In this document: piece by piece, positions 1 through 64,000 of the stretch
Layout: the number at the start of each line of letters is the position of its first letter
Position numbering within the stretch: position 1 is the first letter of the stretch
DNA from: Candidatus Fraserbacteria bacterium
GTDB lineage: Bacteria > Bipolaricaulota > Bipolaricaulia > RBG-16-55-9 > JAJCYT01
Direction of reading: 5' to 3'
DNA length: 64,000 bases
Assembly: GCA_029262795.1 (NCBI GenBank)
Contig: JAJCYT010000035.1
Location: 4,202 to 68,201 of the forward strand
Position numbers and translations under genes: made by a program
Notes under the pieces: generated by a model
What the model saw: only the letters and a program-made list of their open reading frames with translations
The model's database searches: none
What the model was told of the DNA's origin: nothing

Positions 1-829
1 AATCACAAACAGTTCGGCCATGTTGTCAGAGGGCATCCACTCTATCGTTGATACTGGCAATCAGGTGTTGCTGCTTTATGGACTAAAGCGGGCCAGCATG
101 CCGCCAGACTCTAAATTTCCCTTTGGTCATGGCAAAGAGGTTTATTTTTGGAGCTTTGTGGTTGCCATCCTTATCTTTGCTGTTGGGGCAGGGGTATCAC
201 TTTACGAAGGAATTCAACACATGTTGCACCCAGCCCATATAGTCGATCCCACGATCAACTACATTGTGTTAGGGTTGGCTATGGTTTTTGAAGGTGTTGC
301 TTGGCTCTTTGCTTTGAAAGAATTTAAGCACGCCAAAGGCAACCTTGATTATGTAACTGCTGTTAAACGAAGCAAAGATCCCACATTGTTCGTTGTTTTG
401 TTTGAGGATTCTGCCGCCATGCTTGGTTTGGTGGTGGCTTTTTTGGGCGTGTTCCTCACCCAGGTTACTCATATTGCTTTATTCGATGGGCTGGCTTCAG
501 TCATCATCGGCTTCATTCTGGCGGGGACAGCGATTTGGCTGGCGATTGAAACCAAAGGATTACTGATTGGTGAAGCTGCTGAACCCGAAGTGATTCAGGG
601 GATTCGCAATATGGCAAAAGCTTATCCCGATATTTTGCACGTTAACGAAGTGCTGACCATGCACATGGGGCCAGAATTTATTTTGGTCAACCTCAGTGTG
701 AATTTTTCTGACGCCAATGTTTCTGACGATATCGAAAACATCATTTCAAAATTAGATAAGCAAATTAAATCTGAATTTCCACAGGTTAAGCGGGTGTTCG
801 TCGAAGCTGAAAGGCGTAATATTAGCTGA
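1..829 (+). CDS. Cation diffusion facilitator (CDF) transporter, 5'-truncated by window edge
   Basis: Frame is open upstream (ITNSSAMLSEGIHS); motifs HSIVD, FPFGHGKEVYFW, EDSAA; TM helices plus cytoplasmic C-terminal domain. Confidence 0.9.
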   Translation, partial: ITNSSAMLSEGIHSIVDTGNQVLLLYGLKRASMPPDSKFPFGHGKEVYFWSFVVAILIFAVGAGVSLYEGIQHMLHPAHIVDPTINYIVLGLAMVFEGVAWLFALKEFKHAKGNLDYVTAVKRSKDPTLFVVLFEDSAAMLGLVVAFLGVFLTQVTHIALFDGLASVIIGFILAGTAIWLAIETKGLLIGEAAEPEVIQGIRNMAKAYPDILHVNEVLTMHMGPEFILVNLSVNFSDANVSDDIENIISKLDKQIKSEFPQVKRVFVEAERRNIS

Positions 830-835
830 TTAATG

Positions 836-880
836 AAGAACAACAGAGGGTTTTTACTTGAAGTCTCCTCTGTTGTTCTT
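836..880. terminator. Inverted repeat between convergent genes, probable bidirectional terminator
   Basis: aagaacaacagagg ... cctctgttgttctt, 14-bp stem. Confidence 0.7.
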
Positions 881-890
881 GTGAACTTGA

Positions 891-3059
891 TTATGGTTTT
901 ACAAATCCTTGAGTGAAATCGATCTTTTCAATCCATTCAGGAAAATCAATCAATGGATTGCGATTGCCCTGGACAGTAAATATTGTTGCATTGCGATGTT
1001 TTTCGTACTCATTTGGCGGAAAACTGTTGTGCCACTGAATCAATGTTTTAATACTTTCTGAGGAAAGCCGTACCCCATCGCCTCCAATTTCACCTCGATA
1101 TCGCAGGAGGAAGTACAGAGTGGCTCGTGCCACAGTGCCTTTGCCCGCATTGGGTTCAAAACGATTTTCACCATCCCGAAAACCACAGGCGTCGCGTTCA
1201 GCTTCATCCATGCTGACAGAAGAATCTTCGGGATCAAAGCCTTCAAAATCGAAATAAGCCAAATTGCTGCGAAATGAGTTGCACCCCGACTCGCAAGTGA
1301 ACAGATGATGTAAGTCGCACTTGGGCACTTTATGCTTGTTGAACCACGATTGCGGTACCACATGTTCACAGTTAAATGGCGTGCTGCTTTCCAACAGATC
1401 CAATTCAGATTGCAGATCTTCGCGCGACAATTCCATTTGCATCAGTTCTTTGGTACGAGCTTCTAACTCCATTTCCAGTTCAACTTCGTTCAAAATGGTT
1501 TCCAGGGGATCGAAAATTTGGTCATTTGGTTTGGCATAAATGCTGTGTAAATGGCCTGCCTCTTTGCGATCGACCAAGGGATACAAATGATCCCAGCGCG
1601 TTCGCTTGTAATTGGTCAATTGGGTTTGGTGGGTGTTAATCAACAAGTCTGAGAGCATATCAAACATTGCTTTTGATTTCTTCCTGGATGATCCCTCAAT
1701 GTTGTCCAGGCTTTCAGGATAATATGCTTTAATGGCTGCTTTGTCTGCTTCTGCATCATAGTAAGGGTTGTCTGGGCCAAATGGTTTGATACTTTCTTTA
1801 AATCGTTCTATATCTGCATTGCTGACACTGACAAGCCCACCAGTCGGACTAGCGGATGCAGGAGATTCCCCTCTTGTTGGATGAGATATGGCTGGCATTT
1901 GCCCCTGCCCAACCCCAACACTGATCTGCAATGGAATGGTCCAGTGTGCCACACCATCGTCCCCCATCACCATGCGAGGGGCTAAGACCTGTTCGGTGTC
2001 ATCCGCTGTCCAACTATTTGATTGCGCACTGATAAGGTCCAAAAACGATGGTGGCGGAAGCTGAGTTTGAGCAAATATATCTTTCTGTGATTGTGGTGCC
2101 GTACTCAATTGCGATTCGACGTGGCTGACGATTTGGCTGATGCGTATGCCTTCATTGGCGACCCAGTTGATGTTGGAGATGTCCTGAGTGCTGCGGTTCC
2201 AAATTGAGCCATCAGTCAGCAGGTAATTGCCATTGGCATCCATATCTGGAACGCCTGCATGGTGCAGGGCTGCCACTTGCCAATGGTCGTTGTAAACGGG
2301 AGAACCGGATGACCCTCTTTGCGTGTCTGTTTCATAATGCAGAAAACTTTCAGGCAGCCTCACCACTTTGTTTTGACGGATGGAAAGCTGGAGGGGTTCG
2401 CCGCTTGGATGTTGGATAATGTTCACACGATGCCCCACCAATGCCTTGCCTGAGGCGGGGTGGAGTTGATTCCATCCGCGCTCCTCCACGGCGTCTCCAT
2501 TGGCATTGACAGGTTGCACAGCGACCAAGGTAAAATCAAGGGCTTCATCTGTCATAAAAAAAGTGCCTGGTTCAAAGCGAAATTGAACCGGCGGTTGGGT
2601 GTTGCCTGGTGTGAGTTCGTAATAGCCAAATTGAATAAAGCTGTTGCTGGCTGTTTGGCGATTTTTCAATACATGATTGTTGGTCATGAGCAACCGAGGA
2701 GACACCATAAAGCCAGTGCCAAAACCATTGCCCTCAGCACTTTGAATCACCACTCGTCCCACGGAACGAGAAATGGCTGCACCCTTATAGAGAAAGGTGA
2801 TATCCATCAATTCATTGTTTGCGCCGATGATTCTTTCTAGCGCAAACGTTTTATTTGTGTAAACCTTATTGATTTCGGTTTCCCGAAACCCTCGAATTCG
2901 ACAGTTGCTGGCAATGCGATCTGGGGCATCAATTTTAAATGGATCACCATGGATGCCTTTATCCAGCTCTTTTTGGGTTTTCTCTCTATTGGTTGCATCC
3001 TGTGCATAGCGAATGCCCGCTTGTTGAATTTGTTTGATTTGACGGTCGAGCAAGGCCAT
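891..3059 (-). CDS. Trypsin-like serine protease fused to C-terminal endonuclease I (His-Me finger) domain
   Basis: Triad motifs TNNHV, LDFTLV, GSSGSPV; nuclease motifs NCEHVVPQSWF, DLHHLFTCESGCNSFRSN, KGTVARATLYF, QGNRNPLIDFPEW; SD aaggag; no signal peptide. Confidence 0.9.
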   Translation of the reverse strand: MALLDRQIKQIQQAGIRYAQDATNREKTQKELDKGIHGDPFKIDAPDRIASNCRIRGFRETEINKVYTNKTFALERIIGANNELMDITFLYKGAAISRSVGRVVIQSAEGNGFGTGFMVSPRLLMTNNHVLKNRQTASNSFIQFGYYELTPGNTQPPVQFRFEPGTFFMTDEALDFTLVAVQPVNANGDAVEERGWNQLHPASGKALVGHRVNIIQHPSGEPLQLSIRQNKVVRLPESFLHYETDTQRGSSGSPVYNDHWQVAALHHAGVPDMDANGNYLLTDGSIWNRSTQDISNINWVANEGIRISQIVSHVESQLSTAPQSQKDIFAQTQLPPPSFLDLISAQSNSWTADDTEQVLAPRMVMGDDGVAHWTIPLQISVGVGQGQMPAISHPTRGESPASASPTGGLVSVSNADIERFKESIKPFGPDNPYYDAEADKAAIKAYYPESLDNIEGSSRKKSKAMFDMLSDLLINTHQTQLTNYKRTRWDHLYPLVDRKEAGHLHSIYAKPNDQIFDPLETILNEVELEMELEARTKELMQMELSREDLQSELDLLESSTPFNCEHVVPQSWFNKHKVPKCDLHHLFTCESGCNSFRSNLAYFDFEGFDPEDSSVSMDEAERDACGFRDGENRFEPNAGKGTVARATLYFLLRYRGEIGGDGVRLSSESIKTLIQWHNSFPPNEYEKHRNATIFTVQGNRNPLIDFPEWIEKIDFTQGFVKP

Positions 3060-3190
3060 TCAAACTCCTTCTTGAATTTTTTGAAAACCTGATTCGCTTA
3101 CATTAGATCATACTGCCAAGAGATTAAATGGAGGTTAAATGAGAATTGAATTCAAAAAATTTTATAGAATGAGAACACTTCAAGAAAAAT

Positions 3191-4063
3191 TTACTGATCG
3201 CTAACGATACGAAAACCAATGTGATGGTCTTGATAAGTGGGAGGGTCTTCAAAGTGGCGATAGGCTGCTCGACCTGCAAAAGGGTGGGACCCCCACCAGC
3301 CACCTTTTTCGACCTTGATACGGCCTGTCTCCGGACCTTGGGGATTGATGAATGAAATGTCCTGCTTGTAATAGTTACGATCAAGCCAGTCGTTAACCCA
3401 CTCCATGACATTGCCGGACAGGTTATAGGCACCGACCCAACTGACACCTTCGGGGAAGTGGTCAATGGCAACCGTACTGTCGAAGTCAACAATGTTGGAA
3501 ATGCTTCGATCAAATTCATTGCCATACGGGAAGATGAGGGATTCGGGGCCACGGGCTGCAAACTCCCATTCGGCTTCGGTTGGAAGACGTCCGCCACGCC
3601 AGGTGGCATAAGCTTCGGCCTCAAACCAGGTGATGCAGGCGCGAGGAAAGTTTTCATCGGTTTCAGAACACTCAAGTGGTTTATTGTCGGGGCGATTTGA
3701 TGTCTTCCAAGTCCAGCCTGCTTCAGACCAAAATGATTGATTCTCATATCCGCCAGCATCTACAAATGCAGCAAATGCGCCGTTGCTGACTTCATATTTA
3801 TCAATCCAGTAACCGTTGGTTAAGGTGACTTGATGTTGGGGTTGCTCACTAAAAAGTTCGGTTCTTCCCCAGGGTGGCGGAATGATAGAAGCTTCATCGG
3901 TTCCCATCAGAAAAGTACCAGCAGGCACCCATACTTGCTCAATGCCATGTTCATCCGTGCGTTCTGTGCCTGGTTCTCGGTCAGCTTGTCCGGCCATTAA
4001 CAACGCTCCTCCAATGGCAAAAGCAAACAACAGCGTAACGGTCCAGGACCATAACTTCCTCAT
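3191..4063 (-). CDS. Secreted formylglycine-generating enzyme (FGE-sulfatase/SUMF1) domain protein
   Basis: FLMG, RLPTEAEWEFAARG, LSGNVMEWVND, IGFR motifs; likely start MRKLWSW at 4063 with signal peptide. Confidence 0.85.
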   Translation of the reverse strand: MRKLWSWTVTLLFAFAIGGALLMAGQADREPGTERTDEHGIEQVWVPAGTFLMGTDEASIIPPPWGRTELFSEQPQHQVTLTNGYWIDKYEVSNGAFAAFVDAGGYENQSFWSEAGWTWKTSNRPDNKPLECSETDENFPRACITWFEAEAYATWRGGRLPTEAEWEFAARGPESLIFPYGNEFDRSISNIVDFDSTVAIDHFPEGVSWVGAYNLSGNVMEWVNDWLDRNYYKQDISFINPQGPETGRIKVEKGGWWGSHPFAGRAAYRHFEDPPTYQDHHIGFRIVSDQ

Positions 4064-4176
4064 CCGATGAAACACCTTTCCATTTAGCTTTAAATAGTTT
4101 ACACGAGGCTTCTCGAAATTTTGACAGATGTCCATTACATTACACTGGGGAAATTCGACACTTTTCAGGAGGCATT

Positions 4177-6549
4177 TTGAACTGGCTTGGCTATGCGGTA
4201 ATTGGTTTTTTATTGGTTGTAACCGCGGGATGGGTGGGCATTGTAGAGTTACCAAAACCTCAAACGCATGGTTCGCTTCAATTACAGGGACTCGTTGATG
4301 AAGTTGATATCATCCGTGATCAATGGGGGATTCCACATATTTTTGCCAACAATGAATCTGATCTGTTTTTTGCCCAGGGATTTGTCACTGCACAAGATCG
4401 CTTGTGGCAACTGGAATTGAGTCGTCGGCTGGGGGCTGGCACGCTCTCAGAAGTGTTTGGCGAACTGGCATTGGATACAGACAAAGCCATCCGCACCCTG
4501 GGCTTAAATCGCGTTGCACAAGCGTCTGTTGCTGCGCTTTCGCAAAGCAACCAAACCCGATTGCAAGCCTATATCAATGGCATCAATGCGTGGATCGACA
4601 AGAAAAACTTCCCCCTTGAATTCATGATTTTGGGCTTCAAACCAGACCACTGGAAAGCGGAGGATGTGTTTCATGTCACAGGCGGCATGGCCATGACTTT
4701 GCAGGATGCCTACACCACCATCATCCAGCGCGCTCGTGCTCAGATCTCTTTGACACCAGACCAATTTTCGGAAATCAATACACACTATGACACCACAGGA
4801 TCATTTGGTGTGAATGCCTCGTGGGGTGGGATGGTGATTGCTAAATCACAAACTTCGAAGCAATTGGCGAGTGTCAATTTATCATCGACAACGCTGGAAA
4901 ATTTAAACCAGTTTTCTCAATCTTTAGATAGCCTGGCACATTTTCTGCCTTTGGGGGAGGGGATTGGTAGCAATGCTTGGGCGGTGCATGGGGCGCTGAC
5001 TGACACCGGCATGCCTTATTTGGCAAACGATCCGCACTTGCCCAATCGCCAGCCAGCCACATGGTACGAAGTTCATCTCAACGCACCAGGTTGGCATGTC
5101 ACCGGCGCTAGCTTGCCAGGGTTGCCTGGGGTGGTGATCGGCCACAATGATCATATTGCTTGGGGTGTGACCAATGGCTATTTGGCAATTCAGGATCTTT
5201 TTATTGAACAATTCGATCTGAGCGATGCCTACAGTTATAAATTTCAAAGTGAGTGGCTGTCGGCTGAAGTGGTCCAAGAAGAGATTGATATCAAAGGGCA
5301 GGATGAACCTGTAATTCACGAAGTGATCATCACCCATCACGGCCCCGTTATTACAGATTTACTCAAAAGTGAAGAAGTCATTTCTTTGGGGTGGACCTTT
5401 ATTGATCCTCAGGGCAGCGATCAATTGGCTGGGCTGTTGGGGATCAATCAGGCTACGGATTGGGAATCATTTCGAGCAGGGGTGGCCCAGGTGCCGTTTG
5501 ACCTTAATTTTGTCTATGCAGATGTGGCTGGTAACATTGGCTATCAACTGTCCGGTCGTTTGCCTCAACGAATATCCACATACACCGGGTTGCCGGTTCA
5601 GGGTTGGAGTGGCAAACATGAATGGACTGGTATTCATTCGATCAACGACCTGCCCCACACCTTTAATCCAGGTTCAGGGTTTGTGGCAACAGCCAATCAT
5701 CGGCCCTTCGGTCCAGATCTAGTCGATGACATACCTGGCGAATGGGCGGCACCCTTCCGTGCTGAACGGATCACTTCACTGTTGAAAGCCCAAGCTCAAT
5801 TCAACTTTGATGATATGATGATTTTCCAAGCCGATACCTACAATGCGCCTCTTTATTGGCTGGCAGAAAAAATGACGTCTATTGAATCCCAGGATAAAAT
5901 TCATGCCCGCGTGCTGGATCTGATCAAAAGCTGGAAGGGTGTTGTGCAGGAAGATGATCAAGCATCCGTTGTGCTTGATTCAATGGTTCGAAATTTAGTT
6001 GCAAAAATGTTTGGAAGTAGGTTGGGGCCGGACTCAAATTTCTTAGGTTTTCAGGGCAGTGTCTATTGGCTGATGGCACTGGCTGAGGCTGACCCAAATG
6101 CTGTTTGGTTTGATGACCCTTCTACGCAAGGCACAGAAAATTTTGGTGATTTGCTATTGACCGCCTTTCATCAAACGGTTGAAATGTTCAAGGAGACTGC
6201 GGGTCCTGTCGAGCAATGGACCTGGGGGCGTTTAAAAGCAGTTACATTTTCTCACCCTTTGGGAAGCGCACCCCTGATTGGAGATTTGTTTGATCGCACC
6301 ACACCCACAGCCGGTGGACGGTTTACAGTTAATCGGGACAACACATCCTACCGGATGGTGGTTGATTTGGCGGATATGGCAAATGCCGTTAGTGGATTAA
6401 CCACAGGACAGTCAGGGCATCCTTTTTCTGCACACTATTCAGATCAGCTTGAACACTGGCGTATGGTGAAATTTCATCCTATGTTGTGGCACGATGCTTC
6501 TATCGAGAAAAACCTGGAGGCAAGATTAACGCTTCGCCCCATGAACTAG
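4177..6549 (+). CDS. Penicillin acylase family Ntn-hydrolase (AHL-acylase-like)
   Basis: RDQWGIPHI, QDRLWQ, GSNAWAV (nucleophile Ser), ANDPHL, GQSGHPFSAHYSDQ; SD caggagg before TTG. Confidence 0.92.
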   Translation: MNWLGYAVIGFLLVVTAGWVGIVELPKPQTHGSLQLQGLVDEVDIIRDQWGIPHIFANNESDLFFAQGFVTAQDRLWQLELSRRLGAGTLSEVFGELALDTDKAIRTLGLNRVAQASVAALSQSNQTRLQAYINGINAWIDKKNFPLEFMILGFKPDHWKAEDVFHVTGGMAMTLQDAYTTIIQRARAQISLTPDQFSEINTHYDTTGSFGVNASWGGMVIAKSQTSKQLASVNLSSTTLENLNQFSQSLDSLAHFLPLGEGIGSNAWAVHGALTDTGMPYLANDPHLPNRQPATWYEVHLNAPGWHVTGASLPGLPGVVIGHNDHIAWGVTNGYLAIQDLFIEQFDLSDAYSYKFQSEWLSAEVVQEEIDIKGQDEPVIHEVIITHHGPVITDLLKSEEVISLGWTFIDPQGSDQLAGLLGINQATDWESFRAGVAQVPFDLNFVYADVAGNIGYQLSGRLPQRISTYTGLPVQGWSGKHEWTGIHSINDLPHTFNPGSGFVATANHRPFGPDLVDDIPGEWAAPFRAERITSLLKAQAQFNFDDMMIFQADTYNAPLYWLAEKMTSIESQDKIHARVLDLIKSWKGVVQEDDQASVVLDSMVRNLVAKMFGSRLGPDSNFLGFQGSVYWLMALAEADPNAVWFDDPSTQGTENFGDLLLTAFHQTVEMFKETAGPVEQWTWGRLKAVTFSHPLGSAPLIGDLFDRTTPTAGGRFTVNRDNTSYRMVVDLADMANAVSGLTTGQSGHPFSAHYSDQLEHWRMVKFHPMLWHDASIEKNLEARLTLRPMN

Positions 6550-7037
6550 CTGCGCATGTTGATAAACTGTAGAGGTACTTCCAAGTCTTGCTCTTTAAGA
6601 AAGGCAATAACCTCTTGAAGGTCGTCAATTTTCTTGGCGGTAACACGCAGTTCTTCACCTTGAATGGCTGTTTGAACTTTCATTTTGGTGTCTTTGACCA
6701 GCTTGACAATTTTTTGGGCGATCTCTTTTTCAATGCCTTCCTGAATATCTACTTCACGCTTAAGGGCACCGCCAGAGGTGGGTTCGGGGTCTTTGAATTT
6801 AAAGGTTTTGCCATTGATCTTCTGTCGCACGGCGTTGGCAATAAAAATTTCGCGCATGGCTTCAATTTTCAGTTTGTCAGCACCTAGAAAGCTAATCTTG
6901 TTTCCCTGGCGATCCAGTGTGATTTCATTGTGTGTGCCACGAAAATCATAGCGTTGAGAAATTTCACGCGCGGCATTGTTCACCGCATTGTCTACATCCT
7001 GCATGTCGATCCGGTTGACGATATCAAAAGAGGGCAT
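6546..7037 (-). CDS. yajQ: YajQ family nucleotide-binding protein
   Basis: MPSFDIV, QRYDFRG, IQGEELRVTAKKIDDLQEVI, PLQFINMR; 163 aa. Confidence 0.95.
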   Translation of the reverse strand: MPSFDIVNRIDMQDVDNAVNNAAREISQRYDFRGTHNEITLDRQGNKISFLGADKLKIEAMREIFIANAVRQKINGKTFKFKDPEPTSGGALKREVDIQEGIEKEIAQKIVKLVKDTKMKVQTAIQGEELRVTAKKIDDLQEVIAFLKEQDLEVPLQFINMRS

Positions 7038-7282
7038 AGTGTTTTCCTTCTATTAAAGTTTTCATTAGCTTAAACTCCAATATACCCAATTTCAAAAGAA
7101 TTATAAATGATCTTTTTGGAGATTTAGGCAAAAAACTTTGGAATGGTCTAAATTTCATTGGTTTTGGCCAAATGTAGCGAAGCCAAGATTCTTTGTGTGT
7201 TTGCGGTGATTTGGGTCACGTCCATTTAAATCCAATTATCTTATAAAAAGATTCAGATAACATGAAAAACATATTCACCCTA

Positions 7283-7311
7283 TTGCAAGCACTCAAAAAG
7301 TGTGTTAGGCT
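7283..7311 (+). promoter_or_regulatory. Sigma70-like promoter for the structured RNA
   Basis: TTGCAA-17 bp-TAGGCT with extended TG. Confidence 0.5.
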
Positions 7312-7327
7312 TTTAGGTGTAGAGGCG

Positions 7328-7392
7328 TTGAGCACCTTCAAGCTCAATACCGAAACGTGAGAAAAGCTTTGAACCTTCAAACAAAGTTTTTC
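7328..7392 (+). ncRNA. Twin hairpins with ACCUUCAA-containing loops, 5' of the c-di-GMP aptamer
   Basis: ttgagc-accttcaa-gctcaa (7328-7347) and gaaaagctttg-aaccttcaaa-caaagtttttc (7361-7392). Confidence 0.55.
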
Positions 7393-7406
7393 ATCGCTCC
7401 TAAAAG

Positions 7407-7520
7407 AACGGATGCACCTACAACGGCAAACCATGCGAAAGCATGGGACGCAAAATTAACGGCCTAACAGGTTGATCGCTCCTTCCTCATGGCGGCAGAA
7501 TCGCTAGGTGCAAGTTCGTT
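7407..7520 (+). ncRNA. Cyclic di-GMP-I (GEMM-I) riboswitch aptamer
   Basis: GGCAAACC-atgc-GAAA-gcat-GGGACGCAAA...GGCCTAA...ATGGCGGC consensus; closing helix tgcaccta (7413-7420)/taggtgca (7505-7512); G at the Vc2 G20-equivalent position. Confidence 0.85.
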
Positions 7521-7603
7521 TACTCAATTCTCAAAACCAAACCCCGACTTTGGTCCCTCCTCTTCAAAAGCTTCAATGATGATACAAAGGCAGATTTACA
7601 AAT

Positions 7604-7626
7604 ACTTAAAGGTCAAACCTTTAAGT
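7604..7626. terminator. Hairpin, possible 3' end of the RNA
   Basis: acttaaaggt-caa-acctttaagt; no strong U-tract. Confidence 0.4.
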
Positions 7627-7640
7627 CGCAAAAATTCAGT

Positions 7641-7668
7641 TTGACCTCATACAATCTGAGAGTAAAAT
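7641..7668 (+). promoter_or_regulatory. Promoter for a probably leaderless sulfotransferase mRNA
   Basis: TTGACC-16 bp-TAAAAT, ATG 6 nt after the -10 box, no SD. Confidence 0.55.
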
Positions 7669-7674
7669 TTCCAC

Positions 7675-8607
7675 ATGAACCCATCATTACCACAGGTGAC
7701 TCGTGTGTATCAGAATCACCATTTGGACAGCTTGCGTTGGAATGCCTTTACGCCGAGGGAAGATGACATCATTATTGCAACGTCTTATAAGTCAGGCACC
7801 ACCTGGATGCAGACAATTGTGTTGAACCTGATCTTTGCGGACAAAGCTGCGCCAAACATTCTGGGAACTTCGCGTTGGCTTGACAGTCGGGCCAACCCCA
7901 TTGCAGAAACCATAAAGCTTTTTGAAGCACAACAACATCGTCGAGCCATTAAAACGCATCTGCCATTAGACGGGTTACCCTTTTTTCCAGATCTTAAATA
8001 CATCGTGGTGGGGCGTGATGGGCGGGATGTGTTCATGTCGCTGTGGAATCATTACAAAAACTATACGCCCGAAGGCTATGCCAGATTCAATGATGCACCC
8101 AATCGAGTGGGGGGGCCGGTGCCGCAATGCCCTGATGACATCCGCATTTTTTATCACAATTGGATCGATCGAGGTTGGTTCGATTGGGACAGTGAAGGTT
8201 ATCCCTTTTGGTCCAACTTTCGCCATACACAAACATGGTGGAATTTTCGCCATTTGCCCAACATCCTGTTTGTTCATTTCAACGATTTGCTTAAAGATCT
8301 AAACAGTGAAGTCAAACGAATCGCAAACTTTTTAGAGATTTCAGTGACAGGCGCTCAGTTGGCCGATGTGGTTGAGGCTGCGACCTTCAAAACTATGAAG
8401 CGGAATGCCGACCAAATCTATCCGGATGCCGCCACAAGCCTTCAGGGTGGGGCGCAAACCTTCATCAACGAAGGCACAAACCGCCGATGGGAAAGTTTTT
8501 TGGGAGAAGAGGAAATACAATTGTACGAAGATGCAGTGGCTCGAGAACTGACGCTTGAATGTGCTTTATGGTTGGAATTTGGGCGTTGGCAGGATCAACG
8601 TGGCTAA
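7675..8607 (+). CDS. PAPS-dependent sulfotransferase (Sulfotransfer_1, SULT-like)
   Basis: 5'-PSB TSYKSGTTW, KTHLP, 3'-PB RDGRDVFMS. Confidence 0.92.
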   Translation: MNPSLPQVTRVYQNHHLDSLRWNAFTPREDDIIIATSYKSGTTWMQTIVLNLIFADKAAPNILGTSRWLDSRANPIAETIKLFEAQQHRRAIKTHLPLDGLPFFPDLKYIVVGRDGRDVFMSLWNHYKNYTPEGYARFNDAPNRVGGPVPQCPDDIRIFYHNWIDRGWFDWDSEGYPFWSNFRHTQTWWNFRHLPNILFVHFNDLLKDLNSEVKRIANFLEISVTGAQLADVVEAATFKTMKRNADQIYPDAATSLQGGAQTFINEGTNRRWESFLGEEEIQLYEDAVARELTLECALWLEFGRWQDQRG

Positions 8608-9824
8608 TCGATGCGACTGTTTCGCAAAGATTTGCTGAACAAGGCGACCAAAGCGATCAACAAGTACAGACCACCGCCCGACAAATAAATCCAACGAATC
8701 GAAATCTGATCTGCAAGGCTTGCAAAAATTAACCCCGACACCATAAATGACAAGCTGGCCAGCATGGCCCTGAGGGCATAAATGCGGCCCAGAATCTGAC
8801 CATCCACTTTGGTTTGCAGCAGCGTGTCCTGAGCCACATCTCGAATGGCAAAGGGAGGGCCAAATATAAAAGAGATCAACACAGCCCAAAAATTATTTAT
8901 GCTGATGGCATATAGTATGGTTAGGATGCCACTGATAACTGTGTTTGATATGATCGACCAGCCAGCCCATTTTCCTACCCATCGGGCAGCTGAAGCTGCC
9001 ACGATTGCGCCCACCAATTGACCGCCGTAAAACGCGCCATTTTGATATCCCCAATCGACAGAGCTGCCATTGAGGGCATTTTCCACAAACACCAACATCA
9101 GCGCCGAGGTCCAAATGCCATGTGGCACATGCTCGGCGGTTTCCATAATGACCAATGCGCGAGCAAGTGAATTTTTTCTGAGATAAGAAAAACTGATGCG
9201 GATGGACTTAAAGATGGGAACTTTTTCTGGTTTCGTTTGCCTGCCAGAGCCGCGCTCAAATTTCAACAAAAGTAATAATAGCCCTGCCAGCATAAAAAGC
9301 AGAAGCACAATCCAAACAAAATCCGTCAAAACTAAATAGGTTGTGAGAAACCCACCGACAATATACCCAAATGCCAATGCACCTTGATTGGTGGCAATGA
9401 TCATGCTGTTTGCTCGAACCAGCACGGTGCGTGGCACGAGGGCTGGAATGATGGCAACTCGGGCCGGATCATAAAAAATGTTGGTGGTGGACATGGCTGC
9501 CACCATGCCGTAAATGAACCACAATTGAATGCCCTCGTCCCCAATGCCAAAGAGCACCGAAACGACCAGAAGCGAGCGCATGATGTTGGAGCCAATCAAC
9601 ACATACTGACGAGGATAGCGATCCACCAACGCACCTGCGACTGGCCCGAACAACCATTGAGGCACCATAGTAGCAATCAGGACACCAGCGGTTTGCAGGG
9701 CCGAGCCTGTCAGAGTGAAGATAGTTACCATCAACCCGACGGTAAAAAATGTATCCCCAAGTTTGGCCAGCGTGTGAGACAACCACAGCCAGCCAAAATT
9801 TTTATGGGAGAAAAACAGCTTCAT
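8604..9824 (-). CDS. MFS transporter
   Basis: About 12 TM segments; motif A GALVDRYPRQ. Confidence 0.9.
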   Translation of the reverse strand: MKLFFSHKNFGWLWLSHTLAKLGDTFFTVGLMVTIFTLTGSALQTAGVLIATMVPQWLFGPVAGALVDRYPRQYVLIGSNIMRSLLVVSVLFGIGDEGIQLWFIYGMVAAMSTTNIFYDPARVAIIPALVPRTVLVRANSMIIATNQGALAFGYIVGGFLTTYLVLTDFVWIVLLLFMLAGLLLLLLKFERGSGRQTKPEKVPIFKSIRISFSYLRKNSLARALVIMETAEHVPHGIWTSALMLVFVENALNGSSVDWGYQNGAFYGGQLVGAIVAASAARWVGKWAGWSIISNTVISGILTILYAISINNFWAVLISFIFGPPFAIRDVAQDTLLQTKVDGQILGRIYALRAMLASLSFMVSGLIFASLADQISIRWIYLSGGGLYLLIALVALFSKSLRNSRID

Positions 9825-10672
9825 TCGGAATTGCCTTGATAAATGGTGCGATGTGGGAATGGAATTTCGATGCCTTCTTTATCAAATTCAATTTTAATGC
9901 GGCGGCGGAATTGGCGTGCCATTTCCCAACGCTTGTCGGGCTTGGTAGTGAGTCGGGTACGGATAATGACAGCGGAATCTGCTAAGTCTTGGACGCCCTG
10001 AATTTCCAGCGGTGCCAGCAAACATGGGCCGCATTCCTCATCAGCCAGCAGGTCTTCCCCGATGCGCTTGAGCACACCCATGACATGATCAACATCTTCC
10101 TTGTAAGCGATGCCGATATCAACCACGTTGTATGAGAACGTTTTTGTGTAGTTGGTGACCACTGAAATTTCTCCGTTAGGGATGATATGTACCCGGCCTT
10201 CATGATCTCGAATCACGGTGGTGCGCATGTTGACTTCTTCCACTTGGCCAGAAACACCTGCAACGGCAATGACATCGCCGACTCGGTATTGATTTTCCAG
10301 CAAGATGAAAAAACCGGAAAAATAGTCCTGAATCATCTTTTGTGCGGCAAATCCGATGGCGATCCCTGCAATCCCTGCCCCCGCTAGAATGGGGCCAATA
10401 TCGACCCCAAATTCCAGCAAAATCAGGATGAATGAAACTGAAAACACAATGATTCGGGACAAACGCCGAATCAGACGTGAGAGCGTGGTGGCGCGTTTGA
10501 TCAGCTCTTTTGAAGAATCCTGAGTGCGGGCACGTCTTTCAATGTATTTTTGAATGCCACGCGACGACAGACCAACGACCCAGATAATCAACACAGACAC
10601 CAAAAGTATGATGCCAATGTTCAATCCATGAGTAAGAAACCACAATTCAATCGTTGGCCAATCGAGATTCAT
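9821..10672 (-). CDS. Small-conductance mechanosensitive channel (MscS family)
   Basis: AGAGIAGIAIGFAAQ, ENQYRVGD, HIIPNG, IEIPFP. Confidence 0.92.
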   Translation of the reverse strand: MNLDWPTIELWFLTHGLNIGIILLVSVLIIWVVGLSSRGIQKYIERRARTQDSSKELIKRATTLSRLIRRLSRIIVFSVSFILILLEFGVDIGPILAGAGIAGIAIGFAAQKMIQDYFSGFFILLENQYRVGDVIAVAGVSGQVEEVNMRTTVIRDHEGRVHIIPNGEISVVTNYTKTFSYNVVDIGIAYKEDVDHVMGVLKRIGEDLLADEECGPCLLAPLEIQGVQDLADSAVIIRTRLTTKPDKRWEMARQFRRRIKIEFDKEGIEIPFPHRTIYQGNSE

Positions 10673-10689
10673 TTCAATATAAAATTGAG

Positions 10690-10983
10690 TTAGATATCCA
10701 AATGGTCGAAGTAACGAATACTGGGTGGTGCTGCGAGGTTTTCTGCAAACGTTGCAAGGGTTCCGTCTTCCTCACGCCATGCCACGTATTTTTGATGGTG
10801 TTCGACAGAATCCCAGATTTCATAAATGATGACGTTGGTCGGGTCTTCCTTATTGGAATATACGACCAGGCTTTGACAGCCTTCATAGGCTCTGGTGTCT
10901 GCCAGGTTTTCTTTTAGCCAGTTGTGAAAAGTTTCGACAGATTCGGGCTTTAGTTGAAGGTCGAGAATAGCAGTTGCGCTCAT
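10690..10983 (-). CDS. Antibiotic biosynthesis monooxygenase (ABM) family protein
   Basis: TRAYEGC, IYEIWDSVEHH; 97 aa. Confidence 0.85.
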   Translation of the reverse strand: MSATAILDLQLKPESVETFHNWLKENLADTRAYEGCQSLVVYSNKEDPTNVIIYEIWDSVEHHQKYVAWREEDGTLATFAENLAAPPSIRYFDHLDI

Positions 10984-11067
10984 GGGAAATCTCCTTTGGC
11001 TGACAAATGATCTGATGATGTGTGACAGGTTGATGCTACCAGAAATGAATTTGAAAACAAAAAATGA

Positions 11068-11556
11068 TTATTCAGCCACCCACTTGTACATCACATAGGC
11101 ATCGACATAACCTTCATTTGGATGATGAAATGCTTTAGGCAGCGTGCCCACAATCTTGAACCCCAGTTTTTGCCAGAGCCGCACAGCACCCTCATTGGTG
11201 GAGACCACTGAATTGAATTGCATGGCTTTAAAGCCAAGGTCAACTGCCACCTCTTGAGAGTGTTCACACATCTTCGTTGCAAGCCCCTTTCCTCTGGCCT
11301 GTGAAGCCACCATGTAGCCGCAGTTGCACACGTGGCTGCCTGGGCCACCTTGGTTGGGTTTAATGAAATAGCTTCCAAGGATGATATCATTTTCCTCCAC
11401 CACAAAAGTTTTTTGCGGCAAGCTCATCCACAGGTGAAACGCTTGTTCTTTGTCCAATTTAGGATCAAATCCATACGTTTCACCTGCGGACACAATGTGA
11501 TGAAAGATGGGCCAAATGGCCTCAAAGTCTTCAGTTTCTGCTTCTCTAATCTTCAT
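11068..11556 (-). CDS. GNAT N-acetyltransferase
   Basis: ARGKGLA acetyl-CoA motif; NEGAVRLWQKLGF. Confidence 0.9.
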   Translation of the reverse strand: MKIREAETEDFEAIWPIFHHIVSAGETYGFDPKLDKEQAFHLWMSLPQKTFVVEENDIILGSYFIKPNQGGPGSHVCNCGYMVASQARGKGLATKMCEHSQEVAVDLGFKAMQFNSVVSTNEGAVRLWQKLGFKIVGTLPKAFHHPNEGYVDAYVMYKWVAE

Positions 11557-11580
11557 TTATTGAATACGGATGATCCTCGT

Positions 11581-12435
11581 TTAGATGGATGATAAATCCA
11601 GTTGCCATCCATCACTAAGCATAAAGCTTAAACCGAGACCTGCCAATGTGCCCAAGAAGCCTGAGCCGAATGAGACACTCTGATCCACGTCTTCGCCAAA
11701 AATCATGACTGCCATTCCAAAACCAACGGCTGCGCCGATGACGCCACCCGTGTTAAGCAAGAACACGCGGCCACGGGGCATGGGGTTGTCAATGGTGTAA
11801 TAGGCTCCCGTAACTGCGCCCAGATCGGTGGCTGCCAACATGAGTGTAAAAAACTCCTGGGTGCTCATATCCAAATCCAGTGCGGCCACACCCATTAAGG
11901 TCAAGATGCCGGACCAGAATCCCGTAGAGTCCATCAAAGCCACATCGCCGGCTTGCGGCCTGAGTTGGTCCCAGAGATACACAGCAGCACCCAATCCGCC
12001 CAGTTGTGCGGCCATCATTGTGCCCGAGAACAGTTGTTCGTCGGTCCAATTATCGAAAATCATGTTGAGTGCAAAGCCATTCCAAAGACCCCAGGTGGTG
12101 CCGGAGTTGAGCATTAAGGTATGGCCCGAAGTAATGCCACCATCGGTGTTTAGAAGAGACACGGCCAACCCACCCAAGCCACCAGCCATCACAGAGCCTA
12201 CGGCCAATCGCTCATCATCACACTGGATCAAGCCGCAAAACTCTATGCCCAAAATCAGGCCGTGTATGGTTTGATACAACACCAATTCTGAACGTGCAAA
12301 ATTGTCGGATTTCTCAATACCAAAGCGATCTGTATTTAATAGGTCGGGAGATTCATCCTGTGCAGCTAGCAATGGGTTTGCCATCATGGTCAACATCATT
12401 AACAAACTTAAAGTGATCGAGATTATTTTGTTCAT
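11581..12435 (-). CDS. Gly-rich multi-pass membrane protein with signal peptide
   Basis: Repeated GxxxG hydrophobic helices. Confidence 0.7.
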   Translation of the reverse strand: MNKIISITLSLLMMLTMMANPLLAAQDESPDLLNTDRFGIEKSDNFARSELVLYQTIHGLILGIEFCGLIQCDDERLAVGSVMAGGLGGLAVSLLNTDGGITSGHTLMLNSGTTWGLWNGFALNMIFDNWTDEQLFSGTMMAAQLGGLGAAVYLWDQLRPQAGDVALMDSTGFWSGILTLMGVAALDLDMSTQEFFTLMLAATDLGAVTGAYYTIDNPMPRGRVFLLNTGGVIGAAVGFGMAVMIFGEDVDQSVSFGSGFLGTLAGLGLSFMLSDGWQLDLSSI

Positions 12436-12498
12436 CGCTGTCCTTTCAGATGTATTAAAATGATTTGAGTGCCAATAATCTCAGGATACAAATCAAAA

Positions 12499-12519
12499 TT
12501 ACATCAGGGTTACATCAAG
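12499..12519. promoter_or_regulatory. 11-bp-period direct repeat (possible OmpR/PhoB-type site)
   Basis: ttacatcagg-g-ttacatcaag between divergent genes. Confidence 0.35.
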
Positions 12520-12595
12520 GTAACGGACATTAAGTGTCAACCACAATGACACCCATCAAATCCTTTGTTAAAATCAAAATAATTCTCAGGGAGGG

Positions 12596-13066
12596 ATGAT
12601 GTCCAGAGTCGATTTATTTAAACAACAGTTTCAGATGATTTCTACAATCCTTACCGATGCAGCGAGCAACATTCCAGATGATAAAGCTGAATGGAATCCG
12701 GAAGGCAAAGGCCGCAGCGCCAAAGGCATTTTGGAGCACATGGCCGCCTCAAATTATGGATTTTCAAAGGTAATCGCTGGAGAAGAACTAAACCTCGCAA
12801 TAGACAAAAGCAATCGTAAAGATGTGGCCTTACCATCAAGTACTTACGAAAATGCCTTGAAACGGTATCGAAAGAGCATAGATGCTGTGGTCAAATCAAT
12901 GGAAGCCTTGCCGGACAAGCAACTGCTTGAGGAGCGCACTTTGCCTTGGGGCGATACCAGCAACACAGCCACGGCCATGAATATCGTCAGTTTTCATACC
13001 ATGTATCACGCAGGTCAACTGAACTACATGCAAACCCTGTGGGGCGATGATGAGGATCGGCTTTAG
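12596..13066 (+). CDS. DinB family protein
   Basis: ILEHMA ... HTMYHAGQL His triad. Confidence 0.85.
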   Translation: MMSRVDLFKQQFQMISTILTDAASNIPDDKAEWNPEGKGRSAKGILEHMAASNYGFSKVIAGEELNLAIDKSNRKDVALPSSTYENALKRYRKSIDAVVKSMEALPDKQLLEERTLPWGDTSNTATAMNIVSFHTMYHAGQLNYMQTLWGDDEDRL

Positions 13067-13362
13067 CGAGATTCTGGAGCGCGAAAAGTAAAGTAATAAG
13101 GAACAGAGACGAGGACAGAGAATATAAGGTGTGCAAAAAACCAGGGCCAACGTTTGTGACGAAAGCTGTGTATAAGCGTTTGAAGAAATAAAACGGCTAT
13201 GCGCACAGATGCTACGCTTACCAAGACGTCCATCATAGGTATTCGTGCGCTGCGCATGAATCCGAAAAAAAATAGCCCCAACATAATGAGTGCAACGTTT
13301 ACCGTCACATCTCGAATCAGGTAACTTGGTTCTTGTTCCTGCATGATTCTGGATTCAACCAT
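13063..13362 (-). CDS. Small membrane protein (probably leaderless)
   Basis: Three hydrophobic segments; TGnTATGAT 6 nt before ATG. Confidence 0.6.
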   Translation of the reverse strand: MVESRIMQEQEPSYLIRDVTVNVALIMLGLFFFGFMRSARIPMMDVLVSVASVRIAVLFLQTLIHSFRHKRWPWFFAHLIFSVLVSVPYYFTFRAPESR

Positions 13363-13777
13363 AGTTTAATCATAACAAGTTTGTTGTGTGACGCTAAGCT
13401 ATCATTTCTCTTGGAGGCCGATGAAAATCTTTTGGGCTGCGAAATTCAAAAAAATAAGCGATAGATGCAAAAAAATAAACTGACGAAATGCAGCGTTATC
13501 CAATTCCAACGTCGATGGCGAATGGCATGATAGAGTGTTTGACCAAACAACAATAACAATGTGAATTCCAGCAAAATGGATTGTTCAGCCTAGAAAATCA
13601 GCTCAATTTGGGTCTGTAACGGACATTCTTTCGCTATGATTAATAGAGGATAGAAAAAATTGAAAAATGCAGCCATTCTGGCGATGGAATGCTAGGCCCC
13701 GATCATTGTTTTCATTACATTCAGCATGCTTTGGCTTGATGTATAAATAAAAGGTGTAATCTTTAGGAGGTTATGAC

Positions 13778-15112
13778 ATGAAATCCAAGCTGATCGCATT
13801 GGCGGTCATCATTTTTGTGTTAGCGGGTTTCTCTACCTCGGCCCAGATTGATGACAACATTGCTCCTGTACAAATTTCGACAAGTGACGTCGTCTGTGCT
13901 GCACGCGGCGGATGTCAACCAGCCATGGCTGTTGATGACAACCTTATTTTTGTGGTGTGGCCAGAAAAAGATGGAGACAATCAAAATACGCTCTACTTTG
14001 CCACCTCAACAGATGAAGGCCAAACGTTTGCTTCACCCACTGCTATTCCGATCACAACCAGTCCAAACACGCGTCATCCAGCAGTCACAATTGCCGAAGA
14101 CGGCACTGTTTTGCTGACTTGGACAGATGATCGAACTGGCAATGACGAGGTGTTGATTACCGCTTCTAACGATGATGGCAGCACCTGGAAATGGGATGAC
14201 AATGGAGATTTCTTTAACCTTTCAAACAACGAAGGTGAATCTTTTGAACCCAGTGTGAGCGCCTCTCAGTTTGGGACCGTGATGATTGCCTGGTCCGACA
14301 ACACGATTGATGAGGATATTAACCCTGATGGAGGACGCAATATTTTCATTCGGGTTACCTTTAACCCTGGTCAGGCAGGCCAAAACGTATTGGACTTATT
14401 CTCAAGAGCCGACACATTAAATGTATCTAAGAGGTTCATTGCATCACTGGGATCCCCAGCAACGGCACCCCAAGTTGAATTTAGCCCGACAAGCACGCTT
14501 GACAATCCTGGATTGTTTTTGGTCTGGCAACAGGCAGTCACCAGTGATGAAGAAATTTTCTTTCATCAGCTTCAGGCCTTTACCCCGGTGATTGTTTCTG
14601 ATCCTGATGTGTCGTTCGAATCCCGAAACCCGACGTTTGCTGTAACGACTTTAGATCAAATGAGCAGTGTTCTGGAATTAACACAGGCGGTTATTGCCTG
14701 GGAGGAGCCAGCAGGTTCACGCTCTCGAATTATGTCGTCCGGTTCAACGGAAGTGAGTTTGCCATTTACACAACCAACATTCTCTGATCGGATTTTGGAG
14801 CTTTCGGATACGGACGAATTTGCCACCAATCCAGATATTACTGCCAACTCTGAAGGAGAATTCTTTATTGTTTGGCAATCGGACGATTTAGATTCAAGTG
14901 ATCCAACAGCGATTAGAATGCGATTCTTATCCAATGCTTTTAGCCCTGTAATCAACATTTCTGAACGTGACGGTGAAATTACGGGCGATGCCATGAATCC
15001 AGTCGTTGGCACAGACTTAAATAAGGTTTACGTGGCCTGGGTTGAAGAAAGCAATGTAGATGGATTTTCTGATATTTACTTTGCAGGCCGTTCAAGGCTG
15101 GATCCCTTTTAA
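13778..15112 (+). CDS. Secreted BNR/Asp-box beta-propeller protein (sialidase-like fold)
   Basis: Signal peptide; Asp-boxes STDEGQTF and SNDDGSTW; repeated VVW/IAW blades; SD aggagg. Confidence 0.75.
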   Translation: MKSKLIALAVIIFVLAGFSTSAQIDDNIAPVQISTSDVVCAARGGCQPAMAVDDNLIFVVWPEKDGDNQNTLYFATSTDEGQTFASPTAIPITTSPNTRHPAVTIAEDGTVLLTWTDDRTGNDEVLITASNDDGSTWKWDDNGDFFNLSNNEGESFEPSVSASQFGTVMIAWSDNTIDEDINPDGGRNIFIRVTFNPGQAGQNVLDLFSRADTLNVSKRFIASLGSPATAPQVEFSPTSTLDNPGLFLVWQQAVTSDEEIFFHQLQAFTPVIVSDPDVSFESRNPTFAVTTLDQMSSVLELTQAVIAWEEPAGSRSRIMSSGSTEVSLPFTQPTFSDRILELSDTDEFATNPDITANSEGEFFIVWQSDDLDSSDPTAIRMRFLSNAFSPVINISERDGEITGDAMNPVVGTDLNKVYVAWVEESNVDGFSDIYFAGRSRLDPF

Positions 15113-15176
15113 CGCTTAAGATTAAGTTGATCCACGACCATTCATTTGTGGTGGTCATTCGATATAGAAATTGAAA

Positions 15177-15217
15177 AACGCACCCATGGCAACCCTATAT
15201 GGGTGCGTTCCTTTTTT
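15177..15217 (+). terminator. Rho-independent terminator
   Basis: aacgcacccat...atgggtgcgtt followed by T-run. Confidence 0.75.
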
Positions 15218-15330
15218 AAAAAATCTCCACAAAAGTCTCACATCACACACATTTGCTCCTCACGTTGGTTGCCTACACTGCGAGCATGAACTTAAACAAA
15301 ACGCTTGTGAGCAGTGAAAGGAAACCAAAT

Positions 15331-16143
15331 ATGAAACACGCAAAGAAATTCATCCTCGTCGCTTTAGCCATCTTGATTGGTTGGGGTGCTGTGGGGGCCA
15401 CGGCACAAAGTGAGTTGTCTAATAATGAAATCTTGCAGACGATGGATTTGGCCCGCTTTGAAGCCTTCCGCCCAGAAGACATCCCTCCGGGTTTTAATCC
15501 CAGAACGGACAATTTGCCAACTGGATTGGTTTACACATTGGAAATTGAAGCGTTACGCCCCGATGGCAACTCTAAAGCCGTTGTTCAGGTGTCACAATTA
15601 AACTTTGCCACCGCACGCATTGATTATTTAGAGCCAGCGGAGCTGGCTGGCGATGTGTTTATTGCAAGCCGCTTTGAAGATTCCGTGGTGTTTTGGAACC
15701 CCGATTTGATTACGCCACTACAAATTAATGGTGCATTTGAAGTATTCGGTGATGCCACTGTTTGGGAAGTCATGGGCATTCCACTGGCCAGACTCTTTAG
15801 CATTGACGAATCCAGCGAAGTAACCTTGGAAGATGGCAGCACGGCACTGTCCTTTGACATGAGCAGTAATCGCCAAAGATTTCCATTTTCTCAAGCCACA
15901 GTCACGGCTGATCCTGAAACTTTGCAACCCATCACCCTGAACTTGTTTGATCAGGATGGCGACCCATTGCACGAAAACACTTTTTTGAGCTATACCATCT
16001 CTGAAGATGGTCGAGCGCACTACGAGCAACAGCTTTTGAATAACTTGGTCATCCCAGGCAATCAGACGTTGTTGACCATCATTGGAATTGATCATGTGGC
16101 TATGGATGAAAGTTTCTTTGACATAGAAAAATTAGGTGAATAA
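15331..16143 (+). CDS. Secreted LolA-like / outer-membrane lipoprotein-sorting protein
   Basis: Signal MKHAKK...; RIDYLEPAELAG, FGDAT and C-terminal DESFF pattern. Confidence 0.6.
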   Translation: MKHAKKFILVALAILIGWGAVGATAQSELSNNEILQTMDLARFEAFRPEDIPPGFNPRTDNLPTGLVYTLEIEALRPDGNSKAVVQVSQLNFATARIDYLEPAELAGDVFIASRFEDSVVFWNPDLITPLQINGAFEVFGDATVWEVMGIPLARLFSIDESSEVTLEDGSTALSFDMSSNRQRFPFSQATVTADPETLQPITLNLFDQDGDPLHENTFLSYTISEDGRAHYEQQLLNNLVIPGNQTLLTIIGIDHVAMDESFFDIEKLGE

Positions 16144-16180
16144 ATACCCTATCACCAATCTTAATTAGAAAACGTTATGA

Positions 16181-16215
16181 GAAAAGCCCACGCTCAATTT
16201 GAGCGTGGGCTTTTC
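16181..16215 (+). terminator. Rho-independent terminator
   Basis: gaaaagcccacgctca-att-tgagcgtgggcttttc. Confidence 0.8.
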
Positions 16216-16308
16216 CATTTGTCATGCCCAAGATGATTAACTTGCAATTGAGGTAGGGTTCCGTTTAGTCTGATAGAAAACCAAGGATGAATTCTCAGGG
16301 AGTTTGAG

Positions 16309-16731
16309 ATGTTTGGAAAACCATCTGCAAAAATTGAAGCAATTAAAACGGTTCCAATGTTTTCCAGCTTGGATAAGAAACATTTAGAATTGATCAGTAA
16401 GCAGTTCGATGAAGTCACACTGTCTTCAGGAAATGTGTTGGCTGAACAAGGAAAAATCGGTCAAGAATTTATCATTATATTAGAAGGTCAAGCCCGCGTG
16501 GAAAAAGATGGCAAGCAAATTAACACCTTGTTTGCAGGGTCTTTCTTTGGCGAGATAGCGTTGTTGGATCGCGGCCCTAGAACTGCTTCGGTTATTGCTG
16601 AAACAGATGTGGATTTATTGGTCCTCAGTGCGCAGTATTTTGATGATCTGCTTGATGAAATCCCTGAAATGTCTCGCGCGCTATTACGCTCTTTGAGCTT
16701 GTATATTCGCAATCTGCAAACCCCAACATAA
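16309..16731 (+). CDS. Stand-alone cyclic nucleotide-binding domain protein
   Basis: Phosphate-binding cassette FFGEIALLDRGPRTASV; no HTH. Confidence 0.9.
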   Translation: MFGKPSAKIEAIKTVPMFSSLDKKHLELISKQFDEVTLSSGNVLAEQGKIGQEFIIILEGQARVEKDGKQINTLFAGSFFGEIALLDRGPRTASVIAETDVDLLVLSAQYFDDLLDEIPEMSRALLRSLSLYIRNLQTPT

Positions 16732-16777
16732 AAGAGAATTTTGCTGTTGAGGGTGGAATGTTTTTTCATGAGTGACC

Positions 16778-17362
16778 ATGATCTCTCACAAACATCAATT
16801 TATATTTATCCACATCCCAAAAACCGGCGGTAGTTCTATCGAAAAGGCGCTATGGGATTCCTCGTGCGATTGGGTGTCTGATCAATGGGATGAACGAGTG
16901 TCTCATACGGCCTTAAATCACCTTACCCTCCAAGAAATGATTGATTATGAATTGATCGATGTGGAAACCGCTTGTGCTTACTTTAAGTTTTGTTTTGTGC
17001 GCAACCCCTGGGATCGCGCTGTGTCTGAGGTGTGTTATTTGTCTCAAATTTTTAGAGGAGATGAGATATCAGAAAAGCTCGAGTATCTTTTAAAGCTGGA
17101 AAAATATGGAAACCATATTCGGCCTCAATTGGATTTTATTGAAAATGAGCATGGCATTGAAGTGGATTTCGTTGGGCGCTTTGAGCATTTACAGAAAGAC
17201 TTTAATTGGATAAGCACTATTCTGGGGCTGCCACAGAAAATGTTGCCTCATATTGCAAAAACTGATCATCAATCTTACAAAGACTACTATAGCGATGTGC
17301 TTCGACAGCAAATGACAGACAAGTACCAGCAAGATATTTTACGTTTTGGTTATCAATTTTAG
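16778..17362 (+). CDS. Carbohydrate sulfotransferase (Sulfotransfer_2 family)
   Basis: FIHIPKTGGSSI, FVRNPWDRAVS, HIRPQ, DFVGRFE, DILRFGY. Confidence 0.9.
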   Translation: MISHKHQFIFIHIPKTGGSSIEKALWDSSCDWVSDQWDERVSHTALNHLTLQEMIDYELIDVETACAYFKFCFVRNPWDRAVSEVCYLSQIFRGDEISEKLEYLLKLEKYGNHIRPQLDFIENEHGIEVDFVGRFEHLQKDFNWISTILGLPQKMLPHIAKTDHQSYKDYYSDVLRQQMTDKYQQDILRFGYQF

Positions 17363-17389
17363 CAATTAGAAAATTTTCAAAGGATATTC

Positions 17390-18904
17390 ATGTCAAACCA
17401 TCTAGATCAAGCAGAGTTGAAGACCCCCAAACTAACCATAGGGATGGCTACTTTTGACGATTACGATGGTGTGTATTTCACGATTCAATCTATCCGTTTG
17501 CATCACCCAGAGGTGCGGGATCAAATAGCTTTCTTGGTTGTTGATAATAACCCTTCCGGTTCTGCTGCTGAAAATTTGATCGCGCTTGATTATTGGATAC
17601 CCAACTATCGCTATTTGCCATTTACTGAGGTGAATGGCACCGCTGCACCACGCGATTTAATTTTTCGGGAGGCAACAACGCCCTATGTGATGTGCATGGA
17701 CAGCCATATTTTGCTTGCCCCTGGGGCCATTGCCCGCCTCATCAACTATTTTGATCAACACCCTGATTGCAAAGATCTGCTTCAGGGGCCTATGTTTTAC
17801 GATGGGTTGCAAGATGTGGCCGATCACTTTCGGCCTGTGTGGTCGGAAGGGATGTACGGTCAATGGGGTGTGGACGAACGCAGTGCGGATCCTGAACATG
17901 CACCATTTGAAATTGAAATGCAGGGATTGGGTCTGTTTGCCTGTCGAAAAGATGCCTGGTTAGGATTCAATCCACGCTTTTTAGGCTTTGGTGGTGAAGA
18001 GGGTTATATCCACGAAAAATTTCGTCAGGCAGGACATCGTGCCCTTTGTTTGCCATTTTTGCGTTGGTTACATCGATTTGCCCGGCCCAAAGGCGTCCCT
18101 TATCGAAACACCTGGGAAGATCGATTGCGCAATTACCTGATTGGCCATCATGAACTCGGCTTGGACCCAGCGCCTGTGGAAGCACATTTTAAAGAGTTGA
18201 TGGCACCAGAAACCTTTGAGCATCAATTTCTTACAGTATTAAAAGAAATTAGCAACCCTTTCTTTTCGATTGATGCAATTTATTGCATCAATTTAGATCG
18301 CAAGACTGATCGCTGGGAACAGATGAAATACCGCTTAAAAAATTTGGGAATTTTTGATCGGGTTCGTCGATTTAGCGCAATAGAAACACCAGAAAACCAC
18401 CACGTTGGGTGTGCGTTGTCGCATCGTGCGATTATTGCCCAAGCGCAAAAATGCGGATACGAAACAGTTATGGTAATTGAAGATGATGCCATTTTTTTAG
18501 AAGACACACCCGTTCACTTAAAGCGCAGCCTTGATGAACTTGCAAGCCAAGACTGGTCTTTACTGCATTTAGGCGGCCATCGATGGGGAAATGAATTTGA
18601 AAAAGTAGAGGGGTGTCAATATTTGGAACACCCATACCCCGTGCTCACCACCACCGCTGCAATGATTTATCATCATTCGATCTTTCAGAAAATACTTGAT
18701 GATATTCCAGATAATCTGAACGACATGCCTGCGTGGGTAAATCATCATATTGCCATTGATCAATATTTCGTTCACTTGAAAAACAAATTTCTTACTGTGC
18801 CTGCAATGGTAACCCAGGCAGAATTAATATCCCAGGAGGATGAAGCTTATCAAACACAATTCAAAATTCAGCTGTTACTTGAGCAAAACAAGCTGCACAA
18901 GTAA
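17390..18904 (+). CDS. Two-domain glycosyltransferase: GT-A (GT2/GT27-like) plus GT25-like
   Basis: N-domain VVDNN, CMDSH, GLGLFA, FGGEE, LHRF; C-domain IYCINLDRKTDRW, GCALSH, IEDDA. Confidence 0.85.
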   Translation: MSNHLDQAELKTPKLTIGMATFDDYDGVYFTIQSIRLHHPEVRDQIAFLVVDNNPSGSAAENLIALDYWIPNYRYLPFTEVNGTAAPRDLIFREATTPYVMCMDSHILLAPGAIARLINYFDQHPDCKDLLQGPMFYDGLQDVADHFRPVWSEGMYGQWGVDERSADPEHAPFEIEMQGLGLFACRKDAWLGFNPRFLGFGGEEGYIHEKFRQAGHRALCLPFLRWLHRFARPKGVPYRNTWEDRLRNYLIGHHELGLDPAPVEAHFKELMAPETFEHQFLTVLKEISNPFFSIDAIYCINLDRKTDRWEQMKYRLKNLGIFDRVRRFSAIETPENHHVGCALSHRAIIAQAQKCGYETVMVIEDDAIFLEDTPVHLKRSLDELASQDWSLLHLGGHRWGNEFEKVEGCQYLEHPYPVLTTTAAMIYHHSIFQKILDDIPDNLNDMPAWVNHHIAIDQYFVHLKNKFLTVPAMVTQAELISQEDEAYQTQFKIQLLLEQNKLHK

Positions 18905-18924
18905 TCGCCGCATCTCTTGTGAAA

Positions 18925-18953
18925 TTGACAATTTTTTGAAGACTGGTTATGTT
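18925..18953 (+). promoter_or_regulatory. Sigma70-like promoter upstream of the RRE fusion gene
   Basis: TTGACA-17 bp-TATGTT. Confidence 0.55.
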
Positions 18954-19020
18954 TTGATGATGTGAGAGTTTTCCAATGGGTTGAAATTAATTCAAAACCA
19001 AGTGGGCTGTAAGGAGAGAA

Positions 19021-19914
19021 ATGAGATTTTTTGTACGTCGAGAAGAGGTTCAATTTCATAAAGTAAATGATGAAATTGTATTGCAAGATTTTCAAAATGA
19101 TAAGCTGTATCGCTTAAATCATACAGCGGCCTATGTTTGGCGTCATTGCGATGGGGAAACGCAAGTGGAACAAATGCTTGCCGGTTTAACCAGGGAGCTA
19201 GGGCAGGAAGTGGATGAAGATGTGGTTCATCTTGCTTTGAATCAATTCCAAGAAGCTGGCTTACTGAGCGAAAAATCAGCTTCTCCTTCCAATCTCAACC
19301 TCTCCAGGCGCAAATTGGTCAGAATGCTGAGTATGGGAGCTGCAGCTTTGTTATTGCCTGTGGTTCAGCAATTGGCATTTGAAGATGCTACTCCTGTTGC
19401 CTTTGCGGGTACACCTTGCCCAACGACTACGGTAACAACAACCAGTGCCCCAACAACAACGGGAACAACAACAACCAGTGCGCCAACAACAACTGGAGAA
19501 CCAACAACGACCTCTGCGCCAGTGACAACTTCGCCACCAGCACCCGAACAATTCCTGGATCAAGGGCCATCTTCGCCGCCAACCGGTTCATCTGATCCCT
19601 TCTTTATTCCTGCCAGCACCCCTGTGCCTTCGAGTGCAATGGGTTTAATTTTTAATCCAGGTGATCCTGAATCGATTCGCTTGGGTATACGTAATTTGAT
19701 TGCTTTTGTTGGTTTATCAGATTTTGAATTACGTCTGGTGGTGCAGTCAGGATTGACTCTCGGGCGTCAATTACAGCGACTATCAGCTATGTTGCTTACC
19801 CGTCCAGCGCTGTTGGTCGTGGTGGATGCATTGCAGCGTGCCTGGTTGGCTTTGGAACCGGACACACGAAACACATTGCCACCTATCGGATCTATGGAAC
19901 TGCCTCAAACATAA
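19021..19914 (+). CDS. PqqD/RRE-domain protein fused to twin-Arg-like leader, Thr/Ser/Pro repeat core and helical C-terminal tail (candidate RiPP-like precursor)
   Basis: PqqD signature LNHTAAYVWRHCDG...LNQFQEAGLL; SRRKLVRML-hydrophobic-AFA; TTTSAP x3; SD aaggag. Confidence 0.8.
   Translation: MRFFVRREEVQFHKVNDEIVLQDFQNDKLYRLNHTAAYVWRHCDGETQVEQMLAGLTRELGQEVDEDVVHLALNQFQEAGLLSEKSASPSNLNLSRRKLVRMLSMGAAALLLPVVQQLAFEDATPVAFAGTPCPTTTVTTTSAPTTTGTTTTSAPTTTGEPTTTSAPVTTSPPAPEQFLDQGPSSPPTGSSDPFFIPASTPVPSSAMGLIFNPGDPESIRLGIRNLIAFVGLSDFELRLVVQSGLTLGRQLQRLSAMLLTRPALLVVVDALQRAWLALEPDTRNTLPPIGSMELPQT
19420..19545 (+). repeat. Mucin-like coding repeat PTTTV-TTTSAPTTTG-TTTTSAPTTTGEP-TTTSAP
   Basis: acaacaaccagtgc(c/g)ccaacaacaac occurs twice, plus a degenerate third copy. 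Confidence 0.85.
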
Positions 19915-19952
19915 CAAGAGTCAACGGAAAAACTAGAATTAGTGGATAGATA

Positions 19953-19990
19953 AAAATAGGGACTGAATAATTTACTTCAGTCCCTATTTT
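19953..19990. terminator. Bidirectional Rho-independent terminator
   Basis: aaaatagggactgaa...ttcagtccctatttt between convergent genes. Confidence 0.8.
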
Positions 19991-20004
19991 AATTTTGACG
20001 TTTT

Positions 20005-21177
20005 TTAATCTATTCTGAGACTTTCAGCCATTACATCGCAATGATCAAACGTAAACACATCTACCCCGCCAAGCCGATTTTCCCACATCGGAATCGTTAG
20101 GTCTGCACACATTTGTGCAACCTCATCAAAATAACGGTCAAACAAACGCCAGGGATTGAGGAATCCAACTTCGGCAGCCACTTCCATGAAATCGACGGTT
20201 TGGAGGGCTTGGGCGGCATTGGCTTCGATATCCAAAATATATTCTCGCTGGGTGTAGACATCTTCTCGAGTGGCAAGCCTGTTGATATGTCCACTGACAA
20301 GATAATTGAAGTCGTAGGCTAAAATTTGTTCATGCGCGTTGATGAAGGCAGGAACTTGCTCAGCGACGGCCAGACCCTTAAAAGGCGACCAGCCGGGGAA
20401 CACCACATCAATGAGCAGCAAGGTTTTCTGCTTTGGTGCATAAATGAACAAATTACCCGCTTCATGGACTGGACCACGATAAGTCAGTTCCAAAACTTGG
20501 TTGCCAACTTCAAGGGTGTACTGACGTCTAAACGTTTCTGTTGGCAAAGGCACTGGACCGCCGCCCACAAACACACCCCAAGGAAAACGATTGTGTTCAC
20601 CCATGCCTTCCCTCAACTGCTGATACGTGACGGCGTGGGCAATATAGGTGGCATCTTCTGGAAACATGCTGGCTGCGGCGATGTGATCCGCATGAGAATG
20701 GCTGTAGATGACGTGTGTAATTGGCTCATCGGTGACTTCAGCCACAGCGGCCAAGTAACGTTCTCCTATGCTGGGTGGGGCATCGACGACGATAACGCCT
20801 TCGCCCGTGGTCATAAACAGGGTGGTGTAAGTGCCTTCGGTTAGCCAGTAGAGGCCATCACCAATTTCTTCAACGTGATAGCCTTTGGCCGGATCAATGG
20901 CAACACCCATTGCAGCGGCAGGCAGTGTTTCGATGGGATTAATGACAATGACTTCAGCAGAAATTTCGGCGATATCTTCGACCACTTCTTCAACCGTTTC
21001 TGCCACCTCATCGACACGTTCTTCTATTTGGTCGACAACGACATCTACCTGAGTTTCAACCACTTGGGAAATGACTACGTCTTTTACTTCAGGTTTTGCC
21101 GACTTGAATGGCATGAAGATCAGGGCACTCACGGCGGCAAATGCCAAGAATCCCAATACAATTAATAAATCTCTCAT
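20005..21177 (-). CDS. Membrane-anchored metallo-beta-lactamase-fold hydrolase
   Basis: SHSHADH, GPVH, IDVV, SGH; N-terminal TM. Confidence 0.85.
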   Translation of the reverse strand: MRDLLIVLGFLAFAAVSALIFMPFKSAKPEVKDVVISQVVETQVDVVVDQIEERVDEVAETVEEVVEDIAEISAEVIVINPIETLPAAAMGVAIDPAKGYHVEEIGDGLYWLTEGTYTTLFMTTGEGVIVVDAPPSIGERYLAAVAEVTDEPITHVIYSHSHADHIAAASMFPEDATYIAHAVTYQQLREGMGEHNRFPWGVFVGGGPVPLPTETFRRQYTLEVGNQVLELTYRGPVHEAGNLFIYAPKQKTLLLIDVVFPGWSPFKGLAVAEQVPAFINAHEQILAYDFNYLVSGHINRLATREDVYTQREYILDIEANAAQALQTVDFMEVAAEVGFLNPWRLFDRYFDEVAQMCADLTIPMWENRLGGVDVFTFDHCDVMAESLRID

Positions 21178-21271
21178 TACCTTTCCCCTCCTTAGCAAAT
21201 TTCAGTAGGGAAAGTATAAATCAACTATGATGCTGATGTAAATCAGGATTGATCTAGGATAATCAGCAAAA

Positions 21272-21736
21272 TCATTGGGTGGGCAGGTTGGCCTGCTGCC
21301 AAGCTTGAATCCCACCTTGGAGATGGTATACATTTTCAAAGCCCATGCCTTTGAGCAAAGCAACTGTCTGTGTAGATCGATTGCCGGAACGGCAGTAAAT
21401 GACATAGGATTTTGATTTATCCAGTTCGGTTAATTCAGTTGCAAAACTATCGTTGTAAAAATCTAGATTGACCAAAGGCAGGCCATTTGGATTGATGTGG
21501 GCGTCCGAAAACTCATCTGGTGTGCGTACATCCAATACGATCAGATCTGGATTGTCGCTTTGAACTTGTAGTAATTGTTGTATCTCTGTGGCGCTCATGT
21601 CTCCATAAGCAAAAGCTGCCGGTGCCGAATTGTTGTTGCTGAGATAATAGCCAACTGCCCCGACAGCCAAGCCGACCACAACCAAAGCGATGATGATGTT
21701 AAAGCGGTTGTTCTTATGTTTTTTTCGTTTTGTCAT
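21272..21736 (-). CDS. Membrane-anchored rhodanese-like protein
   Basis: LDVRTPDEF, YCRSGNRS, LQGGIQAW. Confidence 0.9.
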   Translation of the reverse strand: MTKRKKHKNNRFNIIIALVVVGLAVGAVGYYLSNNNSAPAAFAYGDMSATEIQQLLQVQSDNPDLIVLDVRTPDEFSDAHINPNGLPLVNLDFYNDSFATELTELDKSKSYVIYCRSGNRSTQTVALLKGMGFENVYHLQGGIQAWQQANLPTQ

Positions 21737-21825
21737 GGAGTCACCTCTGTTCAAATTAATCCCTATTGATGGCAGTTTATCCGAAGTTTTTGCGGCTGTC
21801 TAGGGATTGGGTTTATACTCCTTGG

Positions 21826-22590
21826 ATGGATGCTCTCACATATTTAAAACGAATCGGCATGAGCAAGATCGAAGCCCCCACGCTTTCATGGTTGTCTTGC
21901 ATGCAAACGTATCATGTCCTGAACGTTCCGTTTGAAACTTTGAGTATTCATCGAGAAAATGAAACGATCTCGCTGGACTCGGACGCTCTTTACGACAAAA
22001 TTGTGAACCGTCGCCGGGGTGGATTTTGTTATGAACTCAACGGCCTGTTTGCCGAATTATTAGAAGCGGTAGGCTATATAGTCACCCGTATTTCGGCGAA
22101 AGTTTTTAGTGGCGAAACCGAGGAATTTGGGCCAGAGTTTGACCATCTAACATTGCTGGTGCATCTTGATAAAAAATATTTGGTGGATGTTGGCTTTGGG
22201 GACGCAATTCGTTTGCCGCTGGCCATGCCCAATGGGGATGCTGAAGATGTGGAAGGGCGCTTTCGCATTGTTCGAAACTGGCATGGCATTGATGATTACA
22301 TGTACGAGAAAATGGAAAATGGCGTGTGGTGGCCGAAATATCGCTTCAGCACGATGCCGCGTGAGATGAGCGAGTTTCAGCCGATGTGTGATTTTCATCA
22401 ATTTTCCAAAGAATCCCACTTTGCCAAGCAGCCAATTTGTTCTCAGGGCACCGAAATGGGAAGAATTTCACTGATTCCGAGCCGATTTATCGTAACAGAA
22501 AATGGCGACAGCCAGCTTCATGAAGTCAGTGACAGCAACGATTTTGATCGTAAGTTGAAACAGCATTTCGACATTAACCGCAATGAATAA
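21826..22590 (+). CDS. Arylamine N-acetyltransferase (probably leaderless)
   Basis: PFETL, RRGGFCYELN, DHL, VDVGFG; TATACT 6 nt before ATG. Confidence 0.92.
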   Translation: MDALTYLKRIGMSKIEAPTLSWLSCMQTYHVLNVPFETLSIHRENETISLDSDALYDKIVNRRRGGFCYELNGLFAELLEAVGYIVTRISAKVFSGETEEFGPEFDHLTLLVHLDKKYLVDVGFGDAIRLPLAMPNGDAEDVEGRFRIVRNWHGIDDYMYEKMENGVWWPKYRFSTMPREMSEFQPMCDFHQFSKESHFAKQPICSQGTEMGRISLIPSRFIVTENGDSQLHEVSDSNDFDRKLKQHFDINRNE

Positions 22591-23026
22591 ACCTTTTGAC
22601 GTTAAAAACCCTGACTACGAACAGACAGTCCGCGACAGTTTTGCCAAACAAGGGTTGATGCAGCATTTGAGTGCCACTCTGACGGAAGTGTCGCCTGGGC
22701 AGATGACGATTTCTGTGCCGTATTCACCCAATTTCACACAACAGCACGGATTTTTCCATGCAGGCGTTGCCACCAGCATTGTGGATGTGGCCTGTGGTTA
22801 TGCCGCGTATTCTTTGATGCCACCTAGCAGTGAGGTGCTGACCATCGAATTTAAAGCCAATTTTGTTTCTCCTGCCATTGGTCAACAACTGATGGCCAAA
22901 GGGCGCGTCATAAAACCTGGCCGCACCATCACCGTGTGTCAGGGCGATGTTTACTGTGTCAACGATGGTGAGCAAAAGCTTTGTGCCACTATGCTTGCAT
23001 CCTTGATTTGTAAACGAACGGAGTAA
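22583..23026 (+). CDS. PaaI family hotdog thioesterase
   Basis: QQHGFFHAG, DVACG, TIEFKANF. Confidence 0.9.
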   Translation: MNKPFDVKNPDYEQTVRDSFAKQGLMQHLSATLTEVSPGQMTISVPYSPNFTQQHGFFHAGVATSIVDVACGYAAYSLMPPSSEVLTIEFKANFVSPAIGQQLMAKGRVIKPGRTITVCQGDVYCVNDGEQKLCATMLASLICKRTE

Positions 23027-23029
23027 AAT

Positions 23030-23398
23030 GTGTCTACCAATAAATTCAATTTGCCAAAATGGTTGTTGCATCTGGAAGGTGGTGCTGTAGCGTTACTATC
23101 CATCTGGTTTTATTCCATTCACAGTGGAGATTGGTTATTGTTTTTTATTCTCATTCTGTCCCCTGACCTTACATTTATTGCTTATGCAGGTGGAAAAACG
23201 ATAGGCGCATTTTTCTATAACCTACTTCATTCCTATGTTGGCCCAGCAATTTTACTGGCAATCTATTGGCTTACGAATGATCCTTTACTGCTATCTCTCG
23301 CCCTCATCTGGACGGCTCACATTGGCCTGGATCGCACCATTGGCTATGGTCTCAAATATCCCACTGATTTCAAAGACACCCACTTAAATAGGGTTTGA
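23030..23398 (+). CDS. DUF4260 family membrane protein
   Basis: LEG, PDL, YNLLH, HIGLDRTIGYGLKYP, THL. Confidence 0.85.
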   Translation: MSTNKFNLPKWLLHLEGGAVALLSIWFYSIHSGDWLLFFILILSPDLTFIAYAGGKTIGAFFYNLLHSYVGPAILLAIYWLTNDPLLLSLALIWTAHIGLDRTIGYGLKYPTDFKDTHLNRV

Positions 23399-23478
23399 AG
23401 TTTCTGAGCTGTCTTTTGACTTCTCTTTTTCCAAACATCTATAATGATTATCTATACTCGCAAAGGGAGAGGTAAAGG

Positions 23479-24099
23479 ATGAAAAGAGTCAGTGTAATTG
23501 TAGCACGTGTCGGTTTGTTGGTGTTGGCGTTGTTTGTGTCTGCGTTTGCCGTTCAAATGGAAAGGGATTCACAGCCAGTATTTACGTTTCCGATGATGGA
23601 TGAAGATGGCATGGAAGTGAAACCTTCAATGATGGTAGAAGGCGCAGCAGCCAGCCTTACGCGTACCAGTGGTGGTATTTCGGCTTCTGTTCGGGCGCAT
23701 GATTTACCTCCAGGCCATGCAATGACGTTGTGGTTGGTGACGTTTAACCATCCTGAAAACTGTTCCGATGGTGTTTGTAATGCTGACGATGTCATGCCCC
23801 CTCCTGGGAATCTGGATGTGGGCGTAGGCGTACACTACCTGGATGGAAAAATTGCCAACGAAGTTGGCGCTGCTTTATTCTTCGGCACAATGACCCCAAA
23901 CAACACCGATTACGCCGTATTTGGCCTGGGTTTTGAAGACCCATTCCATACTGAGTTCCATTACGTGCTGCGTACTCACGGTCCTGCCAGCGACCATCAC
24001 GATATTTTGGCCGCCCAGTTGGGCAGCTTTAATGGTGGCTGTGACCAAGATGCACCCCATGCCCCATGCGAAGACATTCAGTTTGCCGTGTTTAAATAA
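23479..24099 (+). CDS. Secreted hypothetical protein
   Basis: Signal peptide; FNHPENC and RTHGP motifs; Cys pairs. Confidence 0.7.
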   Translation: MKRVSVIVARVGLLVLALFVSAFAVQMERDSQPVFTFPMMDEDGMEVKPSMMVEGAAASLTRTSGGISASVRAHDLPPGHAMTLWLVTFNHPENCSDGVCNADDVMPPPGNLDVGVGVHYLDGKIANEVGAALFFGTMTPNNTDYAVFGLGFEDPFHTEFHYVLRTHGPASDHHDILAAQLGSFNGGCDQDAPHAPCEDIQFAVFK

Positions 24100-24126
24100 T
24101 TCAACATTTTTCTAAAACGTTTTTTG

Positions 24127-24167
24127 AAAGCCAGAGGTATGGAATTTTATTCATACCTCTGGCTTTT
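24127..24167 (+). terminator. Rho-independent terminator
   Basis: aaagccagaggtatg...catacctctggcttt. Confidence 0.8.
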
Positions 24168-24214
24168 CTAATTTGGATCACATCCGTTAAACTACCTCCA
24201 TTCAAGGAGGATGC

Positions 24215-25045
24215 ATGACTTCAGAACGACATTCGTTTCAACTGGGTGCCTTTCAATGCAAAGTGCTGAGTGATCGCACATATCAAGGGCCAATGGATTT
24301 TGCGAAAATGTTTCCTGTTGCACCGCCAGATCAGCTTGAATCGGCATTGGATCAATATGGGATTGATCCTGAAAACATCACGCTTTCATTTAATTGTTTT
24401 TATATTGACACAGGCCAATCTCGAATTCTCATCGACACAGGTGTGGGCCGAGAACACGAAGGGCATTTTCAGAATCATCTCGAAGCCGAAGGCATCACGC
24501 CGGACAGTATTGACCACATCATTTTCACCCATGGCCATGCAGATCACATCGGTGGCATCACGGATGCAGAGGCCAATCTGGTGTTCCCAAACACCAAATA
24601 TTGGATGTCAAAACCTGAATGGGATTATTGGCAGGATGAAGCCAACATGGAGCATGAACCACCACACGCAATTGCAGGTGCGAAGAAAAACCTTCCTTTG
24701 ATCGCCGATCAAATCAACCTCATCGAGGTGGAGGGCGAATTGCTCCCTGGGATTTCAGTGTTCAACATTCCTGGACACACCATCGGCATGATGGGGTTGT
24801 TGATTCAATCTGAAGGTCAAAAACTCATCGTGGCGGCAGACAGCTTCCACCGTCCCTTCCAAATTGAACACATAGATTGGAACGCTCAATCAGATCGCGT
24901 TCCTGAAAAAGCACCAGACTCTCGACAAAAATTGCTTCAAAAGGCAGTAAACGAAGATGCACTGGTATTGGTTTACCATTTTCCACACCCAGGTCTGGGT
25001 CGAGTTCAGGCGCAAAATTCGACCTGGAAATGGGAGTTGCTTTAG
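24215..25045 (+). CDS. MBL-fold metallo-hydrolase (YtnP/AHL-lactonase-like)
   Basis: LIDTG, THGHADHIGG, PGHT, YHFP. Confidence 0.88.
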   Translation: MTSERHSFQLGAFQCKVLSDRTYQGPMDFAKMFPVAPPDQLESALDQYGIDPENITLSFNCFYIDTGQSRILIDTGVGREHEGHFQNHLEAEGITPDSIDHIIFTHGHADHIGGITDAEANLVFPNTKYWMSKPEWDYWQDEANMEHEPPHAIAGAKKNLPLIADQINLIEVEGELLPGISVFNIPGHTIGMMGLLIQSEGQKLIVAADSFHRPFQIEHIDWNAQSDRVPEKAPDSRQKLLQKAVNEDALVLVYHFPHPGLGRVQAQNSTWKWELL

Positions 25046-25058
25046 AGAAAGGGATGTT

Positions 25059-25506
25059 ATGAAATCGTTTTGGCTGTGCGTGGGCATCATTTTTTTTACT
25101 CGGTACCACTGGGCTGGCTCAAGAAGAATTTACAAAAAAGGTATGGGATTTCTATTGGCTCGAAGTATTGGGTGGGGCTGCTGGCGCTGCCGTTGGTAAT
25201 GTGCTGGGCGGATTGGCTGCATCTGCCGGTGCTTGTGATGGGGATGGCGTGACTTGTGGCATCTTGATTGGCCCACCTATTGGGGCTGTTATGGGGGTAT
25301 GGGCTGTGGGGGCCCTCAATGGGGTCAATGGCAACTTATGGCTGGCACCCATCGGTGGATTGCTTGGTGCTGCAACTGGAATCTGGGGAGATCTCATTTG
25401 GCAGCTTTCGATCCAATCCGACAGCCCACTTTGGTTTACTTACACCTTTTCAGGTCTGGGAGCCGCTTTAGGTTTTAGCTTGGGTGCGAGCATGAAGGTG
25501 GAGTAA
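25059..25506 (+). pseudogene. Gly-zipper membrane protein with +1 frameshift in T8 tract (25090-25097)
   Basis: Removing one T gives MKSFWLCVGIIFLLGTTGLAQEEFTKKVWDFYWLEVLGGAAG..., continuous with ORF 25168-25506. Confidence 0.75.
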
Positions 25507-25602
25507 AACTAGAAAACAGTTGATCATCGGGGACAAACGTCTTTCACATTATATTGGTTCGTTGGTAAAATTCAGGTGGAGCGGTGTGGGAGGGACACCT
25601 GA

Positions 25603-26628
25603 ATGTTGCACAATACATCACGATGGGGGCTTTTCTTTCTACTCGTTCTATTTGTCGTAATCCAATTACCAATAACTTATGCACAACCCCCTGGCGTCAC
25701 GCCTCGAGTCGTGATTGTTGAGCCAGATGTGATAATTGATTTTGAATCTGATGGCTTTGAGATCGCGCCTCAAGACAATCAACGGATGATTGTTCCTTTT
25801 ACCGCAAACAACACCTTTATCAATTTCGGCTTCGATCTGAATGACGATCTGATAATTGACACACCCGCCTTGTTCGAACGCTACGGCGAAGATGGCACGG
25901 ACAGCTTTATTGTGTCGCGTTGTGGTGATCAGGACATAGAAGCCGCCTGGGATGTCGATTGTACGCCAGATGGCCAGGGTGGAGATTTCTTCCTGCGCAA
26001 CCCGGAGAGCGTGAGCTTACTAAGCGGCCATGACTTGATTATCGAATATACAGGCGCCTTGCCCAACAGCCTTTCGGGTCAATTGTGGGACGTGGATTTT
26101 CGTGGGGAAGATTTGTCCGATGCTTATTTGATTGAAGCATTTGATACTCAAGGCGTGCTTTTGCGCGAAGTGGCCATTTCAAAATTTGATTTGCCCTCCA
26201 GTTTGGATGGACTGCCTTTTACTTTCAGTTTGGTGACCACCAACCCCATCCGGCGTGTGCGTATTTCTAGTAACAATGTGGGTGCATTGGGTTTTGACAA
26301 CTTTACACCGGTACGGAACCTGGGTCGATTTAACCAAATCAGCCATATTTATCTGGTGCCATTGGGATGTGAGCGCCAAGGCAGCGTCCGTTCCGGGAAC
26401 AGCGATACCCAGTCGGCCATTACAATTAACAATCAGACTGACGAGCCTGTAAAAATGATCCCCATTGACAGCAACGGTTTCCGTGATCTCCCCATTGTGC
26501 TGGAACCAGGTCGAGCCAGGATTAGACCCGGGTTTGAAACGGATGTTTGGATCGTAACGTCAATGGACAATCGTTGTCTGGCATTGGTTGAGCTCACTAA
26601 AATTTCTGGCTTTTTGTATATCCTTTAA
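25603..26628 (+). CDS. Secreted protein with C-terminal VHL-beta-like domain
   Basis: Signal peptide; ITINNQTDEPVKMIPIDSNG...LEPG...VWIVT...CL pattern. Confidence 0.6.
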   Translation: MLHNTSRWGLFFLLVLFVVIQLPITYAQPPGVTPRVVIVEPDVIIDFESDGFEIAPQDNQRMIVPFTANNTFINFGFDLNDDLIIDTPALFERYGEDGTDSFIVSRCGDQDIEAAWDVDCTPDGQGGDFFLRNPESVSLLSGHDLIIEYTGALPNSLSGQLWDVDFRGEDLSDAYLIEAFDTQGVLLREVAISKFDLPSSLDGLPFTFSLVTTNPIRRVRISSNNVGALGFDNFTPVRNLGRFNQISHIYLVPLGCERQGSVRSGNSDTQSAITINNQTDEPVKMIPIDSNGFRDLPIVLEPGRARIRPGFETDVWIVTSMDNRCLALVELTKISGFLYIL

Positions 26629-26733
26629 AATGGCACGGGCAGCGATGTTGGTCATGGTGACTGCTCCCAAGTCCAATTAAAAAAATTTGGCGAAAAGATT
26701 TTATTGAATTATAGTGGTGTAAAGGAAGGCAAA

Positions 26734-27263
26734 ATGAACAACTCTATCTTCAAAAAAATCAATGGTTGGTCTTTGCCAGTCAAACTGTTGAGTGGTTTTA
26801 TTGTATTATTTCTGTTGTCAGCTGCCAGCTCTTTAATTGCCGATCAAATCACACAAATAAACTATCAAGGCGTGGCTTATACTATTGCCAAAGTTGAAGA
26901 CGATACCCGTAGGGCCGTGCAAAATTCTTCTGCCCAGGGTGATTTCACCACCGAGCAAATTCAAACCATCACAGGTTATAAGTTGATGGTCTACCACGTG
27001 GTCGTGGATGACATCAGCAAAGCCCAAATTGAACCTACCATAGATAAGTGGCTACCATGACCAAAGAGGATTCCACTATCGATGAAATGGTCATCCACAT
27101 TTACAGTAATGCTTCGCTTGTGGAACAAGATCAATCCTGGGATATTGCCAGAGCTATTTGGGGTCCTAACGGGCAATGGGATAAAGTCACAGCAAACATT
27201 GCCGAAAGTGATGAGCGAGCAACGTATAAAACGTCGATCAAATTCAGCAGTCGTGTTGAATGA
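26734..27263 (+). pseudogene. Membrane-anchored hypothetical protein apparently split by a frameshift near 27047
   Basis: ORF1 ends ...EPTIDKWLP*; overlapping frame continues VATMTKEDSTIDEMVIHIY...; second part lacks an SD. Confidence 0.5.
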
Positions 27264-27288
27264 ATTGGCGACCAAAAGATTAAAATAA

Positions 27289-27501
27289 ATGAACGACCAA
27301 CATCGAAAGCATTTATCCAATCTCAAATGCCCGGTTTGCGGAGAGCAAGATTATATTTGGGGAATACTCAGCGATGTGGGGCCATTTCTGCCCAAGAATC
27401 GAGGGTTTGGAGAAACGCTGAAAAGAACATCTTCAGGAAAATACAACCCTGAAGTAAGGCGTTGCCTCAATTGTGGCAATATACAAATCTTCAGCCCTTA
27501 A
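27289..27501 (+). CDS. Small zinc-ribbon protein
   Basis: CPVCG ... CLNCGNIQIF. Confidence 0.7.
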   Translation: MNDQHRKHLSNLKCPVCGEQDYIWGILSDVGPFLPKNRGFGETLKRTSSGKYNPEVRRCLNCGNIQIFSP

Positions 27502-27630
27502 ACGCTTCGTTAATATTCGATGCTCAAATCTTCATTTTTCGTTTCCTTCTGAATTTTAATATTTAACGTATTCTTGAGGCTTGTTTCTTAAGGTAAACTT
27601 CAATTTACAATTTATTAAAGGAGGATTTTC

Positions 27631-28836
27631 ATGTTTCGTGCTTTGCGAGCAGTTATGGTTGTTTCTCTCATTGTCACAGTTAGTTTATTAAGTTTGGATA
27701 TAGGGCATGGTCGAATGCCAGAAATATGTATTGTTTTTGATGTTAGCGGTCGTGGTGACTTAGGTATCAATGATATGGCTGCTTTTGGTGGACAGAATGT
27801 TGCTATCGCGAACGGGCTCAATTTGATCGAAGTACAAAGTAATAGTGCAGCAAATTATGTGCCGAACTTAAATACCTTATCTCAAAGAGGGAGTTGTGTG
27901 CTCATTGCTGCTGTCGGCTTCCTTCTTACAGATGCAGTTATACAAGTGGCAGCTTCATTCCCTAATCAAAAATATGCAATTGTCGATGGAGTTGTCCCAA
28001 ACACTGATAATGTAATTTCTGTTGTATTCAGAGAAGAAGATGGCAGTGCTTTAGTCGGCGCTTTAGCTGCTTTGGTCAACAAACGATTTGTTTCAGGTGG
28101 CTCAGCTGGAGGTGTGGGCATCGTCCTAGGAATTGAAATTCCTGTGCTTTGGAAGATTGAATGCGGCTTCAAAGCTGGTGTTCGTTGGGTGGACAATGGC
28201 CAAGATAATAGTGTATTCGACCTTGGCAATACCCCTGGTAATAAATCTACGCCAATCCCCTTTGTTTATACGGGATCTTTTTCTGATCCAGCATTAGGCC
28301 ATTCTGCAGCAGAAGCACAATTGGCTCAGGGGGTTCAGGTCATTTACAACGCGGCTGGAGGTACAGGGCTCGGCATGATCGCGGCAGTCGCTAATGCAGG
28401 ACGTGCTCTTGGCCATGAAGCAGGCCCTCCCTTTGCCATCGGTGCGGAATCCGATCAGGACTATTTGGAAGGTGGTGGCTTTGTCCTTGCCAGCATGATG
28501 AAACGCGTGGATAGAGGGATCGAAATGGTTGTGCAATCTGTCGTTGAGGGAAATTTTCAGGGAGGACTCATTTCACTAGGCCTATCTGAAAGTGGTATTT
28601 CAATAAGCACTGAAGGTGATTTCGATACTTTTGTTCAAATTGGCATTAATGCTGGCTTTATTACTCGAGGCGTAGTCAATGCCAATTTTGCTCGCTTTTT
28701 GGAACAACGCTCTTTGTTCGTCGATGAGTTCGAAACAATTTCAACACTTCAGGACTTGATCGAAGATGGCATCATTTCTGTACCATCCGCTTTGGATCAG
28801 GAGACCATAGATACTTGTCGCGCAGCATACGATTGA
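27631..28836 (+). CDS. BMP family (nucleoside-type) ABC substrate-binding protein
   Basis: GRGDLGIND, VFREEDGSALVG, GSFSDP, AAGGTGLG, DQDYL, SMMKRVD. Confidence 0.9.
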   Translation: MFRALRAVMVVSLIVTVSLLSLDIGHGRMPEICIVFDVSGRGDLGINDMAAFGGQNVAIANGLNLIEVQSNSAANYVPNLNTLSQRGSCVLIAAVGFLLTDAVIQVAASFPNQKYAIVDGVVPNTDNVISVVFREEDGSALVGALAALVNKRFVSGGSAGGVGIVLGIEIPVLWKIECGFKAGVRWVDNGQDNSVFDLGNTPGNKSTPIPFVYTGSFSDPALGHSAAEAQLAQGVQVIYNAAGGTGLGMIAAVANAGRALGHEAGPPFAIGAESDQDYLEGGGFVLASMMKRVDRGIEMVVQSVVEGNFQGGLISLGLSESGISISTEGDFDTFVQIGINAGFITRGVVNANFARFLEQRSLFVDEFETISTLQDLIEDGIISVPSALDQETIDTCRAAYD

Positions 28837-28842
28837 AAAAAT

Positions 28843-28904
28843 AAACCTTAAAAGAATGGGCGCCTGAAAATTACAATTTAGAGAACCTCATTCTTTTAAG
28901 GTTT
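28843..28904. terminator. Long inverted repeat after the BMP gene
   Basis: aaaccttaaaagaatg ... cattcttttaaggttt. Confidence 0.55.
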
Positions 28905-28968
28905 GAATTATGGTGTTTTCCTCTTTTGAAGCTTTTTTACTAAATATTTACAATTTCTTGAAATTGAA

Positions 28969-29026
28969 TTGACAAAAAATCTGATTCGGTTTATATTCTA
29001 TTTACACGTGTCACTTACACGTGTAA
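28969..29026 (+). promoter_or_regulatory. Promoter with tandem palindromic LacI-type operators
   Basis: TTGACA-17-TATATT, then TTACACGTGTCA (29002-29013) and TTACACGTGTAA (29015-29026). Confidence 0.75.
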
Positions 29027-29050
29027 ATAGAATGATGGTAAGGTTCACTT

Positions 29051-30082
29051 TTGAATAAGCGCAGGGTGACCAGTCATGATGTTGCAAAAATGGCAGGGGT
29101 GTCTCGAGCCACTGTTTCGTATGTTTTGAATAATGTCAAAACGGTTAACATCAGTGATAAAACAAGCGATTTGGTCCGATCAGCCGCCAGAGATTTAGGG
29201 TATGTGCCAGATGCGGCTGCGCAGGCATTGGTCAAAAGAAGAACTGAAATTGTGGGGTTGGTGTTGTCTCATGCGTACCATCAGCACCTTGCTTCAAATG
29301 TATTTTTGCCACAATTCATTGATGGATTAATGGACATTGTTCAGCAACATCGTTTGCGTCTTCTAATTGACACGGTTGCAGAGCAAACTGAGAAAGATGC
29401 TTATATGAATCTCGCTCGCTCCAAACAAATCGACGGCATGATTTTCTTCAATCCTCGCCTTGATGATGCTGAGTTTCAGGCATTGGTAGAAGATGCAATG
29501 CCCTCTGTGGTTGTGGGGCACGTACCAAATGTCGATATTAGTTGTGTGGATGTTGATAACGCTGTGGGCGCTTACAAGGGCGTCAAGCATTTGTTGGAAT
29601 TAGGGCATCGACGTATTGGATTCATCGCCAATGCGCCCGATTCATTTGCTAGTGCAGTTGAACGTCTTCAAGGCTATCAAGAAGCTTTGAAAGAATATGA
29701 CATTGAGCTTGACGGAAACTTAATAGGATACGCGAAATTTAGCTCCCAAAGTGGCTATGATGCCATGAATCATCTATTAAAAACCTGTAAGGATGCCACG
29801 GCATTTTTTATTGCAAGTGATGAAGTGGCCTTCGGTGCGATGGCAGCACTTCGGGATGCTGACCTGAGTATTCCTGATGATGTTTCTGTTGTGGGCTTCG
29901 ATGACGTTCCCACTGCCGCTTACTTTAATCCACCTTTGACTACTATTCACATTCCGCCTTTTGAAATGGGACAGAATGCAGGCACATTATTAATTGACTT
30001 GTTGGCTGGACGAACGGTGCCGGGGTCTGAAGTTATTTTGGACACAACCCTAATTAAACGAAATTCAACACGCGCAATATAA
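29051..30082 (+). CDS. LacI family transcriptional regulator
   Basis: VTSHDVAKMAGVSRATVSYVLN HTH; IPDDVSVVGFDD, PPLTTI. Confidence 0.95.
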   Translation: MNKRRVTSHDVAKMAGVSRATVSYVLNNVKTVNISDKTSDLVRSAARDLGYVPDAAAQALVKRRTEIVGLVLSHAYHQHLASNVFLPQFIDGLMDIVQQHRLRLLIDTVAEQTEKDAYMNLARSKQIDGMIFFNPRLDDAEFQALVEDAMPSVVVGHVPNVDISCVDVDNAVGAYKGVKHLLELGHRRIGFIANAPDSFASAVERLQGYQEALKEYDIELDGNLIGYAKFSSQSGYDAMNHLLKTCKDATAFFIASDEVAFGAMAALRDADLSIPDDVSVVGFDDVPTAAYFNPPLTTIHIPPFEMGQNAGTLLIDLLAGRTVPGSEVILDTTLIKRNSTRAI

Positions 30083-30253
30083 AACACCATTGATTTAAAT
30101 CATGAAGTTAATTGAGACAATTCATTGAATTTAGAAATAAGACAAAACAACATTTGTAAGGAGGTGGACACAAAGTTAATGGGATGTGGAAACCCTAAAT
30201 TATTGTTATTCCTGGGCAAACGCCCACATTAAAATTTTCAAGGAGGAAGTTTT

Positions 30254-31600
30254 ATGTTACATCGTACCAAATTTATTTTGGGATTCAGTCTTGTACTGCT
30301 GACCCTTTTTAGTCTGACATCATCAGCTTTCCAGGGACAAACGATTGTCTTTGTCACCAGCTTTGAAGGTGGTGAATTGGCTGATTTCCGTCGCGTGGTT
30401 CGCGCATTTGAAGATCAAAGTACCCTGGGCACACGTGTTGAAGTCGAAGCCGTTGGCCGTGACTTAAACACCATTATTTCCACCCGTGTGGCTGCGGGCA
30501 ACCCCCCTGATTTAACCAACTTCCCATTCCCAGGCGTGGTGGCTGAATTTGCACGCAGTGGCGATTTGGTTGGCATTGGCGGCATGTTGAGCCAGGAATC
30601 TCTGGCACAGCAGCCTGGTGGTTTCCTTGAGTTGGGCACGGTGGATGGCACGTTGTATGCCGTCACACCGATTGCCAGTTTGAAGAGCTTGGTCTGGTAT
30701 CACGTCCCCACCTTTACCGCTGGTGGCTATGCCATTCCAAACAGCCTGGCTGAACTCAGAGCACTGACCGAGCAAATGTCTGCCGACGGCCTCACCCCTT
30801 GGTGTGTGGGCGTTGAAAGTGGCGCAGCCAGCGGTTGGGTCGGCACCGACTGGATGGAAGATTTGGCTCTTCGTTTACATGGAGCCGAATTTTACGATGG
30901 TTGGGTGGCCCATGACATTGCCTGGACCGATGCCCGCGTGAAACAGTTGTTTGAAGAATTCCTGTTCTTCGCCAGCGACGACTTTGCTTTTGGCGGCCGT
31001 GTGAATGTACTGGCCACCAGCTTTGGCGATGCTGTGGACGGTTTGTTTGATAGCTCTTGTGTCATGCATCGTCAGGCAACCTTTATCCGTGACTTCATCC
31101 AGAACCAAAACGAAGGCGTGGTGGCAGGCGCGGACTTTGACGTGTTCACATTCCCAGCCGGCCCTGCCCAAAACGGTGGTGCTGCCCCTGCATTGGGTGG
31201 TGGCGACTTGTTTGTGGCTTTCACCAACAACGCCGAAGTTGCTGAGTTTATCGACTACATCGCTGGTGCAGAAGCACAGCGCTTGTGGGCCTTGTTGAAT
31301 CCAGGTCGTATTGCCACCAACAACTCACTGGATGGCAGCATCTATGTGGGTGCTGATGGCAACCCTGACAGCATTACGGCCAATGCTGCTGCTGGTTTGA
31401 CCAACGCTGAGTTGTTCCGCTTTGACGGTTCCGACTTGATGCCTGGTGCTGTGGGTGCCGGTTCCTTCTGGACCGCCGTGCTCGACGCACTTGAAGGCAG
31501 CAAAGACTTGGACCAGATTTTGTGTGAAGTGGAAGCCTCTGCTGACGCTGCTTACAGCTCTGGTGCTGCAACCGGCCCTGCCGGCAATGAAGGCTGTTAA
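30254..31600 (+). CDS. Sugar ABC substrate-binding protein (AglE-like, alpha-glucoside)
   Basis: Signal peptide; AGNPPD, KSLVWY, WCVGVESGAASGWVGTDWMED, RFDGSDLMPGAVG. Confidence 0.88.
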   Translation: MLHRTKFILGFSLVLLTLFSLTSSAFQGQTIVFVTSFEGGELADFRRVVRAFEDQSTLGTRVEVEAVGRDLNTIISTRVAAGNPPDLTNFPFPGVVAEFARSGDLVGIGGMLSQESLAQQPGGFLELGTVDGTLYAVTPIASLKSLVWYHVPTFTAGGYAIPNSLAELRALTEQMSADGLTPWCVGVESGAASGWVGTDWMEDLALRLHGAEFYDGWVAHDIAWTDARVKQLFEEFLFFASDDFAFGGRVNVLATSFGDAVDGLFDSSCVMHRQATFIRDFIQNQNEGVVAGADFDVFTFPAGPAQNGGAAPALGGGDLFVAFTNNAEVAEFIDYIAGAEAQRLWALLNPGRIATNNSLDGSIYVGADGNPDSITANAAAGLTNAELFRFDGSDLMPGAVGAGSFWTAVLDALEGSKDLDQILCEVEASADAAYSSGAATGPAGNEGC

Positions 31601-31620
31601 AGCTAAACTTTAGATGTTTT

Positions 31621-31653
31621 AAGGGCGAGGCCGCTATGGCCTCGCCCTTTTTT
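31621..31653 (+). terminator. Intra-operon stem-loop/terminator after the SBP gene
   Basis: aagggcgaggcc-gctat-ggcctcgccctt followed by T-run. Confidence 0.8.
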
Positions 31654-31696
31654 CTAAGATTCTGATATTGATTCCGTGTTGCAGGAAGGTTGACAG

Positions 31697-32782
31697 ATGC
31701 AGCAAAAATGGTATGTGCCCTGGCTTTACATTTTGCCTACTGTTTTGATTTTGGGTTTGTTTTTGGTGTATCCCACAATCGAAACCATTTGGGTCAGCTT
31801 TCATGACAACTATTACATTAATGCTGAAAATTCGAATAACCCAAACGCTTCCATAAAAACCTTTGTGGGTTTTGACAATTATGTCGAAGCTCTAACAGAT
31901 TCTTCAATGACAGTTGCATTTAAAAACAACGCCATGTGGCTGGTTTTGATGACCACATTTTCGGTCGGGCTTGGGCTGATTTTAGCCGTGCTGCTTGACC
32001 GTGTTAAATATGAAGTCATTGCCAAATCCATCATCTTTCTACCCATGGCGATTTCGTTCACTGCGGCGTCGATCATTTGGCGCTTTATCTATGCGTATCG
32101 GCCGCCCAGCCGACCTCAAATTGGCTTGCTTAATGGGTTCTTGGAAGCCCTTAGCAACATTGCCAATGATCCGATTGCCAGCCAAATTCTTGTAGGGGCA
32201 TCTATCGTTTTTGGCGGCGTTGCATTGGTGTTATTGCTCTTTGGAATCAAAGATCGTCGCTATTTTGGGCCATTTTTTGCCAGTCTGATCGTCGCATTAA
32301 TGGCACAGTTTATCTTGGCTCAGGGTGGAACATTCGTTCCACAATTATGGTTGTCTAAACAGCCCTGGATCAACAACATAGCACTCATCATTGCTGGGAC
32401 TTGGGTATGGACCGGCTTTTGCATGGTCATTCTATCTGCAGCCTACAAGGGGATTCCGGCTGAATTGATGGAGGCTGCACGAATTGATGGTGCCACAGAA
32501 TGGCAAGTGTTCTGGAAAATCACCATTCCATTCATGCTTTCCACCATCGCGGTGGTGACCACCACCATCGTTATTTTTGTCTTGAAGACGTTTGACATTG
32601 TCTATGTGATGACAGGGGGCAACTTTGGCACCGAAGTGCTGGCCAACACGATGATCAAGACGATGTATGATTTTCGAGATTTTGAAAAAGCCAGTGCCAT
32701 TGCCGTGATTTTATTGGTTTTGATTATTCCGTTTATTGTGATCAACATTCGGCGTTTCCGTGCCCAGGAGGCTATGCGATGA
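31697..32782 (+). CDS. Sugar ABC permease (AglF-like)
   Basis: FVGFDNY; EAA motif EAARIDGA; FDIVYVMTGG. Confidence 0.92.
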   Translation: MQQKWYVPWLYILPTVLILGLFLVYPTIETIWVSFHDNYYINAENSNNPNASIKTFVGFDNYVEALTDSSMTVAFKNNAMWLVLMTTFSVGLGLILAVLLDRVKYEVIAKSIIFLPMAISFTAASIIWRFIYAYRPPSRPQIGLLNGFLEALSNIANDPIASQILVGASIVFGGVALVLLLFGIKDRRYFGPFFASLIVALMAQFILAQGGTFVPQLWLSKQPWINNIALIIAGTWVWTGFCMVILSAAYKGIPAELMEAARIDGATEWQVFWKITIPFMLSTIAVVTTTIVIFVLKTFDIVYVMTGGNFGTEVLANTMIKTMYDFRDFEKASAIAVILLVLIIPFIVINIRRFRAQEAMR

Positions 32783-34062
32783 AGTGGCGCAAAATATTTT
32801 CTAGAATACCAGTTCACCTAATCGTTATTTTGGCATGCATCCTGTGGTTGCTGCCTACCATTGGCATTTTTGTCACGTCTTTCAGGGAGCGTAGCGAAAT
32901 TCTAGATGGTGGGTGGTGGTCGGTGTTTTCCACTTACAAATCTAAAGATGAAGTGATCGAAATCTATCGCTCTAATTGGGTGCCAAGCGAACTAGATCGC
33001 TTGTTGAAAGAAAATGTCCTACTCGATGCGCCTTTCTTTGACATACCTGCTGAAGCGCTGGCTGACCAAGTAAGAGTCTCGTTCCTAGACAATTTTGGGT
33101 CTAACGTGAAATCCGGGGTGACACAGGAAGAATTGAGTGCATTGGTGATTGAGTTTATCGATCGCTTAGACTTCGAACGAGTACTTTCTGATTTAAATCG
33201 CCTTGATCCGCGCGACCGTAGCCAAGATGAAATGGCCGGTCTGGTACAACGAACGTTTGAATTTGATATCGAAGATTATGTACAGAATTTCGATACGATG
33301 GTCCAGGCCCCTGAACTCACTGATTTTGATGTTGCATTGAGGGTGGCGGCCAGTCCGTTTACCATCAACAACTACGATGATGTGCTGAAAAATGCCAATA
33401 TGGGGCGTTCTTTTTTAAATAGTCTAACCATTTCGATTCCTGGCACCCTTATACCTATTTTGTTTGCTTCGTTTGCTGCCTATGCCTTTGCCTGGATGAA
33501 GTTTCGTGGTCGTACCTTCTTATTAATGGTGGTGATTGGGCTGATTGTGGTGCCTTTACAGATTACGTTCATTCCAGCCCTTCGCTTTTTTGTGGGGGCT
33601 GGTGTCATCAATAACTCGTTCTTTGGCATTGATGGACGTTTTGTTGTGTTGTGGCTGGCTCACACAGGTTATGGGTTACCTTTGTTGGTCTATATGATGA
33701 GAAACTTTATTGGTGGTTTGCCAAAAGAATTATTTGAATCTGCCTTTATCGATGGTGCTTCTCACACCACTGCGTTTTTTCGTTTGGTTTTACCCCTATC
33801 GATTCCAGTGATTGCCTCTATGTCCATCTTTCAATTCCTATGGGTGTGGAACGATTTATTGGTGGCGCTTATTTATGTGGGTGGTTCCAATGCCACTTCA
33901 CCTGTCACACTCACCATTGCCAATATGATTGGCTCTCGTGGCGAAGATTGGCACTTGTTAACTGCAGCGGCGTTTATATCCATGTTTGTGCCACTGGTGG
34001 TGTTCCTATCTTTACAACGCTTCTTTGTTCGTGGGATTCTTGCGGGATCTGTGAAGGGATAA
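32779..34062 (+). CDS. Sugar ABC permease (AglG-like) with large extracytoplasmic insertion
   Basis: AAYAFAW, ESAFIDGA, WNDLL, GSVKG. Confidence 0.9.
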   Translation: MKWRKIFSRIPVHLIVILACILWLLPTIGIFVTSFRERSEILDGGWWSVFSTYKSKDEVIEIYRSNWVPSELDRLLKENVLLDAPFFDIPAEALADQVRVSFLDNFGSNVKSGVTQEELSALVIEFIDRLDFERVLSDLNRLDPRDRSQDEMAGLVQRTFEFDIEDYVQNFDTMVQAPELTDFDVALRVAASPFTINNYDDVLKNANMGRSFLNSLTISIPGTLIPILFASFAAYAFAWMKFRGRTFLLMVVIGLIVVPLQITFIPALRFFVGAGVINNSFFGIDGRFVVLWLAHTGYGLPLLVYMMRNFIGGLPKELFESAFIDGASHTTAFFRLVLPLSIPVIASMSIFQFLWVWNDLLVALIYVGGSNATSPVTLTIANMIGSRGEDWHLLTAAAFISMFVPLVVFLSLQRFFVRGILAGSVKG

Positions 34063-34136
34063 CACCTATCACAACAGGACACAACTATGGAAGAGAATCA
34101 TCTTGACATTTTGTTTAGCGATACTTCAAAAATAAG

Positions 34137-35747
34137 TTACCCAAGTTCGATGAGCAGGCCTTCATGAGGTCTTAATGTAATATCAGCCAAATCCACATTG
34201 TGATCTTTATTAAGGTGTGTGGACAACAGCAAATGTCCTGTTCCCAATGATTCGAGATGAAGATTTTGTTGTTCATCAGAAAAGCTCAATAGTACCAATA
34301 TTCTCTGATTTTCTGTTTCTCGAAGATAAGCAAAGCAATCTTCAGGAACATTTCCAACCGTTTGATAGCTGCCCCACTGCAAGGCAGAGGCAGTCTTGCG
34401 AAAAGCCAGCAAACGCTGATAGAGGCGTAACATGGAAGCAGGTTCACTCACCTGGTCATTGACATGCACATCATTAGATATGGGCAACCAGGGCGTGACG
34501 CTTTCTTCGGTGAACCCTGCATTTGGGCCGGCATCCCATTGCATTGGCGTGCGACATCCGTCGCGGCCTGCTTCTTCAAGGTTTTGGCCCCAAGGGTCTA
34601 GTGATTGCGCGAATTCGGCACTTGGCATGCCAATTTCATCACCATAATAGAGCGTCGGTGTGCCACGCAATGTCAGCAACAGCATTGCTGCCACACGGGC
34701 TTGAGCTTTTCCATAGCGGCTGACGATGCGGTTTTCGTCATGATTGCCGAGTACATAATTGGGCCATGCACCTTCGGGTAGAACATTTTCTAGAGACTCA
34801 ACAACATCACGAATGGCATAAGCTTTCCAAGGTTTTGTTAATGTCAGGAAATTAAATGGCATATGCAATTCATCAAGGTTATCACCATAATAAGACGCCC
34901 ATTTTTCCAAGTTGAATTCATGAATTTCAGCCACACACATGCGTTCGGAGGTTTGGCTGTATTCATTCAGCAACCTGCGAATTTTCCTGAAAGCTTCATG
35001 AATATCCTCATGCCCAATGTCATGAATGTGGTCTTGAGAGGTGTATTCACCCATTGGACGATGCATGGGTTTGTTCTCAATCGGATTGTCTCGAAAATCA
35101 GGGTCTTTCATAATAAAGTGAGCCACATCAATTCGAAAACCATCGATCCCGCGATCCAGCCAAAAGCGCATGGCATCGAACATAGCAGCTTCTACTTCGG
35201 GGTTGCGCCAATTGAGGTCTGGCTGTTCTTTTAAAAACGAATGCAGATAATATTGACCTGTTTCTTCTTCCCAAGTCCAGGCTGGGCCACCAAATACGCT
35301 GAGCCAATTATTGGGCACACTGCCATCAGGTTTAGCATCTTTCCATATATACCAATCTCGCTTGGGGTTATCTTTAGAAGACCGAGATTCGATAAACCAG
35401 GGATGTTGATCTGATGAATGGTTAGGCACAAAATCAATAATAAGCTTTAACCCGCGTTGATGGGATGCTTGCACCAGGCGATCAAAGTCGGCCAATGTGC
35501 CAAACAAGGGATCAACGTTTGTAAAATCAGCCACATCATAGCCAAAATCAACTTGGGGTGATGGATAAAATGGAGACAGCCAAAGGCAGTCTACGCCCAA
35601 TGTCTCACTAAGATAATCAAGCTTTTCAATGATGCCATTGAGGTCTCCCACGCCGTTGTTTGTGGTGTCTTTAAAACTGCGCGGATAAATCTGATAAATA
35701 ACACCGGTTTGCCACCATAAATAATTTACTTTCACTTGTTCAAGCAT
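34137..35747 (-). CDS. GH13 alpha-glucosidase
   Basis: YQIYPRSF, DFVPNHSS, QPDLNW, GFRIDV, GNHD, RDGCRTPMQW. Confidence 0.95.
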   Translation of the reverse strand: MLEQVKVNYLWWQTGVIYQIYPRSFKDTTNNGVGDLNGIIEKLDYLSETLGVDCLWLSPFYPSPQVDFGYDVADFTNVDPLFGTLADFDRLVQASHQRGLKLIIDFVPNHSSDQHPWFIESRSSKDNPKRDWYIWKDAKPDGSVPNNWLSVFGGPAWTWEEETGQYYLHSFLKEQPDLNWRNPEVEAAMFDAMRFWLDRGIDGFRIDVAHFIMKDPDFRDNPIENKPMHRPMGEYTSQDHIHDIGHEDIHEAFRKIRRLLNEYSQTSERMCVAEIHEFNLEKWASYYGDNLDELHMPFNFLTLTKPWKAYAIRDVVESLENVLPEGAWPNYVLGNHDENRIVSRYGKAQARVAAMLLLTLRGTPTLYYGDEIGMPSAEFAQSLDPWGQNLEEAGRDGCRTPMQWDAGPNAGFTEESVTPWLPISNDVHVNDQVSEPASMLRLYQRLLAFRKTASALQWGSYQTVGNVPEDCFAYLRETENQRILVLLSFSDEQQNLHLESLGTGHLLLSTHLNKDHNVDLADITLRPHEGLLIELG

Positions 35748-35950
35748 AAGACCCCTTACACCTCATAAGCCATTATGAAGATGAAACTATATCATAATTA
35801 AGTCTGCGTAGAAAGTCTATAATTTTTGGGTGATGAGTTAAGAGTAATAAGCCAGCTGATAATTGACTCTTTCTACAAAACAACCAATTAGAATAATGAA
35901 CCTAATCATGGTGAGATCATCTTCTTTATTGAAGTTTGGGGAAGAAGGAT

Positions 35951-37375
35951 TTAGGCACAAGAATCCTGAGAGATTGTCACGCCATTTTCTTCCAGTTTTG
36001 GAATAATTTCTTCACAAGCTTCAGCGCTGAGTGGATTTCCACTCAGGTCTACGGCACCACCTGCATCAAGGCCGGAAGAGCCTTCGTTGTTACTGAGGCC
36101 AATAAGAACACTGATGTCTGAAATATTATTCAGTGAGAGGTCCAGTGTTCTCAAATTGAACAACCCTCCCAATGGGGCAAGGTCACTGATTTGGTTGTCG
36201 CGTAAATTCAACACCTGCAAGTTGTGCAGTTGACTCAATGGGCTGATGTCTTCAATTTGATTGACACTTAAGTCTAGAAATCTTACTTCGGTGAGGTTTG
36301 CCAGCGCGCTGATATTGTCGACTTGGTTGGCAGATACATTTAAACGTTGTAAATTTGTCAGGTTCATTAAAGGACCGAGGTCACTAATATCGTTAAGATT
36401 TAGCGCCAGGTTCTGAAGATTGACCAGGCCAGACAAAGGTTCTATGGTATCGACTTGATTGGAGTCCAGGACCAGTGTTTGTAATCCAACAAGATGAACA
36501 AGGGGTGACAAATCATTGACTAGGTTGGCATTGAGGTTCAATCCCAGCAGAGCGGTTAAACTGGTTAATGGCTGAAGGTCACTGACTCTGTTGGAGCTCA
36601 GGACCAATGTTTGCAGGCTCGTCAAATTCTCCAAGGAGCTTATATCTTCAATTTGATTGCCACTGAACAACATCGTTTGCAGATTCGACAGGCTGGACAA
36701 TGGCGACAGGTCGGTCACATTATTAGAGGTCAGGTCCAAGCTGCGGAGATGGTTCAGGCCTGCAAGCGGTGTCAAATCATTGATGTCATTTGACACCAGG
36801 CTTAAGTCTTCCAAATTGGCCAACGTAGATAGAGATTGAAGGTTATCGATATTGTTAAAACTCAGAACCAGTGTGGTTAATTGGGTCAGACTAGATAGAT
36901 CTGATAGATTGTCGATGTCATTGTCGCTGAGTAGCAGTCGTTCCAATCCTGTTAAGGCGTTCAAGGGAGCAAGATTGCTTATGTTGTTCCCTGTTAGGAT
37001 CAGGTTGACTAATGCATCAAGTTCGGCCAAGGGGCTGATATCCTCAATGCTGTTGTTGCTCAAGCTTAAACTTTGAAGGGCAGTTAGCGCTTCGATGCCC
37101 TCAATATTGCTGATCTGACGGAAATCTGCTGTCAGGAAAGAGAGGTTCTCCACGTCGCAGGTGTTTAGAGCGCCTGATGTTTTGTTGATGGCTGCTCGAA
37201 TGGCATCTTCTAATTTAGGATCAACAAATACAATCGGCGTGCAATTACCTTGCGTGATTGACGCCAAAGCGTTTGGGCTGAAGATGAGCAAACCCACCAA
37301 AACGACCGCGATAACTTTTAAAGCTTGAATCCCCGTCACAAGTTGTTTCACTAAAACCTCCAAAGCAAGCGCCAT
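35951..37375 (-). CDS. Secreted internalin-like leucine-rich repeat protein
   Basis: Signal peptide; FVDPKLE cap; 16 consecutive 22-aa LxxLxLxxNxIxDLxPL repeats. Confidence 0.92.
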   Translation of the reverse strand: MALALEVLVKQLVTGIQALKVIAVVLVGLLIFSPNALASITQGNCTPIVFVDPKLEDAIRAAINKTSGALNTCDVENLSFLTADFRQISNIEGIEALTALQSLSLSNNSIEDISPLAELDALVNLILTGNNISNLAPLNALTGLERLLLSDNDIDNLSDLSSLTQLTTLVLSFNNIDNLQSLSTLANLEDLSLVSNDINDLTPLAGLNHLRSLDLTSNNVTDLSPLSSLSNLQTMLFSGNQIEDISSLENLTSLQTLVLSSNRVSDLQPLTSLTALLGLNLNANLVNDLSPLVHLVGLQTLVLDSNQVDTIEPLSGLVNLQNLALNLNDISDLGPLMNLTNLQRLNVSANQVDNISALANLTEVRFLDLSVNQIEDISPLSQLHNLQVLNLRDNQISDLAPLGGLFNLRTLDLSLNNISDISVLIGLSNNEGSSGLDAGGAVDLSGNPLSAEACEEIIPKLEENGVTISQDSCA

Positions 37376-37535
37376 TCACTTAACCAATTTTAGCGAAAAA
37401 ATCAAGAGCTTGTGTCATGGAACGGACCAATATAAAATATGATTTGGCAAATCTCATGCTGAATAATGGCGTCAAAATGAAAATCAGTTTTTCTGATCCT
37501 GCCGAGATGGGATTAACATTTTATGGGAGAGATGT

Positions 37536-38084
37536 ATGAATCAACCGCCAATCTTGGAAACGGAACGCCTCATCCTCAGGCCGCAAACGATGGAGGATGT
37601 GGATGATATCGTCAAGCTGGCGGGCGATATCGCCATTATAAAAACCACGCTCAATATCCCATATCCCTACGAAAAGGAGGATGCGATTGCCTGGTTGTCC
37701 ACCCTCAAGGAAAGTTGGGAGAAGCAGGAAAGCCTAAACCTGGCCATAACTCAAAAAAAAGACAATGCTTATACCGGTGGGATTGGACTTAATTTATATC
37801 TCCGCCATGATAAAGCCGCCCTAGGTTATTGGGTGGCGAAACCCTATTGGGGCAAAGGGTATGCCACTGAAGCTGCGCATGCCTTAATCCAATTTGGCTT
37901 CACCGAGCTGAATCTCAACCGCATCGAAGCTGATTACTTTTCGAACAACCCCGCCTCAGGCCGCGTGATGCAAAAACTCGGCATGACCCATGAAGGCTTT
38001 GCCAAACAAACTTACAAAAAATCTGGCGAATACATTGATACAGAGCGTTATGCTATTTTGAAAAGCGATTTTCAGAGCAGATGA
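37536..38084 (+). CDS. RimJ/RimL-type GNAT acetyltransferase
   Basis: LETERLILR, YWGKGYATEA, NPASGRVMQKLG. Confidence 0.9.
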   Translation: MNQPPILETERLILRPQTMEDVDDIVKLAGDIAIIKTTLNIPYPYEKEDAIAWLSTLKESWEKQESLNLAITQKKDNAYTGGIGLNLYLRHDKAALGYWVAKPYWGKGYATEAAHALIQFGFTELNLNRIEADYFSNNPASGRVMQKLGMTHEGFAKQTYKKSGEYIDTERYAILKSDFQSR

Positions 38085-38086
38085 AT

Positions 38087-38611
38087 TTAGTTTCTATTTG
38101 TACTAAAGGTTTTAAGGTTAATCGAATAACGGAAAACTTCCATGTTGAAATAAATTGCTTCATCAGCACCGGATAAACCCAGTTTTTCCAAAACACGTTG
38201 AGAGGCAACATTTTGTCGGTGAACAATACCAACAATGGTATCCAGTGTCAGTTGCTCAAAACCAAATTGAATGCCTTCTTTGGCGCCTTCAGTTGCCAAG
38301 CCTTTGCCCCAATAAGTTGGACTTAACAAGTAACCAATTTCAACCTCATCGGTATCTGGCAAGTATTGAAGACCGCTCCAACCAATAATGTCTGAGTTTT
38401 CGTGAAGTTGAACTGCCCACCAGCCATATTTTTTTTCATCCCAGTGTTTTAGTTGTTGTTGGATAAATTTTCCAACATTTTCTAATGATGGAGGATTTGA
38501 GTTAGGAAAATATTTCAATACATCTGGCATGTTTAAAATTTGATGCAAAGCTTGTGCGTCTGCTTCATCAAATTGGCGTAATTTAAGTCGAGGTGTTTCA
38601 ATCGTCAACAT
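38087..38611 (-). CDS. RimJ/RimL-type GNAT acetyltransferase
   Basis: IETPRLKLR, YWGKGLATE, NVASQRVLEKLG. Confidence 0.9.
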   Translation of the reverse strand: MLTIETPRLKLRQFDEADAQALHQILNMPDVLKYFPNSNPPSLENVGKFIQQQLKHWDEKKYGWWAVQLHENSDIIGWSGLQYLPDTDEVEIGYLLSPTYWGKGLATEGAKEGIQFGFEQLTLDTIVGIVHRQNVASQRVLEKLGLSGADEAIYFNMEVFRYSINLKTFSTNRN

Positions 38612-38612
38612 G

Positions 38613-39806
38613 TTAGGACCAAGCTTTTAAAGCCAGACTTGCCACTCGTTGTTCAATTTCATAGGGAACCACTTGGGGTTCATGCTGAAGTGTTTTGGGA
38701 TGTTCCATGTGAAAGGCAAGGCTGAGCGATTGAAGCGCCAAACCCAGGTCCATCACTTCGATGGGGTTGCCGTCGGCGGCGGCGAGGTTGATGAGGTTGC
38801 CTTCTCCCAACAGATAAATGTGGTTGCCGTTGAGTAGTTCGTAGGATTCGATGTGCTGATCTAACGTTTCTTGGGTGCGGGCCTGTTCACGCAGGGCGGG
38901 GAGTTCCATTTCATCTTCAAAATGACCGGCATTGCAGAGCAGCACCCCGTCTTTCATTTGGCCAAACTCAGCCATGCCCAACACGCCAGAGCGCCCCGTG
39001 ACCGTAATAACGATGTCGGCATCAGGTAAAGCATCTTCGAGCGTGGCGGTTTGAAACCCTTCCAGGTGGGCTTCCAACTGTGCGAGCGGATTGAGGTCTA
39101 CAACAGTGACGTGAGCGCCTGCCCCTCTCATGTACTTGGCGACACCCTGTCCGCAAAAGCCATAGCCAATGACGGTGGTGCGCTTGCCGCCCATGAGCAG
39201 CCTTGTGGCCCGCATGATGGCATCAATAACGCCTTGGCCTACACCGTAACGATTCTCGATAATGCGCTTGGCTTGCGTGTCATTGATAACCAGCGTGGGA
39301 AAATAAAACGAATCGTAACTCTCTCGAAGCCGCGTGGCCCCAGTGGTTGTTTCTTCCGTGGCCCCAATGATTTTTTGCTGAAGGTGCTGATATTCAGCTT
39401 TATCATGGACAAAAGCGTGAAGATCTCCGCCATTGTCTGCAATCAGATCAGGATCGTCATCAAGCACCCGCCCAATGTTTTCCAGGTGATCATCAAACGT
39501 TTCTGAATTCCAGGCGTAGACATTGACCCCGCACTCTTTCACCAGCCAAGCGGCGGTGTCATCCTTCGTTGTTTTAGGGCTTCCGGTGATAGAAACTTCC
39601 GCACCGCCCGCCATCAGTGTTTGCACCCATACTGCGGTTTTAGGTTCTACATGAAGACAGATGCCTATACGCCTGCCTGCAAACGGTTTTGTTTTCTCAA
39701 ACTGTTCACAGATGCTGGCGAGGATGGGCATGTTTAACGATGCCCATCCCACCCGTAATTTGCCTTGTTCGGCTAAATCAATATCTTCAATTTTGTGTTG
39801 ACTCAA
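38613..39806 (-). CDS. Divergent adenosylhomocysteinase (AHCY/SAHH) family protein
   Basis: CLHVEPKTA, EETTTG, NRYG, GYGFCG, NAGHF, LINLAAADGNPIEVMD; non-canonical DNGGD and KRIIEN. Confidence 0.88.
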   Translation of the reverse strand: MSQHKIEDIDLAEQGKLRVGWASLNMPILASICEQFEKTKPFAGRRIGICLHVEPKTAVWVQTLMAGGAEVSITGSPKTTKDDTAAWLVKECGVNVYAWNSETFDDHLENIGRVLDDDPDLIADNGGDLHAFVHDKAEYQHLQQKIIGATEETTTGATRLRESYDSFYFPTLVINDTQAKRIIENRYGVGQGVIDAIMRATRLLMGGKRTTVIGYGFCGQGVAKYMRGAGAHVTVVDLNPLAQLEAHLEGFQTATLEDALPDADIVITVTGRSGVLGMAEFGQMKDGVLLCNAGHFEDEMELPALREQARTQETLDQHIESYELLNGNHIYLLGEGNLINLAAADGNPIEVMDLGLALQSLSLAFHMEHPKTLQHEPQVVPYEIEQRVASLALKAWS

Positions 39807-39809
39807 TGA

Positions 39810-40607
39810 TTAATCCATTCCAACATCAAGTGTCACAACGCGGCCGTTCAAAGGCTGCACTGGACGATTGTTGAAATCACAACAGGAATTGCTTAACAAC
39901 GTTTTGAAAAAATTGATCTGAGAAGCTGACATAGTGATCGTTTCGCGCAACAGCAACCATCCAACGCCTTCTGTACAAGGTGGGGTGGTTAAAGACCCAT
40001 TGTAACGATATGTGGTCAAATCATCAGGCAATACGCTGAGTGCATTAAAGGTGCTTTCCAAATGTACTTCTTCACCCGCCGTGCCAGGCAAGCCCGTCCA
40101 AATGGAGGCCAGATCCTGATTGGTTGGACCTTCTTCAATGAGCAACCCCAACACCACAATTGCATCATTTTGTCCGGCAAAGAAGCAACGACCACATAAG
40201 TGAACCAGGTGCATTTCCATCGCAAAAGGCTGACCGTTGATGGTGTGTTCGCTTGGCGCGTGGAAATGGAATTGCAACAGCTCATAGAGATTTTCATTGA
40301 ACTCCATAAAGCTGCCCGTTTCATACTCCATTTCGATGGTGTGCCCGTTGTTGAGCAGCAACGCAGGTGCGTTCTGATAGTTGAGTTCAAACTGAGCCAC
40401 CACTTGTTCATCCACATTGAATGTGGCAATGTCGATGGGGGATTGTGATTGACCGTCGTCACAAAGTGCAAATGATGGGTCTAATGATCCCCAATTGTCG
40501 GGGCCAAGATTGCCTGAATAATTCCACGCCACATCTGCAGCCTGACCACCTACGGCGATCAAAATCAACATCAAAAACAAGGTCAGCTTCGCTCTCCAAC
40601 CGTTCAT
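39810..40607 (-). CDS. Secreted alpha-carbonic anhydrase
   Basis: QSPIDI, QFHFH, SEH, EMHLVH, GSLTTPPCTE, NNRPVQP; signal peptide. Confidence 0.95.
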   Translation of the reverse strand: MNGWRAKLTLFLMLILIAVGGQAADVAWNYSGNLGPDNWGSLDPSFALCDDGQSQSPIDIATFNVDEQVVAQFELNYQNAPALLLNNGHTIEMEYETGSFMEFNENLYELLQFHFHAPSEHTINGQPFAMEMHLVHLCGRCFFAGQNDAIVVLGLLIEEGPTNQDLASIWTGLPGTAGEEVHLESTFNALSVLPDDLTTYRYNGSLTTPPCTEGVGWLLLRETITMSASQINFFKTLLSNSCCDFNNRPVQPLNGRVVTLDVGMD

Positions 40608-40697
40608 GTATCCTCCTTGATGATTCCACAACAGGAATGCTTACATTATGGAAAACTTCCCCATCAGATTACAACGACACGTGTCGCTTCAAGCCCC

Positions 40698-41480
40698 TTA
40701 TTGAGCTGCGGCTTCGATGGCCATATCTGCTGCTTCAATGGCAGCGTTGGCTTGCTCAATCGCTGCATCAGCCATTTCAACGGCCATGTCTGCTGCTTCA
40801 ATCGCAACGTCTGCGGCTTCGACGGCACGGTCTGCATTTTCAATGGCGCGGTCGGCGGCTACGGTATCGAGTGTTTCTAGTGCGCTTATGGCGGTTCCAA
40901 TAGCAACATCAGCAGCTTCAGTGGCCATACCTGCTGCTTCAATGGTAGCGTCGGCTGCTTCAATGGCACCGTCGGCACTTTCCACGGCTGTATCGGCAGT
41001 TTGAAGAGCGTCGAGTGCTTCATTTAATGCGGCTCTTTGAGAGGCCGATGCGTTGTTGATGGCAGCTTGTACGGCTGTAATGGCAGCTTCAATTTGAAGG
41101 TCCGCATCTTTCACCAATTGATCAATGGCTCCGATGAGGTGATACGTGCCTTCCAACACTTGATCTAATCCCTCAATAACTCGATCTGCAGAACCCACTA
41201 AAAACACGGCAGAGGTAACATCGACGGCTTCGATGGAGGTGTCTGTATCTTCAATCATTCGATCCACAGCTTCAATGATTCGATCTGCGCCCTCAATGAT
41301 TTGATCTAAGGATTTAATAAACTGATCGGCTTCTTTGATTTCATCATCCGCATTTTCGATATTGGTGTCTGCTTGATCAAGAGAGGAAATTTGAAAAAGG
41401 TTGGGAAACCCCAGACTGCCAAAGACAATCAGTGAAATAGCAATTCCCAGCAGAATTAGCCAATGTTTCTTAATCACCAT
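40698..41480 (-). CDS. Membrane-anchored acidic Ala-rich heptad-repeat (coiled-coil) protein
   Basis: N-terminal TM followed by many ADxAIEA-type 7-aa repeats. Confidence 0.75.
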   Translation of the reverse strand: MVIKKHWLILLGIAISLIVFGSLGFPNLFQISSLDQADTNIENADDEIKEADQFIKSLDQIIEGADRIIEAVDRMIEDTDTSIEAVDVTSAVFLVGSADRVIEGLDQVLEGTYHLIGAIDQLVKDADLQIEAAITAVQAAINNASASQRAALNEALDALQTADTAVESADGAIEAADATIEAAGMATEAADVAIGTAISALETLDTVAADRAIENADRAVEAADVAIEAADMAVEMADAAIEQANAAIEAADMAIEAAAQ

Positions 41481-41634
41481 GAACAAACCCCTTTTGTGTG
41501 GTATCCTTGAAAAGATCGCAAAAAAAATGTATTAAATCAGTTTCAACTGTATCCCATCCATTCCTGAAAATTCAATGAATGTTAACTCTATTTCTCATGA
41601 TAATTTTTTATTTGGATGCGGCAAAGATAAGTGT

Positions 41635-42360
41635 TTAGGGAGTTGTCCCCCATAAACAAAAGCGTTCAGATTCTCCTTGGATAGGCCCAATGGCTAGATC
41701 GGCTTCGAGCTTTTTCAGACCAGTTTGAAAAACATCTTCGTCGATGAGCAACAAGCTGGAATAGGCTTTTTCTCGATAACTGGCAGCATCTGACACCACA
41801 TAGGTGTCGCTGACAGATTTTTCTTCGAGGTTTCGGTAACCTGATTTGGCCATCAACTGTTTCAGATCTTTGATGAGAGGATAACGCTCCATATCAGCCA
41901 GTGCGCTGTCATAAAAATAATCTGACTGAGGGGTGCGGTTTTTCAACATATCTTGTGTTTCGGTGATGGTACATAATTTGCCCCCCGATTTGAGCACACG
42001 AAGGGCTTCTTTAAAATAATCTGGTTTACCCTGGACATGATGAATCACATCCACTGAAAACACCAAGTCGAATTGATCAGCTTCCAGAGGTAACTGTTCA
42101 GCCGTGCCATGAAGGAATTGAATGGCAAGATGAGGATGTGTATGGGACAACATGCCAGAGGAAGGGTCTATCCCCCAGCCGCTACAGTTTGTTTGATTGA
42201 CCAGTGCCGAGATGTGATTTCCTGTACCGCAACCAACTTCGAGCACTTTAGAACCTGTGGTGATATTTCCAATTTGAATCAAATTTTCGATCACAGATGG
42301 AAAGGGCAACCGCCCACGCGAATAAGCGCCGGCGAGCGCATCATAGTTGGTTTGATTCAT
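41635..42360 (-). CDS. Class I SAM-dependent methyltransferase
   Basis: VLEVGCGTG, FDLV, RVLKSGG. Confidence 0.9.
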   Translation of the reverse strand: MNQTNYDALAGAYSRGRLPFPSVIENLIQIGNITTGSKVLEVGCGTGNHISALVNQTNCSGWGIDPSSGMLSHTHPHLAIQFLHGTAEQLPLEADQFDLVFSVDVIHHVQGKPDYFKEALRVLKSGGKLCTITETQDMLKNRTPQSDYFYDSALADMERYPLIKDLKQLMAKSGYRNLEEKSVSDTYVVSDAASYREKAYSSLLLIDEDVFQTGLKKLEADLAIGPIQGESERFCLWGTTP

Positions 42361-42362
42361 AA

Positions 42363-42752
42363 TTAATGCTGAAGCACCTGTACATTTAAGAATTGGCCAG
42401 CTTTGTCAAATTCAATGTCTAGGGAATTATAGTCCATCCCAAAGCCAAGCCAGGCGCCAATATTGTAGCTGATTAACAGGTTTGTCATGGAGAAATCTGG
42501 CTCGCCCAAGCGCTGAAGTATTTGTGATCGTGTTGGCTTTTCTTGATGTATTTGACGCATCAAGTCAGCAACCATTTCTCCACGTGGATTTTTATGATTC
42601 CAATCGTGATCATTTTCTTTCCAAACAGACTCTGAAAATGGCCGATTATCTAGAGGATTATCGAACAAAAATGAAATTTCGGACCAAAACCACAAGCTGC
42701 CTGTAACCAAAGCAATCAAGCCGATACCCAGAAGTGTGAGTGCAGGTTTCAT
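42363..42752 (-). CDS. Membrane-anchored hypothetical protein (BamE/SmpA-like motif)
   Basis: N-terminal TM; RGEMVADL, TRSQILQRLGEPD. Confidence 0.6.
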   Translation of the reverse strand: MKPALTLLGIGLIALVTGSLWFWSEISFLFDNPLDNRPFSESVWKENDHDWNHKNPRGEMVADLMRQIHQEKPTRSQILQRLGEPDFSMTNLLISYNIGAWLGFGMDYNSLDIEFDKAGQFLNVQVLQH

Positions 42753-42796
42753 ATTTTGATGGTATCGGCTTTTTTTATCAATGCAATAAGTTGTTT

Positions 42797-43390
42797 TTAG
42801 TCTGCCAAACGTCCGTTGTAAACCAAGGGATCACTGGCAGCGTATTCTCTGAAGACTTCGATGGCCTTTTCATTGAGCAACCCGTTAATTACATTGATAC
42901 CGCGCTTGTTCAGTTCAGTGATCCAATCGGGATGGCAGGGGCCTTCGTCAAAGCCTGTGATTTCTTCAAGCTCAGGGCCGTCACCACCAACCACAACTTC
43001 ACGTACACCCGACCAAGGAATCGCCCCATAGCACATTGCGCAGGGTCGCCAGTTGACGACAAACTGATAATCCGGCATACCTGCACCACCGAGGTCGAAG
43101 GTGCCCAGTTTTTTCTGAGCCAGAGACAGCCCCATAATTTCAGCATGGGCAGCAGAGCAGTTATAAGGCACAACACGATTGACCCCAATGACAATCACTT
43201 TTCCAGAATCGCGTTCAAACACACCGGCAGCAAATGGGCCACCGGTTTCATGTTGGAAATTTTTACGTGAAAATTCAATTACTGTGGCCATGCGATCTTC
43301 CAAGGATTCAATATGAGAAGGCATGTTGTTCAATTCATCAACCGCCCATTGGGGCAAGTCTAGCGTAAAATTCATATCTGTATAACTCAT
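42797..43390 (-). CDS. Zn-dependent nucleoside/nucleobase deaminase (CDA fold)
   Basis: GGPF, AHAE, PCAMC. Confidence 0.9.
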   Translation of the reverse strand: MSYTDMNFTLDLPQWAVDELNNMPSHIESLEDRMATVIEFSRKNFQHETGGPFAAGVFERDSGKVIVIGVNRVVPYNCSAAHAEIMGLSLAQKKLGTFDLGGAGMPDYQFVVNWRPCAMCYGAIPWSGVREVVVGGDGPELEEITGFDEGPCHPDWITELNKRGINVINGLLNEKAIEVFREYAASDPLVYNGRLAD

Positions 43391-43492
43391 AACAAAAATT
43401 ATCCTACAGACCAAAGCCTGTAGGAACACTCCTTCCTAATCTAAATGCCAATAACGACCCTAGCACAAATTTAGGGTCGAGTCAATCGAAGC

Positions 43493-44050
43493 TTAATCCC
43501 ACCCGGAAACAAATGTTTTGGCCATCCCTGTTTCGAGGTTAAAAGAATGACGCTTTATCATGCCAATGTTTGCCCCGTAAACATGGATGCCCACACAGGG
43601 TTCGTCGGTGCGGCAACTGACGCGGTGAATGTCTTTGTCCGAGGTACAACAAATATGGACATGTCCGGCTGTCACATCATTGGAGGGCAGTATCTGAACA
43701 CTGGCCGATTGATCCAATGGCACATTTTCTTCACGCAAAAAGCGTTCTTCATGTTCAGCGCCTTTGTAAATGCCAATGACGCCCCATGTGCCGTGATCGT
43801 GAATGGGCGTAATCTGGCCGGTGTCCAGTATCATAGCAGCGATGCTAAAGCTGTCATCGGCTGCAACATGGACGGGGTGCATTGCATAACCGCGGTCTTT
43901 CATCACCATTTGTTCAGGCGTAAGCAAATCTGGCTCGCCTAGAATGGGTTCTAAAAGATCAGCTACCTTTGCAGTGACTTCAACCTCGGTGCCGCCCTGA
44001 GTAACAATTTTTTCAAGTGCTTCAATAAAGTGTTGCATTGCTTTAGACAT
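43493..44050 (-). CDS. Cysteine dioxygenase-like cupin (thiol dioxygenase)
   Basis: GQITPIHDHGTWG, DIHRV, GIHVYG. Confidence 0.85.
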   Translation of the reverse strand: MSKAMQHFIEALEKIVTQGGTEVEVTAKVADLLEPILGEPDLLTPEQMVMKDRGYAMHPVHVAADDSFSIAAMILDTGQITPIHDHGTWGVIGIYKGAEHEERFLREENVPLDQSASVQILPSNDVTAGHVHICCTSDKDIHRVSCRTDEPCVGIHVYGANIGMIKRHSFNLETGMAKTFVSGWD

Positions 44051-44142
44051 AGAAGCCTCCCGTCAATGGATGATAGCATATTTGCTCTACACATTGATCA
44101 TGGTCACAATAAGTGATATTCCGATAGGGCACGGAGGTCACC

Positions 44143-45030
44143 ATGGCCAATATTCAAGAAGGGCTTATTCCATTCAAGGGATTTAACACGTGGTATAAAA
44201 CTGTTGGTGAATGTGAAGACATCAAAATTCCATTGCTTTGTCTTCACGGTGGCCCGGGCTTTAGTCATGATTACTTTGAGCCCTTAGAAGCCTTGGCCGA
44301 ATCTGGCAGGCAGGTGGTCTTTTATGATCAATTGGGCAATGGAAAATCAGATCATGTTGACGATCCTGAGATGTGGTCTGTTGAGTTGTTTGTTGAAGAA
44401 GTGGGTGTGATCCGTGAAGCATTAGGTCTAGATCAAGTCCATCTGCTCGGCCAATCCTGGGGTGGGATGCTGGCAATGGAATACATGTTGACTCAGCCTA
44501 ATGGTGTTGCCAGTTTGGTTTTGTCAAATACCCTTCCAAGTGCAAAACTCTGGAAAGAAGAAGCTGATCGACTTCGCTCCGAACTTCCTCCCGATGTGTT
44601 GGCAACCCTGATCAAACATGAAGAAGCTGACACCACTGATTCCCCAGAGTACGAGGAAGCCATTGACGTTTACTACCAACGCCACCTCTGTCGCATCAGC
44701 CCAATGCCCGACTGCTTGCAGCGCTCTTTTGATGTGATGGTCAACAACCCACAAGTTTACAACACCCTCTGGGGACCCAATGAATTTCAATCCACCGGCA
44801 AACTCAAAGACTGGGATATCACCCATAGGCTCAATGAAATCAAAACACCCACCTTCGTCCTCAATGGTCGATTTGATGAAGCCACACCGAAAATCGCTGA
44901 AACCATCCACACAGGGATTCCAGGTTCTGAATGGGTTGTTTTTGAAAACAGCTCTCATCTCCCTAATTTAGAAGAAACAGATTTGTTTCTGGAAACCCTT
45001 GAGAGTTTCTTGAAGAAGCAGGAGCAATAA
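44143..45030 (+). CDS. Proline iminopeptidase-family alpha/beta hydrolase
   Basis: LHGGPG, YDQLGNGKS, GQSWGG, SSHLP. Confidence 0.9.
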   Translation: MANIQEGLIPFKGFNTWYKTVGECEDIKIPLLCLHGGPGFSHDYFEPLEALAESGRQVVFYDQLGNGKSDHVDDPEMWSVELFVEEVGVIREALGLDQVHLLGQSWGGMLAMEYMLTQPNGVASLVLSNTLPSAKLWKEEADRLRSELPPDVLATLIKHEEADTTDSPEYEEAIDVYYQRHLCRISPMPDCLQRSFDVMVNNPQVYNTLWGPNEFQSTGKLKDWDITHRLNEIKTPTFVLNGRFDEATPKIAETIHTGIPGSEWVVFENSSHLPNLEETDLFLETLESFLKKQEQ

Positions 45031-45079
45031 TCGGAATTAATGACCATAGAATTTAACAATAACAGGAGAAGAACTAAAT

Positions 45080-46087
45080 ATGGATTATGAAGTATTTGAG
45101 TTAGGGAATGTGACACTTCAAGCTGGCTTGACACTCCGATCAGCTAAATTAGCATACAAGACTTTTGGTCAACTTAATGATGCCAAAAACAACGTTATCA
45201 TTTTTCCAACACATTATTCTGGGCGACATACGGAGAATGAAGCCATCATTGGCGAAGGTAAAGGCTTAGACCCAACAAAGTACTTCATCATCATTCCAAA
45301 TATGTTTGGAAACGGATTGTCGTCCTCTCCTGATAACACACCACTGCCGTTCGATAAAGCACGTTTCCCTCAAATTACCATCTATGACAACGTGATGTAT
45401 CAACATCAACTCATCAAAGAAAAATTTGGTATAGAAAGGATTGCTTTGGTCATGGGGTTTTCGATGGGGGCCCAGCAAGCCTATCATTGGGGTGCGATGT
45501 TCCCTGACATGGTTGAACGGATTATGCCCATTTGTGGATCTGCAAAAACTTCGACACATAATTTTGTATTTCTTGAAGGGGTGAAAGCCGCCTTAACTGC
45601 AGACGATGCCTGGATGGATGGTTGGTATGAAAATCCTCCGACCAAAGGGTTACGTGCCATGGCCAGGGTTTGGGCTGGTTGGGCGTTATCCCAAGCATTC
45701 TATCGCGAAGGATATCATTTAAATGGCCATTCCTCCCTCGAAGACTTTCTGATAAACAGTTGGGAAGGCAGTTTCCTAAAACACGATGCCAATAATTTGT
45801 TGACTATGTTGTGGACTTGGCAAAATGGTGACATTAGCACCAATGAGAAATACAATAGCGATTTTGTGAAAGCGTTAAATGGCATTTCGGCCAAAGCAAT
45901 TGTGATGCCGAGTGAAACCGATTTGTACTTTCCAATGGAAGACAATCTAATTGAAACCAGCCACATGCCAAATGCTGAATGTCGTTCAATTAAATCTATC
46001 TTTGGACACACTGCTGGTGGCCCAGCCGTTGGAACAGACGATGCGTTGTTTATCGATCATTCTATCAAAGAACTGTTGGCGTCTTAG
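45080..46087 (+). CDS. Homoserine O-acetyltransferase-like alpha/beta hydrolase
   Basis: AYKTFGQLN, GNGLSSSP, GFSMG, DLYF, FGH. Confidence 0.8.
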   Translation: MDYEVFELGNVTLQAGLTLRSAKLAYKTFGQLNDAKNNVIIFPTHYSGRHTENEAIIGEGKGLDPTKYFIIIPNMFGNGLSSSPDNTPLPFDKARFPQITIYDNVMYQHQLIKEKFGIERIALVMGFSMGAQQAYHWGAMFPDMVERIMPICGSAKTSTHNFVFLEGVKAALTADDAWMDGWYENPPTKGLRAMARVWAGWALSQAFYREGYHLNGHSSLEDFLINSWEGSFLKHDANNLLTMLWTWQNGDISTNEKYNSDFVKALNGISAKAIVMPSETDLYFPMEDNLIETSHMPNAECRSIKSIFGHTAGGPAVGTDDALFIDHSIKELLAS

Positions 46088-46107
46088 AGTAATCTTTATC
46101 CAAAAAA

Positions 46108-46147
46108 TAAACCCAATGCCGATGTTTTCACAAAGGCATTGGGTTTA
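46108..46147. terminator. Inverted repeat terminator between convergent genes
   Basis: taaacccaatgcc ... ggcattgggttta. Confidence 0.7.
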
Positions 46148-46184
46148 GCACCTCCAAGGTTCACTCAGCCGTTTTAACGGGGAG

Positions 46185-46688
46185 TTAAACTTGGACTTCT
46201 GCTATATCGTAGCGTTTGGCATAAGGGGAATCGTCATTGAGCAGATGGAAGGCGTCGTCGCCGCACATTGCCTGCATCATGCAAAGTTGACCCCAGTGAT
46301 ACGTGATGTGCCACGCAGGAGTAGTTAATAAGTATTGACGTGATACAGACGAAGTGCCGTCGCTGGTTGGGAGAAAATCGCCCAATGCTTTGTCAGATAC
46401 ATTTTGGATGGCTTCAACGGCATTATTGATGCTTTCATCAAAACGAGACAGAGCATCCTCTAATGAAGCTGAGGGTGGTTTTTGTTGAAACTCTGCTTGA
46501 CCGTCTCCCGTGCCTCGCATAATGAAATAGTCCGTGGCGGTGGCGAGATGATCCACTTGTTCTAAAGCAGACATGGTGCCTTCGTGAGGTTTCCAACTCA
46601 GTTTGTCCGTCGGTATTTTTGAAAGATCGTATTTAAAGTAATCAGCCTGGGTCAAAAGATGTTTGGCCTGGTCTTGTTGAAAGCTCAT
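46185..46688 (-). CDS. DinB family protein
   Basis: QVDHLA ... HITYHWGQL. Confidence 0.82.
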   Translation of the reverse strand: MSFQQDQAKHLLTQADYFKYDLSKIPTDKLSWKPHEGTMSALEQVDHLATATDYFIMRGTGDGQAEFQQKPPSASLEDALSRFDESINNAVEAIQNVSDKALGDFLPTSDGTSSVSRQYLLTTPAWHITYHWGQLCMMQAMCGDDAFHLLNDDSPYAKRYDIAEVQV

Positions 46689-46741
46689 CTGTTCTCCTTT
46701 TGATGTGCGTTATAACTGTTGTTCGGTATTTTTTAGTTTGA

Positions 46742-46770
46742 AAAACAACTTTCTTTTAGAAAGTTGTTTT
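46742..46770. promoter_or_regulatory. Palindromic operator between dinB and the HxlR-family gene
   Basis: aaaacaactttct-ttt-agaaagttgtttt, 13-bp arms. Confidence 0.7.
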
Positions 46771-46828
46771 GATCTTAGCCCATTTCCGTTTAAAATGCAA
46801 GGGACAAATCGATTAACAGAAAGGCTTC

Positions 46829-47251
46829 ATGAGCAGGATAAAAACACAATCAAGTTGTCCCATCAGCAATACGCTCAGTCACTTGGGTGACAAGTGGAGC
46901 CTGTTGATTATTCGGGACATGATGTTTTTGGGAAAGCAAAATTACACGGCATTTATGGAATCCCCCGAAGGCATTTCAACCAAAATTCTGGCTCAACGAC
47001 TGAAGGCTTTGGAAGATGAAGGCATTGTTTCAAAACATCGCGATCCAGACAATCAATCAAAAAACATTTATCAACTGACTGAAAAAGGCATTGATCTGAT
47101 GCCGATTGTTGTTGAAATGTCCATCTGGTCTACCACACATGTCGATGGTGTTGATGTGAATGCTGGTCACATGAACGCCATTCGAGAAGATAAGGCGGCG
47201 TTTCTAAAAACAGCTATGAAACGTTTAAAAAATCAACTCAAGGCATTTTAG
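46829..47251 (+). CDS. HxlR family winged-helix regulator
   Basis: SCPI, LGDKWSLLIIRD, GISTKILAQRLK, YQLTEKG. Confidence 0.92.
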   Translation: MSRIKTQSSCPISNTLSHLGDKWSLLIIRDMMFLGKQNYTAFMESPEGISTKILAQRLKALEDEGIVSKHRDPDNQSKNIYQLTEKGIDLMPIVVEMSIWSTTHVDGVDVNAGHMNAIREDKAAFLKTAMKRLKNQLKAF

Positions 47252-47633
47252 GACTGCTTGCATAATCCCGAAACGATCTTAGCATCAGTCCCAAACCACC
47301 CAATATAAAGATCATCACCACAATAAACTGCCAAAGCTCCATGCGAAGGTAGAACTGCAAACGGCTGATCACTTCCACTAGGATGAGGCCAAGACCCAAT
47401 GCACTGACAATCCATCCAATTTTGCTTTTGTAATTGAAAAACAACAGCAACAAACCCAATCCAAGCGGCGCAAACACAGGCAAGGCTGATTCACCGATAT
47501 AGCGGCTCAACCAGCCTGCACGCTGTGTATAAACAATGATGGCATCTATTAACATCCATATGCCGCCAATAAACATCAAAAAGCCAATCCAAAAACTTTC
47601 GATGCCACCCTCAGTGCCGCCTGCACCTTTCAT
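47238..47633 (-). CDS. Four-TM membrane protein
   Basis: KGAGGTEGG start followed by hydrophobic helices; SD gaggga. Confidence 0.75.
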   Translation of the reverse strand: MKGAGGTEGGIESFWIGFLMFIGGIWMLIDAIIVYTQRAGWLSRYIGESALPVFAPLGLGLLLLFFNYKSKIGWIVSALGLGLILVEVISRLQFYLRMELWQFIVVMIFILGGLGLMLRSFRDYASSPKMP

Positions 47634-47793
47634 GAAACTCCCTCTTGACGCTTTAATTCATGGGTGATCATAAATCAAACCAATCTACTTGCCAAACAGA
47701 TTTCTACATGCTGAAAATATAGCATGGTACGTCATTTGCTGGATGGCAATAATGCAGAATTGATTTACAATGAAAAGAAGTGAGCAAGGAGCC

Positions 47794-50421
47794 ATGAACG
47801 CACCTCAACAACGCCGACTCGCAGCCATCATGTTTACCGACATAGTTGGGTACAGTGCATTCACCCAACAAAATGAGGCATTGGCGTTAGAGCTGCTCAA
47901 CACGCATTTCAAGCTGCTTCGCCCTATCATCAAGAAATACAACGGTCATGAAATTAAAACCATAGGCGATGCCTTTATGGTGGCTTTTTCCAGTTCTTTG
48001 CAGGGTGTTCAGTGTGCCATTGAAATGCAGCAAATACTCTATGCACGCAACCTGACTGTGGAAGAACAAGAGCAAATCCACATCCGTATTGGCATCCATT
48101 TGGGTGATATCGAAGAGCGTGACAACGATGCCTTTGGCGACGGTGTCAATATTGCATCACGCATTGAACCCTTCGCGGAAAAAGGTGGTATTTGTATTTC
48201 GCGCCAAGTGTACGATCAAGTCCAGAACAAATTGGATGAACGGCTGGCCAGTTTGGGCAATAAGTCGCTTAAGAATATCCAAACGCCTGTTGAAGTATTT
48301 AAGGTGGTGGCCTCCTGGGAGACATTTGGGCCGACATCACGTGAATCCACATTTGCCTCTACCACAGCAAAATTTGCTGTGGTAACTGTTTCTGTATTGC
48401 TCTTTGGGATGCTGGGCTGGTTTACGTATTCGGCTTTTCAGCCTGTGGCACGATCTAATGCTTCCGATTCTGGCATACCTGGGGTACAAACGTTGGCGGT
48501 GCTTCCATTTGAAAATCTGAGTGCCGATGAAGAAAACGAATATTTTAGTGATGGCATGACCGAAGAGTTGCTTAATGTGCTTGCCAAAAATGAAAATTTG
48601 CGCGTGCCTGCGCGAACTTCCGCTTTTGCCTTTAAGGGCAGGAACGAAAACATCAAAGACATTGGTGCAGCACTTGGTGTAGACAAAATCATCGAAGGCA
48701 GTGTTCGTAAATCAGGAAACAAAATTCGTATCACCGTGCAATTGATCAATGTGGAAAATGGATTTCACCTTTGGTCAGAAACGTATGATCGCGATTTAGA
48801 AGATATTTTTAAGGTTCAGGATGAAATTGCCCAAGCCATTGCGAGTGAACTGAAAGTGAAGTTGCTTGGGCAGCTGACTGCACCCACCAACAATGTAGAA
48901 GCCTATAATTATTATCTGCAAGGCCGCCACTTCTGGAACTTGAGAACTGAAGAAGGGTTTAGAAGTGCAATTGAGTATTTCAACTTGGCCTTGAAAGAAG
49001 ATCCCAACTATGCCTTGGCACATGTGGGATTGGCAGATTCTTACAACCTCTCCGCCAGTTATGGCTATATGTTGCCTCAGGATGGCTATTCCTTGGGTAA
49101 GGCTTCAGCGGAAAAAGCTTTAGAATTAGATGAACACCTGGCAGAAGGATACACTTCTTTGGCCTTTGCAATTGAAAATTACGACAATGATTTCGAAGCT
49201 GCCGAAAAGGCTTTTTTAGAAGCCATTGAGTTTAACCCAAACTATGCAACAGCGCATCATTGGTATGCCCTGTTGCTCCGAAATTTAGGGCGTAACGAAG
49301 AAAGCATTCAACAAATTGAACGGGCTTTGGAACTAGACCCCCTTTCCCTCATTATCAATATGGCTGCCGGAACCCTTTTTGAAACAGAAGGTGATAAAAC
49401 AAGGGCAATTGGCCATTACGAAAAAGCGTTGGAACTGAACCCAATGTTTATCAATGCCCGCGCACGGCTGGCGACACTCAAACAGGAATCTGGAGATATT
49501 GCAGGTGCTGAAGCCGATTTCAGGCTGAACATTGAACAGCATTCCGAAGATGATCGGGTGTATGAAAATTTTGGTCAGTTTTTGCGTTTCTCTGGGCGAA
49601 CTGAGGAAGCCATCGAACAATTTGAAATGGCGTTGGACTTTAATCCAAATTCTCTAGGCGCCTTAGGTGGCTTGGCAGGGATTTATGAAATGTTAGGTGA
49701 TTGGGAACAAGCAAACAATTTATTTGAGCAACGAATTAAGCTTGCCCCGAATGACGCAAATGGTTATTTGGAATATGCAGGTCATTTACTAGCCAGAAAT
49801 TTAAAGAAAGAAGCGTTGGCATTGGTCAATTCCTTGTTCGAAAAATTTCCAGACCACCCCGCACAACATTTGGCCCTGGGTAGCGTTTACAATTTCACTG
49901 GTCAGTTTGATGAAGCGATTGCGTCCTTAAATGAAGCGATTGACAAACAGATTTTGCTGAAATTTGTGTACACAGAATTGGCCAAAGCCTATCTGGGAAA
50001 TTCTCTTTACGAGGCTGCTTTACAAACGCTGGATAAAGCTGACAAAATACAAGAATACGATGCCAATACCAACTTTGGTGTGGCTACAAAGGCTGTCCGA
50101 GGTCGAGTATTGGCAGAGATGGGAGATGCTGAGGAAGCCGAGAGCATTATTCAGCAAATCCAAGACTCCCCCCCCATTTGGGGCACCAGCCGCGACTGGT
50201 TTTCAGCTCAGATTTATGCCGCATTGGGTCAAATTGATAATGCCTTTTTATATTTAGAAAAGGCTTTCGAACGTCTGGGTGAAAACATGGTTAATTTGCG
50301 TGTGATACAGGTATCGCCTGCATTCGAAGTTTTACACGGGGACCCACGCTTTGATCTGCTTTTAGAGAAAATGGGATTGATAGAAAAAATTTCTCAATCA
50401 ATCAGCGTCTCAACCAATTGA
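47794..50421 (+). CDS. Class III adenylate cyclase with TM, TolB-N-like domain and TPR repeats
   Basis: FTDIVGYS, KTIGDA, RIGIHLGD, DAFGDGVNIASR; LAVLPFENLS; many TPRs. Confidence 0.93.
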   Translation: MNAPQQRRLAAIMFTDIVGYSAFTQQNEALALELLNTHFKLLRPIIKKYNGHEIKTIGDAFMVAFSSSLQGVQCAIEMQQILYARNLTVEEQEQIHIRIGIHLGDIEERDNDAFGDGVNIASRIEPFAEKGGICISRQVYDQVQNKLDERLASLGNKSLKNIQTPVEVFKVVASWETFGPTSRESTFASTTAKFAVVTVSVLLFGMLGWFTYSAFQPVARSNASDSGIPGVQTLAVLPFENLSADEENEYFSDGMTEELLNVLAKNENLRVPARTSAFAFKGRNENIKDIGAALGVDKIIEGSVRKSGNKIRITVQLINVENGFHLWSETYDRDLEDIFKVQDEIAQAIASELKVKLLGQLTAPTNNVEAYNYYLQGRHFWNLRTEEGFRSAIEYFNLALKEDPNYALAHVGLADSYNLSASYGYMLPQDGYSLGKASAEKALELDEHLAEGYTSLAFAIENYDNDFEAAEKAFLEAIEFNPNYATAHHWYALLLRNLGRNEESIQQIERALELDPLSLIINMAAGTLFETEGDKTRAIGHYEKALELNPMFINARARLATLKQESGDIAGAEADFRLNIEQHSEDDRVYENFGQFLRFSGRTEEAIEQFEMALDFNPNSLGALGGLAGIYEMLGDWEQANNLFEQRIKLAPNDANGYLEYAGHLLARNLKKEALALVNSLFEKFPDHPAQHLALGSVYNFTGQFDEAIASLNEAIDKQILLKFVYTELAKAYLGNSLYEAALQTLDKADKIQEYDANTNFGVATKAVRGRVLAEMGDAEEAESIIQQIQDSPPIWGTSRDWFSAQIYAALGQIDNAFLYLEKAFERLGENMVNLRVIQVSPAFEVLHGDPRFDLLLEKMGLIEKISQSISVSTN

Positions 50422-50789
50422 TCCACATTGGATTTTATCACTTCATAAGCCTTTTCAATATTCTCACTCACCAAGGGAACATCGTTCCAATGTGTAACCG
50501 TTTTCCCTGCGGGCACGTGAGACTCAATGTTACACTCCATCGAGACAATTAAATCTGCTTGTTGTAGATCTTTGGCAGTAAAATGCCGAGGTTGATGATT
50601 CGAAACATCCACCCCATCAATCTTTAATCGATCAACCACTGCAGGAACCACTGCATCATAAGGGTCATCCCCTGCAGTAATAGCGTTGATTTTCAGCCCA
50701 GCTTCTGTGGCAGCTTGGTTAAAATAAGCTTCTGCTAGCACACTCTTTGCGCCATTGTGTGGGCACATAAACAAGATTGTTTTTGTCAT
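50394..50789 (-). CDS. LMW phosphatase/ArsC-like protein with CX5K P-loop
   Basis: ILFMCPHNGAKSVLAE, ADLIVSM. Confidence 0.8.
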   Translation of the reverse strand: MTKTILFMCPHNGAKSVLAEAYFNQAATEAGLKINAITAGDDPYDAVVPAVVDRLKIDGVDVSNHQPRHFTAKDLQQADLIVSMECNIESHVPAGKTVTHWNDVPLVSENIEKAYEVIKSNVDQLVETLID

Positions 50790-50799
50790 GATGATCCTT

Positions 50800-52164
50800 T
50801 CAGTTTAGAAAAAGTAATGAATATATCATCCCAATCAAAGCACTGGCAAGCAGGGTCCACATCATGCTCATCTTGAAACGAATCAAGGCCACAAACGATG
50901 CAATGGCAATGAGCATTCCCATCCAATCTAGTGTTGACCAGTGGGGTACGGTGAGATGAATCCCGTTCCAAATAATGGTATCGACCTCACCAAATAGAGT
51001 ATGGACTGAAAACCAGACAGCCAAATTGAGAATTACGCCCACCACGGCTGCAGTGATGGTGGACAGGGCTGCTGTCAATTCGTGATGTCCACGCAATGCT
51101 TCAACGTATGGGGCGCCTAAAAAAATCCAAAAGAAACATGGAACAAAGGTGACCCAAACGGTCACCAATGACCCAATGATGGCGGCTGTGGTTGAGTCAA
51201 AGGGAAGGGCATTTCGATAGGCGCCCATAAAGCCAACAAATTGGACAACTTGAATCAGTGGCCCGGGCGTGGTTTCAGCCATGCCCAAGCCATCTAGCAT
51301 TTCGCCTGGCTGTAGCCAGCCAAACGTTTCAACAGCTTGTTGTGCAATAAAGGCCAACACTGCGTAAGCACCACCAAAAGTAACCACGGCGGTTTGACTA
51401 AAAAATAATCCTATTTGCACAAACACGCTGTCCCAACCTAACCACATAGCCAAGCCAATTAAGGGGCCAAACCAAAGTGACAGACTTAAAGCACTCACTT
51501 GAAATGCTCGTTTGAGTGTTGGTTGAACCGGAGAACTGATCGCATCTCTAGCATCTTCTGTATCATCATGTTTGATGACATCAAATGCCTCCGGCCAACG
51601 ATGATAGCCAATAAAACCAACCAAGGCTGAAACAATAACAATCAATGGAAAGGGAATGTCAAAAAAGAAAATGGCAACAAATGCCAGCAAAGCAATGATC
51701 ATCATCCAAGAGTTCTTGATCACGCGTTTACCAATGTTGAGCAATGCACCTACCACCACTGCCATTACTGCAGGCTTAAGGCCATAAAATAAAGCTTGAA
51801 CAAAGGTCACATTCTGAAAGCTTGCATACAAAACGCTCAATCCCAAAATAGATAAAAACCCCGGTAACACAAACAAAGAGCCTGCCACCAAGCCACCTTT
51901 GACCCGGTGCAGCAGCCAACCTAAATAGGTTGCTAATTGTTGTGCTTCTGGACCTGGCAACAACATGCAATAATTAAGGGCGTGCAAAAACCGCCCTTCG
52001 CTGATCCAACCCTTTTCCTCAACCAAGTACCGGTGCATGACCGCAATTTGGCCTGCTGGTCCACCAAAGCTGTTCACTGCAATTTTGAGCCAGACTTTAG
52101 CCGCTTCCATAAAGCTCACTTGAAGTTTGTTGTTCGGATCAAAAGGCTGAGAAGGTTGTTGCAC
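50800..52164 (-). CDS. chrA: Chromate efflux transporter
   Basis: SFGGPAGQIA, LLPGPEAQQ, TFGGAYAV, ETTPGPLI. Confidence 0.93.
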   Translation of the reverse strand: MQQPSQPFDPNNKLQVSFMEAAKVWLKIAVNSFGGPAGQIAVMHRYLVEEKGWISEGRFLHALNYCMLLPGPEAQQLATYLGWLLHRVKGGLVAGSLFVLPGFLSILGLSVLYASFQNVTFVQALFYGLKPAVMAVVVGALLNIGKRVIKNSWMMIIALLAFVAIFFFDIPFPLIVIVSALVGFIGYHRWPEAFDVIKHDDTEDARDAISSPVQPTLKRAFQVSALSLSLWFGPLIGLAMWLGWDSVFVQIGLFFSQTAVVTFGGAYAVLAFIAQQAVETFGWLQPGEMLDGLGMAETTPGPLIQVVQFVGFMGAYRNALPFDSTTAAIIGSLVTVWVTFVPCFFWIFLGAPYVEALRGHHELTAALSTITAAVVGVILNLAVWFSVHTLFGEVDTIIWNGIHLTVPHWSTLDWMGMLIAIASFVALIRFKMSMMWTLLASALIGMIYSLLFLN

Positions 52165-52166
52165 AG

Positions 52167-53111
52167 TTAGCCTTTCCCGGGTTTGGAAATGGTTTGGTAT
52201 AAACCTTCGAACAGTGCAATACCATGCTGTTCCAATTGCTGATCGGTCCAATTCAATTTTAGCCAGCCGTTGAGCAAAGCCACTATGCCGCCGGCTTCTG
52301 AATGCACGTAGCGGCCATCCTGTAAATCGATGTCGTGGACGATTTCAGCCAGTTTTGACAACCCCTTTTGCTTGAGACCAAAAGACAGAATCATGACTTC
52401 AAATGTGCATAGATTGCCCATGTGGGTGAATGTGCCAGATTCAAAATCGAAACTGATTTCATTCTTTTGAGGCTTTGTCCGGTAGTGAATGACTGCATCA
52501 GGGTCAATAAATCGGCGAATCAGCCAGGCGCTGGCCAGGCGATCCACATGTGGCCTGGGGCGTGTGACCCAGTTTTTGTCCTTAAAATCCTTGAGGTAGG
52601 TGCGTTCAATTCGAGGATCATCACCAATATCTTCGGCCAACAGTTGAGTGAGTCTATTGATGCGATGCGCCAATCGTTCCCCGTCGGGGCTATGGAAATA
52701 GTCCACCCGAAGCACAGTATCATGCTGAATCTGAAGCTTGTTCAAGATTTGTTTCAGGTCTGCCAGTGCATCTGTCTTGAGTTGAGTTTCTAACGCTGAA
52801 AGCTCTGTGTCAATTTGGGCATAGTCTTCAGCCCGAGCTTGATGAAATAACTTGATTACATCGGCCTCAGAAAGGTTTTCAAATTCAGCAACACGCATAA
52901 TCACCGCATCGCCATTGGATTGTTTAATTTCTTTTGCCAGCCACTGAAACGACTCCAAACATCCACGCTGGTCAGGCAGAACATACAAACCACTGCCTGC
53001 CATGGCAACAGCGCCAATTCGCCGCAAGCGCCGCCAAATAGCCACACGGGCGGTGGAGGCTGTTTGGCCTTTTGTTGACAATGAATAAGAAAACACTAAC
53101 CATTGATTCAT
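52167..53111 (-). CDS. chrB: Chromate resistance protein ChrB (leaderless)
   Basis: RVAIWRRL, WVTRPRPHVDRLASAWLIRRFID, CTFE, HDIDL; TTGCAT-17-TACACT-6-ATG. Confidence 0.9.
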   Translation of the reverse strand: MNQWLVFSYSLSTKGQTASTARVAIWRRLRRIGAVAMAGSGLYVLPDQRGCLESFQWLAKEIKQSNGDAVIMRVAEFENLSEADVIKLFHQARAEDYAQIDTELSALETQLKTDALADLKQILNKLQIQHDTVLRVDYFHSPDGERLAHRINRLTQLLAEDIGDDPRIERTYLKDFKDKNWVTRPRPHVDRLASAWLIRRFIDPDAVIHYRTKPQKNEISFDFESGTFTHMGNLCTFEVMILSFGLKQKGLSKLAEIVHDIDLQDGRYVHSEAGGIVALLNGWLKLNWTDQQLEQHGIALFEGLYQTISKPGKG

Positions 53112-53162
53112 TTCAATAGTGTAATAATTATTTCATATTCATGCAACAATAATTTCAATCAA

Positions 53163-53603
53163 TTAAGTGGTTTCGTGAATGGTGACCAATTCAATATCAA
53201 AAGTCAGCGTTTCGCCGGCGAGGGGATGGTTGAGGTCGAATACAATTTCATTTTCAGTCAACCCCGCAACGGTGGCAGGGATTTGTTGGCCGTCTTCCTG
53301 TGAAAGATGGAACTCTTGGCCCACTTTCACTTCCATGTCCTCCGGCAATTGGGTTTTGGGCAAAGGCAGCATCAGGTCATCGCGGCGTTCTCCATAGGCG
53401 TCTTTAGCTTCGAGGGTGACGGTTTTTTTTTCGCCCACTTCCATATCGACCACAGCCGCATCGAAACCGGCAATCATTTGTCCGGCCCCCACTTCAAACT
53501 GAAGGGGGTCACGACCATGTGAGGTATCGAATACTTCGCCATCAGCTAATGTGCCTAAATAGTGAACAGAAATAACATGACCTTGCTGAACCTTTACCAT
53601 CAT
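53163..53603 (-). CDS. FKBP-type peptidyl-prolyl isomerase (SlyD-like, no His tail)
   Basis: VHYLGTL, GQMIAGFD, AYG, DLNHPLAGETLTF. Confidence 0.92.
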   Translation of the reverse strand: MMVKVQQGHVISVHYLGTLADGEVFDTSHGRDPLQFEVGAGQMIAGFDAAVVDMEVGEKKTVTLEAKDAYGERRDDLMLPLPKTQLPEDMEVKVGQEFHLSQEDGQQIPATVAGLTENEIVFDLNHPLAGETLTFDIELVTIHETT

Positions 53604-53706
53604 GATCCCCCTGAGAGTATCTCAAAATTAATGCAGACACCCTACAAGATGGCTTTAAAAAATGCCACCAGAGAATTTAAGCGGGTTTGTAAAAGGCTAG
53701 AATGGG

Positions 53707-53994
53707 TTAGTCTGAATGATTACCAGCCATAGCAGGGTCGCTGTCTGGATAGCTATTCTTGGTAAGTTGACGGAAGCCAGTTCCATCAAAATTGATGATA
53801 CAGACTTCATCATCAATAGGTGTAGGGCTACATTCCCAAACAATTTTATCGGATAAATTGGCATTGCATGAAAAAGGGAGTAAAATAGCAGAAGCTTTGG
53901 CGGTTTCTTCAAAGTTACAACCTTGAAGAAACGCCAGCACACCAGTAGAGAAAAAGCCGATGATGGCTAACTTAAAACCCCTAAATAACCTCAT
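53707..53994 (-). CDS. Short lipoprotein with a single TolB/PD40-like repeat (possibly truncated)
   Basis: Lipobox LQGC; NFDGTGFRQLT...DSDPA. Confidence 0.55.
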   Translation of the reverse strand: MRLFRGFKLAIIGFFSTGVLAFLQGCNFEETAKASAILLPFSCNANLSDKIVWECSPTPIDDEVCIINFDGTGFRQLTKNSYPDSDPAMAGNHSD

Positions 53995-54086
53995 GAAACA
54001 CCCCTAACAAATTTTATGTCGTTATACAACGATTTGTTCTGGATATACAAATGTAATTCATGTGGCTAAGACGCTTTTTGATTTAT

Positions 54087-54782
54087 TTATGGAGTCAATG
54101 CAAAATTCATCGCAGCTTGTGCATGAAGCTGTGTGGTATCAAAAACAGGCAAATCAGTGTCATCAGGATGAATGAGTAAGCCCACCTCAGTACATCCCAA
54201 GATAACGCCATCTGACCCATTCTGTTGCAAAGAATTGATGATGTCCAAATAAGAGTGTTTGGAGGACTCTTTGATGATGCCTTGGCAAAGCTCATTATAA
54301 ATCACATCATGAACAAGCTTTCGCTCAGTTTCATCGGGAACGACCGCATGAACATTGTGTTTGTCTCGAAGCCGGCCTTTGTAAAAATTTTGTTCCATCG
54401 TGTATCTGGTAGCCAGAAGAATCGGCTTTTGGACATTTGTTTGTTTGATAACACTCGCTGTTGCATCCGCGATATGGATTACAGGTATATTGATGGAATT
54501 TTGCACAGTATCAAACATCTTGTGCATGGTGTTGGTGCAAATGAGAATACATTCAGCGCCACCTCGCTCGACACGTTTGGCAGCATCGATCATTCGATCT
54601 GTTGCAGTATCCCAGTCGTTAGCAGATTGAAGCGCTTCAATCTCAGCAAAATCAAAAGACCACATCAAAAGCTTGGCGGAGTGCAGCCCTCCCAAATGTT
54701 CGCGAGCCAGCTCATTTAATAGGCGATAATAAACGGCAGTGCTTTCCCAACTCATCCCGCCAATCAGGCCAATTGTTTTCAT
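54087..54782 (-). CDS. Aspartate/glutamate racemase family (YgeA/RacX-like)
   Basis: IGLIGGMSWEST, CTNTMH, LGCTE. Confidence 0.93.
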   Translation of the reverse strand: MKTIGLIGGMSWESTAVYYRLLNELAREHLGGLHSAKLLMWSFDFAEIEALQSANDWDTATDRMIDAAKRVERGGAECILICTNTMHKMFDTVQNSINIPVIHIADATASVIKQTNVQKPILLATRYTMEQNFYKGRLRDKHNVHAVVPDETERKLVHDVIYNELCQGIIKESSKHSYLDIINSLQQNGSDGVILGCTEVGLLIHPDDTDLPVFDTTQLHAQAAMNFALTP

Positions 54783-54791
54783 TACATCTCC

Positions 54792-55481
54792 CTAGGTTTG
54801 ACAGGATGCCTTGATGCTGTTGCTGGAGTGCTGAACAAAACTAGGCAGGCCTTCTAATAAAGCTGGGTCCATATTTTGGGCGATGGTCAACACTTCCTGA
54901 GCGCTTTCACATTGACCTTTCAACAACTCTTGATCAATCCACTTACTAAGCAGCACCAATTTGTCAGCTTCCATCATCTGCATTTGATCGCGAGGCAACC
55001 CATTTGAATCCAATGAAGCGACTGCTGTTCGATAAATACTTCGCCCCAGATCTAGTTTTCCCATTTTAAATGCAGCCCTGGCTTGAATCTTATGGAACCT
55101 CAATTTATCTGCAATTGAATGAACATACTTCAAAGCCAACCCGGCCAGATCAAAGCTGTCCTGATTGTAGCGAAAATCAAGGAGGGCTTCGGCCACCACA
55201 GAAAATTCGATGGCTTGTGTCAGACCAGGGTCTTTCCGAATTTTTTTAAGCCCTTCAAAAACGGGGTCTGGCGTATTGGTGCTCAGAATGGTTTGAATTA
55301 AACCGCCCATCTCGGATTGCCATTGTGATTTACGAGCTTCTTCTTGTTCAAGGAAATCAGGCAGCCAAATAGCAAGAAACACCCCAAGGGTACCAATTCC
55401 CATCAATAACAAGAGCTTGATCAGTGAAGGACTATCAGATTCGGACTCATGCTCTGGTTTAGGTGGGATTAAATCACTCAT
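54792..55481 (-). CDS. Membrane-anchored helical hypothetical protein
   Basis: One TM helix followed by a TPR-like helical region. Confidence 0.6.
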   Translation of the reverse strand: MSDLIPPKPEHESESDSPSLIKLLLLMGIGTLGVFLAIWLPDFLEQEEARKSQWQSEMGGLIQTILSTNTPDPVFEGLKKIRKDPGLTQAIEFSVVAEALLDFRYNQDSFDLAGLALKYVHSIADKLRFHKIQARAAFKMGKLDLGRSIYRTAVASLDSNGLPRDQMQMMEADKLVLLSKWIDQELLKGQCESAQEVLTIAQNMDPALLEGLPSFVQHSSNSIKASCQT

Positions 55482-55582
55482 TAAGTACAACTGTACTGGG
55501 CTGGTAATATAATCACAATATTTTTTTATTTCAAAAATCGTCAAAAATATTGCCTTAAAACAAGAGACTGATGAAGGCACAC

Positions 55583-57049
55583 CTAAGGTTTTTCCAACGG
55601 CTTGAGAGGGTACACCCAAGCATCCTCTACCAAGTGGTATGCTTCAACCAGGTATCTAAGGGCATCTGGCGCATGGTCGTGACGTTTAACAGGATTGGTG
55701 GTCAATTCACCAAAGGCGTTGCGCTGCCAGATGTGGAGTGGCAATTGGTTCAGCAGAGTGGTACAGGATTCGTGAATATACAACCTATTGCTTTCAGCGC
55801 CATCGAGTAATTTTGAAACTTCCATTATCCCTTGTTCAAAATCCCAGCGGCGGGGCTGGCAACGAATATTGTTTTCCACAAATTTGTTGATTTTGTCTGG
55901 AGATTCATGGCCTGCCACCAGCAAACCCAAATCAGCTTGTTGCGCTTTACGAATCCAACAGTTGTCATCGAGTTGCCCCTGTCCGTTGCGCTGTTCTATG
56001 TGAACGTGTTTTGCAGCAGTTTCAGCGATCACCCACAAGTCACCCTTCAAATCGACAATGGCTTCGAGGAGGACGCCTTGTTGAGAAAATCCCCAATCTT
56101 TACCCCCAATATGGTGAAGAATGTGCTGATTTGAGGGTAAATCTTCATCCTTCACCTTGATATTTGCTTCATGGTAATGCGGATAAATGCGATCTTCCTG
56201 TGCACCCTCGTAATTAATGTCTAATTCTTGAGCTCGCTGCCAGGGCAGCATGGAGGCTGCTTTTCGCTTATACCATTTTTGATTTCGGTCAGGTCGCAAA
56301 TCCCACATTAAAGTATGTATTTTGAAGCCAGAAGCCTCATCTTTTCTTAGCCTTGTAAAAAGGTTGTCACCGGATTTTGGAGTGGAAACATAGTGACGAG
56401 TTCGATAAGTACAGCCGGAAAGCGAAGCATGAACCAGTTCGCCCTGAGGCACGGAGGCCATTTCATCTGCAAAAACATCGACATAAGACCCAGAGCGTCC
56501 CGCATTGGTATTGGCGCTTTCGCCGATGATGAGACCATCCATGCCAGGTTCATCATTGGTGATTTTTAATTGAGCGAAAGTCATTGGCGATTTGAGCCAC
56601 TTTGGCAGTCGCTCCCAGATAAAGCGGATGCGTCCATGAATTGAATAAGGGGTGCTGTTGGCACCACCATCATCCACCAGTTGAGCTTTTCGGGAAAGGT
56701 TGAAGGCGTGGTAGCCTTCAGTAAAAAGCAGTTGGTGAAGCTCATACACCGCAAAGGTCCACGTTAGCAACATCTGGCGGGATTTATCCCAAAGGTGATC
56801 CCCTCGTGCATCGCGTATATCATACAACGTGTCTCCCAAGTAAGCCCATTGGGGGTAAAGTGCGATGAGCTCTTTGTCTGATTCAGTTTTTTGAGTGTGG
56901 CAATAGTTCGTGGCAAAATAAAATGGATCTTTGTAGCAGCGTGCAATTTCAGCGCTGTGCTTGAGTAAATCAGTGGCAATGAAAAGTGATGACATGATTT
57001 GATTCAAGAGGTTTAATCCTCTGAAAAAATTCCTTTTTTCAGAGGGCAT
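55583..57049 (-). CDS. Phage-type terminase large subunit (start 57049 or 56995)
   Basis: Walker-A-like KSRQMLLTW, GRS, Walker B VFADEMA, coupling motif VSTP, nuclease GGKDWGF and DHAPDALRY. Confidence 0.82.
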   Translation of the reverse strand: MPSEKRNFFRGLNLLNQIMSSLFIATDLLKHSAEIARCYKDPFYFATNYCHTQKTESDKELIALYPQWAYLGDTLYDIRDARGDHLWDKSRQMLLTWTFAVYELHQLLFTEGYHAFNLSRKAQLVDDGGANSTPYSIHGRIRFIWERLPKWLKSPMTFAQLKITNDEPGMDGLIIGESANTNAGRSGSYVDVFADEMASVPQGELVHASLSGCTYRTRHYVSTPKSGDNLFTRLRKDEASGFKIHTLMWDLRPDRNQKWYKRKAASMLPWQRAQELDINYEGAQEDRIYPHYHEANIKVKDEDLPSNQHILHHIGGKDWGFSQQGVLLEAIVDLKGDLWVIAETAAKHVHIEQRNGQGQLDDNCWIRKAQQADLGLLVAGHESPDKINKFVENNIRCQPRRWDFEQGIMEVSKLLDGAESNRLYIHESCTTLLNQLPLHIWQRNAFGELTTNPVKRHDHAPDALRYLVEAYHLVEDAWVYPLKPLEKP

Positions 57050-57228
57050 TCGCCTCCCATTTTCTTTTTCAGCTTGAGGTGGCAACCACACTGACCACAA
57101 AAATCCTGGCCAAGTTTGGCATACAGTTTATCAGCACCGGAAATGAAAAAGTTGTTTTTTGTTACCTCTGTGGGCTGATTCACCCACTCACAGTCAGTTT
57201 CGGCAAGTACGCAATGCGTCAGGGACAT
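57013..57228 (-). CDS. Small Cys-rich protein (CxxCGC...K...CP, DUF6171-like)
   Basis: CGQCGCHLKLKKKMGGECPL; SD aggag; start overlaps the end of the CAP gene. Confidence 0.6.
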   Translation of the reverse strand: MSLTHCVLAETDCEWVNQPTEVTKNNFFISGADKLYAKLGQDFCGQCGCHLKLKKKMGGECPLKKGIFSED

Positions 57229-57899
57229 AACACATCTCCTCTCACCCAAAGGTTGATAACTTCAAGCACTTCATCATCATCTACAAGGTTGTTTTGATTT
57301 AGATCAAGCGTGAAACATTTTTCTGTTGGCAAAGGGATAGGCTCAACGGGGTCAGGTGGATTTGGCGGCTCAATAGGGGGTAGTGGTGGCTGGTTGGCTT
57401 CGACCACATCTCCAAAATCTGTTGTCCAATACCAGCCAAAATCAGTTTTGGTGCCAAAAGTACGAGCAATGCCAATGGCGCGGACGCGACAGGCGAGCAT
57501 ATTTTTGTTGTGCCCGTCCGATTCACGCCAGGCGTCGAACGCTTGTTGTGCTGTGAACATGCCCGCTGCGATGTTTTCCGACAAAAAGCGCCAGCCGCGA
57601 TAGCCAGCCTCGCTGACTCTTTCAGCCACTCCCGATTCACCTGGGCAAACGTGGGCAAAGCAGTTTTGGGCAATCATCACATCGTTATGATCGGTGGCTG
57701 CCTGAGTTAGTGAGGTCGATACAGAAAGGGTTTGGTTGCCCATTGGCCACTCAAACCAACCATTGTTCCAGCAGAAATCAGCTAGGTTGCGATAGTTGTT
57801 GATCAATTGAAGGAATTTAGGGGTTTCATCCTCCTGAGCCTGGGAAGGCCAAGCAAGAAAAAGCAGTAAAAGCATTGCCAATAGCAGCCATTTTTTCAT
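57219..57899 (-). CDS. Secreted CAP/SCP domain protein with Pro linker and dockerin/EF-hand-like tail
   Basis: LINNYR, FAH, SENIAAG, WRESDGHNKNML, YWTTDFG; DLNQNNLVDDDEVLEVINLWV. Confidence 0.88.
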   Translation of the reverse strand: MKKWLLLAMLLLLFLAWPSQAQEDETPKFLQLINNYRNLADFCWNNGWFEWPMGNQTLSVSTSLTQAATDHNDVMIAQNCFAHVCPGESGVAERVSEAGYRGWRFLSENIAAGMFTAQQAFDAWRESDGHNKNMLACRVRAIGIARTFGTKTDFGWYWTTDFGDVVEANQPPLPPIEPPNPPDPVEPIPLPTEKCFTLDLNQNNLVDDDEVLEVINLWVRGDVLCP

Positions 57900-57919
57900 T
57901 GAGTTTGCTCCGATCATCG

Positions 57920-58351
57920 CTAGAAAAAATTGAACACCACGTGCCCTTGCACACCATCCACACCAGAAGTGAATTGATACCAAAGCGTCGCCGCCGTTTG
58001 CTCACAGACACTGACGGGCAACCACTCGGTCACCCACATCAGTTTTGATACAGCTTGGCGAGCCCACTGAACCGTGGTTTGATTTAGGGGGTGGACACAG
58101 CCTGATAAAGCCAAGGACAAATCCACCACTTCATGGTCAACATGCAATTGAAGTTCGACCTGAATTTTGATCACCACATCGCGTGTTTCCATGATATTGA
58201 TGTCGGCCAAATGTTGGCCGTACATCGTAACCACTGGCCAGGAACCAAGTTGAGTTGGCGGTGCATCCGAAGCAGCTGGCCTGGTGCATCCAAGCAAACT
58301 GAGGATGAGGGCAATCAGCCATACGAAGTGGCATTGCTTCCAAACATTCAT
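57920..58351 (-). CDS. Hypothetical lipoprotein
   Basis: Hydrophobic signal with lipobox LLGC. Confidence 0.5.
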   Translation of the reverse strand: MNVWKQCHFVWLIALILSLLGCTRPAASDAPPTQLGSWPVVTMYGQHLADINIMETRDVVIKIQVELQLHVDHEVVDLSLALSGCVHPLNQTTVQWARQAVSKLMWVTEWLPVSVCEQTAATLWYQFTSGVDGVQGHVVFNFF

Positions 58352-58451
58352 AAACAAAAGCTTAGAGTGAGACGATGAGGTTCTGGATGGCGTCCCATGA
58401 AAATTGGAATAACGCATACAATAGGGCGTAAAGTAAAACGAAAGGGAACGC

Positions 58452-58589
58452 ATGGATACAATATTTTTTCTCTATATCGCAGGTTGGGGTGTGGCTATTT
58501 TGGTGGGAGCCGTGTTGTTGGTTAAAGCATTGAAAGACCGCATCAAAAACGATGAAGACACTTATTACGATAAAAAGGTCAAAAAGTAA
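58452..58589 (+). CDS. 45-aa single-TM protein (below the ORF-track cutoff)
   Basis: MDTIFFLYIAGWGVAILVGAVLLVKALKDRIKNDEDTYYDKKVKK; SD aaggga; stop adjoins the SD of the next gene. Confidence 0.65.
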   Translation: MDTIFFLYIAGWGVAILVGAVLLVKALKDRIKNDEDTYYDKKVKK

Positions 58590-58598
58590 AGGAGCCTT

Positions 58599-58919
58599 AT
58601 GCTCATTACCACGCAGGACAACTTTAAAGAATTTGAGGTCACTGAAACCCTAGGGCTGGTTCGAGGCAACACCATCCGCGCTCGCCACATCGGCAAAGAC
58701 ATCATGGCTGGCCTGCGCACTATCGTTGGCGGCGAAATCCCCGAATACACCAAAATGATGGCCGAATCCCGAGAACAGGCGCTGGATAGAATGATGGCTG
58801 AAGCCAAGCAAGCGGGGGCAGATGGTATCGTCGCTGTTCGTTTTGTCACGGCGCCAGTCATGCAAGGTGCAGCAGAGTTGCTCGCTTATGGGACGGCGGT
58901 AAGGCTTCAAAAGAAGTAA
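58599..58919 (+). CDS. YbjQ/UPF0145 family protein
   Basis: LGLVRG, IVGGE, REQAL, AYGTAV. Confidence 0.93.
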   Translation: MLITTQDNFKEFEVTETLGLVRGNTIRARHIGKDIMAGLRTIVGGEIPEYTKMMAESREQALDRMMAEAKQAGADGIVAVRFVTAPVMQGAAELLAYGTAVRLQKK

Positions 58920-59029
58920 GATTTTCCAGTTGTATTTGAGCTTCATTAATTGATTGCATCTTTGAGTCAAATATCGTAGATTACGTCCATTGCAAGGGTG
59001 GATAAACCTGTTGCTCAGGAGGCAATCGA

Positions 59030-59671
59030 TTGCTTTATGCATTTCCACAGCTTTATGAATGGTCACTGAAAAAGCTGCATGGACCAGATCTAAAAAAACG
59101 CTTTGACATCATTTCATCGGCGATTGGCCAGAACCAAGTATTGGATATCGCTTGTGGTACAGGCATGTTGGCAGAATATCTGGACCCCAAGGCCGAGTAT
59201 CAGGGCATTGATCTGAACAAACGCTTTTTGAAGTATTCAGCGCAAAAAGGGCTCAATGTATCGCGGATGGATGTGTTTGACTTCCAACAGTATCCGGAAG
59301 CCGATACTTATGTGGTTTGTGATTTATTACACCATATTATGCCAAACCATCAGAAACTGTTGAAAAATATCTTGGCATTCGGCAAAAATGTAATCGTCTG
59401 CGAGCCTGCTGTGCCCAACAAATCGAAGCTGCGTCGCTTTGTGGTGCGGGGCATTTTGGACAATGATTTTATCAATCCGCCTCGTTTGGACTTGGACTGG
59501 TATACTGAAACAGAATTGGTCCAGTTTTATAAAGAAACGCTCGATCCCACGGAGATCATTAAAGTTGGAGAAGATATCATTGCCATCAAACAGGTAGCCA
59601 AATCTGCCAAACCTGAAGATGTTCATAACAAGTCACTCAGCGATATTTCTCCTGTTTCAACCAACGCTTGA
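59030..59671 (+). CDS. Class I SAM-dependent methyltransferase
   Basis: VLDIACGTG, GIDLN, LLHH; SD aggagg. Confidence 0.85.
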   Translation: MLYAFPQLYEWSLKKLHGPDLKKRFDIISSAIGQNQVLDIACGTGMLAEYLDPKAEYQGIDLNKRFLKYSAQKGLNVSRMDVFDFQQYPEADTYVVCDLLHHIMPNHQKLLKNILAFGKNVIVCEPAVPNKSKLRRFVVRGILDNDFINPPRLDLDWYTETELVQFYKETLDPTEIIKVGEDIIAIKQVAKSAKPEDVHNKSLSDISPVSTNA

Positions 59672-59774
59672 ATTTTATTTCATTAGGATTTTACATAAAA
59701 GTTATCGTTGAAATCCAAACTTCAATGTCGTATCAATTTTGAGAATACGAACTGAACATCAACAAAGGTGGCAC

Positions 59775-60986
59775 ATGATGGCAAAACAGAAGCTTTTGGG
59801 GCTTATTCTGTGTGGCTTGGGTGCTATGCTTGTGGGGTGTGGCGAAACTGCACCGATCGAAGTGGATGTTGTGTTTTATAAAGATGTGTTGTTTGCCGAA
59901 ATTAAAACGGACCAGGTTTGTTTGGGGCTGGAAACAAACACATTTCGCTGTGACTCAATGACCGCTTTTACAGATGATCGAACCATGAAACATGCTGTGG
60001 CACTGGGAGATATTGATGGAGACGGCGATATGGATGCTGTGTTTGCCAGTGATGTGATACGAGCAGACGATGACCATTTTGCATGTCTTAACAATGGCAC
60101 TGGTCGATTTGAATGTATCACCTTTTTTGCCGATGGTCATTTCAGTGAAGATGTGGCACTGGGAGATATTGACAGGGATGGCGACCTTGATGCCGTAATG
60201 CCCACCCGTATTCTCGATCCAGAAAGTGACATCAAACATGATTACAATCGTATCTGTTTGGGCGATGGACGAGGCCGTTTCGGTTGTCAGCGATTGAGTG
60301 ATGACCTCAATGCCAGCAGAGGGGTCGCTTTGGGGGATGTGGATGCCGATGGTCATCTGGATGCTGTGTTCGCCAATGACAACGAAGATACGTTGTGCCT
60401 GGGCCAAAGCGACACCACTTTTCAATGTCAATTCTTAAGTGAAGATGTTGTTACCAGTAACGGGGTGAGTCTTGGCGATCTCAATGGCGATGGGCGAATG
60501 GATGTTGTCTTTGCGAATTCAAAGCAGAATCAGGTCTGTCTCCAAAATAACAACCTTTCATTCAGCTGCAAAAATGTTGAAAACAATGAAGATCATAGCA
60601 CTGAAGTCGCATTGGGAGATGTGAACGGAGATGGTCGCCTGGATGCTGTATTTGCAAACGATTGGCGACAGACAAGCAAAGATCCGCCCAGGTTTAAGGA
60701 TGGGGTGCCAAATCGGATTTGCATTGGGGACGGTAAAGGTTCGTTTAATTGTAATCCCATTAGCGAAGATGAATTTTATACCAGTGGTGTGGCATTGGCC
60801 GATATGAATGAAGATGGTCATCTGGATGCTGTGTTTTCGAATTTTCGTTCTAATTTAAATGCGACCCAAGGGCAACGAAACCGTGCTTGCTTTGGCAATG
60901 GTCAGGGCCGCTTTCTATGTGTAGATATAAATTCGCAACTAAACTTTAGTCTTGATGTGGCTGTTGGAATTATTAACAATGAATGA
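59775..60986 (+). CDS. FG-GAP/VCBS repeat lipoprotein
   Basis: Lipobox LVGC; repeats VALGDxDGDGxxDAVF. Confidence 0.88.
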   Translation: MMAKQKLLGLILCGLGAMLVGCGETAPIEVDVVFYKDVLFAEIKTDQVCLGLETNTFRCDSMTAFTDDRTMKHAVALGDIDGDGDMDAVFASDVIRADDDHFACLNNGTGRFECITFFADGHFSEDVALGDIDRDGDLDAVMPTRILDPESDIKHDYNRICLGDGRGRFGCQRLSDDLNASRGVALGDVDADGHLDAVFANDNEDTLCLGQSDTTFQCQFLSEDVVTSNGVSLGDLNGDGRMDVVFANSKQNQVCLQNNNLSFSCKNVENNEDHSTEVALGDVNGDGRLDAVFANDWRQTSKDPPRFKDGVPNRICIGDGKGSFNCNPISEDEFYTSGVALADMNEDGHLDAVFSNFRSNLNATQGQRNRACFGNGQGRFLCVDINSQLNFSLDVAVGIINNE

Positions 60987-60993
60987 GGTCAAC

Positions 60994-62178
60994 ATGAATA
61001 TAAATGCTGAATCTTCTAACCCTGAACATTCTCCCAAGCGGTCGGGTTGGATTATTACAAGTGTGATTTTGGTTGGCCTTGTGGTGTTTGCTGTGGTGAT
61101 GTGGCAGTTGTCTTATCAGTATGCCTTTCACTCACCCCAAACTTTGGTCAATACGCATGTGGTGTTTGCGGGCCCGCAAACCAACAGAATTTGCGGAGGT
61201 AAAGATTTTTTAAATTTGTTTTCCTGGGTAGCCTGCGACAACATTGGCCCACGCAAAACGGACAGCATTTCTTTGGCTGTTGGAGATTTAAACAATGATG
61301 GCCTAATGGATGCTGTGTTGGGTAATTTCTCAGCATCAAAAAATATTGAGGTTCACGTTTGCCTTGGTACAAGGCAGGGACGATCTGTATGTCATGCGAT
61401 TGTCGGTTTGAATGACATCACCTGGGATGTGGTGCTGGGAGACCTCAACTCAGATGGCAATCAGGATGGTGTGTTTGCATTGGATGGTGGACGAATTTAC
61501 ATCTGTCTGGGCGATGGCGCAGGATCATTTTCCTGCGAGGAAAATGATCAAGACATCACCCGTGAAGTAAGCGAAGTGGTCTTGGGCGACCTCAATGGAG
61601 ATGGGTATCTGGATGCAATATTGGGTAGTTCAAGTAAAAATAATCTGGCCTGCCTTGGCAACAATCAAGGGAATCTCAACTGTGATTACATTCTTGGAAC
61701 CAATGCAGACACTGACGATATAGCACTCGGGCATTTAAACAATGACGAACACCTTGATGTTGTGTTTGTCAACAAAACTGCCCATCAGATTTGTTTGAAT
61801 GATGGACAGGCCACCTTTAGTTGTCAGGCAATGACATCTGGAAATATTACCGCCCGTGCCGTGGCCTTGGCAGATATCAATAACGATGATGTGGTCGATG
61901 CTGTATTTGCTGCTGAATCCGTTACTTTTTGCCTCAGCGATGGACCGGATCAACCTTTTTACTCAAATCCGTGTCAGCAAATTGCACCGCTGAACGACAT
62001 TTTTCACAACGATGTGGCATTGGGAGATGTAAACAACGATGGGCAACTAGATGCGGTTTTTAGCGGGTTGCCGAATTCCGTTTGTTTAAGCATCCATCTG
62101 AAAGATTTTTCCTGTCAGCAAATCAGTCCGTTTAACAATCTGACACGCGTTGTCGCATTGTGGCAGATTGTTCCTTAA
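60994..62178 (+). CDS. Membrane-anchored FG-GAP/VCBS repeat protein
   Basis: N-terminal TM; repeats LGDLNxDGxxD. Confidence 0.88.
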   Translation: MNINAESSNPEHSPKRSGWIITSVILVGLVVFAVVMWQLSYQYAFHSPQTLVNTHVVFAGPQTNRICGGKDFLNLFSWVACDNIGPRKTDSISLAVGDLNNDGLMDAVLGNFSASKNIEVHVCLGTRQGRSVCHAIVGLNDITWDVVLGDLNSDGNQDGVFALDGGRIYICLGDGAGSFSCEENDQDITREVSEVVLGDLNGDGYLDAILGSSSKNNLACLGNNQGNLNCDYILGTNADTDDIALGHLNNDEHLDVVFVNKTAHQICLNDGQATFSCQAMTSGNITARAVALADINNDDVVDAVFAAESVTFCLSDGPDQPFYSNPCQQIAPLNDIFHNDVALGDVNNDGQLDAVFSGLPNSVCLSIHLKDFSCQQISPFNNLTRVVALWQIVP

Positions 62179-62213
62179 ACTGAAATTCATCACTGCGTAT
62201 GAGGCGTCTTTGC

Positions 62214-64000
62214 ATGAGTCGATATCATCTGTTTATTCATGGTCTTCGGTTGTCGGTTATTTTCTTGTCTTGTCTGTTGTCAATTGGCTTAGGGCAAGTG
62301 GTATTGGATCAACGCAGCAATGGCGTTGATCTTGGTGATGTCAATGGCGATGGTGTATTGGATTTGGTCATTGCCACCAACACTTTCAATTTGGTTTGCC
62401 TTGGAGACCCAACTCTAAAACGTATCACAAGATCACAATGCGATTCGGTAAGCGAATCTGTGCTGAAAAGCAATGACGTTGCATTGGGCGATCTCAATGA
62501 AGACGGTCACCTCGATGCGGTATTTGCCAATGGTGATCGCAGTGAACCACAGCGAAACCGTGTTTGCCTTGGGGATGGTTCAGGTGATTTTACCTGTTTG
62601 TTGGTGGATTCAGGCATCCGAACTTCTCAAGCCGTGGCGTTGGGGGATTTGAATCGTGATGGTCATTTGGATGCCGTGTTTGCCAACGATTCCTTATTAA
62701 TCCGCACACCCAACCATATCTGCTTCGGGGATGGAAGCAATCGACCTTTTTCAGATGATCGCTGCGAAATTTTTGGCGATGACATTTCTCGCAGTCGCGA
62801 TGTGGCGTTGGGAGATGTGAATAGGGATGGTCGTCTCGATGTATTGTTTGTTGGCATAAACGCGCGGCAACTCTGTACAAACAATCGAAATGGCGGCTTT
62901 AACTGCAACAATATTTCAACCGATACGCTAACAACCCAGGCAGTGTTTTTGCGTGATCTGAATAAGGATGGTCAACTTGATGTCATCTTTGCTGTTGAAG
63001 GTGCTCCCAATGAAGTTTGTTTAGGCAATGGCACCAGGGCTTTTGCGTGTGAAATAATTGATCCCTTGGTGTCTAATGGAACAGGCATTGATGTTAGCGA
63101 TCTGAACAATGATGGTCAATTGGATATCATTTTTTCCAGTCGAGCGGCCTCAAGAAGTAATGTAGAACGAAATCGAGTGTGCTTCGGAAACGGGCATGCG
63201 ACCTTTCAATGTGACATGCTGGAAGGTGATGATGATGGGGGCAATGACGTTGCATTGGGTGATGTGAACCAAGATGGCAGATTGGATGCTGTGTTTGCGC
63301 GTGCCATCTCATTTGCCGATTCTGCAGATAGGGTTTGTTTTGGAAATGGCAATCCCCAGCCTTTTGTAGCTATTAAATGCAACTTGATTGGATCAGATGC
63401 CATTGACAGCCGTGCGGTGGCTATTAAAGATGTTAATGCAGATGGTCACCAGGATATTGTTTTGGCCAACAACAATGGCCGAAACTGGTTGTGCTTGGGG
63501 CATGGAAAAGGTGATTTCTTCAACAATCTTAGCGAATGTGAGGATATTAGCGTTCAGGTAGACGACAGTCTTGGCGTGGCAATTGCGGATATTAATAATG
63601 ACGGTTCCCAAGATGTTGTATTTGCCAATGGAAATTTCAATGGTCAACAAAATGAAATTTGTTTTGGCATATCGGTAGCTCAATTTTCAGCAGAAAACTG
63701 TGTGAATGTGAGCAATGATGCTTTTGGTAGCGAATCCGTTAAGTTAATTGATATCAATACCGATGGGCTATTGGATTTGATTTTCTTTAATCCCAGTTCA
63801 ATTGACCAACATCGACTGTGTCTGAATCAGACAACGGAGTTTTCCTGTGAAAACATCGGCCTTGATGATGATCGAGAAGCAGCATTTGCAGATCTGAATA
63901 ACGATGGGCAAATAGATGTTGTGGTTGATGCCGATATGCAGCATCAGGTTTGCCTTGGCAACGGATCACTTGAGTTGATTGAACCATCCCGTTGTCAATC
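62214..64000 (+). CDS. FG-GAP/VCBS repeat protein running off the window end (absent from ORF track)
   Basis: MSRYHLFIHGLRLSVIFLSCLLSIGLGQ...LGDVNGDGVLD; the same frame still reads ADLNNDGQID near 63890. Confidence 0.85.
   Translation, partial: MSRYHLFIHGLRLSVIFLSCLLSIGLGQVVLDQRSNGVDLGDVNGDGVLDLVIATNTFNLVCLGDPTLKRITRSQCDSVSESVLKSNDVALGDLNEDGHLDAVFANGDRSEPQRNRVCLGDGSGDFTCLLVDSGIRTSQAVALGDLNRDGHLDAVFANDSLLIRTPNHICFGDGSNRPFSDDRCEIFGDDISRSRDVALGDVNRDGRLDVLFVGINARQLCTNNRNGGFNCNNISTDTLTTQAVFLRDLNKDGQLDVIFAVEGAPNEVCLGNGTRAFACEIIDPLVSNGTGIDVSDLNNDGQLDIIFSSRAASRSNVERNRVCFGNGHATFQCDMLEGDDDGGNDVALGDVNQDGRLDAVFARAISFADSADRVCFGNGNPQPFVAIKCNLIGSDAIDSRAVAIKDVNADGHQDIVLANNNGRNWLCLGHGKGDFFNNLSECEDISVQVDDSLGVAIADINNDGSQDVVFANGNFNGQQNEICFGISVAQFSAENCVNVSNDAFGSESVKLIDINTDGLLDLIFFNPSSIDQHRLCLNQTTEFSCENIGLDDDREAAFADLNNDGQIDVVVDADMQHQVCLGNGSLELIEPSRCQ

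Follow-up and report, generated by a model that had tools for sequence, protein, structure and literature searches.

To our knowledge, the aptamer of a riboswitch is nearly always taken to be a cis switch for the gene that follows it, and we know of very few cases in which a second-messenger aptamer sits in an RNA that has a job of its own (merRNA and the Vc2-ended sRNAs), none of them with a worked-out mechanism. In Vibrio cholerae, as described in the preprint by Pursley and Waters (bioRxiv 10.1101/617340), the Vc2-ended sRNAs carry an untranslated RNA body upstream of a GEMM-I aptamer, and the ligand is proposed to act on RNA stability and not on termination; the Vc2 riboswitch of this organism is also an off-switch for the downstream gene tfoY. 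The merRNA of Bdellovibrio bacteriovorus, which was defined by its massive expression, is a 445-nt non-coding RNA containing a c-di-GMP riboswitch, and the report on it (Karunker et al. 2013, PMC3627812) describes it as having no conserved ORF under its control and a narrow lineage distribution, with a proposed function as a store or sponge of c-di-GMP.

The locus described here lies in a stretch of 64,000 nucleotides of Candidatus Fraserbacteria DNA (the window), and it can be set beside both systems. Like the Vc2-ended sRNAs, it has an RNA body upstream of a GEMM-I aptamer, but that body is a conserved twin-hairpin domain, a conserved tail of 90 nt follows the aptamer, and a link to the downstream gene is not evident. 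It shares with merRNA a probable length of several hundred nucleotides, an internal c-di-GMP riboswitch and a narrow lineage, but it belongs to a different phylum (the nearest named relatives of its Rho protein are from Bipolaricaulota/Acetothermia MAGs), and it differs from both in being known from sequence alone. A search of one paper library found no paper pairing "Bipolaricaulota" with "riboswitch." Three features of the locus are unusual: the flanks are conserved like the aptamer itself, the P1 helix appears to be locked, and transcription of the next gene seems to be independent. The explanation that we tentatively favor, at a little short of an even chance, is an RNA some 300 nt long (290 to 310 nt) that is transcribed independently and carries a locked aptamer.

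The aptamer and its P1 helix

A cmscan search matched RF01051 at positions 7415 to 7508 of the forward strand over the whole model (positions 1 to 87 of 87), with a score of 54.3 bits, the gathering threshold being 35 (E = 7.5e-08), and by this covariance-model threshold the segment is a c-di-GMP-I riboswitch aptamer, as the original prediction had proposed. The orthologous aptamer in a syntenic metagenome relative (L026) scored 55.1 bits. The cmscan alignment contains a GNRA-capped hairpin (CCAUGC-GAAA-GCAUGG) followed by GGCCUAAC ... CAUGGC, and in the second helix, which carries receptor-like CCUAA and AUGG elements, four pairs are flagged as non-canonical; the tetraloop hairpin and receptor-like partner helix by which c-di-GMP-I aptamers are recognized are thus both present. 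Model positions 11, 38, and 83 hold the consensus G, A, and C, and by our own mapping to Vc2 numbering (model position plus 9) these correspond to G20, A47, and C92, of which A47 is presumably a ligand-contact position. Two reports (PMC11705072 and PMC6140456) describe G20 and C92 of Vc2 as contacting the ligand and A20 as marking the cGAMP variant. The G at the position equivalent to G20, in place of A20, indicates a putative selectivity for c-di-GMP over cGAMP. The genome could supply this ligand, having nine GGDEF matches, seven of them above the cut-off.

Compared with Vc2-type c-di-GMP-I riboswitches, the aptamer has the same GAAA tetraloop hairpin, the same ACGCAAA junction and the consensus nucleotides at the contact positions just named, but it differs in having a C/U-rich insertion in its distal loop (gctccttcct, 7478 to 7487), a predicted P1 helix of 14 pairs, no terminator or Shine-Dalgarno (SD)-sequestering platform, and a next gene that looks leaderless. 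The P1 helix, as predicted by RNAalifold, includes an 8-nt perfect inverted repeat, and its flank duplex (−18.9 kcal/mol) is the best among the 15 GEMM-I aptamers of the genome, the next best being at −12.5 kcal/mol; it ranks second of 42 once 27 loci from the order are added. A permissive Rfam scan of positions 7150 to 7720 found no second credible family besides c-di-GMP-I, and a search for a tRNA-like gene in the flanks of the aptamer found none.

The conserved block and its structured elements

All of the elements listed in the original prediction were found where it had placed them (Table 1), and comparison with L026 suggests that most of them belong to one conserved block. From about position 7225 to about 7600, the two sequences are 86 to 99% identical: 89% in the twin-hairpin domain, 99% in the aptamer (93 of 94 columns), and 86% in the 3' tail (83 of 96 columns). 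Neutral sites are about 45 to 54% identical (45% in the spacer at 7061 to 7224 and 51 to 54% at third codon positions in the genes on either side), and the region at 7601 to 7640, which contains the final hairpin H4, is 40% identical. These comparisons use two full sequences, those of the window and L026, and a third, partial variant (7425 to 7564; a contig of run X5) that carries L026's changes; in all, the contigs of four DNA runs yielded this one L026-like variant and otherwise only paralogue fragments. Of the seven sequencing runs on record for the locus, none is an RNA run. Among the substituted columns within predicted helices, all seven keep a standard pair (with two double and three one-sided changes), and 138 of 138 cells are paired. 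The conservation pattern supports the proposal that the aptamer is part of a larger RNA-like block, which is under strong purifying selection in the relative.

Table 1. Features of the locus, by position in the window
Feature	Position	Strand	Description
yajQ-family (DUF520) c-di-GMP-binding protein gene, divergent neighbor	6546-7037	−	PF04461, E = 6.8e-58
Conserved A/T-rich block 5' of the −35 hexamer	7225-7282	+	88% identical to L026 (51 of 58 columns)
Putative promoter P1	7283-7311	+	−35 TTGCAA (7283-7288), 17-nt spacer, −10 TAGGCT (7306-7311)
5' purine-rich leader UGUAGAGG	7318-7325	+	Predicted pairing partner: CCUCU..CA in the tail (7559-7566)
Hairpin H1	7327-7348	+	Stems 7327-7333/7342-7348, loop ACCUUCAA (7334-7341)
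Hairpin H2	7357-7397	+	Stems 7357-7371/7382-7397, loop AACCUUCAAA (7372-7381)
Long P1 helix enclosing the aptamer	7407-7520	+	Predicted 14 pairs, 7407-7420 with 7505-7520 (RNAalifold)
c-di-GMP-I (GEMM-I) aptamer	7415-7508	+	RF01051 full-model match
Conserved 3' tail	7509-7600	+	H3 and tracts; C-rich, G-poor
Hairpin H3 in tail	7536-7541/7549-7554	+	
Tail tract UCCCUCCUCUU	7554-7564	+	
Tail motif CUUCAAUGAUGA	7571-7582	+	
Tail motif AAAGGCAGA	7586-7594	+	
Hairpin H4 (final)	7604-7626	+	10 bp, loop of 3, no U tract
Putative leaderless promoter P2	7641-7677	+	TTGACC (7641-7646), 16 nt, TAAAAT (7663-7668), 6 nt, ATG at 7675
Sulfotransferase gene	7675-8607	+	310 aa; PF00685, E = 2.7e-42; monocistronic

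At the 5' side of the block, the proposed promoter P1 has TGT preceding its −10 box, forming an extended −10, and transcription from it would probably start at about 7317 to 7319. A consensus promoter scan did not call promoter P1, because its −10 box fits the consensus at only 3 of 6 positions. L026 keeps both hexamers (as TTGCCA and TAGGCT), with most spacer changes falling in the first half, and TAGGCT is also the −10 box of another leaderless candidate in the genome. A possible role for the conserved block that adjoins the −35 hexamer on its 5' side is that of an UP element or of a site bound by a regulator.

The two hairpins that follow fold with a ΔG of −8.5 (H1) and −11.0 (H2), values equalled in each case by 2 of 200 shuffles, and, as the original prediction had noted, their loops have a sequence in common, the 8-mer ACCTTCAA at 7334 and at 7373. 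A direct-repeat search over ~500 nt found three repeats of this kind, such that a single repeat alone is not beyond chance, and it is conservation, not the repeated 8-mer, that raises the twin hairpins above it. Both loops are invariant in L026. In H1, a basal G.U pair has become G-C and the loop-closing C-G pair is lost, giving a 10-nt loop; H2 shows two compensatory double changes (G-C to A-U and A-U to U-A) and one change of G.U to A-U. The invariant loops and the two compensatory pair changes in H2 argue that the twin hairpins are real. The covariation check that had been suggested for them was borne out as far as these two changes go, but in a shuffle control on the two full sequences, 132 of 500 shuffles reached the observed values; the control lacks power because the sequences are too few.

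The purine-rich leader and the tail are predicted to form a closing helix, which appears both in the RNAalifold consensus and in the minimum free energy structure of L026, which gains one further A-U pair through a C-to-A change (AGAGGA/UCCUCU); because the pairs shared by the two sequences are all invariant, covariation cannot test this helix. A C/U-rich tract had been pointed out in the tail as well as in the distal loop of the aptamer, and it is present as tccctcctcttcaa at 7554 to 7567; L026 keeps UCCCUCCUCUU, and an AA insertion displaces the CAA that follows it. Beyond the tail, H4 is present as predicted (ΔG −10; 0 of 200 shuffles fold as well), but it lies in the unconserved region and is not followed by a U tract, so that the 3' end of the RNA and its size of about 300 nt are estimates. 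At this position, shortly before the −35 hexamer of promoter P2, L026 has a different, weak hairpin followed by U7 (ΔG −8.6, a value reached by 6 of 200 shuffles), and the terminator scan called neither this hairpin nor H4. Whether H4 serves as a 3' end or as protection is uncertain.

Two other ways of accounting for the region were rejected. Three small ORFs overlap the RNA (a 32-codon ORF at 7263 to 7361 on the forward strand, identified by eye, one at 7489 to 7644 on the forward strand, and one at 7216 to 7434 on the reverse strand), and all three are broken by stop codons in L026, which argues against small-protein coding. Two pairs of inverted repeats (7262 to 7270 with 7386 to 7394 and 7303 to 7315 with 7457 to 7469) would need an earlier transcription start site; they are either not kept in L026 or located in the untranscribed promoter.

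The downstream gene and the search for targets

The gene downstream of the RNA, which encodes a sulfotransferase and is convergent with an MFS gene, cannot start earlier than its annotated ATG because of an in-frame TAA at 7663 to 7665, and no SD sequence was found upstream of this ATG in either the window genome or L026. The hexamers of promoter P2 match the consensus at 10 of 12 positions, and L026 has the same arrangement (TTGATC-16-TAAAAT-6-ATG), with only 6 of the 16 spacer positions alike. Genome-wide, TAnnnT occurs exactly at −12 in 100 of 2,811 crude starts, compared with ~30 at each of the positions −8 to −11, and if the −35 box must also agree with the consensus at 4 or more of its 6 positions, 37 crude starts remain, compared with 4 to 7 at neighboring offsets. 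The sulfotransferase gene is among these 37, of which 36 have no SD sequence, in a genome where about half of the crude starts have an SD-like motif. The gene thus shows the geometry expected of a leaderless start, in which the −10 box ends 6 to 7 nt before the start codon, the −35 box lies 16 to 18 nt upstream, and there is no SD sequence. On this evidence, the sulfotransferase is very probably served by a leaderless promoter of its own, in keeping with the original prediction.

That prediction had also stated that the aptamer has no obvious cis target, and our searches for a conventional expression platform agree. In a hairpin-plus-T scan, nothing resembling a terminator turned up within 400 nt of the aptamer, whereas 12 of the other 14 GEMM-I aptamers in the genome are followed by such a site that begins no more than 75 nt away. 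When either strand of the P1 helix was blocked in constraint folds, nothing changed outside the aptamer in the window or in L026, and no competing helix or SD-sequestering element was predicted. A conventional cis riboswitch would have a terminator or SD-sequestering helix that competes with the P1 helix, and a next ORF that has an SD sequence in its leader and no promoter of its own; the folds gave no such helix, and the sulfotransferase start, with its probable promoter, does not have this arrangement.

On the other side of the RNA lies the divergent gene for a YajQ-family protein (NF003819 at 197 bits, against a cut-off of 146). A linkage between yajQ and GEMM-I was considered and rejected, as no GEMM-I aptamer was found near the yajQ loci of three relatives (G001, G002, and G007). 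The RNA itself has a narrow distribution. A BLAST search of 7240 to 7700 against 41 genomes matched only the aptamer core of one other riboswitch, and the pattern CACCTTCAA-N20-45-GAACCTTCAAA occurred in 1 of 184 genomes of the phylum, the source genome itself (G000). A covariance model of the twin hairpins (R1), searched over 151 genomes, found G000 and two weak matches, one at 26.8 bits in G001, which was rejected (it falls within an ORF, where the local G+C content is 70%, and has no GEMM-I aptamer nearby), and one at 23 bits in G109, which lacks H2. Upstream of sulfotransferase homologues with 47 to 55% identity, no Rfam match was found at five genome-contig and three metagenome-contig loci; a further protein (P0003), 81% identical to the sulfotransferase, is encoded on a 44.8-kb contig.

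RsaE and RNAIII of Staphylococcus aureus are sRNAs with C-rich (UCCC) loops, and the original prediction had likened the RNA to them. The RNA resembles them in that identical motifs are repeated in loops and in that its pyrimidine tracts could pair with purine-rich ribosome-binding sites, but its loops read ACCUUCAA and not UCCC. Nor did the suggested target prediction yield anything distinctive: at SD positions, UUGAAGGU has 10 matches, compared with 13 for the top word and a median of 4 among NNNAAGGU words. The hexamer CTTCAA is so common in the genome (5,558 copies, and 54 CTTCAA/TTGAAG clusters) that motif counts carry no signal, and no trans target or partner of the RNA emerged from the genome motif searches. 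A 7-bp match between the tail and codons 3 to 5 of the sulfotransferase gene, seen by eye, was dropped as being at about chance level. Hfq was sought in the genome, which is 92% complete, and was not found.

Competing explanations and significance

According to the explanation that we favor, a sigma-70-type promoter (P1) would start a structured non-coding RNA whose purine-rich 5' end pairs with the CCUCU tract of the 3' tail, closing the molecule. Within this closure, two hairpins would present the identical ACCUUCAA loop, and an unusually long and stable P1 helix would hold the c-di-GMP-I aptamer, followed by H3, a conserved single-stranded tail and a variable terminal hairpin; the sulfotransferase would have a promoter and a transcript of its own, the latter a leaderless mRNA. 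Since the P1 helix is predicted to hold even when no ligand is bound, and searches for a competing helix, a terminator, or an SD-sequestering element found none, c-di-GMP most likely alters the fate or activity of the RNA itself. The ligand may change the compaction and stability of the RNA, as in the Vc2-ended sRNAs of V. cholerae; the RNA may buffer the ligand, as proposed for the Bdellovibrio merRNA; or the ligand may make the conserved loops and tail more or less exposed. The original prediction had put forward trans action, protein sponging, and gating of the RNA by its ligand, all of which are conjecture. That prediction is thus upheld in part, for the aptamer within a larger RNA and for the leaderless gene, and not for C-rich loops of the RsaE/RNAIII kind or for targets; the final hairpin is not conserved.

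The main competing explanation, which we consider less likely but to be taken seriously at roughly one chance in three, holds that the RNA acts on the sulfotransferase in cis, by way of Rho termination, RNase access, or occlusion of promoter P2. H4 has no U tract, so transcripts from promoter P1 may run into the sulfotransferase gene; as they read toward it, c-di-GMP would alter Rho-dependent termination in the C-rich, G-poor tail and so set the number of polymerases that cross and occlude promoter P2, or the amount of leadered mRNA. The position of the RNA is that of an ordinary riboswitch, on the same strand and immediately upstream of the gene, with 166 nt between the aptamer and the ATG, and the terminator scan of the window found no intrinsic terminator between the two. 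Rho-dependent riboswitches are established, the genome encodes Rho, and the composition of the tail (25 C and 12 G at 7509 to 7603) would suit such a mechanism. The RNA and the sulfotransferase, moreover, occur together in G000 and L026 and neither was found in the other genomes searched, which fits a functional cis pair. Against this, a leadered transcript would have an internal ATG with no SD sequence, in a genome in which about half of the crude starts show an SD-like motif; the P1 helix is predicted to be too stable for ligand dependence, and no structure that depends on it is predicted to expose or hide the tail. The tail is also conserved in sequence, beyond its composition, and in L026 the hairpin and U7 precede promoter P2.

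An ordinary riboswitch leader, in which only promoter P1 is real, the P2 match is fortuitous, and the platform is invisible to folding programs, would be the conventional assignment, as nearly all described GEMM-I aptamers are 5'-UTR elements, Rfam types the c-di-GMP-I family as Cis-reg, and the other aptamers of this genome lie 145 to 383 nt from the next ORF. We nevertheless regard it as improbable here, because promoter P2 has the geometry of a populated leaderless class and persists in L026 although the spacer there is neutral, because neither genome has an SD sequence upstream of the ATG, because no terminator or alternative helix was found, and because the 40 nt upstream of promoter P2, where a platform would be expected to end, are unconserved. 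More doubtful still, and in our estimate very improbable, is the explanation that the conserved flanks are DNA-level sites, such as palindromic operators for promoter P1, promoter P2, or yajQ, and that the aptamer alone functions as RNA. At the DNA level both H1 and H2 are inverted repeats, TTTGAACCTTCAAA forms an almost perfect palindrome, and the conservation extends upstream of promoter P1 (7225 to 7282), all of which such sites would explain; however, the changes in H2 are compensatory and fall at outer stem positions, which fits RNA pairing and not the conservation of half-sites, and on the transcribed side the linkers and the tail are conserved without a break.

If the explanation of an independently transcribed RNA is correct, the locus would offer a compact, sequence-defined model for the gating of RNA stability or trans activity by c-di-GMP. 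A more specific version, unlikely in all its parts jointly, is that the RNA is a lineage-specific trans-acting RNA with a permanently folded c-di-GMP aptamer as its sensor. In it, the ligand would reorganize a multi-helix junction in which the 5' AGAGG faces three alternative CUCC tracts, so that the two identical loops and the tail are exposed or hidden and bind a protein or mRNAs; were this so, the RNA would count as a riboregulator gated by a second messenger, as opposed to a switch close to its gene. For the lineage as a whole, in which GEMM-I aptamers are present in 33 of 35 genomes of the order, the finding would point to elaborate c-di-GMP riboswitch signaling in a deep-branching, uncultured phylum.

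The locus and its conservation

The original prediction (7283 to 7626) placed a c-di-GMP-I aptamer within a larger RNA, possibly a stand-alone, ligand-gated sRNA of ~300 nt, and every element that it listed is present in the sequence where it had been placed. The aptamer scores above the gathering threshold of the Rfam model and is a plain member of RF01051 (GEMM-I). A permissive scan of 7150-7720 returned no second credible Rfam family and no entry for the composite RNA, and ARAGORN gave no match in the RNA region. The neighboring YajQ-family gene diverges from the RNA, so that two c-di-GMP receptors lie back to back, a pairing not kept at the yajQ loci of three relatives (G001, G002, and G007), where GEMM-I is absent.

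For comparison we used a metagenome contig (L026) that shares the gene order amidase, yajQ, spacer, sulfotransferase, MFS, and MscS, has an aptamer at the equivalent position (55.1 bits), and encodes a sulfotransferase 81% identical to that of the window. Because third codon positions in the two flanking genes are only 51% and 54% identical, neutral sites are close to saturation. In this alignment, strong constraint covers ~375 nt, well beyond the 94-nt aptamer. Conservation sets in abruptly at ~7225, where 58 nt of A/T-rich sequence precede the −35 box of the putative RNA promoter (promoter P1, 7283-7311); this block may be a UP element or a regulator site. A third, partial variant, on a contig of sequencing run X5, spans 7425-7564 and has the same tail changes as L026. 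The three small ORFs overlapping the RNA in the window are all interrupted by stops in L026, and the block is therefore non-coding.

Features of the locus, with identity to L026 where segments were compared
Feature	Position	Strand	Basis	Identity to L026
YajQ-family c-di-GMP-binding protein gene	6546-7037	minus	PF04461; NF003819, 197 bits	
Intergenic spacer, 637 nt	7038-7674		between YajQ-family and sulfotransferase genes	
Spacer segment	7061-7224			45%
Upstream block	7225-7282			88%
Promoter	7283-7316			79%
Twin-hairpin domain	7317-7414			89%
Closing helix (5′ AGAGG with CCUCU)	7321-7325 / 7559-7563	plus	RNAalifold	
Hairpin H1	7327-7332 / 7343-7348	plus	RNAalifold	
Hairpin H2	7357-7371 / 7382-7397	plus	RNAalifold	
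Helix P1 around aptamer, 14 pairs	7407-7420 / 7505-7520	plus	RNAalifold	
c-di-GMP-I aptamer, 94 nt	7415-7508	plus	Rfam c-di-GMP-I, 54.3 bits (gathering score, 35)	99%
Tail	7509-7600			86%
Tail hairpin H3	7536-7541 / 7549-7554	plus	RNAalifold	
Segment after tail	7601-7640			40%
Segment before sulfotransferase	7641-7674			65%
Sulfotransferase gene	7675-8607	plus	PF00685	

Predicted fold and expression platform

Helices were predicted with RNAalifold from two sequences, the window and L026. All seven substituted columns within them keep a standard pair (138 of 138 cells paired); the changes comprise two double substitutions, both in H2, and three one-sided ones, and all indels and other substitutions fall in unpaired columns. 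The ACCUUCAA loops of the twin hairpins H1 and H2 are both invariant, as is the closing helix, to which an adjacent C-to-A change in L026 adds one pair. For covariation of the twin hairpins, proposed as a check, the two sequences offer the compensatory double changes in H2, but the shuffle control is powerless with only two sequences (132 of 500 shuffles), so that the structural support is suggestive: the pair-keeping changes point to RNA pairing, short of proof. A direct repeat, TT(C/G)ATCGCTCCT, lies just past H2 (7390-7401) and in the distal loop of the aptamer (7472-7483), and its core, TCGCTCCT, is retained in L026. Together with UCCCUCCUCUU in the tail, the copies provide three CUCC tracts, each of which could pair with the 5′ AGAGG.

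GEMM-I is very common in this lineage, occurring in 33 of the 35 genomes of the order, the host genome (G000) included, with up to 17 matches in one ~2.1-Mb genome (G004); at many of these loci, the aptamer is succeeded within ~10 nt by an AAGGA-type SD and then an ATG. The host genome (4.05 Mb, 43 contigs, 92% complete) is about twice the usual size in the collection compared, in which the phylum is a single class of 184 species with genomes mostly of 1-2.5 Mb, the largest others being ~3.7 Mb. It contains 15 c-di-GMP-I matches, 14 of them above the cut-off, and nine GGDEF matches. Two tandem pairs lie outside the window, one adjacent and the other ~130 nt apart (C34:94553-94698 and C38:11079-11420); in the ~130-nt-spaced pair, repeated terminator-like hairpins lie between the two aptamers and again past the second. 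In the literature collection searched, no paper mentions both Bipolaricaulota and riboswitch.

A hairpin-plus-T scan around all 15 aptamers placed the start of a terminator-like site no more than 75 nt past the aptamer end in 12 of the 14 others and found none within 400 nt of this one, for which a separate terminator scan also found none. When either strand of helix P1 was barred from pairing in constraint folds, the helices outside the aptamer were unchanged, both in the window and in L026. At −18.9 kcal/mol, the flank duplex of this aptamer is stronger than those of the other 14 (best of these, −12.5); in a set of 42 that also takes in the best aptamer locus of each of 27 further genomes from the order, it comes second (range, −5.7 to −19.6). 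On these energies helix P1 should form without ligand, and such stability is unlike that of a P1-competition switch.

The probable sulfotransferase promoter and the putative 3′ end

The sulfotransferase gene is preceded by TTGACC-16 nt-TAAAAT-6 nt-ATG (P2, 7641-7677), which matches 10 of 12 sigma-70 consensus positions and has a geometry by which transcription would begin at the A of the ATG; a TAA in frame within the −10 box rules out an earlier start codon. L026 has TTGATC-16-TAAAAT-6-ATG with only 6 of 16 spacer positions shared, and conserved hexamers around a diverged spacer are, in sequence terms, a promoter footprint. In a crude gene set for the host genome (long ORFs, first ATG as start; 2811 starts), TAnnnT occurs exactly at −12 in 100 cases, against ~30 at each offset from −8 to −11; it is also raised at −13 and −15. 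Adding a −35 match of at least 4/6 leaves 37 starts, against 4 to 7 at neighboring offsets. An SD-like motif, present at about half of all starts, is absent from 36 of these 37, a distinct leaderless-type class that includes the sulfotransferase. It is thus very probable that the gene is transcribed from a leaderless promoter of its own.

The sulfotransferase gene appears to have been acquired horizontally: a query against the 183 other genomes of the phylum gave only one weak match, just two further proteins share 81% identity with it, and the next best (≤63%) include MAGs labelled Chloroflexota or Anaerolineales. Homologues in other phyla (47-55% identity) have no riboswitch upstream.

At the 3′ end, the predicted final hairpin (7604-7626) is present and strong for its size (ΔG, −10; 0 of 200 shuffles as good), but it lacks a U tract and its sequence is not conserved. 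At the same position L026 has a different, weak hairpin (ΔG, −8.6; 6 of 200 shuffles as good) followed by seven U, which the terminator scan did not call.

A candidate riboswitch-containing sRNA

The best-supported reading of the locus, a tentative one, is an independently transcribed structured RNA of ~300 nt with a locked c-di-GMP aptamer, beside a transcriptionally autonomous sulfotransferase. The main rival, doubtful yet a serious contender, is an unconventional cis effect in which transcription from promoter P1 reads on, under the control of Rho in the tail, and either occludes P2 or produces a leadered mRNA. In base composition the tail is rich in C and poor in G (25 versus 12 residues), and the host genome has a Rho gene, the nearest named homologues of which (66-74% identical) are from MAGs labelled Candidatus Bipolaricaulota, Bipolaricaulia, or Acetothermia. 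The leaderless promoter of the original prediction was supported by the P2 geometry, the L026 footprint, and membership of the 37-start class; that the RNA is an ordinary leader and P2 fortuitous is improbable. Constraint on DNA-level operators, set beside the pair-keeping changes in the helices, seems very improbable.

If the locus does encode an independent RNA, the ligand would most plausibly act on its stability, conformation, or ligand-buffering capacity. For the proposed targeting through the loop motif, searches with the complement of the loop turned up no distinctive candidates. No Hfq was detected in the host genome (92% complete). The RNA was not found elsewhere by BLAST in 41 genomes or by loop pattern in 184; a twin-hairpin covariance model gave two weak matches besides the locus among 151 genomes, one of which, inside an ORF, was rejected as chance.

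Published precedents for riboswitch-bearing RNA are the Vibrio cholerae Vc2 sRNAs, where c-di-GMP-bound Vc2 is reported to stabilize upstream sRNAs (bioRxiv 10.1101/617340), and merRNA, described as a 445-nt RNA and proposed c-di-GMP sponge (PMC3627812). What appears new is the composite of twin identical-loop hairpins, locked aptamer, and conserved tail upstream of a leaderless-type gene. On evidence from two genomes, the architecture is unusual and its conservation strong, and the concept has precedents; the composite RNA may, quite possibly, belong to the rare class of riboswitch-containing sRNAs.

Follow-up and report, generated by a model that had tools for sequence, protein, structure and literature searches.

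The window, by which we mean the whole 64,000-nucleotide stretch of DNA analysed here, carries a cassette that centres on an open reading frame (ORF) at 19021..19914 on the + strand. This ORF begins with ATG and encodes a 297-aa protein that joins, in order, an RRE (RiPP recognition element) domain, a leader, a Thr-rich core and a tail domain, and the module is present in a single copy according to our genome search. Two enzyme genes precede it on the same strand. The first (16772..17362, 196 aa) encodes a sulfotransferase (PF03567 Sulfotransfer_2, E 2.5e-18), which is a candidate tailoring enzyme, and the second (17390..18904, 504 aa) encodes a glycosyltransferase that combines a GT2 domain (PF00535, residues 17-126) with a GT25 domain (PF01755, residues 338-402) and is a candidate cytoplasmic O-glycosyltransferase for the Thr-rich segment. 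Both enzymes lack a membrane segment (maximum KD19 0.67 for the sulfotransferase and 1.41 for the glycosyltransferase). The genome also encodes an APS kinase (202.7 bits), TatC (218.7 bits) and TatA (61.6 bits).

An earlier note on this DNA had credited the ORF with a strong Shine-Dalgarno sequence and a promoter of its own. The Shine-Dalgarno sequence AAGGAG is readily seen at 19011..19016 (+), 4 nt ahead of the ATG. The promoter fared less well. The sequence TTGACA-17-TATGTT is indeed present at 18925..18953 (+) and is the best match (10/12) in the region 16200-20100; however, the 10 promoter-like sites of this region do not exceed the number in shuffles (7.6, sd 2.1), and the site should thus be regarded as only a consensus match. 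A 15-bp hairpin (19953..19990) lies 3' of the ORF stop, between convergent genes. Its folding (MFE -25.5 kcal/mol, z -4.57, with 0 of 200 shuffles folding as well) makes it a likely terminator, and it is absent from the output of a simple terminator scan. In the composition profile (0.39-0.48), the cassette does not stand out as a distinct GC island.

The RRE domain, the internal leader and the Thr-rich core

The N-terminal domain (about residues 8-85, 19042..19275, +) is a PqqD-type RRE, as had been proposed from the letters alone: residues 18-82 match PF05402 (E 8.3e-10) with 39.3 bits against a cut-off of 23.4. AlphaFold2 (AF2) models it with pLDDT above 90 as a winged helix, with strands at residues 10-15, 18-23 and 28-32 followed by helices at 34-41, 49-60 and 66-78. 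When a truncated model was compared with known structures by VIA-align, the lasso peptide B1 proteins 5v1v, 6jx3 and 5v1u (5v1v and 5v1u being TbiB1) formed a top group of their own (Z 10.3, 10.2 and 10.0, rmsd 2.1-2.3 over 83-86 residues; the next row had Z 7.8). Foldseek with the full-length model returned no PDB match at E ≤ 0.001, and its best match was again TbiB1 (2.4e-3).

The RRE is followed by an internal twin-arginine-type leader (residues 93-129, 19297..19407, +), composed of S95-R-R, a helix at residues 96-104, a weak hydrophobic core, the strand L-P113-V-V and the sequence AFA129. The stretch quoted in the earlier note, NLSRRKLVRMLSMGAAALLLPVVQQLAFEDATPVAFAGTPC, is present in the translation. 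Tat signals are normally N-terminal; here the two arginines occupy residues 96-97, behind an 85-residue folded domain. The motif S95-R-R-K-L-V agrees with the pattern S/T-R-R-x-hydrophobic-hydrophobic of Tat signals, and the NCBIfam Tat model TIGR01409 aligns to residues 94-115 with a sub-threshold score (13.2 bits against a cut-off of 16.7, E 0.092), so that "twin-arginine-like", the term originally chosen, is the correct wording. At the end of the leader, the small-x-small sequence AFA (residues 127-129) corresponds to the A-A-x-A that closes the family logo described below, with an insertion ahead of it relative to that logo. The segment L110-L-L-P113-V-V115 resembles the lasso leader motif [Y/W]xxPx[L/V/I]: it keeps xxP113-x-V115, although L110 replaces the aromatic residue.

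A contact between the RRE and the leader through a beta strand had also been predicted. Two AF2 runs place a strand at residues 115-118 (block pLDDT 89-90), and all the remaining strands of both models belong to the PqqD region (4-5, 10-15, 18-23 and 28-32, with single bridges at 44 and 82). The strand itself is thus reproduced, and this inventory of strands suggests the RRE as its pairing partner. A complex prediction with the RRE (1-90) and the leader (91-135) as separate chains, run without controls, gave a score of 0.27 and a mark of 0.32, and speaks neither for nor against binding.

Behind the leader lies a Thr/Pro-rich, mucin-like segment (residues 130-176, 19408..19548, +), the proposed modified core, in which 22 of 47 residues are threonine and which AF2 leaves disordered. 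It contains the three copies of TTTSAP previously reported, and Tandem Repeats Finder detected a 33-nt period at 19434-19512 (2.3 copies, 89% matches). The human MUC5AC repeat is TTSTTSAP, and the earlier note had regarded the likeness as probably convergent. Our Pfam search agrees with convergence in sequence, as no mucin family was matched and only the low-complexity families SSP160 (15.1 bits) and New_glue (16.3 bits) appeared, both sub-threshold. Nevertheless, the likeness is probably meaningful in function, because Thr-rich tails co-occur with glycosyltransferases.

The C-terminal domain (residues 177-297, 19549..19911, +) belongs to no Pfam family, and a search of the ESM Atlas with it gave no usable match. 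AF2 predicts helices between residues 216 and 283 (block pLDDT 54-76), consistent with the helical tail noted before. A phmmer search over 1.84 billion representatives yielded 7 matches, including three proteins of 157-166 aa (P0011-P0013, 36-45% identity) in which this domain is preceded by an N-terminal hydrophobic stretch that lacks RR and that we read as a putative signal peptide. By this comparison, the tail domain is probably extracytoplasmic.

The fused family, its split relatives and their enzymes

Among 110 candidate stretches, 81 proved to contain relatives of the ORF, and these were kept as 79 loci encoding 80 proteins. The loci come from metagenome-assembled genomes of Acidobacteriota, Gemmatimonadota, Armatimonadota, Chloroflexota, Planctomycetota, Methylomirabilota, Actinomycetota and Verrucomicrobiota. 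We took the family size from these locus scans and not from a word-index protein search, which found 10 proteins, scored only the 8000 candidates sharing most words and is suspected of having been dominated by Thr-rich words; one full-length homolog emerged from it (P0002, 54% identity). Of 40 genomes of relatives, one gave a match, which was weak (E 6.7e-6) and contained internal stop codons.

PqqD is present in 79 of the 80 family proteins and RR with a hydrophobic stretch in 72, and the succession of PqqD, RR, a conserved L-P-x-V and an A-x-A end recurs in 71 of the 79 loci. Because of this recurrence, the features of the ORF are beyond chance. S95, R96 and R97 are invariant in all of the first 10 homologs; in a 73-row alignment, R96 is invariant and R97 at least 90% conserved, S or T precedes RR in 58 rows, and 67 rows read RR-x-hydrophobic-hydrophobic. 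The anchored leader logo is L-P-x-[VI]-x-S-[IV]-[VI]-A-P-x-A-A-x-A, in which A-A-x-A lies 11-13 residues past the conserved proline. Judged from the alignment, the leader is conserved far beyond what a generic signal peptide would need, and the C-terminal parts are hypervariable, which is the contrast of conserved leader and variable core that the earlier note had anticipated.

The same segment could be read as an uncleaved signal-anchor. The protein would then span the membrane once, with a cytoplasmic PqqD domain, an RR-hydrophobic anchor and a Thr-rich stalk, and the RRE would recruit another peptide or enzyme to the membrane. The two arginines fit the positive-inside rule as well as a Tat signal, and RR is followed by an uncharged stretch with a median length of 21 residues, so that an anchor is possible by length. 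Moreover, fusions of PqqD to membrane domains exist, and the N-terminus of the daptide intramembrane protease model NF041824 weakly matches the window protein (22.6 bits) and 18 of 80 family members. However, KD19 is only 1.65 for the leader but 2.77 for a true anchor, that of the neighbouring MBL protein, and the family segment contains two prolines. The A-A-x-A at a set distance from the conserved proline, the AF2 prediction of a strand, probably next to the RRE, and not of a helix at residues 115-118, the N-terminal occurrence of the same leader in stand-alone precursors, and the correspondence between tail type and neighbouring enzymes (both described below) also argue against an anchor, and we consider this reading unlikely.

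A different objection concerns the route of export. The precursor logic could be the same, with export by Sec or another route, the RRE serving only as an enzyme-docking handle without masking or a checkpoint, and RR being a recognition or charge feature. We regard this as quite improbable. Against it stand the frequency of S/T before RR and of RR-x-hydrophobic-hydrophobic in the alignment, the weakness of the hydrophobic core, the basic residues in the c-region of split leaders and the improbability of Sec export for a chain that carries many sugars. In its favour, the Tat model mostly scores below threshold (TIGR01409 reaches E ≤ 0.1 in 16 of 80 family members, and one split precursor among 17 scores above the cut-off), and the stand-alone relatives of the tail domain start with hydrophobic stretches that lack RR. 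Additionally, in the available part of the report on LPP (linear polyphosphorylated peptide) systems, a signal-peptidase-I-like enzyme acts on a leader that is presented to it by the RRE (PMC13381572).

The family has Cys-rich, Thr-rich, SG-rich and collagen-like tails as well as larger domains, and across the 79 loci the type of tail varies with the enzymes encoded nearby. Cys-rich tails occur in 53 loci, with only the kinase or nucleotidyltransferase in 44, both kinds of enzyme in 2 and none in 7. The 4 loci with Thr-rich tails include 3 with a glycosyltransferase and 1 with none, in which the gene sits at a contig end; the window and locus L160 supply two further Thr-rich cases with a glycosyltransferase beyond the 79. 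When neighbours were clustered, a kinase was found in 52 loci and a nucleotidyltransferase in 38, the next largest cluster covering 12, and the exact order kinase-family gene-nucleotidyltransferase (K-F-N) was seen in 24. The kinases match TIGR04352 (E 1e-16, 60.8 bits, below the cut-off of 200), the nucleotidyltransferases match PF14907, and TIGR04353 matches 44 of the 80 family members. Clustering placed neither an HprK-like kinase nor a PF14907 nucleotidyltransferase in positions 9001-30000 of the window, and among the neighbours in the 79 loci no dedicated exporter or peptidase was conserved.

The two enzymes of the window have counterparts beside Thr-rich members. The GT2 part shares 59% identity (E 2e-105) with the glycosyltransferase beside the Thr-rich member at L038, and the sulfotransferase shares 23% identity (E 1e-13) with the C-terminal sulfotransferase domain of a multi-domain enzyme that adjoins the Thr-rich member at L072. 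We found 521 relatives of the window glycosyltransferase in metagenomes and examined the loci of the best 80, whose GT2 domains are 56-69% identical to it. PqqD is also encoded in 42 of these 80 loci, either fused to the glycosyltransferase (10 loci), as a discrete protein, or fused to an RR-Thr-rich protein as at L160. In a quick IQ-TREE tree, the window glycosyltransferase groups with PqqD-GT2-GT25 fusions (support 86), outside an eCIS-linked clade.

These data bear on the simplest objection, that the neighbours are coincidental, the sulfotransferase and glycosyltransferase acting on a glycan or lipid unrelated to the PqqD fusion protein. Glycosyltransferases of the same GT2-GT25 architecture do occur without PqqD in 7 eCIS-like loci, so that this enzyme type is not always linked to an RRE, and a promoter-like site separates the glycosyltransferase gene from the ORF. 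However, the window enzyme lies outside the eCIS clade, many of the 42 loci that also encode PqqD are only 1-5 kb long, fusion to this very glycosyltransferase domain recurs, and the Thr-rich members at L038, L072, L076 and L160 all have glycosyltransferase neighbours. Coincidence is therefore very unlikely in our estimate.

The glycosyltransferase loci also revealed split systems. A Thr-rich ORF is present in 28 of the best 80 loci, and most of these are small stand-alone precursors with an N-terminal RR leader bearing a lasso-type WxxPxV. RR is found in 25 of the 28 and [WY]xxPx[VILM] in 21, with L113 among the latter off position; the split leaders read WxxPx[VI] or YxxPxV and carry basic residues in the c-region. 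The WxxPxV type is the RRE-binding motif of lasso and LPP systems, according to the accessible part of one report (PMC13381572). The pairing of a discrete PqqD protein with an RR precursor bearing WxxPxV lends independent support to the view that this type of leader may be an RRE ligand. The window gene thus represents the fused counterpart of a system in which RRE and precursor are separate proteins.

A putative mechanism

The glycosyltransferase and sulfotransferase lie beside a single gene that unites RRE, leader and Thr-rich segment, and the protein is thus probably self-presenting for modification before export. We propose that the ORF encodes a one-piece, self-guided precursor that undergoes cytoplasmic O-glycosylation and sulfation guided by its RRE in cis, followed by Tat-type export and cleavage, and we consider this moderately probable. 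The proposal builds on what we observed: a conserved arrangement of domains, its association with the two kinds of enzyme, and relatives in which RRE and precursor are split. How the leader is bound, which step follows which, what the modifications are, export through Tat and cleavage are inferred, as follows. In the cytoplasm, the lasso-B1-like RRE would bind the leader that follows it, taking up L-P-V-V as an additional beta strand. The RRE-leader unit would dock the soluble GT2-GT25 enzyme encoded just upstream, which would O-glycosylate the threonines, and the sulfotransferase would then add sulfate from PAPS. The bulky modified protein would exit through the Tat system, and signal peptidase would cut after AFA129, so that a sulfated glycoprotein, including the tail domain, would be released on the outer side of the cell membrane.

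Only tentatively do we extend this to a large, undescribed class, a generalization that is possible rather than probable. In this class, a lasso-type RRE and a twin-arginine signal would be combined in one chain as an intramolecular checkpoint for export. The RRE would clamp the L-P-x-V strand and dock the tailoring enzymes, namely GT2-GT25 and sulfotransferase here and kinase and nucleotidyltransferase elsewhere, and only the finished product would reach Tat and signal peptidase. The window gene would then yield a sulfated mucin-type glycoprotein made wholly in the cytoplasm.

Comparison with known systems

Known RREs either form part of an enzyme or act as free-standing adaptors, and none joined to its own substrate was described in the literature searched. 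Lasso systems provide the closest fold, but their RRE is discrete, whereas that of the window is fused in cis upstream of the leader. Unlike lasso systems, the window also has no nearby lasso cyclase or B2 protease, and its leader combines leucine in place of the aromatic anchor with the form of a signal peptide.

As far as the accessible parts of two reports describe them, LPP and paeninodin/pseudomycoidin sets combine an HprK-like kinase, an RRE and an NTP transferase (PMC13381572, PMC8498205), and LPP leaders are removed by a signal-peptidase-I-type enzyme to which the RRE presents the site (PMC13381572). Most relatives of the window protein likewise lie in kinase-RRE-nucleotidyltransferase cassettes, which resemble LPP and the "HPr-rel-A system" (TIGR04352/TIGR04353). 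In contrast, the window has a sulfotransferase and GT2-GT25 instead of a kinase and a nucleotidyltransferase, its RRE is fused to the substrate, and it lacks a dedicated peptidase or MsbA-type exporter; moreover, the family phyla are Gram-negative or environmental and not Bacillota. RRE-glycosyltransferase (PF00535) fusions appear as uncharacterised in the available portions of the RRE-Finder report (PMC7470986) and of a 2025 mSystems RRE survey (PMC12710340). The fusions of PqqD to the window GT2 family are of this kind, although those portions name no substrates, Thr-rich precursors or RR leaders.

Beyond RRE systems, two further comparisons concern steps before export. The Tat proofreading chaperones TorD, DmsD and NapD bind twin-arginine leaders in the cytoplasm, and the RRE would similarly be a cytoplasmic module on such a leader that could delay export until maturation is complete. 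However, the window protein itself contains the module, which has an RRE fold, and carries an internal signal (residues 95-129), and maturation would consist of glycosylation and sulfation and not of cofactor insertion. Glycocins such as sublancin are glycosylated in the cytoplasm before export by a soluble GT2-type enzyme (SunS for sublancin), as we propose for the window product. They differ in having double-glycine leaders, ABC exporters and one or two sugars, and they are not known to be guided by an RRE, whereas the window precursor carries an RRE and an RR leader.

As in mucin PTS domains, a Thr/Ser/Pro tandem repeat here accompanies glycosyl- and sulfotransferases, which makes it a likely substrate for dense O-glycosylation and sulfation; there is no homology to mucins, and the segment has 47 residues compared with thousands. 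If our proposal is true, one peptide can serve both as a leader and as an export signal, and the dedicated exporters and proteases of RiPP clusters can be dispensed with in favour of the general Tat and signal-peptidase machinery. Dense O-glycosylation of mucin-like products, here with sulfation as well, would then take place in the cytoplasm of bacteria from many phyla. One precursor logic would also connect RRE-glycosyltransferase fusions with HPr-rel-A kinase cassettes, both of which appear as uncharacterised in the accessible parts of the reports. The conserved leader, with RR followed by L-P-x-V or WxxPxV and then by A-x-A, provides a handle for searches.

The window gene and its conserved leader

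The window protein is encoded by an ATG-started ORF of 297 aa at 19021-19914 (+), and the domain layout claimed for it in an earlier note was borne out. PqqD (PF05402) matches residues 18-82 with 39.3 bits (Pfam cut-off 23.4). Residues 93-129 run from S-R-R-K-L-V-R through a short Ala/Leu-rich core and L-P-V-V-Q-Q to A-F-A; this leader had been called twin-arginine-like, and although both S-R-R and AFA are present, the NCBIfam Tat model scored 13.2 bits, under its cut-off of 16.7. The TTTSAP repeat that had been seen occurs as three units in residues 130-176, where Thr makes up 47% of residues and the DNA has a repeat period of 33 nt. The tail (residues 177-297) is, as had been proposed, non-repetitive and helical by prediction, at moderate confidence. 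Upstream of the ATG, AAGGAG provides the strong Shine-Dalgarno that had been noted, whereas the suggested promoter, TTGACA-17-TATGTT, fits the consensus better than any other site in its surroundings, yet belongs to a type of site no commoner than in shuffles. A 15-bp hairpin lies 3′ of the stop.

A word-index search with the window protein, scoring the 8000 candidates with the most shared words, found only 10 proteins. P0002 is a full-length homolog (54% identity), and the likeness of the remaining proteins is confined to the first ~130 residues; S95, R96, R97, L111 and P113 are invariant among these relatives. With each species represented by a single genome, a pattern scan gave 110 stretches. 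The 81 relatives among them were retained as 79 MAG loci spanning at least eight phyla, and the ORFs taken at the locus matches together with the window protein made up a family set of 80 proteins. PqqD was found in 79 of the 80 and RR followed by a hydrophobic stretch in 72, the exceptions being L057, where the wrong ORF had been chosen; L063 and L074, whose genes seem to be frame-broken; L073, a masked stretch; L071 and L077, both plain PqqD proteins of ~100 aa; and L058 and L068. Of 73 aligned rows, 58 have S or T before RR and 67 have RR-x-hydrophobic-hydrophobic. When the leaders were lined up at the conserved proline, 66 of the 71 yielded the consensus L-P-x-[VI]-x-S-[IV]-[VI]-A-P-x-A-A-x-A, a conservation that goes well beyond the needs of export alone.

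Both the comparison of loci and the predicted structure support the idea of a RiPP recognition element (RRE) that binds the leader of its own chain. AlphaFold2 with the 80-row alignment gave the RRE a pLDDT above 90, followed by a helix (96-104) and a strand (115-118; block pLDDT 89); when residues 1-135 were modelled separately from 73 aligned rows (mean pLDDT 85, pTM 0.77), the strand recurred (pLDDT 90). Since all other strands in both models lie in the PqqD region (4-5, 10-15, 18-23 and 28-32, with single bridges at 44 and 82), the modelled leader strand most likely continues the PqqD sheet. Among solved folds, lasso B1 proteins in crystals with their leaders come nearest (Z 10.3, 10.2 and 10.0; next row 7.8).

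Glycosyltransferases and split precursors

Upstream of the window gene lie a sulfotransferase (16772..17362, +; 196 aa) and a GT2-GT25 glycosyltransferase (17390..18904, +; 504 aa), both of which appear from sequence to be part of the RRE-leader system. The GT2 part is 59% identical (E 2e-105) to a neighbour of the fusion gene at L038, while the two fusion proteins share only ~32%; the sulfotransferase is a distant relative (23%, E 1e-13) of a sulfotransferase domain at L072. Scanning metagenomes with the window GT2 domain yielded at least 521 relatives, and the PqqD-plus-leader profile matched 42 of the best 80 loci retained (56-69% identity), many just 1-5 kb long. Most commonly, a discrete PqqD of 90-130 aa adjoins the glycosyltransferase. 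PqqD is fused to the enzyme's N-terminus in 10 of these 80 loci, and one L104 protein, PqqD-GT2-GT25, has the architecture of the window enzyme with an RRE added. At L160, a PqqD-RR-leader-Thr-rich fusion is found, as in the window and L038.

Thr-rich ORFs occur in 28 of the best 80 loci, mostly as small stand-alone proteins with an RR leader at the start that closes with P-A-H-A immediately before the Thr run. RR is present in 25 of the 28 and [WY]xxPx[VILM] in 21, typically as W-T-K/R-P-V/I-V/I (off position in L113). L104, the closest relative of the window's glycosyltransferase among the best 80 of at least 521 relatives, has four small ORFs with RR then Y-T-A-P-A-V. Portions of PMC13381572 give [Y/W]xxPx[L/V/I] as the motif bound by the RREs of lasso peptides and of linear polyphosphorylated peptides, a Bacillota family whose description dates from 2026. 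Because split precursors carry leaders with RR and this motif, we regard the window's internal segment as the counterpart of an N-terminal leader recognised by a separate PqqD protein, and the window gene as the fused form. The aromatic position is mostly V, L or A in the fused family, a replacement that is plausible where the ligand is tethered.

The L104 precursors sit in a low-GC (39%) cluster (L104:1700-13800). Its other genes include two PqqD-GT2(-GT25) fusions, a third of which the locus end leaves just the start, a fusion of PqqD with an HprK-like kinase, a gene of probable PF14907 type and an ORF resembling a sulfotransferase. The Thr-rich precursors of L090, L091 and L098 have S-R-R-R-F-V-R-N leaders without the WxxP motif, and a hydrophobic C-terminal segment beyond the Thr run that may serve in sorting or anchoring.

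GT2-GT25 enzymes of ~490 aa without any PqqD were found in seven loci (L108, L118, L120, L121, L132, L145, L151) with eCIS-core, pentapeptide-repeat and sigma-54-activator genes; this glycosyltransferase type may also serve contractile-injection loci. In a quick maximum-likelihood tree they form a single clade (support 95), outside which the window enzyme groups with PqqD-GT2-GT25 fusions (support 86). The genes of the PqqD-free clade stand last in operons that encode very large eCIS-core-domain proteins, sigma-54 activators, pentapeptide-repeat proteins and an Imm33-like protein.

Tails and their neighbouring enzymes

The post-leader part of family proteins is hypervariable: the majority of tails have 30-50 residues with 4-8 Cys, and a minority are Thr-rich, SG-rich, collagen-like or carry larger domains. 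ORF clustering of neighbours revealed two conserved partners, a ~280-aa protein at 52 loci matching HprK-related kinase A (TIGR04352, E 1e-16; 60.8 bits, below the cut-off of 200) and a PF14907 nucleotidyltransferase at 38, with the exact order kinase-fusion-nucleotidyltransferase at 24; neither partner was found in 9001-30000 of the window. Tail type sorts with neighbouring enzymes. Counting related loci, which are non-independent samples though they span several phyla, 44 of 53 Cys-rich tails have kinase/nucleotidyltransferase neighbours only, two have both kinds of neighbour and seven none; three of four Thr-rich tails have glycosyltransferases and one, at a contig end, none; and the 22 other tails divide into 12 with kinase or nucleotidyltransferase, three with glycosyltransferase and seven with none. 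The glycosyltransferase neighbourhoods comprise GT2 and DUF7164 (L038), DUF6065 and GT2 (L070, L076), GT2 and GT1 (L027), and Stf0 sulfotransferase, DUF6065, GT2 and Sulfotransfer_2 with a second DUF6065-GT2 (L072).

Portions of PMC8498205 show lasso tailoring kinases and nucleotidyltransferases to be already known. RRE-glycosyltransferase fusions are given as uncharacterised in parts of PMC7470986 and PMC12710340, the latter also noting precursors that go with an RRE and carry Sec signal peptides (DUF2282). The literature searched, supplements aside, held nothing relevant on PqqD or a RiPP leader peptide with twin-arginine, HprK-related kinase or DUF6065, a Thr-rich RiPP glycosyltransferase or RRE with glycosyltransferase and Thr-rich, or an RRE fused to a precursor. 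The window form unites a fused RRE, Thr-rich core, GT2-GT25 and sulfotransferase, joining the fused Cys-rich and split Thr-rich forms, and we class the window gene as a variant form of the RRE-guided modification of peptides or proteins.

Among individual members, P0007 has a collagen-like G-P-Q/G-P-T repeat tail (PF01391, precomputed), neither Cys- nor Thr-rich. The gene at L018:8354-9898, flanked by the nucleotidyltransferase and Cys-rich fusion genes, joins a MauE-DoxX membrane domain to AhpC/thioredoxin domains; its product is a likely disulfide-forming partner of Cys-rich tails. The Thr-rich fused relatives P0003-P0006, P0009 and L038:3234-3971 have a lipobox-like V-T-S-C straight after L-P-V-V and a conserved Cys/His end motif, C-H-x-G-x-T-I-x-V-D ... 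G-D-T-L-G-P-C-P; their products may be lipid-anchored glycoproteins.

Topology, export and flanking genes

Three stand-alone relatives of the tail domain (P0011, P0012, P0013; 157-166 aa, 36-45% identity) consist of an apparent N-terminal signal peptide and the domain of window residues 181-297, for which we found no family annotation. Since these N-termini read as ordinary signal peptides, the window tail domain is probably extracytoplasmic. Cytoplasmic modification and subsequent export via general machinery would fit, because the leader is marginally hydrophobic (maximum hydropathy, KD19, 1.65 compared with 2.77 for the genuine membrane anchor of the adjacent MBL-fold protein), the window's glycosyltransferase and sulfotransferase are without membrane segments, TatC, TatA and APS kinase are encoded in the genome, and neighbour clustering of the 79 loci found no exporter or peptidase conserved beside family genes. 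Motif statistics and the bulk of a glycosylated cargo favour the Tat route; we put Tat dependence forward as a hypothesis because the Tat HMM falls mostly below cut-off in the window protein, family members and split precursors. Export masking, cleavage and the glycan and sulfate chemistry are, like Tat dependence, features that we infer.

Convergent to the window gene, 20005-21198 (-) encodes the metallo-beta-lactamase-fold protein, whose N-terminal membrane anchor is accompanied by an acidic linker rich in Val and Glu; among NCBIfam models it best matched the SoxH-related 'quinoprotein relay system zinc metallohydrolase 2' (77 bits, below cut-off). A 140-aa cyclic-nucleotide-binding-domain protein is encoded at 16309-16731 (+), ending 40 nt upstream of the sulfotransferase gene, and may be co-transcribed with the cassette.
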